A stretch of DNA of 64,000 nt from Candidatus Latescibacterota bacterium (GTDB lineage Bacteria > Latescibacterota > UBA2968 > UBA8231), in the NCBI GenBank assembly GCA_965205655.1, contig CBDBIJ010000058.1, positions 73,095 through 137,094 of the forward strand, read 5' to 3'. The translations under genes were made by a program, and so were the position numbers. Shown here one piece after another: positions 1 to 64,000 of this stretch. Positions within the stretch are counted from its first letter, which is position 1. Every line of letters starts with the position of its first letter. Below the pieces are notes generated by a model. It saw nothing but the letters and a program-made list of their open reading frames with translations, was not told the origin of the DNA and searched no databases.

Positions 1-12273: not shown

Positions 12274-13362
12274 GTGTCGCTCGACGGAATCACCGGTCAG
12301 GACCGGGCCAAGTCGCAGATAGCAGGGTGGTTGAGGGCCGGGCGGCTTCCCCACACCATCCTGATCAGCGGTCGGGAGGGTGTGGGAAAACGCTCCCTGG
12401 CGCTCGAGCTCGCCAAGGGTATCAACTGCGAGCGGGGCGAGTGGCCGGCCTGCGACGACTGCAGATCATGTATCAAAGCCGCGTTGCTCGAACATCCTGA
12501 CCTCCACGTCCTGCTGCCGCTGCCGCCGGTTCGCGGACGTGCGGAAGTGGCACAGCTGCTGACATCGATGCGTGCAGCCAGCCTCGAGTATCTCAGCTAC
12601 GAGACCGACGCTTCCCGCAGCAACCACAATATCCCCGTCGACGTGATTCGCGCTATCCAGCGGGAAATGGGCCACACGCCCACTGGCGGGCCCCGACGAA
12701 TCTGTCTCATTTTCGAGGCCGACCGGATGCATCAGGCAGGCGCCAACTCCCTGCTGAAGATACTCGAGGAACCGCCCGGACGCGCCGTCTTCCTACTGGT
12801 GTCATCGGCTCCGGACCGCCTTCCGCCAACAGTCGTCTCCAGGTGTCAGCGTCTCCACCTTCAGCCCCTGACTCGGCAGCAATTGAAGGCGAGTCTTTTG
12901 GCCTCAGGTGCCGAGGAGGTCCGCGCCGAGGTTGGGGCTCGCTTCGGAGCGGGGAGTCTGCAGCGCGCCGGCGAGGCGCTGACTGACGGGTTCGATGAGT
13001 GGCGGGAACTCGTAGAGCGCTTCGTAGAGGCCGCCATTCAGGGCGAAGACGGGGGGTACTGGAAGTTGTTGGACGAGCTGGATGCGACGAAAGACCGAAC
13101 GCAGCTCGAGCGGTTTCTCCACATGTGCGGCCTGTACCTGCGAGATCTGTTTCTGATGGCGAACGGCGCAGCGCACGAGGTGGTCAACGCAGACCGAGTC
13201 GATCGAATGGCTGCGTGGCTGGCCGCAATGGATCGGAACAGGCTCGAGGCAGCCGCGATCGAAGCGGACCGCGCCTACGAGTATCTGATGCAGAATGTCG
13301 GCCCGTCACTCGTGCTTGCCGATCTGTGGCGGGCGCTCAGGCATTCGGAGGAGGCTGCGTAG
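12274..13362 (+). CDS. holB: DNA polymerase III delta' subunit
   Basis: GREGVGK, C..C..C zinc motif, HPD, ANSLLKILEEPP, TVVSRCQ. Confidence 0.9.
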   Translation: MSLDGITGQDRAKSQIAGWLRAGRLPHTILISGREGVGKRSLALELAKGINCERGEWPACDDCRSCIKAALLEHPDLHVLLPLPPVRGRAEVAQLLTSMRAASLEYLSYETDASRSNHNIPVDVIRAIQREMGHTPTGGPRRICLIFEADRMHQAGANSLLKILEEPPGRAVFLLVSSAPDRLPPTVVSRCQRLHLQPLTRQQLKASLLASGAEEVRAEVGARFGAGSLQRAGEALTDGFDEWRELVERFVEAAIQGEDGGYWKLLDELDATKDRTQLERFLHMCGLYLRDLFLMANGAAHEVVNADRVDRMAAWLAAMDRNRLEAAAIEADRAYEYLMQNVGPSLVLADLWRALRHSEEAA

Positions 13363-13371
13363 GGCAAGGGC

Positions 13372-14280
13372 ATGTCGAGCAAACCTGAAAGCGGCGGCCG
13401 GCTCAGGCAGCGTGCTCGGAAACGATTCGGCCAGCATTTCCTCCAAGATGCCTCAGCCCTGGCGCAGATTGCGGAGCTGGCGAGATCACCGGAGAGTCAC
13501 CTCGTACTGGAGGTCGGTCCGGGACGCGGCGCCCTCACGACCGAACTCCTGAAGCGACTGCCTCGTCTCGTGGCAGTAGAGATTGACCGCGACTTGGCGG
13601 GGACTCTGGCAGAGCGCTTCGATACCACCGCTTTGCGCGTCATCGAGGCGGACGTCCTCGATCTGGATCTTCAGCGGCTGCTGCGGGAGGAAGGCAAACA
13701 GAGGCTCGTGGTCGTCGGAAACCTGCCTTTCAACATAACGGCGCCCATCTTATTCCGACTCCTCGAGCACGCATCCAGCATGGAACGCGCGGTGCTAACC
13801 CTCCAAAAGGAAGTCGCCAGGCGGGTTGTGGCTGCGCCCGGCTCGAAATCCTACGGCCTCATCACGGTGCTGCTGAGCATGCGGGCCGAAGCGCGAATCC
13901 AACTCGACATCCCGCGCACGGCATTCCGACCACGACCTCAAGTCGATGCCGCGGTGGTTGAGCTGACGTTCTCCGGGCAATGCCGCTTCCCCGTCCTGAG
14001 CGAAGCGGTCTTCGACAAGGTTGCCCGCGCTGCTTTCGGACAGAGACGGAAGATGTTGCGCAACGCACTTCGGTCACTTGCGCCACTGCCATCCGATGTT
14101 GATGCAACAGACCGGTACCTCTCCGATGAAGATATCGGCAGGGCGGCCGACAGTTCGGGGATCGACCTGAGTCGCCGGGCAGAGACACTGGCGACCGCAG
14201 AATTCGCGGCGCTGAGCGACGCCCTGTTCGAAGTGGCGCAGGATGCATCCGCGGCGCCTTGCGGGGAGGTCGGCGATTGA
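13372..14280 (+). CDS. rsmA: 16S rRNA dimethyladenosine transferase
   Basis: KRFGQHFL, LEVGPGRGALT, GNLPFNI, FGQRRKMLRN. Confidence 0.95.
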   Translation: MSSKPESGGRLRQRARKRFGQHFLQDASALAQIAELARSPESHLVLEVGPGRGALTTELLKRLPRLVAVEIDRDLAGTLAERFDTTALRVIEADVLDLDLQRLLREEGKQRLVVVGNLPFNITAPILFRLLEHASSMERAVLTLQKEVARRVVAAPGSKSYGLITVLLSMRAEARIQLDIPRTAFRPRPQVDAAVVELTFSGQCRFPVLSEAVFDKVARAAFGQRRKMLRNALRSLAPLPSDVDATDRYLSDEDIGRAADSSGIDLSRRAETLATAEFAALSDALFEVAQDASAAPCGEVGD

Positions 14281-14284
14281 AGCT

Positions 14285-16309
14285 GTGGCCCTTTCGGGGA
14301 GTCGCTGCGCGACTCCCCGAAAGGGCTTCTCCGGCCGTTCGCTGTTGCCCGTCTGCGCAATATCGATCTCGTGCTACTCTATGTCCCTCGAGGCGGCGGA
14401 GACCTACACCCTGAGATTTTCCAAGTCCAGTGACCGGATGAGTTGGCGCCCCTCGATTCCCGGCTGGAGATACACGGTACCGGTGGCGCTAGTGGCCTCC
14501 GGAGACACGACGGCGAGACTGAGTCTCTCCGCCAATACCTCGATGGGCGCGACTCTCACAGAGCGATCGGGTAGGAAGACGTGGCAGGACAACGTCAGCA
14601 TCAGCAGCTCCATCAACTACCCCATTCTCGGGCCGAAGGCGTCGATCGGCATGAGCGCGAATATGTCGAGCCGCAGCAGCACCCTCGTAAACCAGCGGAT
14701 TCGTTCGCAGACCTTCGGGTTCCGGTTCTCCTACAGCCCCTTCGCGGGCCGGGACGGACCCTTCAAGAGCATGAGAGTGAGTCTAACTCCGAGCTTGATC
14801 ACCGCCGGCAGGGCGACCCGAGCCAACCTGGACAGTACGATCGAGGAAAGGGGAATTCAGTACAGCGCGTCTCTGAGCGTGTCGCCGGCGCTGAAGATCG
14901 GTGGTCAGAAGGTCAGTCCGTCCTTCCGCCTGTCGAAGCGGGACAACACGCTCAAGAGCAACAAGAGCAGGAGCGAGAGTATGAGTCTGTCGGGCAGCTA
15001 CAAGCTGGCCAAGGACCTGAGGACCAGTTTGTCATTCTCCGAGGGCCGCAGCGAGCGGGGGTTGACCAGGGCCATCTTCGACACTGTTTCGCTGGGCGAC
15101 GAGGTCGTCAACGACACGACAGTATCGGCCGAGCTGTCGGAAACACGGACCCGGAGCGTGAGCACCTCCCTGAAGTTCAAGCTTGCAGGCTTCGACTTCA
15201 ACAGCAAACACGGTTGGTCGCAAAACCTGAACACGAACACGGCGAACGTAGCCGAAGATGCGCGGAATCGCTTCTTCGCCCGAGATCGGGAGACGGCTCG
15301 CTGGAACTTCGGCCTGGACGCAAACGGCAAACTACCGGCAGGGCTGGTGGCACGCGCCAAGTTTCAGTACGACCTGGACAGCCTCGAGCGTCTGCCGGTC
15401 AGACTCGCCAGCGGCAGCTCCTGCCCGCCGCCGACGCGGCAGATCGCCCCAGGTGTGTGTCGAGACCCCAGTGACGATCGAGACAACCGCGATATGGCCC
15501 TCAATGGATCGCTGAACTTTCAGGTTGTGAAAGACCACACGCTCACGTTGTTCGGCTCCAGTAGACTGAGCCGAGGCGACAACCCGGGCGATCCCCAACG
15601 GGATCGCGACACCTCCACGGGCAACGCCAGCGTGGGGTATCGCGGCACGTTCGCCAGCGGTCTCAGCTTGAGCAGCACGTTGAGCGTGACCAACCTTCAC
15701 CGGATTTTTCTTGACGCAACCCAGTCCAGCAAGAATTCGCGCAATCGCGATCTCAGACTGAAAATCAACACATCCTACCAGAGGCTGGAGACGAATCTCA
15801 GCCATAGTTTTGAAATATCCGCCAGGAGAACTATTTTCGACTTCGATCGCGAGCTGAACGAACGCGTTATCGATCGCAAGAGCACGATCAGGCGCAGCTG
15901 GACAATGAGGCACTCGGCAAGTCGCTCGTTGCTCGACGGGCTCAGACTGAGCGGCAATTTTGCATACTCAGCGGATGACTTGGGCACGCTGCTGTTGGAC
16001 AGGCGGGCGCAGATCGTCGAGCAAGACAACGCCGATTTCAACTTCGGTACCAACATGAATTACAGAGTCAACGACGAGTTGTCGTGCGGCGTGAACTACA
16101 GCAGCCGGCTCGATCGGCAATGGAAATGGACATATCCCGTTGGCGGGCCAGAGCGGGATCTGTCGCGGCGCAACCGCCACCGGACCCTCGGAGTTAGCGC
16201 CAACTACAACCCGAGCAGCGAGACGAGTATGAACGCTCGAGCGAGCCGTTCGCGGCAGCGCAGCGGCACCTTTGACAGCTTCAGCGTCACTTTCACGCGC
16301 AGGGTCTAG
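14285..16309 (+). CDS. Hypothetical exported protein, probable outer-membrane beta-barrel
   Basis: Long ORF rich in S/T/R with alternating hydrophobic residues (e.g. YSASLSVSP, FGTNMNYRV, FSVTFTRRV) and a hydrophobic N-terminal stretch. Start uncertain (14243/14285/14381). Confidence 0.6.
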   Translation: MALSGSRCATPRKGFSGRSLLPVCAISISCYSMSLEAAETYTLRFSKSSDRMSWRPSIPGWRYTVPVALVASGDTTARLSLSANTSMGATLTERSGRKTWQDNVSISSSINYPILGPKASIGMSANMSSRSSTLVNQRIRSQTFGFRFSYSPFAGRDGPFKSMRVSLTPSLITAGRATRANLDSTIEERGIQYSASLSVSPALKIGGQKVSPSFRLSKRDNTLKSNKSRSESMSLSGSYKLAKDLRTSLSFSEGRSERGLTRAIFDTVSLGDEVVNDTTVSAELSETRTRSVSTSLKFKLAGFDFNSKHGWSQNLNTNTANVAEDARNRFFARDRETARWNFGLDANGKLPAGLVARAKFQYDLDSLERLPVRLASGSSCPPPTRQIAPGVCRDPSDDRDNRDMALNGSLNFQVVKDHTLTLFGSSRLSRGDNPGDPQRDRDTSTGNASVGYRGTFASGLSLSSTLSVTNLHRIFLDATQSSKNSRNRDLRLKINTSYQRLETNLSHSFEISARRTIFDFDRELNERVIDRKSTIRRSWTMRHSASRSLLDGLRLSGNFAYSADDLGTLLLDRRAQIVEQDNADFNFGTNMNYRVNDELSCGVNYSSRLDRQWKWTYPVGGPERDLSRRNRHRTLGVSANYNPSSETSMNARASRSRQRSGTFDSFSVTFTRRV

Positions 16310-16359
16310 CCGCAGTGTATAGCCGCAGTGTATAGCAAGGTCTAGTGGAGTAACGGCAC

Positions 16360-17283
16360 ATGCCCGACATGCCAAGGTCCGACACGATATGGTTCAACGG
16401 CGAGTGGGTGCCTTGGGACGAGGCGAACATTCACGTGCTGTCACACGTGGTCCACTACGGCTCGAGCGTGTTCGAGGGAATCAGGTGCTACGATACAGCG
16501 AAGGGGCCAGCTGTTTTTCGATTGCAGGATCACATACGCCGGCTCTACGACTCGGCCAAGATCTACCGCATGGAGATCCCCTACTCACAGGACCAGTTTA
16601 TTGACGCGGTGCTCGAGACGATTCGGGCGAACAAGCTACGAGCCTGCTACATCAGGCCAATCGTCTACCGGGGGTACGGGTCTCTGGGAGTCGACCCGCA
16701 CACCTGCCCGGTGGATTGTGTAATCGCCGTATGGGAGTGGGGTGAATACCTCGGGGACGAGGCGCTCGAGAAAGGCGTCTCAGTGTGCACGTCGTCGTGG
16801 AACCGGATGGGCCCCAACACCCTTCCCTTCCTGGCGAAGGCAGGGGGCAACTACCTCAACTCGCAGCTCGTACGCATGGAAGCCAACGCCAACGGTTACG
16901 ACGAGGGCATCGTCCTGGGGCCCGACGGCCTGGTGAGCGAAGGCAGCGGCGAGAATATTTTCGCGGTCAGGAATTCCGTCATCAACACGCCGACCACCCA
17001 CCACTCGATCCTGCCGGGAATAACGCGACACAGCGCCTTCACGCTCGCGAGAGACCTCGGTTATCGCGTTGAACAGCGGGGCATGCCGCGGGAGTTCCTC
17101 TACATCGCCGACGAGGTTTTCTTTACCGGCACGGCAGCCGAAGTCTCCCCCATCCGCGCCATCGATAAGATCCAGATCGGCGACGGCAAACGCGGGCCGA
17201 TTACGAAGAAGGTGCAGGACCTGTTCTTCAAGGTCACGAACGCCGAAGTCGAGGACTGCCACGGCTGGCTCACCTTTGTCTGA
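16360..17283 (+). CDS. ilvE: Branched-chain amino acid aminotransferase
   Basis: [47 protein letters not shown]. Confidence 0.96.
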
Positions 17284-19531
17284 CATCCGTCGTCGCACGG
17301 TTCGAAGGGTCGTCGCCGTCTGGCTACCCTTCGCAATCGTCCTCGCCGGCTGCTTTTCCAACAATCCCTACCGCGCCTCGGAACGCGGTCAGAACACCTA
17401 CTACGGTGTGTTCGGGGAACCGCCAAAGCATCTCGATCCGGCGATTTCCTACTCGTCGGGCCAGTACACCTTCATAAGCCAGATTTACGAGCCGCCGCTG
17501 CAGTACCATTATCTGAGGCGGCCGTACGAACTGATTCCGCTCACGGCACAGCGCGTACCTACGCCCACCTACTACGGTGCCGACGGACGACTCCTCGGCA
17601 CCGAGCCGCCCGCCGACGAGGTGTCGCGCGCCGTGTACCGGGTGGAGATCAGTCCGCACGTACTGTATCAGCCACACCCCTGCTTCGCCCGTAGTGACGA
17701 CGGCGCGTATCTCTACCACGATCTGAAATCGAATACCGCTACCGAGGCATTGCGGCAGCGTCTCGACACGTACGAAGAGATCGAGGAATTCGAGGTGCAG
17801 GCTACGCGTGAACTGACGGCCGCCGATTACGCCTATCAGATCAAACGGCTGGCCGATCCGCGGTTGCACAGCCCGATCTTCTCCACAATGGCCAAGTACA
17901 TCGTCGGGCTGGATAGACTGGGCCAGGATCTGAACGACGAATTGGACCGCATCCGGCGGGATCGCCGCCAGCGCGCAGGCGCGCTCTACAGCCAGGAGAG
18001 AGACGAGCTCCAGAATCCGATCTGGTTGGACCTGGACCGCTTCGAGCTACAGGGAGTGCGGGTGCTCGGTGAGTTGACCTTGGAAATAGAGCTCAGTCAG
18101 AAGTATCCCCAGTTCGTCTATTGGCTGGCGATGCCGTTCTTCGCCCCAATTCCGCGCGAGGCAGATCGCTTTTTTGCCCAGGAACCCTTGATGCGGCGGA
18201 ATCTCAGGCTCGACAATCGTCCCATCGGGACCGGCCCCTACCGAATGGCTTCATTCGTGGCCCACAAAGAGATCGTTTTGGTGCGCAACGAGAACTACCG
18301 GGCAGCCTTCTATCCCACGGAGGGCGAGCCTGGAGACGAAGCAAAAGGGTTCCTCGACGATGCTGGAGCGCGATTGCCGTTCATCGACAGGGCGGTGTAC
18401 AAGCTCGATAAGGAGTCCATACCACGGTGGAGCAAGTTTCTCCAGGGCTACTACGAGACGTCCCTCATCGCCACCGAGGTCTTCGACCAGGTGGTACAGT
18501 TCGATGCCGAGGGCGGCCTCGATCTTTCGCCACAACTCGAGGAGCGCGGGGTCCATCTCGTCAAGACAGTGCAGCCCCGGATTCGGTACTTCGCCTTCAA
18601 CATGAACGACGACGTCGTGGGGGGGTACGGCGAGGAGAAACGGAGGCTGAGGCAGGCGCTTTCGATCGCCGTCGATATCGAGGAGTACATTCAGATCTTC
18701 ACCAACGGCCGCGGGCAGCCGGCTCACGACCCGATCCCACCAGGAATTTTCGGTCACGGGTCAGGGAGTGGACAGATGGACCCGTTCGTCTACCGAAAGG
18801 ACGAGGCAACAGGCGAACCGCTGCGGCGAACCATCGATGAAGCCAGGGCGCTGCTGGCCGAAGCCGGATACGAGGGCGGCAAGGACGCCTCCGGTGAGCC
18901 TCTCGTGCTCTACTTCGATACCTACTGGACGGGTCCCGGCGCCAAGGCGCGCACGGACTGGCTCCGGAAGCAATTCGCCAGGCTCGAAGTCGACCTCGAG
19001 ATTCGCCAGACAGACTACAACCGGTTCAACGGCAAGATATCGAAGGGGAACTATCAGATGTTTATGTGGGGGTGGAACGCGGACTACCCCGACCCCGAAA
19101 ATTTCCTTTTTCTACTGTACGGTCCGAACGGCACGACAAAGCACGGCGGCGCCAACCACAGCAACTACGACAACCCGGAGTTCAACCGGCTCTTCAAGCT
19201 GATGGAATCCACGGCGAACGGACCGGAACGGCGCGCTCTGCTCGAGCAGATGCTGGCCATCGCCCGGCGCGACTCCCCGTGGATCTGGGGGTATTTCCCG
19301 GTTTCGTTCACTCTCTACCACGAGTGGTACGGAAACGCCAAGCCGCTGGGAATAAGCAAGAACGACCTCAAATACAAGAAGGTCGATCCAACGCTGAGGG
19401 AACAGCGCCGACGTGAGTGGAATCAACCGGTGTCGTGGCCGCTGTGGGTGGCAGCGGTCGCCGTGGCAGCAGCGGCCATTCCCGCGCTGGTCACCATTCG
19501 CCGCCGGGAGCGCGAGGTCACGTCGCCGTGA
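17276..19531 (+). CDS. Opp/Dpp-type ABC substrate-binding lipoprotein
   Basis: TTG start overlapping the ilvE stop, lipobox [29 protein letters not shown], hydrophobic C-terminal helix. Confidence 0.88.
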
Positions 19532-19547
19532 CCTCCGTCTTCTCGCC

Positions 19548-20864
19548 GTGACGGCCTACATCATCAGGCGGCTGTCATACGCCGTGCCCATTCTCATCGG
19601 CGTCAACCTCATCACCTTCTTTCTGTTCTTCTTCATCAACACGCCGGACGACATGGCCAGGGCTCACCTCGGCACGCAACGGGTCACGGCTGAGCAAATC
19701 GCCAAGTGGAAGCGTGAGCGGGACTATCACTTGCCCTACTTCCTGAACTCGGGGTGGAGCCAGTTCGTCGTGCGCGAAGTGAGGGATGGCGAGGTGCGGT
19801 TGAGCCTGCCGTCGTCGCAGGCTCCCGGCTCTTACCGGATGCGGGTGGACGTTCCCACTCCGGCACCGGGCACCCTTTCCATCGACGTGCACGGCGACAG
19901 GGGGAGGTCGCCCATCGAGGACTGGCCGCCGGGAGGGTGGAGGATAGGGCTGGACTCTCCAACCCACGAGCTGGAGTTCGCCTTGACGGAGACATCTCCA
20001 GAAGGCCGAGACGACGACGGACTGCTCTTCTTCACGCTCTCGGCGTCCTCCGGGTCGCCGATGTCGTTGGTCACGATCGAGTACGAGGAGTCTCTGAGAC
20101 TGGCTCAGAGCATCACCTCAACAATCTTCTGGAAGAAATCGGTCAAGTACCTGCTGTTTCAGTTCGGCAAGTCGGACGACGGCCGCGACATCACTGCCGA
20201 GATCCTCATCCGCATCGGACCAAGCCTCGCCATAACGGTTCCCACGTTCATCATCGGCATTCTGCTAAACATCACCATGGCGATGATGGTGGCGTTCTTT
20301 CGCGGTACTTACATGGACTTCTGGGGTGTCGTCATCGCCGTGACCATGATGTCCATCTCCATCCTGTTCTACGTCATCGGCGCCCAGTGGCTGCTGGCCA
20401 AAACGCTCAGGCTCGTTCCTATCTCCGGGTTCGACACGGGCCTTCACGCAGTAAAGTTCGCGGCCCTCCCAGTCGTCATCGGCGTGATCGGCGGGATCGG
20501 TGGCGGGGTGCGACTCTACCGCACCTTCTTTCTCGAAGAGATCGGACGGGACTACGTGCGCACCGCTCGAGCCAAGGGGCTGCCGGAGTCGCTCGTCCTC
20601 TTCAAGCACGCGCTCAAGAACGCGATGATCCCGATCCTGACCGGTGTCGTCGTGACCATTCCCTTTCTCATCATCGGCAGCCTCATCCTGGAATCCTTCT
20701 TCGCCATACCCGGAATGGGCAGCTTTACCCTGGAGGCGATCCAGCGGCAGGACTTCGCCATCGTCCAGGCCATGGTCTTTCTCGGCTCGGTCGTTTACAT
20801 CGTCGGCCTCATCCTCACCGACATCTCCTACACGCTGGTGGACCCGAGGATCCGCTTCTCGTAG
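19548..20864 (+). CDS. ABC permease (DppB/OppB-like) with an inserted extracytoplasmic domain
   Basis: YIIRRL, DYVRTARAKGL, KHALKNA, FAIPGMG, YTLVDPRI; about 100 aa extra soluble segment after the first TM helix. Confidence 0.9.
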   Translation: MTAYIIRRLSYAVPILIGVNLITFFLFFFINTPDDMARAHLGTQRVTAEQIAKWKRERDYHLPYFLNSGWSQFVVREVRDGEVRLSLPSSQAPGSYRMRVDVPTPAPGTLSIDVHGDRGRSPIEDWPPGGWRIGLDSPTHELEFALTETSPEGRDDDGLLFFTLSASSGSPMSLVTIEYEESLRLAQSITSTIFWKKSVKYLLFQFGKSDDGRDITAEILIRIGPSLAITVPTFIIGILLNITMAMMVAFFRGTYMDFWGVVIAVTMMSISILFYVIGAQWLLAKTLRLVPISGFDTGLHAVKFAALPVVIGVIGGIGGGVRLYRTFFLEEIGRDYVRTARAKGLPESLVLFKHALKNAMIPILTGVVVTIPFLIIGSLILESFFAIPGMGSFTLEAIQRQDFAIVQAMVFLGSVVYIVGLILTDISYTLVDPRIRFS

Positions 20865-20905
20865 CGGCAGCACCTAACGCTCATGCCTGCCCTCTCTTTC
20901 GCGGA

Positions 20906-22327
20906 CTGGCGATTCGGATCGTCCTGCTCACCACCGACCTGCTGCTGTTCGGACTCGTCCTCTGCGTCGTCGGCTTTCTCATGGCGGCGCGCCGTCGCGA
21001 ACACTACCGTCAGGCATGGGCGCAATTCAGCGCCAGGCGCCTGCCCATGATTTGCGGCGGTGTCGTGCTGCTCTACGGTTTCGTCGGCCTGCTCGATTCG
21101 GCCCATTTCCAACTGAGAGCCAGGACCGCGGGGGGCCTGCAACAGAACGACGAGCGGGAACAGCCGGTATACGCGCCGGAGGTGCTGTCGTTCGTCGACC
21201 TGATTTGCTCGGATCTGCGTCAGCGAACAGAAAAGACCTTTTCGGCACCCTTCGCCATCTATCAATCCACCAAGGAATCGATGACCGGTTCGGATGGCAC
21301 GTCCGGACGGGATTACCCGAGGCTCTTGTTCGCGGGCAGCCACCTGTCGGATCCGGACGACCGATTGAGCGACATCGTCAGCCTCGGTGGCAGAGGGCTT
21401 ATGGCCGGCTTGCTCATTGCCGCCGTCGTGCTGGCGTTGACGATCGGCGCATCGACGTGGGCCGCCAGTCGCGTTTCCGGTCGTGATTGGAGAGCCGGCC
21501 TGAATCGCGGACTTGGAGTCGGCGGTTTTCTGGGCGCCATCATCGTCACCGTGACGACCGTGGCCCAGCTGTCGAGTCAGTATCACGTTCTCGGCACGGA
21601 CCAGGTCGGACACGATGTCCTCTACCGAGCCCTGAAGGGCTGTCGCGTCGGCCTCGTGCTCGGCACATTGACGACGCTTATCGCCACGCCTCTGGCCATT
21701 CTCTTCGGCATCGCCGCCGGCTATCTTGGCGGCAAGATCGACGACGCCATTCAATACATTTACACGACACTCAGCTCCATCCCCGAGATACTCCTCATCG
21801 CCGCCGCGATGCTCATCGTCACTACGTCGGCAGCGAGCGGGCTGACCATCTACGCCGCCGACAAGCGCCTCGTATGGCTTTGCGTAGTGATTGGGATCGG
21901 CGGCTGGACCGGGCTGTGCCGTCTCATCCGCGGTGAGACCCTCAAGCTGCGCGAGCTTGAGTACGTCCAGGCGGCAGAGGCGCTGGGGGTGGGTGCCGCC
22001 AAGATCATGACGCGTCACATCCTGCCGAATGTCACCCACCTCGTGCTCATCTCCATGCTCCTCCGCTTCAGCGGCCTCGTGTTGACGGAAGCGGTTCTGG
22101 CGTACGCGAACATCGGCGTCCACCCGGCCATGGACAGCTGGGGGAAGATGATCAACGGCGCCCGTCTCGACATTTCGCGCGATCCGATCGTGTGGTGGAA
22201 TCTGCTCGCCGCCTTCCTCTTCATGTTCGGCCTGGTGCTGCCGGCCAACATTTTCGGAGACGCAGTGCGGGATGCCCTCGATCCGCGCCTCAAAGCCGAG
22301 GGTCAGCCAGAAGCCGGGGGCAGATGA
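20906..22327 (+). CDS. ABC permease (DppC/OppC-like); start codon uncertain
   Basis: LGTDQVGHD, EYVQAAEALG, HILPN, SWGKMI, GDAVRDALDP; no in-frame ATG before the first TM helix. Confidence 0.85.
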   Translation: MAIRIVLLTTDLLLFGLVLCVVGFLMAARRREHYRQAWAQFSARRLPMICGGVVLLYGFVGLLDSAHFQLRARTAGGLQQNDEREQPVYAPEVLSFVDLICSDLRQRTEKTFSAPFAIYQSTKESMTGSDGTSGRDYPRLLFAGSHLSDPDDRLSDIVSLGGRGLMAGLLIAAVVLALTIGASTWAASRVSGRDWRAGLNRGLGVGGFLGAIIVTVTTVAQLSSQYHVLGTDQVGHDVLYRALKGCRVGLVLGTLTTLIATPLAILFGIAAGYLGGKIDDAIQYIYTTLSSIPEILLIAAAMLIVTTSAASGLTIYAADKRLVWLCVVIGIGGWTGLCRLIRGETLKLRELEYVQAAEALGVGAAKIMTRHILPNVTHLVLISMLLRFSGLVLTEAVLAYANIGVHPAMDSWGKMINGARLDISRDPIVWWNLLAAFLFMFGLVLPANIFGDAVRDALDPRLKAEGQPEAGGR

Positions 22328-22330
22328 CGG

Positions 22331-24388
22331 ATGACTGATCAGATTGAGAACCGAGAGCGGATGCTCGAACGGGCCGATGCGCTCCTCGACGTTGTGGACT
22401 TGCGCACCTATTTCCGTACCTCCGACGGAATCGCCAAGGCCGTTGACGGGGTCTCCTTTCACATCCGCAAAGGCGAGACGTTCGCCCTCGTCGGTGAGTC
22501 GGGGAGCGGCAAGAGCGTCACGGCCCTGTCGATCATCCAGCTCGTGCAACAGCCTGCGGGCTACATCGCCTCGGGAAGTATCTCTTACCAGGGCGTCGAT
22601 GTCGTCCGCCTGCCGGAAATGGAAAAGCGGAGGCTGCGCGGCAACGACATCTCCATGATCTTCCAGGAGCCTATGACAAGCCTGAATCCGGTACTCACGG
22701 TTGAGGCGCAGATCACAGAGACCATCCGCCAGCACCAGCAGGTCAATCGCGCCGAGGCGCGCGCCCGCGCCCTGGAGATGCTCGAACTCGTGCGGATGCC
22801 CGAACCAGCCCAGCGCCTGCGCGAGTATCCGCATCAGCTGTCCGGCGGCATGTGCCAGCGGGTCATGATCGCCATCGCCCTGGCCTGCCAGCCCGGTTTG
22901 CTCATCGCCGACGAGCCGACGACGGCGCTCGACGTGACCATCCAGGAGCAGATACTCGAGCTCATGCGGGCCCTTCAGGAACGCTTCGGAACGGCCATCC
23001 TCCTCATCACTCACGATCTGGGTGTGGTCGCCGAGAACGCCGACCGGGTGGCGGTCATGTACGCCGGCCGCATCGTCGAGGAGGCGCCCCGAGCGGCACT
23101 GTTCGCCACCCCCGCGCACCCGTACACCGTCAAACTGCTCGAATCGCTACCGCGGATCGATGGCGGTGACGGCAAGCTCCTGCAGACCATCGAGGGGCGG
23201 GTGCCTCAGGCGACGCGCTATCCTGAGGGCTGTCGTTTTGCGCCGCGCTGTCACCTGGCCATGGAGGCCTGCAGTCAAACAGACCCACAGCTGATGCCGG
23301 TGCGGGACGGCCAGAAGGCAGCCTGCCTTTTGTACGCCGGAGATGCAACCCCAGCGCTCGAGGATCTTTCTACGCCCACGTCAGCACTCCTTGGCCGTCG
23401 CGGGGCAGTCGAGACGTCGAGGGAGCAGATCATGACCGCGACAGGTGTCAAAGTGTGGTTTCCCATCCGCCGGGGAATCCTGCAGCGAACCGCCGGCTAC
23501 GTACGAGCCGTGGACGGAGTGGACCTGGCGGTCCGGCGGGGCCAGACCCTGGCACTGGTGGGAGAGTCCGGCTGCGGAAAAACGACGCTTGGACGCTCCC
23601 TGATCCGACTCCTGCGCCCTACTGCGGGCAGTATCAGCTATCGAGGTAAAGACCTCACGGCGCTGACGCCGCGTCAGCTGAAGCCCTACCGGCGGCGACT
23701 GCAGATCGTGTTTCAGGATCCGTACGGCTCGCTCGATCCGCGAATGATGGTCGGCGACATTCTGACCGAGGGCATGGAGGCCCACAGGATCGGATCCAAC
23801 AGGAGAGATCGCATACAGCGCGCCCAACACGTGCTGGAACAGGTGGGAATGGAAGCCGGCATGATCACCCGGTATCCGCACGAATTTTCGGGGGGTCAGC
23901 GACAGCGCATCGGCATCGCCCGCTGCCTCGCCGTGGACCCGGAGTTCATCGTATGCGATGAGGCGACAAGCGCCCTCGATGTGTCCGTTCAGGCGCAGAT
24001 CATCAACCTGCTCCAGCGCCTGCAGGAGGAACTGGGACTGGCCTACTTGCTCATCACCCACGATCTGTCCGTCGTCTCACACATGGCGGACGAGGTTGCG
24101 GTGATGTATCTGGGTCGAATCGTAGAGCGGGGCAGCCGCGACGATATCTTCGGCGCCGCGCGACACCCGTACACGCGGGCGCTGCTATCGGCCAGACCCC
24201 AGGTGGATCCCGTTTCCGGCGCCCAGAAGATCCGTCTCAGCGGCGACGTCCCCTCCCCGGCAAACCCGCCGGCGGGATGCCACTTCCACCCGCGCTGTCC
24301 GGAGCGAATTCGCGGATGCGATGAGGCCTATCCGGCCCAGGTGGAGATCTCCGAAAGCCACGGCTGTCGTTGTATTCTGTATGGCTGA
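22331..24388 (+). CDS. Fused DppD/DppF ABC ATPase (two nucleotide-binding domains)
   Basis: Two Walker A motifs ([16 protein letters not shown]), two signatures (LSGG, FSGGQ), two C.F.PRC motifs. Confidence 0.94.
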
Positions 24389-24441
24389 TGCGGCGCCGAG
24401 GTGAGCGACCGAGTAGAGCGCCTGGCGGGAGAGCGGAAAAC

Positions 24442-25722
24442 TCACCCGTCGAGAAAACCGGGCACGCACTCGTTGGCCACGATCTGCTCGAGGGTCTGGC
24501 GGCACCGTATCTCGTGAAAGGTGCCATCGCCGGCTACTAGGACTTCGGCCGCCTCGGGAAACGAGTTGTAGTTCTTGGCCGACATGCCGGCGCAGTAAGC
24601 ACCACTGCCGCCGACGAGGGCGGCGTCGCCGACGCGGGCTTCGGCGAGGGTGCGGGGAAGAAGCCCCTCGGGGTTCCCGGGTTCGGGCGTCAACACATCG
24701 CCGCTCTCGCAACAGTGACCGACCACCAGGTAGTCGCGAGTTCCCCGGCTCTCTCCGGCTGGCGGCACCAACACAACAGGGTGCTGGGCGCCGTACATGC
24801 TGGGCCTGAGGATTTCCGTCATGCCCCCGTCGACCTTGATGAAGGAGTAGCCCTCCTTGCCGGTGTCGACGACATCCGTCACCGTCAGGATGACGGAGCC
24901 GGCCGCGGCCACCAAAAAGGTTCCGGGTTCGATTTCAAGTTTGAGCGCGCGTCCCGAATCATCTCTGAAGCGCTCGAGCTCCTCGCAGACAGGTCCACCG
25001 GCCGCAGCCAGATCGGCCTCCGGCTCGTCAGCCATGCGGCCGACCTTGTAGCCTCCGCCGAGGTTGATCGCAGAGACGTCGGGCAAGTGGCGGGCGATGT
25101 CGAGCGTGAGTCGGGCGCAGCGCTGCCACACGACGGGGTCCGTGCCGCTGCCGATGTGGCTGTGGAGCAGCCCGATGCGCAGACCGAACTTCTCACGAAT
25201 CGCGAGAGCCTGCTCCAATTGGCCGTGCCAGATGCCAAAACTGGCCGACGGACCGCCAACGTTGGTGCGGTTGCTGTGCCCCGACCCGAGCCCCGGATTG
25301 AATCTCACTCCCACCTCTGACCCGGGGAAAAGGCTGCCGTAGGTGGCCAGCTGGTGCAGAGAGCAGGCGTTGAATCGCACCCCCTCTTCGACGAGGGTCG
25401 CCAGATCGGCGGGAAGTTCCTGAGCCGTCAGCAGGACGTGGCCCGCCGGCACACCCGCAAGGAGGGCGCGGCGGGCCTCGAAGCCGCTGCTGGCGTCGAT
25501 GTGAAGGCCGAGACGGTGGAAGATCCTGATGACGGCCGCACTCGGGCAGGACTTCATGGCGAATCGGACGATGAGTCCGAACGGGTTCGGGAAGTCCAGG
25601 GCTTTTCGCGCCTGTCGTTCCAGCGTCGCCTGATCGTACGCGTACAGGGGGGTGCCGAAGCGCGACTGAAGTGATCGCACCTGGTCTTCCGAGACTGAGA
25701 ACACGGGCTCCACCGGGATCAT
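24442..25722 (-). CDS. lysA: Diaminopimelate decarboxylase
   Basis: FGTPLYAYD, RFAMKS (PLP lysine), HSHIGSG, NLGGG, IEPG, GHCCESGD, GAYCAGMS..YNS. Confidence 0.92.
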   Translation of the reverse strand: MIPVEPVFSVSEDQVRSLQSRFGTPLYAYDQATLERQARKALDFPNPFGLIVRFAMKSCPSAAVIRIFHRLGLHIDASSGFEARRALLAGVPAGHVLLTAQELPADLATLVEEGVRFNACSLHQLATYGSLFPGSEVGVRFNPGLGSGHSNRTNVGGPSASFGIWHGQLEQALAIREKFGLRIGLLHSHIGSGTDPVVWQRCARLTLDIARHLPDVSAINLGGGYKVGRMADEPEADLAAAGGPVCEELERFRDDSGRALKLEIEPGTFLVAAAGSVILTVTDVVDTGKEGYSFIKVDGGMTEILRPSMYGAQHPVVLVPPAGESRGTRDYLVVGHCCESGDVLTPEPGNPEGLLPRTLAEARVGDAALVGGSGAYCAGMSAKNYNSFPEAAEVLVAGDGTFHEIRCRQTLEQIVANECVPGFLDG

Positions 25723-25849
25723 CCCAAACGTCGTATCTTGCTATTTTTACTTCACGTGGGTAGGTTATTCGAGCGTCAAAACAGAGTATGACGCCCGCCT
25801 CCAACCTCGTCAAGTCAATCGCCTCCCGCGCCCAAACCCGTAGTTGAAA

Positions 25850-27673
25850 ATGGCCACCCACATACTCGGCATCTCGGCTTTTTATCATGACAGCGCCGCC
25901 TGCCTGGTCACCGACGGCGAGATAATCGCCGCTGCGCAGGAGGAACGCTTCACCCGCCTCAAGCACGATCCCGGTTTTCCCTCCAAAGCGGTCAGATACT
26001 GCCTGAGCGAGGCTGACATACAGCCGTCCGACCTCCACTGCGTCGGATTCTACGACAAGCCCCTCATCACATTCGAGCGTCTCCTCCTGACCCACCTTTC
26101 CACGGCGCCGAAGGGACTCCGCCTGTTCTGGAAATCGATGGCCGTGTGGCTGAGGGAGAAGCTCTGGATTCCGCAGATTATACAGAAGGAGCTCGACTGC
26201 GACGTGCCCGTCATGTTCGGCGATCACCACGAATCTCACGCCGCCAGCGCCTTCTATCCATCGCCGTTTCAGGAGGCCGCGATCATGACACTCGACGGGG
26301 TGGGGGAGTGGACGACGACGAGCTACGGATATGGCCGCGGCGGGGAGGTCCACACCCTGGCTGAGATGAAATTTCCGCACTCGCTCGGCCTGTTCTACAC
26401 GGCGCTCACTTACTTCACCGGCTTCAAGCCGAATTCTGGCGAATACAAGCTCATGGGCCTTGCTCCGTATGGCGAGCCCCGTTATGTCGAGCGGCTCCTC
26501 GATCGCGTCGTGGATCTCAAGGAAGACGGTTCGTTCCGGCTCAACATGAGTTTTTTCAACTATCTGTCAGGGTTGACGATGACGAGCCCGGCGATGGAGG
26601 AGCTTCTCGACGGTCCGGAGCGCGCTCCGGAATCACCGATAACACAGCGTGAGATGGACATCGCGCGCTCGTGTCAGGTCATCACCGAAGAGGTCATGCT
26701 GGGCATGGCGCGACAGGTGTACGCGGAGACGAAATTGCCCAATCTTTGCATGGCGGGGGGCGTGGCTCTCAACTGCGTCGGCAACGGTCGCATTCTGCGG
26801 GAGGGGCCGTTCGAACGCATGTGGATTCAACCCGCCGCCGGCGACGCGGGAGGTGCCGTCGGCGTAGCACTGTCGCTGTGGCACCGACAAGGAGGGCATC
26901 GCAGGCACACCGACGGTGCCCGCGATGGGATGAAGGGTGCCCTTCTCGGGCCTTCGTATAGCGCCAAGGAGATTTCGGCCTTTCTGAGGGAGGTGGAGGC
27001 CCCGGCGCGCGAGCTCAGCGACGACGAGCTACCAGTGAGAGTGGCACAGCTGCTCGCAGACGAAGCCGTGGTGGGCTGGTTTCAGGGACGCATGGAGTTC
27101 GGTCCAAGAGCCCTGGGTGGCCGCAGCATTCTGGGGGATCCGCGATCGGCGCGCATGCAAGCGCAGATGAATCTAAAGATCAAGTATCGCGAGAGTTTCC
27201 GGCCATTCGCTCCCAGTGTGTTGCGGGAGCGCGTCGGCGACTATTTCGAGCTTGATGACGACTCGCCGTACATGCTCCAGGTGGCACCGGTCAGACAGGA
27301 CAAGCAAATCGCTATGAGCGAGACAGAGCGGGCTCTGTTCGGAATCGAGAAACTCAACGTGCCCCGTTCCGAAATCCCCGCCGTCACCCACGTGGACTAC
27401 TCGGCCCGCATCCAGACCGTCGCGCGCGAGGACAACCCCATCTACCACGACCTGATTCAGGCGTTTGACAGCCTCACCGGATGCGGGCTCGTTGTAAACA
27501 CTTCTTTCAACGTGCGCGGCGAGCCTATCGTCAACACGCCCGAAGAGGCATATCGCTGCTTCATGCGCACGGAGATGGACTACCTCGCGCTCGGAAATTT
27601 CCTGCTCGACAAGAAGAATCAGCCAGCGTGGCAGGAGGAAGTCGCCTGGCAAGAGGAGTTCGAGCTGGACTGA
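25850..27673 (+). CDS. O-carbamoyltransferase (NodU/CmcH/SxtI family)
   Basis: ILGISAFYHDSAA, AQEERFTR.KH, HHESHAASAF, GGVALNC, EFGPRALG.RS, NTSFN. Confidence 0.93.
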   Translation: MATHILGISAFYHDSAACLVTDGEIIAAAQEERFTRLKHDPGFPSKAVRYCLSEADIQPSDLHCVGFYDKPLITFERLLLTHLSTAPKGLRLFWKSMAVWLREKLWIPQIIQKELDCDVPVMFGDHHESHAASAFYPSPFQEAAIMTLDGVGEWTTTSYGYGRGGEVHTLAEMKFPHSLGLFYTALTYFTGFKPNSGEYKLMGLAPYGEPRYVERLLDRVVDLKEDGSFRLNMSFFNYLSGLTMTSPAMEELLDGPERAPESPITQREMDIARSCQVITEEVMLGMARQVYAETKLPNLCMAGGVALNCVGNGRILREGPFERMWIQPAAGDAGGAVGVALSLWHRQGGHRRHTDGARDGMKGALLGPSYSAKEISAFLREVEAPARELSDDELPVRVAQLLADEAVVGWFQGRMEFGPRALGGRSILGDPRSARMQAQMNLKIKYRESFRPFAPSVLRERVGDYFELDDDSPYMLQVAPVRQDKQIAMSETERALFGIEKLNVPRSEIPAVTHVDYSARIQTVAREDNPIYHDLIQAFDSLTGCGLVVNTSFNVRGEPIVNTPEEAYRCFMRTEMDYLALGNFLLDKKNQPAWQEEVAWQEEFELD

Positions 27674-27676
27674 GCA

Positions 27677-28165
27677 ATGAGACGGAAAACGACTCGAAGT
27701 GAGCTGTTGTCGGTGCCGAGACCGACGAGAGGCGAGCTGCGCACGTTCGGGCTGCTGATGGCCGCTGTGCTCGGCGCTGTCGGTCTCGTTCTGTGGTACC
27801 TCGCGATCGTCCCGGCGGGCTGGGGGTCGATCGGGACGGCACTGGCCTTCGTTTTGAGCGCTGCGCTCGTGCCCGCAATCCTGAAGCTCGTCTACATTCC
27901 GTGGATGATCCTGGCGCGCTTGCTCGGATTCGCGAACAGCCACATCCTGCTCGCGCTCATTTTCTATTCCATGTTCGCCGTCGGCGGCCTCATCATGCGC
28001 ATCGTCAGGTACGATCCCATGGACCGTCGTTTTCGCCAGAGCGGGGGCCGTCGTGGCGCGCCGACCGGACAGGACGGTCGCCAGGGGGACGAGGATGGCG
28101 ATTCCTACTGGACGAGACGCGAGAGCACCCTGCTCCCGGCGAACCACTACGAGCGCCAGTTCTAG
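27677..28165 (+). CDS. SxtJ-family membrane protein
   Basis: ELRTFG, hydrophobic helices, WM..A..LG..NS, DPM, SYW..R, ends ERQF; directly after the carbamoyltransferase. Confidence 0.8.
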   Translation: MRRKTTRSELLSVPRPTRGELRTFGLLMAAVLGAVGLVLWYLAIVPAGWGSIGTALAFVLSAALVPAILKLVYIPWMILARLLGFANSHILLALIFYSMFAVGGLIMRIVRYDPMDRRFRQSGGRRGAPTGQDGRQGDEDGDSYWTRRESTLLPANHYERQF

Positions 28166-28318
28166 CGACCGCGGGCGACGGTTCCAGCGCCCCTAAGTAG
28201 TTGCCGTCGAGTCACTCCGGCGAGCGCTGCGAGTATCCGTGTGCCTTGATCGAGTTTGGAGCGCCGGTTATATTTTCTGGGCTCGAGGGACCATTCCGGA
28301 CCTCATTCCCCACCCTTG

Positions 28319-28834
28319 ATGGAACTGATTCGCCTGCCGCAAGTGGATGTCAGGCCTGCAGATGCGACCTGGATGCGGCGCGCCCTCTCACTGGCGCAAG
28401 CCGCTGGCGAACGAGGCGAGGTGCCGGTGGGTGCGGTCGTCGTCCGGGCGGGCGGCCTCATCGGGTCCGGCTCCAACAGGATGGAAGAGGCCCAGGACGC
28501 GACATGCCATGCCGAAATGGAGGCCCTGCGCCAGGCGGCCGCAATGGCGGGCTCTCACCTCGGCGGCGCCACCCTCTACGTGACCCTCGAGCCGTGCGCC
28601 ATGTGCGCCGGCGCCGCGGTGTGGTCGAAGGTCGAACGCCTCGTTTTCGGGGCCCGGGATCCGAAGGCAGGCGCCTGTGGCAGCCTGAGAAACGTGGTTC
28701 AAGATCCGAGGTTGAATCACCGCTGTGAGCTGATCGGCGGAGTGTTTGAGGAGGACAGCGCGAGTTTGCTCCGGAGGTTTTTCGTCGATCTCAGATCGGC
28801 GAATCGCAGCGCCCCGGCGGCTCCGGGCGGATAA
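28319..28834 (+). CDS. tadA: tRNA adenosine deaminase
   Basis: GEVPVGAVVV, HAE, LYVTLEPCAMCAGA, DPKAGACGS. Confidence 0.93.
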   Translation: MELIRLPQVDVRPADATWMRRALSLAQAAGERGEVPVGAVVVRAGGLIGSGSNRMEEAQDATCHAEMEALRQAAAMAGSHLGGATLYVTLEPCAMCAGAAVWSKVERLVFGARDPKAGACGSLRNVVQDPRLNHRCELIGGVFEEDSASLLRRFFVDLRSANRSAPAAPGG

Positions 28835-28882
28835 TCGCACCGGAGCCCGAACCGACGGGCGCGCCGAGACCCGGCGGGGGCC

Positions 28883-28974
<92 letters not shown>

Positions 28975-29133
28975 CAATAAACGCAACATGCTGATTTTAT
29001 TATACTTATGCAGATTGCTTAATTGGGTTTATCCCTGCTGTTATCACAAGAGAGGTCGCCCATCAGTCCCATGGTTTGGGCCGTCTAAAGATTCCCGTCC
29101 CATCCCTCAGGGTAGTGGGGAATTGGGATTCCC

Positions 29134-29360
29134 TTGCCCCCGAGGGACGGCCCGGTATGCCTGGGACTCGATATAGGAGAGGCGCTGTCCGGCTCAGCCG
29201 TTTTCGGGATTTGGCCTACAACGGGAAGGTGCGAGGCGTGGCTGGCGTTCGGAGATCGGCCTGATCTGGTGGAGCGTGGCAGGCACGACGGGTGTCGTTA
29301 CGATATCGTGAAACAACGCGGTGAGCTGCGCACCTACGGTGGCCGAATTACACCCACCGC
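29134..29360 (+). pseudogene. Fragment resembling a phage terminase large-subunit nuclease domain
   Basis: GPVCLGLDIG..S.SAVFGIWP.TGR resembles the RNase H-like G.D.G strand of terminases; no start or end. Confidence 0.45.
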
Positions 29361-30016
29361 ACGCATCAAGGCGCTTGAGGTTTCGGGACTTTCTGGACAA
29401 CCCCTTCCTGAACCAAAACGGACAATTTGGCCGTTTTGCCTCCCTTCTGATCTGAACCAAAAACGACAAATTGTCGCTTTTGTTTGTGGGTTATACGTTT
29501 GTCTTGACGGACTGCGGGCTTTCGCCGAGTTTCTTGTCTGCGTGATGGGCCGGTTTACGGAGCAAGGCCCGCCCCACATCGGCGGGTGTTGCTCCTTTGT
29601 AGCGAGGGTTGGGGGATGGGGAATCCTGCCATTGCTGGCGTCTCTGGTCGGATTTCATTCTGGTTACCCTTTAGTGAATCGGAATTTCCTACTTTAAGGT
29701 CTTGAATAAGATCAGCTCGCGCTCCATGAAAGCTTCGTAGAACTCTTTGCTTAAAACCGCATATTGAACAACAAATTCTACGGCTGATTTTTTGACGGCA
29801 CCTTTGATTATCCTCGACGCAATAAGCAGAATAAGGGCTATCTGCCACTTGTAGAAAATTGCAACCGGGATTGAAGATAGAAAAACAAGCATCCAAATCC
29901 ATGAGAAAAAAACATGAGCAAACTTATATCTAAGCGGCAAGTAGTTCATTACTAAGGACTGAGCCACAAGGTTGTCCAGCGCCCCAGGGTTTTCTTGGAC
30001 ACATTAGAGGGTCCAC

Positions 30017-30370
30017 ATGGACCTGAAAGGAGTGTTCGAGATGACTAAACAGGAGAAGGGTGTTCGGGTCGGCCGATTCTCCGCTCGTCGAAAGCAGGAG
30101 GCGGTGTTGCGCCTGCTGCGTGGGGAGGACCTGGAGGTCCTGTCCCGGGAGTTGGGTGTGATGGCAGCCACGCTGAGTGAGTGGCGCGAGCAGTTCCTGG
30201 GTGGGGGTGAGTCAGCTCTGCACAGCCGTACCCGTGATGAGCGGGATGAACAGATCGCCCGCCTGAAAGCGAAGGTGGGGGATCTGACGATGGACAACGA
30301 GTTGCTGGAGTCCAAGATCCATCGCCTGGAGGATGGACTCCCTTTGGCATCCCGGAGGTCGAAGCGATGA
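30017..30370 (+). CDS. IS3-family OrfA (HTH plus coiled coil)
   Basis: RFSARRKQEAVLRLLRGE, LKAKVGDLTMDNELL. Confidence 0.85.
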   Translation: MDLKGVFEMTKQEKGVRVGRFSARRKQEAVLRLLRGEDLEVLSRELGVMAATLSEWREQFLGGGESALHSRTRDERDEQIARLKAKVGDLTMDNELLESKIHRLEDGLPLASRRSKR

Positions 30371-31275
30371 GCCAGACCCAGTCGCCCTCCAGGAAGCGGC
30401 CGTACAGGCTGCAGCGTGTGTGTCGGGTCTGGCAGTTTCCTCGCTCCACCGTCCACGAGCATCGGCGTCGGGCGGCTCTGCGTCCGGAGGAGCGTCTTGA
30501 GCGGAAGAAACGAGGTCCCCAAGGGCCGTGTACCGACGATGAGCTAGCTGAGAAGATTCGCGAGTTGCTGAAGGCGTCCCCCTTTCACGGGGAAGGCTAC
30601 CGCAAGATGTGGGCCCAGCTGCGGGCGCAGGACATCCGCACCTCGAAGGAGCGCGTACGCCGTGTGATGCGCGAGCACGGCCTGCAGGTGCCGCAACGCG
30701 CCGGCCAGCCAAGGGGCCCGCAAGCACACGACGGGACGATCACCACCGAGCGACCAGACCAGATGTGGGGAACCGACTTGACCACCACCGTGACCACCGG
30801 CGAAGGCACAGCTACGGTCTTCGTGGCTGTCGACCACTGCAGCTCGGAGTGCATCGGCATTCATGCAGCGGCCACAGGCGACCGTTTCGAGGCCCTGGAG
30901 CCGATCCACCAGGGAGTCCGCGAACACTTCGGCGGCGTCGACAAGGGTATCGCCGGGGGGCTGCAGCTGCGCCACGATCATGGCTCTGCGTACATGTCCG
31001 ACCACTTCCAGAAACAGATCGACTTCCTGGGCATCGAGTCGTCGCCCAGCTTCGTGCGTGCCCCGGAGGGCAATGGCTGCTCCGAGCGATTCATCCGCAC
31101 CCTCAAGGAGAATCTCCTGTGGGTCCGATACTTTGCCACGGTCGAAGAGCTCCGTCTTGCCCTGCTCGAATTCAAGAGAGTCTACAACGAGAAGTGGCTC
31201 CTCGAGCGACACAACTATCAGACGCCAAACCAAGTGCGCCGGAGCTTCCAGCAGGAGTTGTCCAAGGCGGCCTGA
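30367..31275 (+). CDS. IS3-family OrfB DDE transposase
   Basis: GYRK, WGTD, RHDHGS.Y, PEGNG.SERF.RTLKE. Confidence 0.9.
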   Translation: MSQTQSPSRKRPYRLQRVCRVWQFPRSTVHEHRRRAALRPEERLERKKRGPQGPCTDDELAEKIRELLKASPFHGEGYRKMWAQLRAQDIRTSKERVRRVMREHGLQVPQRAGQPRGPQAHDGTITTERPDQMWGTDLTTTVTTGEGTATVFVAVDHCSSECIGIHAAATGDRFEALEPIHQGVREHFGGVDKGIAGGLQLRHDHGSAYMSDHFQKQIDFLGIESSPSFVRAPEGNGCSERFIRTLKENLLWVRYFATVEELRLALLEFKRVYNEKWLLERHNYQTPNQVRRSFQQELSKAA

Positions 31276-31488
31276 CCATCCGCCAAATCAGTGTCCAGAA
31301 ACCCAGGGCTTTACAGTTGTCCAGTCCCACCGAAATTTCATTGTTGGCGCATTTGGCTTTGAATTCTTCGTGAGTCAGTTGCATAGTTACTTCAGCGGAT
31401 TAATGACAGGGACGCCTTTGACGAACAGCAATTAGCAAGATACGTTGTAGCCAACACCTCATCCGAAGTTGTCTCCTTCACCTTCTAC

Positions 31489-31815
31489 GTGTTGCGCAAA
31501 AAAGGTGGCTTGGGACTTCCCCACCATGCAGATACGATTTGCGATGTGAACGGCGATGGCACCTACCTTCGCTTCAAACGCGACGGGAAAATAATCGGCG
31601 AATCACAAGGCGACATACATGCTTGGTGGTTGGAGGATGGTTTATCTGGCAAAACATACCGAATCGAAATCCCTCCTGACCATTTTATTGCCATCGTCGC
31701 GGATACCAAGGAACGCCCAGGGGATATGGACTCTCCACGCGAAATATTTTGTCGCGGCGGCGAGATCGTGGCAACTATTTTTACCGACTACCACACATGG
31801 TCAGTTGCCGATTAG
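31489..31815 (+). CDS. Hypothetical protein, possibly two related halves
   Basis: Open frame with two similar segments (ADT...F.RDG.IIG...HAW / ADT...FCRGGEIVA...HTW); stop overlaps the IS1595 transposase stop. Confidence 0.45.
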   Translation: MLRKKGGLGLPHHADTICDVNGDGTYLRFKRDGKIIGESQGDIHAWWLEDGLSGKTYRIEIPPDHFIAIVADTKERPGDMDSPREIFCRGGEIVATIFTDYHTWSVAD

Positions 31816-32816
31816 GCCGTCAACTCTTTATACATCAGCCTTTTCCCCACCATCCCCGCGAATACGTCCCGCATCTGCTCCAGGGTGTCCCTGTCCCTGA
31901 TGTTGTGGCGGCCTGCGAATTCCTGCACGTATCGGTGCAGGTGTTTGCCTGACAGCTTGTGATACACGCCCTTGTGCGCTCGCTTCAGCATGGACCAGAA
32001 GCTCTCTACGCCGTTGGTGTGCGCCATGCCCCGGACGTATTCACCGACTGAGTGCTTGACCGCCTCGTGACGCTTCCGGCCCTGGTAGCTGCTGGCTCCG
32101 TCGGTGTAGACCATCGCTTCCTCGTCGGCTACGGCATCGACGAACCCGGTGAGGGTCTCCTGATCCGTCTGCTCGATGACCTTGGCAGCAACGCGGTTCA
32201 TCTTCCGGTCCTTGGCCCCGATTACAGCCATCTTACCTACGGTTCCCCGGCCTGCATGCAGCTTTTTGTCGGCGTGTTTGTTAGCTTCCTTACCGCCGAC
32301 GTATGTTTCGTCCACCTCTACTGGACCCGTAAAGGAACCAGCTACATCGGCGAACGCTTCCCGGATGCGATGGAGCATGAACCAAGCCGTAGCCTGGCGG
32401 ATGCCGAGGTCGCGGTGCAGCTTCATGCTGCTGACGCCCTTGAGGTTGGTCAGCTCAAGATAGATAGCCCAGGCCCAGAGTCGGAGCGGCAATTTGCTGT
32501 CTTCCATTGAGGTGCCTGTCTTCAGGCTGAAATACTGCTTGCAGTCTCCGCAACGATACGGCATGGGCTTGGCGCTTTTCACTCGATAGGCTCCCTTGGT
32601 GCTCCCGCACTTCAGGCAACACATCTCTCCGTTCGGCCAGTGCAAACCCTCGAACCACTCAATGGCTTTTTCCTCGGTTCCGAACATGTCCGTCATCTGC
32701 ATGACGGTGACGCCTTCGCGGTAGTGCTTTCCCGGTGCCGACATTTTAAACTCCCTTTCTCTATCAGTAAACATACCGCTTTTTCAGGAGTTTGTCAAGT
32801 CATGCGTATAATCCCC
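31812..32816 (-). mobile_element. IS1595-family element (transposase 32744-31812)
   Basis: Zinc ribbon C..C...C..C, VEVDETYVGG, VYTDG, HTNGVESFWS, YVQEFAGRHN; left end GGGGATTATACGCATG at 32816; right IR not found. Confidence 0.88.
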
Positions 32817-32875
32817 ATGCGAAACGATGCCTCGGTATCGCGTCGGCGAGCGGAATCTTAGTTGGAAGGCAGGCA

Positions 32876-35256
32876 ATGTCGGAAAATCGGGAACAAGGTC
32901 CAAGGGAGAGCGAGGTTTCGGTTGGGGAATGGCTCGAACAAATCGGGGCAACGGCCATCGAGTTTGTGGGCGACAAATGCGACGAAGGGCCGCCCGATTA
33001 TTTGATCGAGTACGACCGCGAAACGATCGCTGTCGAAGTCACTCGCCTTCTTCTCCGTGAAGGTAACCGTTCAGTCTCGTAGGAGTGCTCCGTAACGTGA
33101 GAAAAAGCTGTTCTCATTCAGCGATTGCTGGTATCTTCGGACAGTGGTTGTACGCTGACCTACCCGAGGAGCCCAGTGGAGAAACTTCCTGGCATTCCGG
33201 TTTCCGACGCCGATTGGCAGCAGACGCCGAAGGCGGTGCAGCTCCTCGTCATGTCGCTGTTGGAGGTTCAGCAGCGAGTGAAGCAGCTGGAACGCCAGGT
33301 GGCCGAGCTGCAGCGCGGCGGGCGCCGTCGTCATGGATCGCCGCCGTCCGACAAGCCGCCGCCATCCGGCCAGAGCGAAGAGGCGGGCGCCTCGACGTCG
33401 AGTCGCCGCAAGCGCCCGTCGGGCCGCTCGCCAGGGGCACAACCCGGGCACCAAGGGCATGGGCGAACGCTGCTGTCGGTGGAGCAGGTGGACACGTTGG
33501 TGCCGATCAAGCCCACCGCGTGCCGACAGTGCGGCCACGCCTTGAGCGGCGACGATCCCCATCCGCAGCGCCGCCAGGTGTTCGAGATCCCGCCGGTACG
33601 ACCTCAGGTCACCGAGTACCAGGTGCACACCCTGCGCTGTCCGGGCTGCGACGTGCTCACCGAAGCCGACTGGCCCGAGTCGGTGCCACGCAGCCGCTTT
33701 GGTCCGAGTGTGCAGGCCTGGATCGGTCTGTTGTCGGGCGCCTACCGGATGAGCAAGCGCAACATCGTCGCCCTGCTCGCCGACGCGTTCAGCCTCGATC
33801 TGGCCGTCGGCTCGGTCAGCCAGTTGGAACAGCATGTGTCCGAGGCGCTGGCGGCTCCGGTCGAAGACGCACGCGACTACGTGCGGCAACAAGCGGCGGT
33901 GCATATCGATGAGACCGGCTGGCGCGAAGCGCGCGAAAACGCCTGGCTGTGGACCGTGGCCACCGATCTGGTCACCGTATTTGCCATCCGTTCGCGCCGC
34001 GACAGCGAGGTGGCCCGTGAGCTCTTGGGAGACGACACCACCGCCATCGTGGGCTCCGATCGCCACAAGGCCTACGGCTACTTGCCCGTGTTGCAGCGCC
34101 AGGCCTGCTGGTCGCACCTGGAGCGCACTTTCGAGAAGTTCGTCGACCGAGGGGGCGACGCGGCCTGGGTCGGCCAGCAGCTGCTGGAGTTCACGCACCA
34201 GATGTTCTCCTGGTGGCATCGCGTTCGCGACGGCACGCTGGAGCGATCCAGCTTGCAGACCTACATCAGCGACCTGCGACTGCGGTTCCGTCTTAGGCTG
34301 TGGCAAGGCGAGCTGTTGGCCGACGAGAAGACCGCCAGGACCTGCGCCAACCTGGCCGCCATCGAACCGGCCTTGTGGACCTTCGTCCGTAAGGAAGGTG
34401 TTGAGCCCACGAACAACGCCGCCGAGCGAGCGCTGCGCCACGGGGTGTTGTGGCGCAAGGGCAGCTTCGGCACCCACAGTCCTGCGGGCAGCCGCTTCGT
34501 CGAGCGCATACTCACCGTGCGCGACACGCTGCGCCAACAGCAACGCAACGTACTCGACTACCTCACGGAGGCCTGTCAGGCTACTCTGCACCACCGGCAC
34601 GCTCCTTCGCTCTTGCCGCAGTCCGCGTCCACGCGCGCATAGATCCACAACACCACCAGATCCCGCCACAACACACCCGTCACGCAGGGACGTGAACGGT
34701 TACCCGTGAAGGATGGGGGAGAACAAAGGAGACTGCTTTCAAGAGGGAACTGGAGCGCTTAATTGAAGAATCTAAAACGGAGGGCGACAACACCCTGAGA
34801 TGGCACGTATGTTGCGAATACGACCCTACACAACCCGCGGCGTCGATCTCTCACCGTGACGACTGGAAGGAAAACGTCCGCAAGGCGCTACGAACAGCGG
34901 GACCTGAGGGAGGGACATTCCAGCTACTGCCTCCAGAAGCAATTCGGAGACGCGGAGTGAATTTGGAACTGTGGCCAGCAAGCAACGAGGGAAGCTTCGC
35001 GGAGGTCAGCGTAGATGAAGGTCTCATAGTCGTGGATACACTGGTTGGCCGGATCATTGATTGCTTGCGAGACAAAACTGCTGCGGTCGAAAAAGGCGAA
35101 AGGTCAAAACGCTACAATCGATGGTGGTTGGTGTTGGACGATGAGGTTCTCATAGCGCCTGTCGGGGTGTTGACCCCGGATGAGCAGGCGGAGATCAAGG
35201 CGCGGATCCAGCCGTTTCACGGGGTAACCGTCGTGTCGGTAAAACTGCTCGGGTAA
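32876..35256 (+). pseudogene. PD-(D/E)xK-like protein (243 aa when rejoined) split by IS66
   Basis: 32876-33062 joins in frame with 34712-35256; PPDY..(x)..AVEVTRL motif and late WWLVLDDE. Confidence 0.6.
33063..34703 (+). mobile_element. IS66-family single-ORF element (ISBst12-like), copy 1, 8-bp target duplication CCGTGAAG
   Basis: IRs GTAACCGTTCAG / GTGAACGGTTAC; duplication at 33055-33062 and 34704-34711; transposase 33176-34642 with GAQPGHQG, DETGW, SDR, CWSHL.R, TNNAAERALR. Confidence 0.95.
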
Positions 35257-35289
35257 GGGGTTGCGAGTATACGCGCTGCATCATCCATT

Positions 35290-35321
35290 GAGGCGAGGGT
35301 TTTAGGGCTCTCGCCTCTTTG
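35290..35321 (+). terminator. Probable intrinsic terminator
   Basis: GAGGCGAGGG...CTCTCGCCTC followed by TTTG, after the rejoined nuclease-like gene. Confidence 0.5.
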
Positions 35322-35472
35322 TGTGCCCTGCAGTTCCCATTGCTCTGGTGGCCCGGCTGTGTTTCACGACCTTACTCACGCTCGGACTGCAATGCGGTGA
35401 CAGAATCTAAGGTCGACTGATTGACATTCCTGCCGACAGAGGATACTCTCTTGTCTTCCTCCCCGAGTCTGC

Positions 35473-35988
35473 ATGCTTCATTCTCTCCCCGCAGAAGGGC
35501 TCCGACCCAAGATGACTGTGGCGTCCACCTCATCATCTGCGCTGTCCAACGGTAAAACCAACGCGCTGCAACCCGACGACCGACCTGCCCACGATTGGTA
35601 TCGGTTCGTCCTGTCTTTTCCTCCTCATCTCGTCAGCGAGTATGTCTTTCGATTCGAGCTGCCAGAAGAGGGCGTTGTGTTGGATCCTTTCTGTGGAACG
35701 GGCACAACCCTCGTTGAGTGCAAGAAACTTGGTATTCGCAGTGTAGGTGTCGAGGCTCATCCTTTGTCGCATTTCGCAAGTCAGGTCAAAGTCGATTGGA
35801 CTCCAGATCCTGATGATTTGCTTTCCCATTCTGATGAGGTCGCGGCGGCAACGCTTGAGAGACTTGGCTCGCAAGGGATCACCGACGAAGGCTTGCCTCT
35901 CTTTGGTGAGAACGACGCAGCTAATCACACAGGTCTCCGCGAGCTTCCGGAGCACCAAGCCAAGCTGCTCCTAAAAAAATTCAATTAA
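35473..35988 (+). pseudogene. N-terminal fragment of a DNA methyltransferase
   Basis: HDWYRFVLSFPP and SAM-binding motif VLDPFCGTGTT; no catalytic (D/S)PPY; ends after an A-run. Possible promoter TTGACA-17-TACTCT at 35421-35449. Confidence 0.75.
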
Positions 35989-36035
35989 TTCCGCTACCTC
36001 ATGCAGCCCGGACTGAGTGCGACTGTCTCCGGCAA

Positions 36036-36989
36036 TCATTGGGTTGCGCAGCGCGAATCGTCTTCTTTGCAAACCGGCACATACTCCCACTCCCATTCGC
36101 AAGGTGGAGATTCACCATGTGTGCATTCAGAGGTTGGATCTTCTATCTCCTTGCAAAATTTACTGAATCCATCTTCATTTTCATTTTCTGCCGAATGATA
36201 TTCCTCGTGTGTTGCATTGTGGCCGCAAACTGCCGTAAACGGGTCATTGTATACCGAAATTGTGGTCTGGCCAGCCGAATTCCCGTCCACGGTATAAAAG
36301 TTCCACTTTTTGCTGTGAAGAAATAGATCTCCGGGTTGATCTCCGGGGTATCTATCCCCGAAACAGTAGCAGTCTGTGGGACGAGGGTTTTGTGGTGGCG
36401 GCGACGGCGGAGGAGGAGGCGACGGCGGCCGCGGAGGTGGTGGTGGTGGGTCGGTCCCGCCATCAGACCCGTCGGTTGTCGTGCTGCCATCCCCAACCCC
36501 ATCGTCCGTCGTGACTCCGTCGTCACCCTTCCCGTCACCGGTCGAGCCTGCGTCGTCGGTCTGTCCGTCGTCACGAGGCCCTCTGCCATCGTCGTCGCCC
36601 TTGCCGTCATCCGTGGTGACTCCGTCGTCACCCTTCCCGTCACCGGTCGAGCCTGCGTCGTCGGTCTGTCCGTCGTCACGAGGCCCTCTGCCATCGTCGT
36701 CGCCCTTGCCGTCATCCGTGGTGACTCCGTCGTCGACCGTCCCGTCATCCGTGGTGACTCCGTCATCGGCCCCGGTTCCGTCGGGTTCCGGGGGTTCTCG
36801 GCGCTCCCCGAAGTGGTCGGCGAAGATGAAAAAATCGTCGAAGTCGACCAGCCCGTCCCCATCCAGGTCGTACTTCGGGGCCACGGTTCCGAAGTGTGTC
36901 TTAAAGAGCCAGTAGTCCTCCCATCCGACCACCCAGTCCCCGTTGAAATCGGGAAATACCGACACTCCTGCCGCAAGCAAGAGCCACAT
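36036..36989 (-). CDS. Secreted protein: dockerin/EF-hand-like domain, Asp/Gly/Thr repeats, poly-Pro linker, Cys-rich tip
   Basis: RBS AAGGAG, short signal peptide, DFNGDWVVGWED and DLDGDGLVDFDDFFIFADHFG Ca-loop motifs, 35-aa repeats, PPPPPPRPPSPPPPP, 8 Cys in the last ~110 aa. Confidence 0.8.
   Translation of the reverse strand: MWLLLAAGVSVFPDFNGDWVVGWEDYWLFKTHFGTVAPKYDLDGDGLVDFDDFFIFADHFGERREPPEPDGTGADDGVTTDDGTVDDGVTTDDGKGDDDGRGPRDDGQTDDAGSTGDGKGDDGVTTDDGKGDDDGRGPRDDGQTDDAGSTGDGKGDDGVTTDDGVGDGSTTTDGSDGGTDPPPPPPRPPSPPPPPSPPPQNPRPTDCYCFGDRYPGDQPGDLFLHSKKWNFYTVDGNSAGQTTISVYNDPFTAVCGHNATHEEYHSAENENEDGFSKFCKEIEDPTSECTHGESPPCEWEWEYVPVCKEDDSRCATQ
36511..36734. repeat. Intragenic tandem repeat, 105-bp unit, two full copies plus partial
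   Basis: GTGACTCCGTCGTC recurs at 36511, 36616, 36721; encodes DDGVTTDDGKGDDDGRGPRDDGQTDDAGSTGDGKG. Confidence 0.92.
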
Positions 36990-37009
36990 GTTCAACTCCT
37001 TCTTCCCCC

Positions 37010-37069
37010 GTAACCGTTCCCCTTCCCGGCCGATGGGACCGGAAGAGGGACGCAGGGAGTTGCGGTTAC
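37010..37069. repeat. 60-bp hairpin with IS66-like ends (MITE candidate)
   Basis: GTAACCGTTC...CGCAGGGAGTTGCGGTTAC resembles the nearby IS66 termini GTAACCGTTC and CGCAGGGACGTGAACGGTTAC. Confidence 0.45.
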
Positions 37070-37239
37070 GGCGGTAGTTCGAGGTTGTACTTAATGGACT
37101 GCCGAAGGCTGCCGGGGGGAGAACCGCATGGCTTGCCAGCCTTCTCGGTGAAACCAGGGAGAGTACCGCGGGGAAAATACGGCACTAAAACATTATCTAC
37201 AAATACAGATACGACCAAAATCCCGCCCTTGAGTTTTCT

Positions 37240-40200
37240 GTAACCGTTCACGTCCCTGCGTGACGGGTGTGTTGTGGCGGGATCTGGTGGTGTTGTGGAT
37301 CTATGCGCGCGTGGACGCGGACTGCGGCAAGAGCGAAGGAGCGTGCCGGTGGTGCAGAGTAGCCTGACAGGCCTCCGTGAGGTAGTCGAGTACGTTGCGT
37401 TGCTGTTGGCGCAGCGTGTCGCGCACGGTGAGTATGCGCTCGACGAAGCGGCTGCCCGCAGGACTGTGGGTGCCGAAGCTGCCCTTGCGCCACAACACCC
37501 CGTGGCGCAGCGCTCGCTCGGCGGCGTTGTTCGTGGGCTCAACACCTTCCTTACGGACGAAGGTCCACAAGGCCGGTTCGATGGCGGCCAGGTTGGCGCA
37601 GGTCCTGGCGGTCTTCTGGTCGGCCAACAGCTCGCCTTGCCACAGCCTAAGACGGAACCGCAGTCGCAGGTCGCTGATGTAGGTCTGCAAGCTGGATCGC
37701 TCCAGCGTGCCGTCGCGAACGCGATGCCACCAGGAGAACATCTGGTGCGTGAACTCCAGCAGCTGCTGGCCGACCCAGGCCGCGTCGCCGCCTCGGTCGA
37801 CGAACTTCTCGAAAGTGCGCTCCAGGTGCGACCAGCAGGCCTGGCGCTGCAACACGGGCAAGTAGCCGTAGGCCTTGTGGCGATCGGAGCCCACGATGGC
37901 GGTGGTGTCGTCTCCCAAGAGCTCACGGGCCACCTCGCTGTCGCGGCGCGAACGGATGGCAAATACGGTGACCAGATCGGTGGCCACGGTCCACAGCCAG
38001 GCGTTTTCGCGCGCTTCGCGCCAGCCGGTCTCATCGATATGCACCGCCGCTTGTTGCCGCACGTAGTCGCGTGCGTCTTCGACCGGAGCCGCCAGCGCCT
38101 CGGACACATGCTGTTCCAACTGGCTGACCGAGCCGACGGCCAGATCGAGGCTGAACGCGTCGGCGAGCAGGGCGACGATGTTGCGCTTGCTCATCCGGTA
38201 GGCGCCCGACAACAGACCGATCCAGGCCTGCACACTCGGACCAAAGCGGCTGCGTGGCACCGACTCGGGCCAGTCGGCTTCGGTGAGCACGTCGCAGCCC
38301 GGACAGCGCAGGGTGTGCACCTGGTACTCGGTGACCTGAGGTCGTACCGGCGGGATCTCGAACACCTGGCGGCGCTGCGGATGGGGATCGTCGCCGCTCA
38401 AGGCGTGGCCGCACTGTCGGCACGCGGTGGGCTTGACCGGCACCAACGTGTCCACCTGCTCCACCGACAGCAGCGTTCGCCCATGCCCTTGGTGCCCGGG
38501 TTGTGCCCCTGGCGAGCGGCCCGACGGGCGCTTGCGGCGACTCGACGTCGAGGCGCCCGCCTCTTCGCTCTGGCCGGATGGCGGCGGCTTGTCGGACGGC
38601 GGCGATCCATGACGACGGCGCCCGCCGCGCTGCAGCTCGGCCACCTGGCGTTCCAGCTGCTTCACTCGCTGCTGAACCTCCAACAGCGACATGACGAGGA
38701 GCTGCACCGCCTTCGGCGTCTGCTGCCAATCGGCGTCGGAAACCGGAATGCCAGGAAGTTTCTCCACTGGGCTCCTCGGGTAGGTCAGCGTACAACCACT
38801 GTCCGAAGGTAAGCGTTCAGATCCCTGCGTGGTACGGGTAACAGAGAGCGGAAACCGGTGGGATTACCGCGAGACCGCGTTGTCTTGGGGCAGGAGCGAA
38901 GGTGCTGGCTGGTGGCAGAGGACGGCTTGACAAGCCGAGGTGAGATAGCCGAGAACGTCGCGCTCCTGTCGGCGCAGTGTGTCACGCACGGTGAGCATGC
39001 GCTCGACGAAGCGACTCCCTTCGGGGCTATGGGTGCCGAAGCTGGTGAGGCGCCACAGGACCCCATGCCTGAGACCGCGCTCAGCGGCATTGTTCGTGGG
39101 CTCGACGTCGCCGCCCTTGCGCGCGAAGGTCCACAGGGCCGACTCAATGGCGAGCAGATTGTCGCAGGTTGCGGCCGTCTTGGCGTCGGCGAACTGCTGC
39201 CCATACCAGAGTTCGAAACGAACCCGGAAGCGCAGATGGCGACTGACGTAAGCCTGGAAGCTCGACAGTTGCAGGGTGCCATCGCGGATTCGATGCCACC
39301 AGGTGAACAGCTTCTCCGCATACTGCAGCAGTGTCTCACCGACACGGGCCGCCTCGCCGCCGCGCGCCACGAAGTCCTCAAACGTGCGCCGCAGATGAGC
39401 CCAACAAACTTGGCGGCGAGACACCGGCAGATGGCCGTAGGCCGAGAAGCGATCGGAGCCAACGATCGCCGTGCTGTTGTCGCCCAGCAGCTCATCGACG
39501 ACCTCCCGACCACGGCACCGGCGAATGGCGAATACCGAGACCCCGGCTGTGATCACCACCCACAGCCAAGCCCGGACGCGGCGCTCCCGCCAGCCGGTCT
39601 CGTCGAGGTTGACCGTCGGCTGCTGGCGAACGTAAGCCCGCGCGGCGTCGACAGGCTCGGCGATCCCCGCCGACACCTCTTGTTCCAGCTGGCTGACCGT
39701 GCCCGGGGACAGGTGCACGCCGAAGGCGTCGGACAAGAGCGCGACGATGTTGCGCTTGCTCAAGCGGTAGGCGCCCGACAGCAAGCCGACCCAGGCCTGC
39801 ACACTGGGCCCGAAGGTGCGGCGCGACACCCCCTCCGGCCAGGGCGCTTCGGTCAGGATGTCGCAGTGCCGGCATCGCAGGGTGTGGAACTGATACTCGA
39901 TGACCTGGGCTCGCACCGGAGGTATCACGACCTCCTGGTGACGCAGCGGATGAGGATCGTTGCCAGACAACGCCTGACCGCATCGGTGGCAGGTGCTCGG
40001 CTTGATCGGCACCAACTCGTCCACCTGCTCCACCGGTACCAACGAGCGACCGTGGCCTTCGTGACCCGGCTGCCCGCCCGGCGAGCGACCCGAAGATCGC
40101 CGTTTGCCGGTGCGACGCGAGGCTTGAGAGGCCGACTCCGACGACGACGCCTGGGCGCTGCGACTGCCCCGTCCTTTTCGGCGCGCCAACTCCGTTTCCA

Positions 40201-40554
40201 GCGACGCGATCCTCGCGGCCTGTTGCTCCACCACCTGCTCGAGGTGCGCGCCGCGCTCCATGGCTTGCAGCAAGTTGACCACCAGCGCCTGCACCGCCGG
40301 CGGCGTGTGTCGCCAGTCGCTGTCCGAGATCGATGGAGGGGTTTCCTTCACGGCGTCGCCAGTACCCGTAGAAACGTGCGGACCAAACAACCGATCCCAA
40401 GATACCAGCGAACGCCCAAACAGAACAGTTCTTTCTCAAACCGCTGCTCCCAGCATGCGGGACTGAACGCTTACGTCCGAAGATACCAGCAATCGCTGAA
40501 TGAGAACAGCTTTTTCTCACGTTACGGAGCACTCCTACGGGACTGAACGGTTAC
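37240..40554 (-). mobile_element. IS66-family element copy 2 (near-identical to 33063-34703) carrying a nested IS66
   Basis: Same IRs at 37240 and 40554; transposase 38767-37301 intact with few substitutions (PIKP>PVKP, ADEK>ADQK); flanks AGTTTTCT / CTTTCATT show no duplication. Confidence 0.93.
38809..40474 (-). mobile_element. Second IS66-family element nested in the leader of copy 2, 8-bp duplication GTCCGAAG
   Basis: IRs GTAAGCGTTCAG / CTGAACGCTTAC; duplication at 38801-38808 and 40475-40482; transposase about 40351-38864 with DETGW, CWAHLRR, TNNAAERGLR. Confidence 0.95.
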
Positions 40555-41898
40555 CTTTCATTTCACCGTCGATGAATGGCACCCCCTCGATGACCTGGGT
40601 GATGAGCTTGTAGCCCCTGAGTCGGCGCCAGTGTTTCTCCGCATCGGTGGCCAGTTTGAATACCATGGTGAGAGCGGCTATACGTGAGCCGCACCCCTTC
40701 GTCTGGTGGGTTCGATGACGGACCGTGCTGAAGGTTGATTCGATGGGGTTGGTCGTGCGCAAATGCGCCCAGTGGTCGGCAGGGAAGTCGTAGAAAGTGA
40801 AGAGCACATCCTCGTCTTTTCGCAGGCATTCACAAGCCTTGGGGTACTTGGCTTCGTAGAGGTCCAGAAAGCGCTGGTAGACTGCGAGGGCTTCCTTCTT
40901 GGTGGGCGATAGGTACATGTCGTGAAATCATCTGCTTGGCGTCCGGTTGCTGACCCTTTGGCAGCTTGTCCAACACATTGGCCGTCTTGTGCACCCAGCA
41001 CTGCTGCTCCCGAGTGCGGGGATACGCTTCCCGCAGCGCCTTCCAGAAACCCAAGGCGCGATCTCCGACAGCGATGCAAGGACCCTCCGTCAGACCCCGG
41101 GCTTTGAGATCCTCAAGCAGGTGGGGCCACGACAGGGAGCTCTCTCGTTCGCCGTCCACCACGGCCAGCAGCTCCTTGCGTCCATCATGGGTGGCACCGA
41201 CCACGACCAGGACGCAAGGCCGGTCGGGTTGAAGACGCACGTTGAAGTAGATGCCGTCCACCCACACGTAGGCGTAGCGCTTGCCGCTCAGATCCCGCTG
41301 CCGCCAGGTGGCATACTCCTTTTCCCAGACCTGCTTGAGCCGCACGATGTTGGCCGGTGAAAGACCGGACACCTGGTCCCCCGGAATGGCCTTGAGCGCC
41401 TCTGGAAAGCTCGAGGTTGAAATGCCTTTGAGATACAGCGCTGGCACCAAGACGTCGATGCTGGGAGCTCGCCGGGCATACCGGGGTGGAATAGCGCTGG
41501 TGAACCCCGCTCCCTCTCGCCGGTCGTCTACCCGTGGCTGCCGCACCGGTACTTTGCCCACTCCGGTGACCAGTTGGCGTGGCGGATGGAAGCCGTTACG
41601 CACCACCAGACGACGGCCGCGCGCGTCGCGCTCCCCTTGGTGCCGTTCGGTGTATTCAGCCACTTCCGTCTGCAGGGCCACCTCCAGCATCTGTCGAGCC
41701 CCTTCCCGGAGGAGTTTCTCCAGGTCAGACCGCAACTCGTTCCGGGCTATGCCCTCCACCTCAACTGCCGTATATTCTCGCATGAGCGTATCCTTTCTCC
41801 CTCCTTGCCGAGGGAGCTGTAGGTTGTTGTGGACTTATAAGGATACGCTCTCTTTTTTATCCTTCCACTACCCCATCCACGACTTTCGAATATACCTC
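40555..41898 (-). mobile_element. IS256-family element, frameshifted, right end removed by IS66
   Basis: VRNGF, LYLKGIST, VWVDG, QQCWVHK, HLRTTNPIESTF; frameshift near 40920; left end GAGGTATATTCGAAAGTCG at 41898. Confidence 0.88.
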
Positions 41899-41924
41899 GT
41901 CAAGCGAAGGACGGTGACTTTTAA

Positions 41925-43190
41925 ATGGATAGAGTGAATTGCCCGATTCCGTTAGCTGAAACCCATATCGAAATCATTGGCGATAACCGAAACTTGGAAC
42001 AGGTGCCAGCGAAGGTTGTGCTGAATCTATCGCCGGTACCGAGAGTGATCATTGACTTAACGCCTCATCTTGTATCGCTTGTGTATTTGAAGATACCGCA
42101 CACCGTCGGTAGCCTACTAAAGATACGCACACCTTCGGGTGCAGAAATAGAGGTGTCAATCACTAAGTGGTCTATTAACGGTCGCTATTGGGTACGCTTG
42201 GTTCCCACTCAAGAGCTAGTCACAGCTATCCGAACTAACGATAAGCTTCAGTCTGTAAAGTTCAACGTCATGAATTTTCCTGAATTCAATTGCAAGTTGA
42301 GTCCAGGTGACCAAACGTGTACGGTGCGGCTACAAACCTCGACATGGCGTATTGAAATTAAGGCAGTTCCTGAGACTTCCAAAGCGAAGAGGAGACTGGA
42401 TAAAGAAAGCGGATACGGGATCACCCATGAGGGCACCATTCGACGGTCAGGTGGCAAATTGTTTTCCGTGGAGGAAGTTCAAGAGCTCCTATACGGACTG
42501 CATTTATTTTTGTCATTTGCTCGAGGCGCGTCTTGCGGAGTGACACTTATATCTGGAAATGATAGGAACGGCGAGAAAGTTTGGGAACAATGGGGCGTCT
42601 ATCCAACATACTCCTGGTTTTCCGTGGCTTCGTGGTTAGATCCCATGAACGGCGAGGCGCTCTCGAAGGTATTTCCAGGATTTTGGAAGCGATTTGCAAA
42701 ACAACCGACTGATGACACCGTCCGCGTGGCACTCTATTGGTATCTGTGTAGCAACGAGAGCAATGCCCTTGAGGCTGGTATTATCCACACGCAGGCGGCT
42801 CTTGAACGTTTGACTCATGAAATTGTAGGCGAGAAAAAAGAAGACCAAACCGGCGTGTGGATTGGAAAGGCACTTAAAGCGGCAAGAATCGAGCCGAAGA
42901 TACCTCAAGGCTGCAAAGCATTAGAGGCGTGTCGCGAGAGAGAGGGCTTCCACGACGTGTCACATACGCTGACAGCAATTCGTAATCACCTCATGCATCC
43001 GAAGAAGAGAAGCGGTATTTGCGTGGATGATTACTCCGAAGCATGGGATGTGGGCCAACGATACGTTGAGCTTCTATTGCTGAAGCTATTCGAGTTTGAT
43101 GGACCATGTATGAATCGACTAGGGAAATATGAAGGTAAGTTCGAATCAGAAGTTGTCCCTTGGGCACAGGATGTCGAAGACACGAAATGA
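41925..43190 (+). CDS. Hypothetical protein with C-terminal HEPN motif (ApeA-like architecture)
   Basis: Beta-rich N-terminus, HLFLSFARG, QAALERL and RNHLMH (R-x4-H); AT-richer than the core; intact 421 aa. Confidence 0.65.
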   Translation: MDRVNCPIPLAETHIEIIGDNRNLEQVPAKVVLNLSPVPRVIIDLTPHLVSLVYLKIPHTVGSLLKIRTPSGAEIEVSITKWSINGRYWVRLVPTQELVTAIRTNDKLQSVKFNVMNFPEFNCKLSPGDQTCTVRLQTSTWRIEIKAVPETSKAKRRLDKESGYGITHEGTIRRSGGKLFSVEEVQELLYGLHLFLSFARGASCGVTLISGNDRNGEKVWEQWGVYPTYSWFSVASWLDPMNGEALSKVFPGFWKRFAKQPTDDTVRVALYWYLCSNESNALEAGIIHTQAALERLTHEIVGEKKEDQTGVWIGKALKAARIEPKIPQGCKALEACREREGFHDVSHTLTAIRNHLMHPKKRSGICVDDYSEAWDVGQRYVELLLLKLFEFDGPCMNRLGKYEGKFESEVVPWAQDVEDTK

Positions 43191-43381
43191 GCTATCGAGT
43201 CACGGAATCCACCGGCGCGAAAACCGCCTTCGCCTTACTGGAGAGCCTTAACCGGACTCCGACTACTGGTGGGATAGCCTAGAATAGAAATCTCCAAGGG
43301 GCGGCTGACCCACGACCCAAGAAATCCCTTGAATGCCCCAGGGCATGACTGCGGCAAGGACAAGCCATGGAAAAATCGACA

Positions 43382-44299
43382 TGAGATCCCCCCGATTTCG
43401 TGGACAGTCTTCATCTTTGGTGAAGAAAGGAGTCCACAATGCCGTACACGAGCACCGTATCCAGAGGAATTCCGCCAGCAGATCGTGGAGTTGGTTCGAT
43501 CAGGGCGCAGTCCGGGGGAGTTGGCCAAGGAATTTGAACCTTCGGATCAGACGATCCGCAACTGGGTTGCGCAGGCCGATCGAGACGGGGGGCGCCGTTC
43601 CGACGGCGTCACGAGTGAGGAGTTGGAGGAGCTCAAGCGGCTGCGTCGGGAGAATAAGCGTCTCCGGATAGAACGGGAGATTCTGGCAAAAGCCACGGCT
43701 CTGGTTCGCGCGAGGGGCCGATTCGGAGTCCGGGCGGTCTTCGAATTCGTGAAAGCGTACCGGGCCGAATTTCCGATCGCCACCATGTGCCGCGTACTGG
43801 GAGCCTCTCCCAGCGGGTACTACGCGTGGCGGAAGCGTCTGCCGTCGAAGAGAGAGCAGGAGGACGCGGTGCTCAAAGAGCGAATCGGGGAATTCCACAA
43901 AGCGTCCCGAGAGACGTACGGCTCTCCGAGGGTCCACGTCGACTTGGCCGAAGAGGGCACGCGGGTGAGCCGCAAGCGGGTGGCCCGACTGATGCAGGAG
44001 GCGGGCCTGCGAGGCGTGTGCCGCCGTCGCCGAGTACGCACGACGCAGCGTTCCGAGGACGGGCGCGTTGCTGAAGATCTCGTCGATCGAGACTTCAACG
44101 CCGAAGGTCCGGACGAGCTCTGGGTTGCCGACGTCACCTATGTTCCGACAGCGGCCGGGTTCCTGTTTCTGGCCGTCGAGTCGTGGGCTGGGCCATGGCC
44201 ACGCATTTGCGCACGGAGCTGGTGCTCGATGCGTTCGAGATGGCGCTTACGCAACGCAAAGCGGACGGCGTCATCCACCACTCGGATCGAGGCTGCCAG
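43382..44299 (+). mobile_element. Degenerate IS3-family element
   Basis: End TGAGATCCCCCCGATTTCGTGGACA; YPEEFRQQIVEL, YGSPRV, WVADVTY, IHHSDRGCQ; several indels; truncated. Confidence 0.88.
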
Positions 44300-44617
44300 G
44301 GTAGATTCAAGTGGTTGTCGCAATATCTCAACAGCGAGGAGTTGCGATGGGATCGAGGAAGCGAAAGCGAGCGGCTGACCGTGCATGTCGGCCGCCGATG
44401 CAGTCGCCCGGTCGACCGCCTGGGTGGCGGCGCGAGCACAAACAGCGATTCTGGGACGCGGTCGGTCGCGGGTTGTCGAGTGAGGAAGCCGCCACGGTGG
44501 CTGGATTGTCGCCTGCGGTTGGAGGCCGTTGGTTCCGTGAAGGAGGTGGGATGTCAACGGTCAGTACAGCTCCACTGTCGGGTCGCTATCTGTCGTTTGG
44601 CGAGCGGGAGGAAATCG
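44300..44617 (+). mobile_element. 5' fragment of an IS30-family element
   Basis: End GGTAGATTCAAGTGGTTGTCGCAA; SPGRPP, RWFREGGGM, GRYLSFGEREEIA. Confidence 0.7.
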
Positions 44618-45524
44618 CGGTAGCCGCCGTGCAGATCCTGCCAACGGTGGAGCTCGTGCAGCTGTCGGGCCGCAGCGAAGGGCTCGGGTTCGAGGAGTTC
44701 GCGAAGATGTCCCTGCCGCCCGAGAGATTGATCGCGTTCCTGGTGCCCAACGCCTTCGGCAACCCCTCAACGGGCACATATTGGGGGCGGGAAGCCGGAT
44801 TCTTCATTCAACTCTGCCCTTACTTCGGCGTCCTTCCCCTCGTGCTCGCATACCCCTGCCCATCCATCCGGACGTCGGGCGCAACCCCTGCCCTTACTTC
44901 GGCGTCCTTCCCCTCGTGCTCGCCCTCGTGGCGGTGCGCGAGCGTCGCGACGCCGTGACCACATTCTTCTGCTCGTTGTGTTGCGTCGCCCTCGCTCTCG
45001 CTCTCGGCAAGTACACGGGACTTACAGGGCTCCTCTATCAGGTGATTCCCGGGTGGAGTCTGTTCCGCATCCCCACCCGGTTCCTGGCCTGGATGGGACT
45101 GGGTGGCGCCGTGCTGGCCGGCCTCGGCATGGACTGCGTTGTTCGCGAGCGGAGAGAGAGCCCCCACTTCACGCGCGTGATACTCCTCGCACTGCTCGTC
45201 CCAGTCGCGATTCTGGTTCTTCTGAATCGGCAGCTTCTGTTTTCTGCATCCGACGCCTCTTCGATGTGGACGGCAGAGCACGCAGATCAACTGCTGCAGT
45301 ATCGCGGCGAGCTCCTCGGCGATCTCATTCGATGTGGGCTGATGCTGAGTGCCGGGCTCGTTCTTCTCTGGCCACAGAGGTGTGCGGGGTGGCGACGGCC
45401 GGCGGTCACGTGGCTCGTTCCCGTTTTCATCTACGCCGACCTCTACAGTTTCGGGGCTGCCTTCAACTCACTGATTCCGACAGAGGTCTACACGAACAGT
45501 CCCAAAACCGCCCAGTTCATATGA
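44618..45524 (+). pseudogene. Internal fragment of a YfhO-like multi-pass membrane protein, frameshifted by a 74-bp insertion
   Basis: AVQILPTVEL, YFGVLPLVLA, ALG, PGWSLFRIPTRF, LAGLG. Confidence 0.7.
44814..44923. repeat. 36-bp direct repeat flanking a 38-bp unique insert
   Basis: CTGCCCTTACTTCGGCGTCCTTCCCCTCGTGCTCGC at 44814-44849 and 44888-44923. Confidence 0.92.
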
Positions 45525-45668
45525 ATTGTCGGGACACGACGACGAGGCACTGAAGCAGCTCAAAAAACTCATGGAAACCCTCAAGAAAGAACTGGTGCAA
45601 AAGGCCAAGGGTCACCAAGAGGACGAGAGATACCATCAATTCATAAAGTGTCCTCGGGCGGGAATTGC

Positions 45669-45693
45669 TGTCCACTAAACGGGGTCAAGTCCA
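45669..45693. mobile_element. Isolated IS3-family terminal repeat
   Basis: TGTCCACTAAACGGGGTCAAGTCCA, exact reverse complement of 47647-47671. Confidence 0.8.
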
Positions 45694-45753
45694 GTTCAAT
45701 GCCGGCTCGTGGTTCGAGGGCGACCTCACTCACCGCACATATGAGGTACAGAC

Positions 45754-46335
45754 ATGCCTAAAGTCAAGCTCAAAAATGCTGATATCGCGACGGAAGTATC
45801 AGGCAGACTGCCCAAGTTTCCGAAATACACTACCCAAATTATGAACCTTGCCAACCAGAATGCTCAGGGTACGCGTCCAAGTGTCGTGGGCCAAATGACA
45901 GATCTCTTCCGTGAGTTCGGCGGAAAGACGTTTGAAGAATGGGACGCCTGGTACAGGCAACAAAAGCCAAGTGCACTGGATGATGCGGCTGACCGGGTTT
46001 ACCCGATGGCGGAGAACCTCCGTACCGCCATTCAGCTGATCGACAAAGGAATGGTGCGGGCTTGGATAGAGGATCTCGTGCTTGTGAAGACCTTCGTCGG
46101 TCTGTGCTTTCAGGGGGCTATACTATCCAAGATTGCGCAATTAAAAGGTGTTACTTACCGCGTATCCACACCAGCGGAGGAATCGCGGGGAATCGACGGG
46201 TTTATAGGAGATACGGCCGTCTCCATCAAGCCATCGACGTACACTGCCAAGGACATGTTAAGTGAGAAGCTACAGGGTGAATTGGTGCTATATGAAAAAA
46301 AGAAAGACGGTATTGCGTTCTCTTTCGACTTCTGA
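45754..46335 (+). CDS. MjaI-family type II restriction endonuclease
   Basis: FPKYTTQIMNLANQNAQGTRP.VVGQM, DLVLVKTF.GL, EESRGIDG...SIKP (PD-(D/E)xK-type). Confidence 0.82.
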   Translation: MPKVKLKNADIATEVSGRLPKFPKYTTQIMNLANQNAQGTRPSVVGQMTDLFREFGGKTFEEWDAWYRQQKPSALDDAADRVYPMAENLRTAIQLIDKGMVRAWIEDLVLVKTFVGLCFQGAILSKIAQLKGVTYRVSTPAEESRGIDGFIGDTAVSIKPSTYTAKDMLSEKLQGELVLYEKKKDGIAFSFDF

Positions 46336-46338
46336 CCC

Positions 46339-47514
46339 CTATAGATCTAATTGCGTCTGAGAGGCCTCCGCCGGAATCGCGACCTTTCGCTTGCCTCCGG
46401 ATCCATTCGATCGGATGGGTTCAGTCGGTTGGACTACGAATTCGCCGACTTGTACGAATTCGGACTGAGGTTTGTCATCGTACTTTGTACGGTACGTCAT
46501 GTTATCCGACCCGACTCTGACTTCATTCACGTCATTGAGGAGTAGCTCTTGTTCCTGCGAGGTCATAACTGGGAACCCGTAATGGCAATTCGTATGCCTG
46601 AGTGGACCTCGCTCTGCGATCCGCGTTGCTGCCCACTCCACGTGTCTGGCCAACCGAGTACGACTATACTCGTTTGCAATACTGGGGACGGCTTGAAGGA
46701 GGGCCTGCACGATCGGCGCAAGAGTCACGTCAAACTCAACGCCTATCGAGTTTCTCCCTGACGCAAGGGCCGCTGCCATCGTTGTTCCAGTACCAGCAAA
46801 AGGATCTAGAACCACGTCTTCTTTGATAGAGAACATGCAGATAAGCCTATACGCCAATTCAAAGGGAAATGCGGCGCTCCGCTCACGTGCAGTCGCGTCG
46901 ACTAGGCCCTGAGTGGTGCCTTTTATGTCAAACCACACATCAGAGAACCAGACGTTGCGTTCTTCCCAGAAAAAGGCACTCGCGCGTCTTCGGGATTTCT
47001 CTTCTGCACCGGTGAACATTCGCCGCTTGCCCTTTCTAAGAACCAGAACGTACTCGTGCTCGTACGTCACGTACGCACCCACAGGCAGCATCCCCGAGCC
47101 CATGAACTTGTTTGGCGCGTTTGTTTGTTTGCGCCACAGAATGTCCGGTAGGGCCGCGAAACCCCTCCCGAGGAAGCTACTTAGTATTCGCGAGTGATTG
47201 GAGTACAACTGGAAGTCACCATGGATTGTCCGTGTTGCGTCACCAATATTGATACAGGCGATCCCTCCCGGCTTCATGACCCGGTCGCATTCGGCCCACG
47301 CCGCGTCCAAGAGACCATGCATTTTCTCAAAGGCTGCGGCGCCCTCACCGTCCGTGAGATCAACGCCAATACGGTCATCTTGTTCCGTGAACATGCCATC
47401 CCACATCTCTATCATGGGGTACGGTGGAGATGTCACGACCAGATCAACCGACGCGTCAGGGATCTCAGCCATAGACTGAGCAGGACAACATATTAGCTTG
47501 CTGATTGTTTCCAT
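46339..47514 (-). CDS. Beta-class amino (probably N4-cytosine) DNA methyltransferase, cognate of the endonuclease
   Basis: VTSPPYPMIEMWD precedes VLDPFAGTGTT; KFMGSGMLP..AYVT.EHEY; convergent with the REase. Confidence 0.9.
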   Translation of the reverse strand: METISKLICCPAQSMAEIPDASVDLVVTSPPYPMIEMWDGMFTEQDDRIGVDLTDGEGAAAFEKMHGLLDAAWAECDRVMKPGGIACINIGDATRTIHGDFQLYSNHSRILSSFLGRGFAALPDILWRKQTNAPNKFMGSGMLPVGAYVTYEHEYVLVLRKGKRRMFTGAEEKSRRRASAFFWEERNVWFSDVWFDIKGTTQGLVDATARERSAAFPFELAYRLICMFSIKEDVVLDPFAGTGTTMAAALASGRNSIGVEFDVTLAPIVQALLQAVPSIANEYSRTRLARHVEWAATRIAERGPLRHTNCHYGFPVMTSQEQELLLNDVNEVRVGSDNMTYRTKYDDKPQSEFVQVGEFVVQPTEPIRSNGSGGKRKVAIPAEASQTQLDL

Positions 47515-47646
47515 TATTTTTAGCTCTGGACTTCGCTTTTTTATCCCACTTCTACGTAGAGATTTAGGCGTTAGGCACTACTGAGTCAAGCACAATTGTT
47601 AGACTCATTTGCTCACAGGCTGTTGGACACCTGATCACGTCATTAC

Positions 47647-47845
47647 TGGACTTGACCCCGTTTAGTGGACACCTCATTTCTTGTGAAAAGGAGGATGTCC
47701 CATGCCCCGAACTCGTACACCGTATCCGCCTGACTTCCGCGAGCAGATGGTTGCGCTCGTAAGAGCGGGTCGGACGCCGGATGAACTCGCAAGGGAATTT
47801 GAGCCCTCTGTGCAGACCATTCGCAACTGGGTGTTCCAAGCGAGT
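47647..47845 (+). mobile_element. IS3-family left end and orfA fragment
   Basis: IR TGGACTTGACCCCGTTTAGTGGACA; MPRTRTPYPPDFREQMVALVRAGR...IRNWV. Confidence 0.85.
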
Positions 47846-47849
47846 GTGG

Positions 47850-48440
47850 ATGACGGCTCGATCCCGTCGTCGCCATCTCCGGGCTGGAGGAGAGCGTGTT
47901 TCCGACCTCCCGAGCCATAGAGGAAAGTCGGCTCGACGAGTCCGCCATCGAAGAAGAGCGGCGACTGCTCTACGTGGGCGTTACGCGAGCCCGTCGCCAT
48001 CTCATGCTCAGTCGCGCCCGCTGCCGTTATACCTTTGGCTCGATTCAGGAATCCGAGCCCTCCCGCTTTATCCGCGAATTCCCCACCAGAGCTACTGCAC
48101 AACTATGCCGAACCGAAAGCCGGCATGGAATCGGAGTTGAGCCGGCGCCTGGGGAGGCGTCGAGGCCGGGCTCCGGCAAGGTAGTCTCAGCCGCCGGGGC
48201 CCGCGCGGAGTGGCGAAGCGAGGCCCGAAGGGGCCGACCGAGCCGGCGTTCACTACGAGTGGGACGAACCGTCTGCGGCAATCGAGCACGTCGATTCCAT
48301 GTCCGACGCTCTCGATGCGGACGACATACTGGCGGTCGGCCGCTGGGTTCTCCACGATACCTTCGGTCGAGGTCAGATCACGGCTCGTGAAGGCAGTGGC
48401 GAGCGCACGAAACTGACGGTCCGCTTCGCGAACGGTGAAG
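47850..48440 (+). pseudogene. 3' fragment of a PcrA/UvrD helicase
   Basis: EEERRLLYVGVTRAR (motif VI), PSRF, C-terminal VLHDTFGRGQI...LTVRF; frameshifted. Confidence 0.85.
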
Positions 48441-48442
48441 AG

Positions 48443-48784
48443 CCACTTGGTGAGGAAGTCGCGCAACAGGAACTCGTCCCTGGTCATGTGCCAGAGGAGC
48501 AGAGGTCGCCATACCTCGCGGTCCACCCCGGCCTTTGCCAGAAGGACGAGGGGCCGGTCGCGGCCCCCTGGCTCGAAGCGGCGATTCAGCACTTTGCATA
48601 CGTCGCGCAGCCAGTTTCGAGAGGCGACGCCGATACTGTTGGACTCTCGCACCTTGTCGAGGTTGGCCTTCTTCGACTGCGACAAGTCCCATTCTTGGAA
48701 GACGGCGTAAGTCTCCTCGACCAACGCCCCCTTGATGATGGTGAAGGAGGAGACGACATCGGCACGGGTGGAGACAGTGGCCAT
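48443..48784 (-). pseudogene. brxA: Truncated BrxA/DUF1819-like gene
   Basis: SSFTIIKGAL..ETY, LLLWHM.RDEFLLRDFL; start overlaps the upstream stop (TGATG). Confidence 0.6.
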
Positions 48785-49339
48785 CAGGCATCCGTTCGTG
48801 CGTAGGGTACCGCGAGATCGCCCTTCCCGCCGCGAAAAAACCCGGCGGCCAAAAGAGCCAGGGTACCTTCGTCCTCTTCGTCGAACCCCTGGTAGTGGGA
48901 CGGCGCGTCCCTCCGCGGAGCGGCCCAACCTCTGCGCTTCGCTCACGGTGTCGCCGGTGATCAGCTCCAGACCCTTCAGCCAAACCAAGAGGTCCGAGCC
49001 CTCACAGGTCTGCAGCTCCCGGAAGAACGGCTCCCAATCGCTGGACTGGTCGAGCCAACCTTGGACCACTCGATCGACAGACTGTTCAATATCTGCCGAG
49101 AGCCGCCACAATGTAATGGCGCCCCGCGGATCGAAGACCTCGACTGAGCGCCGCGCTGCCACTGTGAGCGCCACCCGACCCTGGGCGAAGTAATGAGTCT
49201 TGGGGAAGCCGCGGCTGTATACCGCCGGGCCACGTGATCCAAGAACGCCCTGCGTGTTCCACCAGACAGCCCCGTTCATCTCGCCGAAACGGGCGACTGC
49301 GAGCCGGAGCCTGAGGAGGTGAGTAAGGTCTACTGGCAT
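48784..49339 (-). pseudogene. brxE: BrxE-family gene with one frameshift
   Basis: LLRLRLAVARFGEM..A.WWNT.GVLG..G, RGFPKTH.FAQ; C-terminus LAAGFF.G..G.LAVPYA in another frame after about 48885. Confidence 0.65.
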
Positions 49340-49901
49340 AGAGAAGCCCGTTTCACAGCGAGTCCTGCCTTCCTGAGCACCAATTCCAACAGGAGCCCTA
49401 TTCACTCACGCACAGGCCCTCCCCCTCGACACAGTAGGCGAATTCCCGTGGTGTGTCTGGACCGATCACAAGATAGCTGCGATCCAGGCTTTCGGCGATC
49501 AGCGGAAAAGCCCTCTTCACGAGGGAGCACATACCGTCTGCATCTGCCGCCGTTGACAAACCTGGAATCGACTGGAAGCCGATGACTGTGACCCGCACCT
49601 CGACAGCGAGCGCTTCATCTTCACCGCTGCCACCAGCGCGCTAGCCGCACTGGTCTTTCCATTTGCTTATTTCCTCCGTCCATCAGCCACTGTTTGCCGT
49701 TGCGCTACACCCATCCCGCACCCGGTATCAGCGTGCCACCATCGCACTGCGCCTTGGGCCGTTGCATCGGCAAGTTTGGCGGCGTGTGGTCGGGGCAGTC
49801 GCCCCGGAAGGGTATATAGCCTAAGCAGCGGCTTTGGGATCGCTAAACCATATTCTATTGATCTTTCATTATCTTTCTTCGATAATAGGAGTTCGGCGAA
49901 G

Positions 49902-50129
49902 ATGGCTACTGAAGAAGGCTGGGTCGATATCGCCGAAGTCGCCGCGCATCTACAGGTGACCAAGGAATCCATATACCGGTGGGTCGACTCAAAGGGCTTT
50001 CCAGCTCGCCGGGTGGGACGGTTGCTTCGCTTCAAGCTCTCACAAGTAGACGAGTGGGTAGAGAAAAGCGGAGATGATTCCGAAAGTAGCTCATCCGGCA
50101 AGACGGCTAAGAACGAGAGTGACCAATAA
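49902..50129 (+). CDS. Excisionase/AlpA-like HTH protein
   Basis: RBS AGGAG; VAAHLQVTKESIYRWV, RVGRLLRFKLSQVDEWV. Confidence 0.85.
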   Translation: MATEEGWVDIAEVAAHLQVTKESIYRWVDSKGFPARRVGRLLRFKLSQVDEWVEKSGDDSESSSSGKTAKNESDQ

Positions 50130-50131
50130 GA

Positions 50132-50350
50132 ATGGCTGAGAACAGGGAGACCCCGTTGAGTGCTGACGCGCCCATCCGGCAAGGACATGCCCTGACCTGC
50201 CCGCTTTTTGGCGAACCGACGCCGTTAGAGACCGGCGGCTCAGGCGGTCCCGGCGTCTGGATCGCGGCCCTCGCCGGCAAGCGGTCGGAACAGTTCCGCC
50301 GAGTCACGCTCACCACGGAGGGCATCTCCAACCAGACCATCGCCGTATCC
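50132..50350 (+). pseudogene. N-terminal fragment, probably of an SNF2-type helicase gene
   Basis: PLFGEP...LAG..SEQFRRVTL directly after the HTH gene resembles the N-terminus of such helicases as I recall them; no helicase motifs remain. Confidence 0.35.
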
Positions 50351-50442
50351 TCTCAATATTGGCGGTTATTTTCCTCGGTCGCCGCGTACCAACCCATTCA
50401 AGAGATGCTCTGCGGGGGCCAAGGGGTCATCAGAAGATCCGC

Positions 50443-50691
50443 ATGACACTCGATGACCTCAGAATCCTCATCCAGGAGGGGGAAGGTACGACACTTGAGT
50501 TCAAGGAAAGTCTCTCGTCGTCTTTCGCACGGGAACTTGTGGCACTGGCCAACACCATCGGCGGAAAGATTCTTCTGGGTGTGCGTGATGACGGCACTGT
50601 GATCGGGCGTACAGGACTCCAACGCTTTACGTGCCCCTCCACTGGGACGAGAAAAAATCAAAACCATCCCTGTAAAGAACAACGCAATTAG
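50443..50691 (+). pseudogene. Schlafen/AlbA_2 domain fragment
   Basis: LIQEGEGTTLEFKE, ELVALANT.GG.ILLGV.DDG.VIG; truncated. Confidence 0.8.
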
Positions 50692-50852
50692 TGTCGTGAG
50701 GCGCTTGGCTCCGGGCGCATATCAGGGCGATCGCGTTCGTCGTAGTCGTGGTGCTGGTGTCAGTGAGCGTCGGGCTCGTGAGTATCGATGTGGGGAAGGC
50801 GCGCGAGGTGAGAGAGGCTCTCGAGACGGCGACGGTGGGGCCGTAGCTAGGC

Positions 50853-51059
50853 CTACCCGGCCTTATCTGCCTGCGGGGGCGGCTCCGGTGCGAGATGTAC
50901 TTTCACATATTCGGTTGCAGACGTGTCGTTCGAGGGTGAAGCGAACTCCTTCGAGCTAGAGTCTGTCAACTGAGACACGTTCGAGAGGCCACTCGTTCCG
51001 TACATCGGAGCGACTGGGATTTTTCTTTCGTCTCGTTCGCCCTCTCGTGTTTCAGACAT
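50853..51059 (-). CDS. Small Ser/Thr-rich hypothetical protein downstream of the protease
   Basis: RBS GAGGAGG 5 nt before ATG, 17 nt after the protease stop; 68 aa. Confidence 0.55.
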   Translation of the reverse strand: MSETREGERDERKIPVAPMYGTSGLSNVSQLTDSSSKEFASPSNDTSATEYVKVHLAPEPPPQADKAG

Positions 51060-51076
51060 GGGGACCTCCTCTCGAG

Positions 51077-52081
51077 CTAAGCTTCCTCAATCCAGCCTTC
51101 CCGGAGTACAATCTCTTGGTAGGCAATCTGTGGTATCGGCATCTCCGGTGTCTGGAACTTTACTCTTGAGATTTTCTTCTCCGTCCTGAACACATGCGTC
51201 GATTCTGTGGATTCTATGACACTTCGATCGAATTGGAATTGATCCTCGTCCTTCTGGCCGAGAACCGTTTCTGGATTGAACGGTGCCGTCAATTCTAGAT
51301 ATTCACTGTAACCGTTGAACAGATCAGTCATGAGCCCCGCGAGAGCGGGGTTCGGTTCGATGACCTTGAGTCCGAGCATCTCTCTGGCTTCACGTCGGCC
51401 GATCAGGTAGTCGTGCGAGAATCTCTCCCGAGCCAAGACTGACACGACAGTCTCTATTTTCTTATCGTCATCTGTGTGGTATTTCATTAGTTGGGTGGCC
51501 AAGAAGGTAATCTGTTCCCGGGAACGATGCACGGCCCCAAGTACCATGGGGTGCACCTGATCAGCCAGTTTCTCAAATATGCGCCGCATCGACTCTTCTT
51601 CGCTGAGCCCCATTTCTTTGCCGAGGGACGAGAAAGCACTGACATCCTCGACATTGACAGGCACGCCACGCGGAGGCTGACCGGGCATTTGAACAGTGGG
51701 TCCAAGGGGATGCTCCAGGGACGGGTCGATTGGACTCAACTGCGCCATCGGAGACATGACAACTTCGTCTGCGCCTACTGAAATCAGTGTAGCGCAACTC
51801 AATGCCCTGAACTGAATCAGTACGTTGAATTCCTCGCCGAACTCTCGGATCAGGTTGACGAGCGCAAAGCCAGCAATCGTCAGTCCGCCAGGACTGTAGA
51901 GGAACAGATCAATCCGCTTCTGTGCCCCCATTTTGACGAGGTGATGGTGAAACATGGGGAACACGTCCATGCCGATCCTTGTTTCCATCTGCTGGCGATC
52001 GCCCGTGATGTACACGATGACTCTGGAGTCCCGCTCTTCCTCGATCTTCTTGATCAGCCCTTTTCGACCAGCTGTATCCAT
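51077..52081 (-). CDS. SDH-family ClpP-fold serine protease
   Basis: IDLFLYSPGG, ALSCATLISVGADEVVM, LSPIDP, FSHDYLIGR. Confidence 0.85.
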   Translation of the reverse strand: MDTAGRKGLIKKIEEERDSRVIVYITGDRQQMETRIGMDVFPMFHHHLVKMGAQKRIDLFLYSPGGLTIAGFALVNLIREFGEEFNVLIQFRALSCATLISVGADEVVMSPMAQLSPIDPSLEHPLGPTVQMPGQPPRGVPVNVEDVSAFSSLGKEMGLSEEESMRRIFEKLADQVHPMVLGAVHRSREQITFLATQLMKYHTDDDKKIETVVSVLARERFSHDYLIGRREAREMLGLKVIEPNPALAGLMTDLFNGYSEYLELTAPFNPETVLGQKDEDQFQFDRSVIESTESTHVFRTEKKISRVKFQTPEMPIPQIAYQEIVLREGWIEEA

Positions 52082-52337
52082 GATGAATCCTGCAAATACT
52101 GTGCCGTCTATGCGATAAATGCAACTTCCACATGAATATACGCGATTTGACGACGATATGCGACGATGGTCCAGCCAGCGCGGGCAGACCTTGCCCCTTG
52201 AAGCCAGTAAAATAGGGCGATTCTTCAGCGTAATCTTCCGTAGAAGTACGGAACTTCGGTGGCATATAGTGGCTGAATCCGACCCCCCAGGGTCCTGCGG
52301 TGGCCCTCCGGTGGACGGTAGGAGCCTCAGGTCCTAT

Positions 52338-52366
52338 ATGCTAGATGAATGGGTGTCTGGCGTCAA
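52338..52366 (-). promoter_or_regulatory. Sigma70-type promoter upstream of the protease
   Basis: Minus strand TTGACG, 17 nt, TAGCAT, preceded by an A-tract. Confidence 0.55.
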
Positions 52367-52460
52367 GCATTTTTTCTTTTCAGCGACAATTGTTTCTCCC
52401 GTTCTGTTGGTTGTACTTCCTGAGATGACCTCCCAGCATCGATGGGGTACCGGGTTCAGG

Positions 52461-53705
52461 TAGAGGTGGACCCCATCCTTTGGACAGCCGGGCAGCGGTG
52501 TTAAGGTGGACTCCATGAGGTTTGTTATGCTGCCCTTCGGCGAGCGTACTCCTCCATCGGCGTTCTGTCATCGGCGTGGGTCGAGTGAGGTCGTTCCTCG
52601 TTGTAGTATCTGATCCACGTAGCGATGGTCTGGCGAGCCTGGGGCCCGTCTTCGAAGTCGTGCAGGTAGACACACTCGTATTTGAGAGAGCGCCAGAGGC
52701 GCTCGATGAAGATGTTGTCCATCCACCGGCCCTTGCCGTCCATCGAGATCCGGACCCCGGCTCGTTTGAGTACTTCAGTGAACTCCTGGCTGGTGAATTG
52801 GCTGCCCTGGTCGGTGTTGAAGATCTTCGGCCTGCCGTATTTGGCCAGAGCCTCCTCCAGGGCTTCCGTACAGAAATCACTGTCCAGTGTGTTCGACAAG
52901 CGCCAAGAGAGCACCGTGCGCGTCGCCCAGTCCATGATCGCCACCAGATACTGGAAGCCTCGTTGCATCGGGATGTACGTGATATCGGCGCACCACACCT
53001 GGTTCGGCCGATCGATCCGCACATGCCGCAGCAGATACGGATAGATCCGATGCGCTGGATGGGGCGTCGACGTTCTCGGCTTCCGGTAGATGGGAGCCAG
53101 ACCTATCTGCCGCATCAATCGACGAATCCGTTTGCGGCCGACACCGTAGCCCTGTCGCCGCAGGGAGCGCGCCATCTGTCGCGACCCGTACCACGGCGTG
53201 GTCAGAAACTGCTCGTCGATCAGGCGCATCAGCTTCAGGTTCAGAGCACTCTCACCCTTGCCCGCGTAAGAGTGCGAGGAGCGCGCGATGCTGACCAACT
53301 CGCACTGGCGTACGACGCTGAGCCGGGGATGATTCGCCTCGATCATCGCTGCCCTTCGACCGCGGCTCAACGACCGAAGGCTTTCGACAAAAAATCGTTC
53401 TCTACCGCCAGCTGGCCGATCTTGGCGTGCAGCGCCTTCACCTCCGCCTCTCGGTCCGCAGCACCACGAGACGTCTTCTTGGCGAACACGTCGGGAAGAC
53501 TCTCCTTGGCGTGTCGCTTCCATTGTGCGATCATGTTGGGATGCACGTCATGCTTGGCCGCCAGCTCCGCCAGCGTTTTGTCGCCGACCAAAGCCTCCAG
53601 TGCGATCTCGGCCTTGAATTCGGCTGAGAAGTTACGTCGGGTACCCATGACTCAGATCCTTTCGCGTCAGGTTTGGGTCCAACTTAACATACTGTCCGAA
53701 GGTCA
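52461..53705 (-). mobile_element. IS3-family element (orfA 53648-53367, orfB to 52525)
   Basis: [51 protein letters not shown]6 slippery run at the orfA end; left end appears clipped. Confidence 0.9.
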
Positions 53706-53711
53706 AGTCCT

Positions 53712-53935
53712 GAGAGTTCTGCAAAAGTAGAGGCAGGGTGAAGTCGATTCCGATCAGGCTACGGCGCTCATTTCGTTAGAGGGTGTAATTTTCAAGGTCT
53801 CGTACAAGGCGTTGAGTTGAGCTCGTTCCGTGACCGTGATTCCGACTCGCTGCCAGCTCTGTGCAGCTCGAATGAGCGTCGCATGAACGAGCTTCAGGCA
53901 ACTCTTTTCGGTGAAGAATCGCGGCAAGGTCATCA
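53712..53935 (-). mobile_element. 3' fragment of a probable IS256-family transposase
   Basis: PRFFTEKSCLKLVHATLIRAAQSWQ followed by an IR-like end. Confidence 0.55.
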
Positions 53936-53949
53936 TCATCATGTGATGG

Positions 53950-56715
53950 TCACTGGAGGAGCTTCCACAGCGCTATTATGTGGCGCACGGCAAACTCGGC
54001 GCGCAGCATGATCCAGTCGTACTGGTCCGCGAACTCGGGGAACTCATCAACGTGCTGGGCGTTGTCCACGAGCTCAATGAGAGCCAGGGCTGACTTGAGT
54101 TCAGTCCGCATGTAAGCGCGGTAGGCGTCGTTCTCACTGAAGTGGCAAAGCCACTCGATCTTCGTGGCCCGCGTCGGACGTCCGTGCCTGTCGATCTCCT
54201 TGTTGTTCTTCGTGGCCCATGGCAGAACGGCTTCATTGGGCGCGGCAGAGTGCAGGACGCCCTTCAGGAGCTTGCGCATCGAGGCGCTGCCCTGTGTCCA
54301 ACCGTCCGGCCCGCGACCATCAGCGCGCGCCTTGACACCCCGGTACTGCTCAAGGAAGGCCGACTTTAGCTCGGGCAGCGTCTGTTCGAGGAACATCTCC
54401 GTCTCGGTGACGATCGTGCAACGCAGGGGAACGGTATGCTCTTCGTCCTCGTCTTCCAGCGGCTTGTGCGGGGTAATGCTGCGCACCGCGGAGGTGTGCA
54501 CGAACACGTCCATGGTCGGCAAGTCGGAGACAACCAGCGGAACCGAGACTAGCAAGCTACCCGGCTGGCTGAGCGACTCGATGAGATCGGCGTGCTGGAA
54601 CAGCAGCCTGTCGGTCAAGCGTGCTACCGCGTCGCGTTGCAGGTCTGCTGCGGCGATAAGGCCACCGACCCGGTCAAAGTCAATGGTCGGCAGCGTGAAT
54701 CGCGTTGCCTCGGTGAAGGACGACATCGCGGTTACGTGATCGGTCCAAGTCTTGTGCCGCAGGGCAAGGCGCTTGATCGTCTCGTACATCTGCTGCTGTC
54801 CGCGCACGTAATGGTCCATCGCCGTCATGAAGTCCGGGGTCATGAGCTTGGCGAAGGCGGCTGCGGTGGAATCAACGAGCGCGGGGAAACGCAGGGCGAG
54901 GTTGCTGATACTAGCTGTCGCGGCGGCTCTCTCAAGGATACCCGTATCCATGCTGTGTGCTAGCCTGAATAATTCATAAATTCGCTCAGGTTTGATCGGG
55001 ATTCGGTAAATGATGAAGCACTGAGGCGTTTCTCGCTCAAGTGTGATTTTCGGGTCCGTGTTTCTTGGTCGTAGGTCGATGTGTCAGGCGGTGTTGCATT
55101 TCCTCCGGACAGACTGATCCCTTGGTCGTGCTGATGATCGATTTTTTGGTGCGTCGTCATCGTGCGCATTACGCGGTGTCGAGGTTGTAGACGATCAACC
55201 TCATCAAGTCCTTGAGCGGATATGACGTCGGAAAGTGAAAGCGCACCGTGGTGGTTTGCTCCCGTACTCTGGCGCCGATTTTGAGGACGCGGAGTTGGAT
55301 TGTGTCGAAGTTGGACGTCGTCCATTGGGTGCCTCGCATGCCGATATGTTTGATCGCGTGCACAAGCACATAGGCGGCGCTGTGCAGGAAGAGGCGGAAT
55401 TGGTTTGCCGGGAATCGATGGCAGGAGGTCCGGTCGGAGTTCAGGAAGGTCTTGTGATTCTTGATGAACCCTTCCGATCGTCCGCGAGCACAGTAGACCT
55501 TCTCATACAGAAACCTGGGCGTTCGGTTCCGAATGTTCGTGACCACAAAACGCGGGTTGGCCTTTCCTTGCGTAATCTCGGCCTTGTAGATGATCTGGCG
55601 CGGACGGCTCCAGCTATCGGCCTGATAATCGAAGCGTGTAAAGAGCCGCACCGGCTTTTCGGTCTGCTCCGCCAGGGCGGCTGCCTGCTCCATCAGCGGT
55701 GCGCCGAGCGCTTTGAGCTTCTGGTTGACCGCTTGTCCGAGAATGAACGCTAGGCCGTATTCGTCGCACAGGTCGTGCACCTCCGGGGTGCTGAAGTGCG
55801 CGTCACCACGCAAGGTGATCTGCACCTGCGGCCAGGCCATGAGGATATGATCCAGAACGCGTCTGAGAATCGCCGCGGCCTCGCGGCCACGGATTCTACG
55901 ACCGGGTCGCAGAATGGTGGTGATCAACTTGCCTGTCTCTGCTTCGTAGAGATGGACGGGCAGGTAGCAGTACTCGTCATAGTAAGCGTGAAACAACGAC
56001 AGTTGCTGTGAACCGTGCGTGGCATCATCCGTGTCATCAATGTCCAGGATGATCTTCTTCGGCGGCTTGTCGTAGGACTCGATGAATGTTTCCAGTAACG
56101 CGAGCCCGATTCGGTAGAGGTCCGTGCGGCTGATACTGTTCTCGAAACGAGACATGGTCGATTGACTGGCCAGATCGGCTCCCGTCAGGGGGAGTCGATC
56201 GCATGCTGCCTTCAGAGCCGGATCTGAAGGCAGGTCGTTGCTGTCATTGGCGTCCTCGTACCCGCAGGCGATCTGGAAGACGCGCTGCTTGATGAGGTCG
56301 GTATAGGTATGGTCGATATAGCTTTGATGTCGGCGATCACACAACGCCCTTACGATTCGGTCTACGATCCCTATCTTGGATTCCGCCTGCCGCAGGAGCA
56401 GGGCGCCCCCATCGCTGGTCGTCGTGCCGCCGTCAAAATCGGCTTCGATCTTCCTGCCCGAGATGCTTGCAAAGGATAACGTGATCTGCGAACTTTCCAT
56501 CGCGGTGTCCTCTCAAATGGTTGTTGTTTGTGTCCAACCCTGACTCAGGGCAAAACAACCAGTTGTACAAGAGGTCACCGCATTTTTATGAATAATTCAG
56601 GCTAGGTCCTGCAGGCGCGTGATGGTTGCCTCGTTCTCGCGGAAGTACTTCGCCGGACCTTCCATGAGGCGCTGCATCCTTGCTGCTCTATCATGCGCCA
56701 GACGAACTCGTTCAT
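53950..56715 (-). pseudogene. Protein resembling predicted pPIWI-associating nucleases, split by IS1380
   Basis: SMRKLL..VLH..AP.E.V..W...GRPTRATKIEWLC; segment from 56602 upward (...TRLQDL) joins in frame to AHSMDTG at 54959. Confidence 0.55.
54964..56601 (-). mobile_element. IS1380-family element, complete, target duplication CTAG; transposase 56500-55169
   Basis: IRs CCTGAATAATTCATAAA / TTTATGAATAATTCAGG; FDGG..TSDGG.LLL, YEDAND, LDIDDT, RGDAHF, YCARG..E..IK; CTAG at 54960-54963 and 56602-56605. Confidence 0.95.
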
Positions 56716-57186
56716 GGGATCTGATCTTCTGACCTATCTGATTCCAATATTTGGCTCCTCCGGAGAATCTGTGGGTGAGAGAGGATTCTGCGGCGATGGG
56801 CATAGAGGAGACCAAGGAGAGCACAGGCGCATCATCCCCGGTATGTTGGGACAGTCCACCAAGACCGATCCCAACTACCTTTGGAGGGATATGATGCGCT
56901 TGATCACGGTACTAAACTTCGCCGGACCTTCCATGAGGCGCTGCATCCTTGCTGCTCTATCATGCGCCAGACGAACTCGTTCATGGGATCTGATCTTCTG
57001 ACCTATCTGATTCCAATATTTGGCTCCTCCGGAGAATCTGTGGGTGAGAGAGGATTCTGCGGCGATGGGCATAGAGGAGACCAAGGAGAGCACAGGCGCA
57101 TCATCCCCGGTATGTTGGGACAGTCCACCAAGACCGATCCCAACTACCTTTGGAGGGATATGATGCGCTTGATCACGGTACTAAAC
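56647..57186. repeat. Tandem duplication, 269-bp unit, spanning the ISL3 left end
   Basis: 56647-56917 matches 56916-57186, with AC microhomology at the join. Confidence 0.92.
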
Positions 57187-58466
57187 CGCTGCACCAGGTT
57201 CAAGCGATTTGTGTTTGAGGGCAGTCATTTTGACGAGCACGGAAGGATCATGGTGAGGATCAGACCACGGAAGAACTCCATGGGCGCGTGCAGCTGCTGC
57301 GGTCAGTTGTCGCCCACCTATGACACGGCCACCGACCCACGGCTGTTCGAGTTTGTTCCACTCTGGGGTTTCCCGGTCTTTCTGGTGTATCGCATGCGCC
57401 GGGTTGCCTGCAAAGCCTGCGGCCGGGTGGTCGTCGAGAAGGTCCCCTGGAGCATGGGCAAGCACCACCTTACCGACCTCTACCGCTGTTTCCTGGCGCA
57501 GTGGGCCAAGAAGCTGTCGTGGACGGAGGTGGCGCGCTCCTTCCGGACCAGTTGGGACAAGGTATATCATTCCGTCCAGTACGTGGTGGAATATGGCATC
57601 GCTCATCGCCGCCTCGACCACGTCACGGCCCTCGGCGTGGATGAGATCCAATATCGTAAGGGCCATCACTATCTGACCTTGCTGTACCAGATCGACACCC
57701 ACCGCCGCCGTCTGTTGTGGATGGGCGAAGGGCGGACGAAGAAGACCTTGAACAACGGCTTTACCGAACTGGAGCAAGAGCACCAGCGCAAGCAAGAAGC
57801 GGCCGGCGAGAAGGAGCCGACCAGTTTCCTCGGCCAGATTGCCGTCATCTGTAGTGATATCTGGAAAGCCTACCTCAACGTCATCGGCAAGCGGCTGCCG
57901 GCGGCCGTACATATTCTCGACCGCTTCCACATCATGCAGCACTTCAGCAAAGCGCTCGACAAAGTCCGTGCCCAAGAGACCCGCAGACTCAAAGAAGAGG
58001 GCAAAGATCCCGTCCTGTGCAAGAGCCGCTGGTGCTTCCTCAAGCGCAAGGAGAATCTCAGTGACACACCCAAGGCTTGAAGTTGTCCGAGCTATTGGAG
58101 ATGAACCTCCGCACCGTCAGAGCCTATCTACTGAAGGAGGACTTCCAGCGCTTCTGGAACTACACCTACCCCGCCTGGGCAGAGAAATTCCTCGATCGCT
58201 GGTGTTTCCGCACGATGAGAAGCAACATCGAACCGATGAAAAACATCGCCAAGATGCTGCGTCGTCATCGAGAGCTCATCCTCAATTGGTTCAGGGCCAA
58301 CAAGCAGTTCAACAACGGCATTGTCGAGGGCCTGAACCTGAAATGGAATCTGACGGTGAGAAAAGCATTCGGATTCCGCACCTTCAATGCCCTCCAAATC
58401 GCTTCATTCCATCAACTCGGCGACCTACCCGAGCCACAATTCACCCACGAATTCTACTGACGAGCC
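57022..58466 (+). mobile_element. ISL3-family element, transposase 57160-58460 with one frameshift
   Basis: IRs GGCTCCTCCGGAGAATCTGTGGGTGA / TCACCCACGAATTCTACTGACGAGCC; CSCCG, LGVDE, CSDIWKAY, DRFHI, NGIVEGLN, FGFRT. Confidence 0.92.
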
Positions 58467-58544
58467 CGATTTCATAACCAAATCGGGGGTTAAGCAAGAA
58501 GGTTTGGATCTGTCGTCAGTCCAGGCCGGGCGGGCTTTTGCCCC

Positions 58545-59320
58545 GGGTGCATTAGCCGATTGTGTAAACCCTGTGATCACTGGGTCAGCCGGGCCTGTGC
58601 GTGTCTCTCGAAGACGGCCTCGAGGGTGCCGTTGTACTGGGCGCAACGTAATGCCAGCATGTGGTTGCTGGAGGCCTCGTACCACCAGGCACCAGAGCGC
58701 TTGAGGCGCACTTGAGCAATGAATCGATGGGCCGACTCGATGGCTCCGGAGCCAATGGGGTAACCGCCTTTGCGATGACTTCCATACTCCACTCGAGACA
58801 GATGCTCGCTCAGATAGCTTACGGCGGCGTTGATCGCCTTGGCGGCTTCCTCGCAGATCGGCTGCATGCGCTGCAGGCCCCAGAGCACGCCGGCGGCTTC
58901 GTTGCCGTTGAGGCGGGCCATCGTAGCCTCCAGCCACTCACAGGCCCGCGACGGGTCGGCGCCGTACTGCGTTTGGGCTACTTCATGCAAGTACTGGCTG
59001 AGGTGGTAGAAGTCGAGCACTTGGCGCGCCGAGGGGAACAGCTCTTGGACCCACTTCCAGATCCACGACGCGCCATCGCCGATGACGCACAGCCGTACTT
59101 GATCTTCGGGGATACGACCCTCGTCCTTGAGGCGCTTGAGGGCGTGTCCCAATTCCTCCTCGTTGGCCACCTGGTGCCAGGAGATGAGGTGGACGATACG
59201 CTCCTCGTCCACCAGATACAGGCGGAAGCCCTTGGCTTCGCGGTACTCCCCCTTCCAACGAGCCCGATGCGCCCGCTGGCCGCAAAATACTGCGAAGAAC
59301 TCCACGATGCCGTAAAGAAC
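58545..59320 (-). mobile_element. 3' part of an ISKra4/ISLre2-like transposase
   Basis: GDGASWIW, LDFYH, GYPIGSGAIESAH...RLKRSGAWW; GGG-starting end at 58545. Confidence 0.8.
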
Positions 59321-59343
59321 CTGCCGTGATGAGAGGATGGAGC

Positions 59344-60600
59344 TAGTGGTTCAACTAGGTAGCAGTGCGGGGTAGAGACGCTTGAGCTTGATTCGTGCAT
59401 CCGCCGTCGTGAAACGCCAATTGATGACGGGCGGGTTTTCGAGGCGCTCCGTGAGCCAGGCCTTCACGTGTTTTCCCAACTGCTGGATCGTCGCGATGCG
59501 ACGATTGAGGCATTGCCGAAAGAGCACGTTCAGTCCGATCTCGGCCATGTTGAGCCAGCTGCCGTGTGTCGGGGTGTAGTAGGATGTCGAGTTTGTCAGC
59601 GATGCGCTTGGCTTCCTCCGGTTCGAAGGCCTCGTAGAGGGCCGCCTTCTTATGAGTGCTCAAGTTGTCCATCACCAGCGTGATCTCCTCCGCCTCAGGG
59701 TAGTGGACGTCGACGAGATCTCTGACGGTGTGAGCCCAGTCTCTCATCGTGCGCCGTTCGCTCACTCGGACGTGGGAGCGACCCGTGAAGGGCTCCAGCA
59801 TCATGAAGACGTTGGCGACCCCGTTGCGGACGTATTCATGGTGATACCGTGCCGGACACCCAGGCGCCACCGGCAGGGGCCGCTGCGTTTCGCCGATCAA
59901 CTGCTTGCACGTTTCGTCCAGACAAACCAACGGGTGCTTCGGGTCGTACGGCCGTTGATAGACATCCAACACGTCCTCCATCGCGCAGACGAACTCGGCA
60001 CTGGGTTTGCCCGGCAGGCACCACATCTCCCGCCGCCAAGGCTTCAGCTCGTTTTTTTTTAACGTCTTGCGGACCGTTTCCGGGCTGACACTGTCAACCA
60101 GCTCCAAGGCCACGAGGCGTCCTGCCAGCAGCTTCAGGGTCCAGTGCCTCCTCCCCTCGGGGGGCTCACTGCAGGCCAGAGCCACCAGATGGGCTTCGGC
60201 TCTGCCGTCGATCTTCTTTGCTTTCCGATTCTTCTGCTCCTTGCGCAGCAGCGACGCCTCGACGCCCTCTTCCACAAACCGCTGGCGCAGACGCTCCACC
60301 GTGCTCGGATGCACGTCGAGCGCGTGCTCGATCTGCTCATCGGTCCAGTGCTCACCATGCGGACCCCTGGTCCGTCTTCAGCAGGATCCTCGCGTGCCGT
60401 GTGTTTGTAGGCCGCCGCCTTCCCCCTCGAGATCAAACCGTGCAGGTGAGCTCGCTCCTCTGCTGTCAGCGTGACGATGTATTTCTTCGTGGGCAATGTC
60501 GATCTCCTCTCCTGACAAAGGGGCCTCAGGAGAAGGATACGAGCCCCGGCCTCAAAACGCTAGTTCCAATGTCCCGCAATCCTAACTGGATCAACCACTA
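59344..60600 (-). mobile_element. IS630-family element, frameshifted, inserted at C(TA)G
   Basis: Ends TAGTGGTTCA / TCAACCACTA; KKYIVTLT.EER, WTLKLLA, CLDE, VMDNL.TH, AEI.L.VL.RQCL, WRFT..DARIKL..LYP. Confidence 0.9.
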
Positions 60601-60651
60601 GTCCATGCAGCGTAAACAAGGCTTGATTTCCATCGGTGATGCCCTCTCCGG

Positions 60652-61115
60652 TATCAGGCCCGGTTGCCAGAGGTAGTGGCCCTGGGCGTCCTTGAACTTG
60701 CGGATGGCGGCCAGGGTCAGGTCGTTCATGAGGAAGGCGGCGGCGGCGCGGTAGGGGGCCTTGAGGGCGTGGACGAGGTCGATGAGGGCGTCGCTGGGGT
60801 TGGCGTCGGCGAAGGCGCCGGCCGCGCCGGAGGGGACGTAGCCGATGGCGCCCCAGGCGTACTTGGCGTTGGCGACAGGGTCGTAGGTGAGCAGGCCGCG
60901 GGGCCGGGCGAGGCCGTCGCCGGTGAGCAAGGCGTCGGCGTCGGCGAAGGCGAGAGCAACCTCGTCGGTCAGGAAGGCTTCGACGTCAAACCCCAGGTCC
61001 TCGAGGCTCTCGTTGGTGACCTCGGGGAAGGCGTCCACCTCGCGCGCCTCGAAGGTGAGCAAGCTGAACGTCGGTGTGGAGGTGGGGGACGGAGCCTCGC
61101 CCTCACCGCGCCAGG
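60652..61115 (-). pseudogene. HK97-type phage major capsid protein fragment
   Basis: AFPEVT..LED..FDVEAFL, GDG..RPRGLL, LIDLV.AL..PYR..A.FLMN, IRKFKD..G.YLWQP. Confidence 0.85.
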
Positions 61116-61119
61116 CGTA

Positions 61120-61652
61120 GGCGGTGCGGTAAAGAACGACGACCGCGCCGACTGGCGTGACGCCTGGGTGCTGTTTCCGGTGATGTAGCCTACGTCTGGC
61201 ACGGCGCCCTGCACGCCGCCACCGTGGCCGAGAGTTTGACCACCTGCGGCTTTGAAATCCGCGCCCAGATCATCTGGGTCAAGGAAAAGATGGTGTTCTC
61301 GCGCGGCCATTACCACTGGATGCACGAGCCCTGCTGGTATGCCGTCAAGGGCCGGGCCCATTGGACGGGCGACCGCAAGCAGGTCACCGTGTGGCCGATC
61401 GCATCAAAAGGCCAAGACGCCAACACGAATCATGCCGCCCAGAAGCCGGTCCAATGCATGCAGCGACCGATCGAGAACCATTCGTGTCCCGGCCAAGCGG
61501 TCTACGAGCCGTTTGCGGGGTCGGGGACGACGCTGATCGCCGCCGAGATCACAGGCCGGGCCTGCCTGGCTATGGAACTCGATCCGGCCTACGTGGACGT
61601 GGCGGTAAAGCGCTGGGAGGACTTCACCGGACAGAAATCGGAGGAGGCGTAG
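61120..61652 (+). pseudogene. 3' fragment of a phage-type DNA methyltransferase
   Basis: NDDRADW, YVWH, IIWVK, HEPCWY, H..QKPV, VYEPFAGSGTT, MELDP.YVDV. Confidence 0.85.
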
Positions 61653-61819
61653 CCCACATGGCTGGCCGACGAGCTGTTTTGACGCCGTCGACCACTCCGG
61701 CATCGAAGAGTGATCCATTTGTTTGTCAGTTTTACAACTAAGCCCTTGGCAGGCAAAGAATTGACGGCTTCTGAACCACCATGCTTACTCACGGGGTAAG
61801 GCATGGTCTCAGTCGAGTG

Positions 61820-61948
61820 GAGGGTGTCGACCACACCCCTCTATGGTTTCATGGAAATGTGGGGCTCCATGAGTCGGGCCACGGCCCGCACTGCGGGAAC
61901 GACCACGGCGTTGCCGAAGCGTGTCGGAAACCGGAATCCTGAACTCAG
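61820..61948 (-). pseudogene. dcm: 3' end of a Dcm-like C5 methyltransferase plus the first codons of a vsr-like gene
   Basis: FRIPVSDT...FGNAVVVPAVRAVA.LM.PHI, stop at 61841, then RBS and GTG VDTL at 61834. Confidence 0.6.
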
Positions 61949-61958
61949 CCCTCCGACC

Positions 61959-62416
61959 TCAATCGCCCCCCGCATCCTTCTCTTCTGCGTCGCCGTCTGT
62001 CTCAGGACGCCGAGCGATCGGGTCCACGATGATCATGTGCATGGGGAGTATGGGGTCGTCAGAGGTGATCTTGGCGTTCACCTCAAGGTGCTTCCGGCTG
62101 AAGAACTCCGGCCACTTGCGCTCCAGGAGCCACGCAGAGGCGGTCCATATGGGCGGCCGCTGGATCTCGACCACCTCGCGGAAGGTCTTTTGGTCTTCCC
62201 CTGACCCGATTGTCCTGACCGTCTTCCGCGTCTCAACAGACGACTCGTTGGCGGCCTCCTGGATTCGGCGGAGGTGGAACTGCCGGAAATCGGCCTCGGC
62301 CTTTTCTAGTTCGGACACAAATGCCCGAAACTTTCCGGAGCGCGCGGCCTTCCCCTTCTTTTTCCAGTTTTTGAATGTGGTGGTGCCGATACCTGCCACC
62401 AGGCAGGCATCTTTGT
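61959..62416 (-). pseudogene. Phage terminase small-subunit-like HTH protein, 5'-truncated
   Basis: DAC.VAGI..TTF.NW..KG, F..ELEKAEA, W.ASAWLLERKWP. Confidence 0.6.
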
Positions 62417-63544
62417 AGGGTGCGGATGAATCGCTCGGAGCAGCCATTGCCCTCCGGGGCACGCACGAAGCTGGGCGACGACTCGATGCCCAGGAAGTCG
62501 ATCTGTTTCTGGAAGTGGTTGGACATGTACGCAGAGCCATGATCGTGGCGCAGCTGCAGCCCCCCGGCGATACCCTTGTCGACGCCGCCGAAGTGTTCGC
62601 GGACTCCCTGGTGGATCGGCTCCAGGGCCTCGAAACGGTCGCCTGTGGCCGCTGCATGAATGCCGATGCACTCCGAGCTGCAGTGGTCGACAGCGACGAA
62701 GACCGTAGCTGTGCCTTCGCCGGTGGTCACGGTGGTGGTCAAGTCGGTTCCCCACATCTGGTCTGGTCGCTCGGTGGTGATCGTCCCGTCGTGTGCTTGC
62801 GGGCCCCTTGGCTGGCCGGCGCGTTGCGGCACCTGCAGGCCGTGCTCGCGCATCACACGGCGTACGCGCTCCTTCGAGGTGCGGATGTCCTGCGCCCGCA
62901 GCTGGGCCCACATCTTGCGGTAGCCTTCTCCGTGAAAGGGGGACGCCTTCAGCAACTCGCGAATCTTCTCAGCTAGCTCATCGTCGGTACACGGCCCTTG
63001 GGGACCTCGTTTCTTCCGCTCAAGACGCTCCTCCGGACGCAGAGCCGCCCGACGCCGATGCTCGTGGACGGTGGAGCGAGGAAACTGCCAGACCCGACAC
63101 ACACGCTGCAGCCTGTACGGCCGCTTCCTGGAGGGCGACTGGGTCTGGCTCATCGCTTCGACCTCCGGGATGCCAAAGGGAGTCCATCCTCCAGGCGATG
63201 GATCCTGGACTCCAGCAACTCGTTGTCCATCGTCAGATCCCCCACCTTCGTTTTCAGGCGGGCGATCTGTTCATCCCGCTCATCACGGGTACGGCTGTGC
63301 AGAGCTGACTCACCCCCACCCAGGAACTGCTCGCGCCACTCACTCAGCGTGGCTGCCATCACACCCAACTCCCGGGACAGGACCTCCAGGTCCTCCCCAC
63401 GCAGCAGGCGCAACACCGCCTCCTGCTTTCGACGAGCGGAGAATCGGCCGACCCGAACACCCTTCTTCTGCTTAGTCACCTCGAACACTCCTTTCAGGTC
63501 CATGTGGACCCTCTAATGTGTCCAAGAAAACCCTGGGGCGCTGG
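62417..63544 (-). mobile_element. Second, 3'-truncated copy of the IS3-family element at 29976-31315
   Basis: Near-identical orfA (63503-63150) and orfB ending at FIRTL; left end CCAGCGCCCC abuts ISL3 sequence. Confidence 0.92.
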
Positions 63545-64000
63545 ACTACAGATGACGGCAATCTGGCCGAGGAAACTGGTCGGCTCCTTCTCGCCGGCCG
63601 CTTCTTGCTTGCGCTGGTGCTCTTGCTCCAGTTCGGTAAAGCCGTTGTTCAAGGTCTTCTTCGTCCGCCCTTCGCCCATCCACAACAGACGGCGGCGGTG
63701 GGTGTCGATCTGGTACAGCAAGGTCAGATAGTGATGGCCCTTACGATATTGGATCTCATCCACGCCGAGGGCCGTGACGTGGTCGAGGCGGCGATGAGCG
63801 ATGCCATATTCCACCACGTACTGGACGGAATGATATACCTTGTCCCAACTGGTCCGGAAGGAGCGCGCCACCTCCGTCCACGACAGCTTCTTGGCCCACT
63901 GCGCCAGGAAACAGCGGTAGAGGTCGGTAAGGTGGTGCTTGCCCATGCTCCAGGGGACCTTCTCGACGACCACCCGGCCGCAGGCTTTGCAGGCAACCCG
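63545..64000 (-). mobile_element. Second ISL3 copy (partial, runs off the window)
   Basis: Reverse complement matches about 57400-57855. Confidence 0.92.

Follow-up and report, generated by a model that had tools for sequence, protein, structure and literature searches.

A 36-bp duplication around a 38-bp insert in a yfhO gene fragment of a Latescibacterota bacterium: a possible scar of off-target type I-G spacer integration

Introduction

Among the systems closest to the locus described here are those in which the CRISPR adaptation machinery acts outside its own array. In the type I-E system of E. coli, off-target integration giving rise to neo-CRISPR units takes place on overexpression (Nivala, Shipman and Church 2018, as cited in PMC7054753, bioRxiv 10.1101/148544 and PMC6698737), and bioRxiv 10.1101/148544 mentions circumstantial evidence for off-target integration in two other species. 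For the Cas1-Cas2 of P. furiosus, paired off-target, full-site integration occurs in vitro at positions 30-31 bp apart, the repeat in this organism being 30 bp long (Grainy et al. 2019, PMC6698737). For the type I-G (I-U) Cas4/1-Cas2 of Geobacter sulfurreducens, a spacer mode of 36 bp and a TTN PAM are given by Almendros et al. (2019, PMC6547450). Within the literature covered, which was largely open-access, we found neither a survey of natural off-target scars nor a report of type I-G off-target integration in vivo.

In this study we analyzed a 64,000-nucleotide stretch of DNA from a Candidatus Latescibacterota bacterium (hereafter, the window), in which a repeat-insert-repeat unit of similar proportions interrupts a fragment of a protein gene.

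Results

The unit consists of three adjacent parts:

44814..44849, + strand: repeat copy 1, 36 bp, ordinary yfhO coding sequence; found once in the paralogue on contig C35 (32/35 identical)
44850..44887, no strand assigned: insert, 38 bp, 68% G+C; best other site in the genome 25/38; present in contigs of runs X1, X2 and X5
44888..44923, + strand: repeat copy 2, 36 bp, same letters as copy 1

We confirmed that this structure is real in the window, and the exact 36-bp duplication around a 38-bp insert that was quoted in the preliminary description was reproduced at the coordinates listed. The direct repeat is exact with a period of 74, and the flanking bases differ on both sides, so that no extension of the repeat is possible. 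The repeat had been called ordinary coding sequence, and this holds, given that it lies in the yfhO frame and is a single copy in the C35 paralogue. The scar repeat gave 0 matches to Rfam, which missed the true CRISPR repeat on contig C119 (see below) as well.

The gene that carries the unit is itself a remnant, and it resides in an island rich in insertion sequences:

about 44620..45524, + strand: internal fragment of a yfhO-family membrane protein gene, residues about 219-496 of an 840-aa paralogue
44311..44619, + strand: repeated-element remnant, presumably IS30-like, cutting the yfhO fragment at its 5′ end; many divergent high-depth contigs, 0 Pfam families
43329..44378, + strand: IS3-family transposase remnant, upstream of the yfhO fragment
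37301-41783: IS66 and IS256/Mutator copies of the IS-rich island that holds the yfhO fragment

The yfhO fragment is cut off at both ends, and its sole frameshift is the 74-bp insertion. Removal of the 74 bp does restore the reading frame, as had been claimed: the resulting frame is stop-free and aligns with the intact 840-aa YfhO paralogue encoded on C35 over 277 codons, of which 120 are identical, 88 synonymous and 69 changed. The paralogue has the repeat once and the frame is open when the 74 bp are taken out, which identifies the single copy as the ancestral state and the 36 bp as what was duplicated. Among 7995 candidates scored, none was a full-length protein identical to the fragment, the best being the C35 paralogue at 72%; two homologues bear the source names of Latescibacteria and Gemmatimonadetes MAGs.

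Other features of the same island were observed. Perfect 27-bp inverted repeats (window 45669-45695 and 47645-47671) bracket a restriction-modification pair composed of an MjaI-family restriction endonuclease (45754-46335, + strand) and an N4/N6 DNA methylase (46339-47514, − strand). Just past the right arm is an apparent orfA start of the IS3 type, a label assigned by eye, and the pair therefore seems to lie between the inner ends of two IS copies. An apparently broken frame with a weak match to BrxA (residues 226-322) is located at 48092-49405 on the − strand.

Target duplications of insertion sequences are far shorter than 36 bp, typically 2-14 bp. Terminal inverted repeats were not found in the 38-bp insert, and no other copy of the insert is present in the genome; with neither inverted ends nor another copy, the unit does not have the makeup of an insertion sequence flanked by its target-site duplication. 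One could also envision that an element integrated by site-specific recombination at a 36-bp core, leaving attL and attR, or that nested IS events took place, and that deletion then reduced the element to 38 bp. IS remnants and deletions abound in the region, and the left and right junctions of the insert are similar (see below), a likeness that might be that of recombination sites. However, besides the missing inverted ends and second copy, a search of 75 family genomes at ≤3 mismatches found the insert in none, and an exact 36-bp core in a membrane-protein gene with no integrase nearby would not be expected. We consider a remnant of this kind quite improbable.

Six sequencing runs were examined as assembled contigs, and one of them, X1, is possibly the source sample. 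The insert is present with no mismatches in contigs of three of the six, from two studies (X1 and X2 of study P1, X5 of study P3); run X3 showed the right side of the structure alone, and run X6 had no coverage. Depths in the X1 contigs are 5 for the left flank, 10 for the repeat, 5 for the insert and 4.2 for the right flank, and the doubled depth of the repeat is as expected for one unit per chromosome. None of the contigs bridges the whole structure with 31 bases on each side. Of the confirmation by reads proposed in the preliminary description, the assembled contigs supply a part, namely the insert in three runs and the doubled repeat depth, but no bridging contig. An assembly artefact might be suspected from a depth of only 3-5 and from the lack of a single contig across the structure, but the recovery of the same insert in three runs of two studies, together with the X1 repeat at twice the flank depth, leads us to regard it as highly improbable.

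Run X4 contains a 221-nt contig (window 44739-45012) that is without the 74 bp and has a mean depth of 2.06. Such a contig could represent an empty allele, and hence a polymorphism. The expected depth is 2.063 if two depth-2 pieces were joined via the 36-bp repeat alone, and approximately 2.5 if the contig were a contiguous allele of two 150-151-nt reads. Because the observed depth fits the former value and not the latter, the contig was rejected as evidence of an empty allele and is probably an assembly join. The empty state is therefore known from the homologues only, and the insertion may be fixed in the sampled population. As a caution of method, an empty allele can be mimicked when a contig passes over a repeat that exceeds the assembly word length, and it was the mean depth that exposed the case of X4.

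The assembly, at 84% completeness, gave no HMM match to Cas1, Cas2 or Cas4. Contig C119 (G000:C119:18411-19205, L117) carries an orphan two-spacer array with 37-bp repeats at 18480-18589, plus a decayed third repeat. About 200 bp farther along the leader side of the array is a 5′-truncated cas2 (18792-18965), which encodes the C-terminal half and is fused in frame behind an ApbE fragment (43% identity over 58 aa, E 4e-11). The C119 repeat is identical to that of an array in a Synechococcus MAG (L113), in which there are 45 copies, and the last 8 leader bases of the two arrays are the same. The L113 array adjoins a full type I-G operon (Cas7g, Csb2, Cas3g, Cas4, Cas1, Cas2). Since the repeat is identical in L113, the C119 remnant is of type I-G, and the array, its leader end and the half cas2 together indicate that the lineage once had a type I-G system, which was lost by deletion. 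The search for cas1/cas2 and arrays in the genome, through which the preliminary description had sought to substantiate a CRISPR origin, was thus productive with respect to the array, the leader end and half of cas2, but uncovered no cas1.

The scar compares with type I-G units as follows. The duplication is 36 bp, one base shorter than the C119 repeat (37 bp) and equal to the I-G-type repeats of the family (36 bp), and the 38-bp insert falls within the spacer sizes. The 42 regular spacers of L113 are 35-40 bp in length, nine of them being 38 bp, and the commonest repeat-plus-spacer unit (13/42) is 74 bp, which is the unit of the scar. In the same array, at about 12408-12558, the middle of one repeat is replaced by other sequence, which leaves a 113-bp gap between intact repeats. 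Among the family genomes, Cas1 is present in 9 of 24. Of 20 cas1 loci fetched, five have arrays whose repeats are 36 bp long and of I-G type, the type of these five being inferred from the repeat and from Cas1 frames of 578-620 aa. When I-G-type spacers were pooled (n=182), 32 were 38 bp, one of the most frequent lengths, and 135 were 36-39 bp. The scar was first picked for its CRISPR-like sizes, and the size match therefore counts less than it seems.

Comparison of the scar target with CRISPR repeats (20 comparisons) gave 9-15 matches over 36-37 positions; the best of these is reached by 2.9% of genome sites, and the profile score by 7.7%. By these alignments, the target does not appear to be significantly repeat-like. 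The term "proto-array" used previously is an overstatement, since the site has no leader and no significantly repeat-like sequence and lies in a dead gene fragment. Nor does the scar have the properties of a functional CRISPR mini-array, given that its repeat is yfhO coding sequence and that no cas genes were found by HMM.

The 38-mer was compared with the genome, phages and plasmids, as had been suggested, and neither a donor nor a PAM was found. Phage and plasmid records gave chance matches only (best E 0.4). An 18-base core of the insert had 0 matches in viral contigs and 59 in metagenome contigs, none of them above 28/38 over the insert; exact-match scans of this type overlook any donor with one change in the core. 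Contigs with loose ends on the insert were not found in X1, X2, X5 or X6. Three other sources were considered. An intact yfhO copy was rejected, as the insert does not match the C35 paralogue, and so was an origin as a degenerate form of nothing but the repeat (p 0.07-0.12); host-like coding DNA was not supported (p 0.33). The insert has no word of more than 8 bases in common with 300 bp of flank (p 0.52), and the minimal tiling is ordinary (p 0.31-0.68); on these measures, the insert does not appear to be a patchwork of nearby sequence.

The insert does, in contrast to what would be expected of Cas1-Cas2 integration, share sequence with its target at the junctions:

44852..44861, + strand: 10-bp word in the insert, which recurs over the insert/repeat-2 junction at 44884-44893

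The occurrence of one word both inside the insert and at its junction, pointed out in the preliminary description, was found at these positions, and with one gap allowed the match covers 14 bases and takes in the repeat-1/insert junction. A 10-bp repeated junction word was seen in 15 of 3000 genomic 38-mers, 10 of 3000 shuffles and 0 of 364 real spacer orientations, and the gapped self-similarity over the whole unit has p values of 0.011 and 0.009. When junction was set against junction, 18 of 22 columns were alike (p 1e-4), in a test designed after the pattern was seen. The word is not enriched in the genome (15 copies vs a median of 12 for shuffled words), and a donor with the doubled word was found neither there nor in any fetched locus. 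Because the chemistry of Cas1-Cas2 needs no homology, the repeated junction word would be a 1-in-100 coincidence under that model.

One hypothesis that takes account of the junctions is that template switching, or end joining by Ku and LigD, caught a short foreign fragment, and that the CRISPR-like sizes arose by chance. In the case of template switching, synthesis would exit the target where the 36-bp stretch ends, copy a donor and re-enter 36 bp upstream, using short homology both times; a donor with an imperfect 32-33-bp repeat would provide 3 bp of homology on entry and at least 6 bp on exit. The likeness of the two junctions in 18 of 22 columns and the rarity of the 10-bp word among random inserts agree with either route, as do other duplications in the genome with fillers of 2-20 bp. 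Contig C86 encodes Ku and, next to it, a LigD polymerase domain, and LigD insertions at duplication junctions are noted in bioRxiv 10.64898/2026.05.22.727201. Against these points, the duplication and the filler both lie far in the tail of the background and together hit the CRISPR unit length of the lineage, the middle of the insert was not copied from local sequence, and no donor with the doubled word was found and the word is not enriched. Since nearby DNA does not account for the rest of the insert, the repair model, too, requires a foreign donor, which must itself contain a repeat. The template-switching alternative raised in the preliminary description has gained weight from the rare junction word and the encoded Ku-LigD, but not from the middle of the insert, and we regard a repair origin, by template switching or by end joining, as a real possibility about which we remain doubtful.

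To place the scar within the background of duplications, isolated two-copy repeats of at least 18 bp with a period of 18-120 were collected from the 4.0-Mb genome. Of the 57 found, 35 are plain tandem repeats, three of these with a period of at least 30, and spacer geometry was seen only in the scar and in the C119 CRISPR remnant; the background duplications are shorter, or their fillers are short. Two non-CRISPR examples from the background are the exact duplications at G000:C65:21505 (31 bp, filler 7 bp) and C53:143 (27 bp, filler 3 bp). A scan for further 35-37 bp duplications with 34-40 bp inserts had been suggested, and the 4.0 Mb contained no second scar. Four Cas1-bearing relatives, from which 2.4 Mb were sampled with no cas-less control, likewise yielded no scar; three size-matching rows were discarded on visual inspection, two as protein repeats (one collagen-like, one dockerin-like) and the third as a true type I-E mini-array.

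Some other units were also seen. At L104:2247-2353 (G010:C1:319746), an imperfect 35-bp direct repeat (32/35) encloses 37 bp; the unit immediately follows a WYL-like regulator gene and precedes a Cas3-like gene, both labeled by eye. The enclosed filler contains a partly inverted copy, which makes a scar seem less likely than a regulatory site or a mini-array. Outside long arrays, canonical CRISPR repeats form single repeat-spacer-repeat units at L207:9569 (G018; 29+32) and L097:8917 (G002; 34+31).

Discussion

The reading that we favor, with modest confidence, is that the 74-bp insertion was made by off-target integration of a spacer by type I-G Cas1-Cas2 into a dispensable yfhO fragment, probably before the lineage deleted its cas1. 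A type I-G Cas4-Cas1-Cas2 complex would have inserted one spacer off target, the two 3′ ends of the processed prespacer attacking opposite strands 36 bp apart, and gap filling would then have doubled the 36-bp target. The scar would have been kept because the yfhO fragment was already dead. The ectopic acquisition put forward in the preliminary description is consistent with the sizes of a system that was once present and with the I-G-type arrays of the family, but no cas1 was found in the assembly, no second scar in the genome, and neither a donor nor a PAM.

As a rough estimate, expected counts derived from the background scan and the size tables give the Cas and repair models roughly equal odds: background duplications, though common, hardly ever combine 36 with 38 bp, and Cas scars have the right sizes but are seldom met in the family and should not echo the junction. 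What tips the balance to a Cas origin is the I-G remnant with its modal unit of 74 bp, together with a likely fixed scar that can predate the loss of cas1.

The two models might also be combined. Cas1-Cas2 may have joined one prespacer end off target, the other end having been caught by short homology and the event possibly finished by Ku-LigD. This hybrid route, which we think unlikely, would account for the CRISPR sizes as well as the repeated junction word, and it predicts that sequence sharing with the target is greater for natural off-target scars than for array spacers.

If off-target integration is the correct explanation, the scar preserves, as a natural fossil, the action of a type I-G integrase as a mutagen outside its array, in a lineage since deprived of the system, and it thus records both a cost of adaptation and a lost immune system. 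A single scar in a dead gene fragment, with no donor, adds a data point and not a mechanism. The self-similarity of the junctions is a useful twist, one that can be checked across scars of other genomes.

Off-target spacer integration is already known as a kind of event, and the scar works like the neo-CRISPR units and agrees with their proportions, a resemblance that stops short of membership. The likeness to the neo-CRISPR units of E. coli lies in a repeat-spacer-repeat that is not part of an array, in which the insert has the size of a spacer and the duplication roughly the length of one repeat. The scar differs in that it is natural and did not follow overexpression, in that its sizes are those of type I-G (36+38) and not of I-E, and in that the integrase gene is absent from the assembly and the insert has a word in common with the junction. 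As for the template-switch, MMEJ and Ku-LigD NHEJ junctions of bioRxiv 10.64898/2026.05.22.727201, they too combine a duplication with extra junction bases and short homologies, and Ku-LigD is encoded here, but the filler in the window is long (38 bp) and not locally templated. The type I-G system of G. sulfurreducens (PMC6547450) has spacers of a similar size class, with a mode of 36 bp there and a range of 35-40 bp in L113; the integration described for it is that at the array, and L113 has separate cas4 and cas1 frames. Finally, with P. furiosus Cas1-Cas2 (PMC6698737) the scar has in common a full-site spacing at non-CRISPR DNA that equals the repeat length to within one base, so that 36 against 37 bp is inside that spread and not an exact fit; the non-CRISPR sites used there resemble the repeat, whereas the resemblance of the target in the window is not significant.
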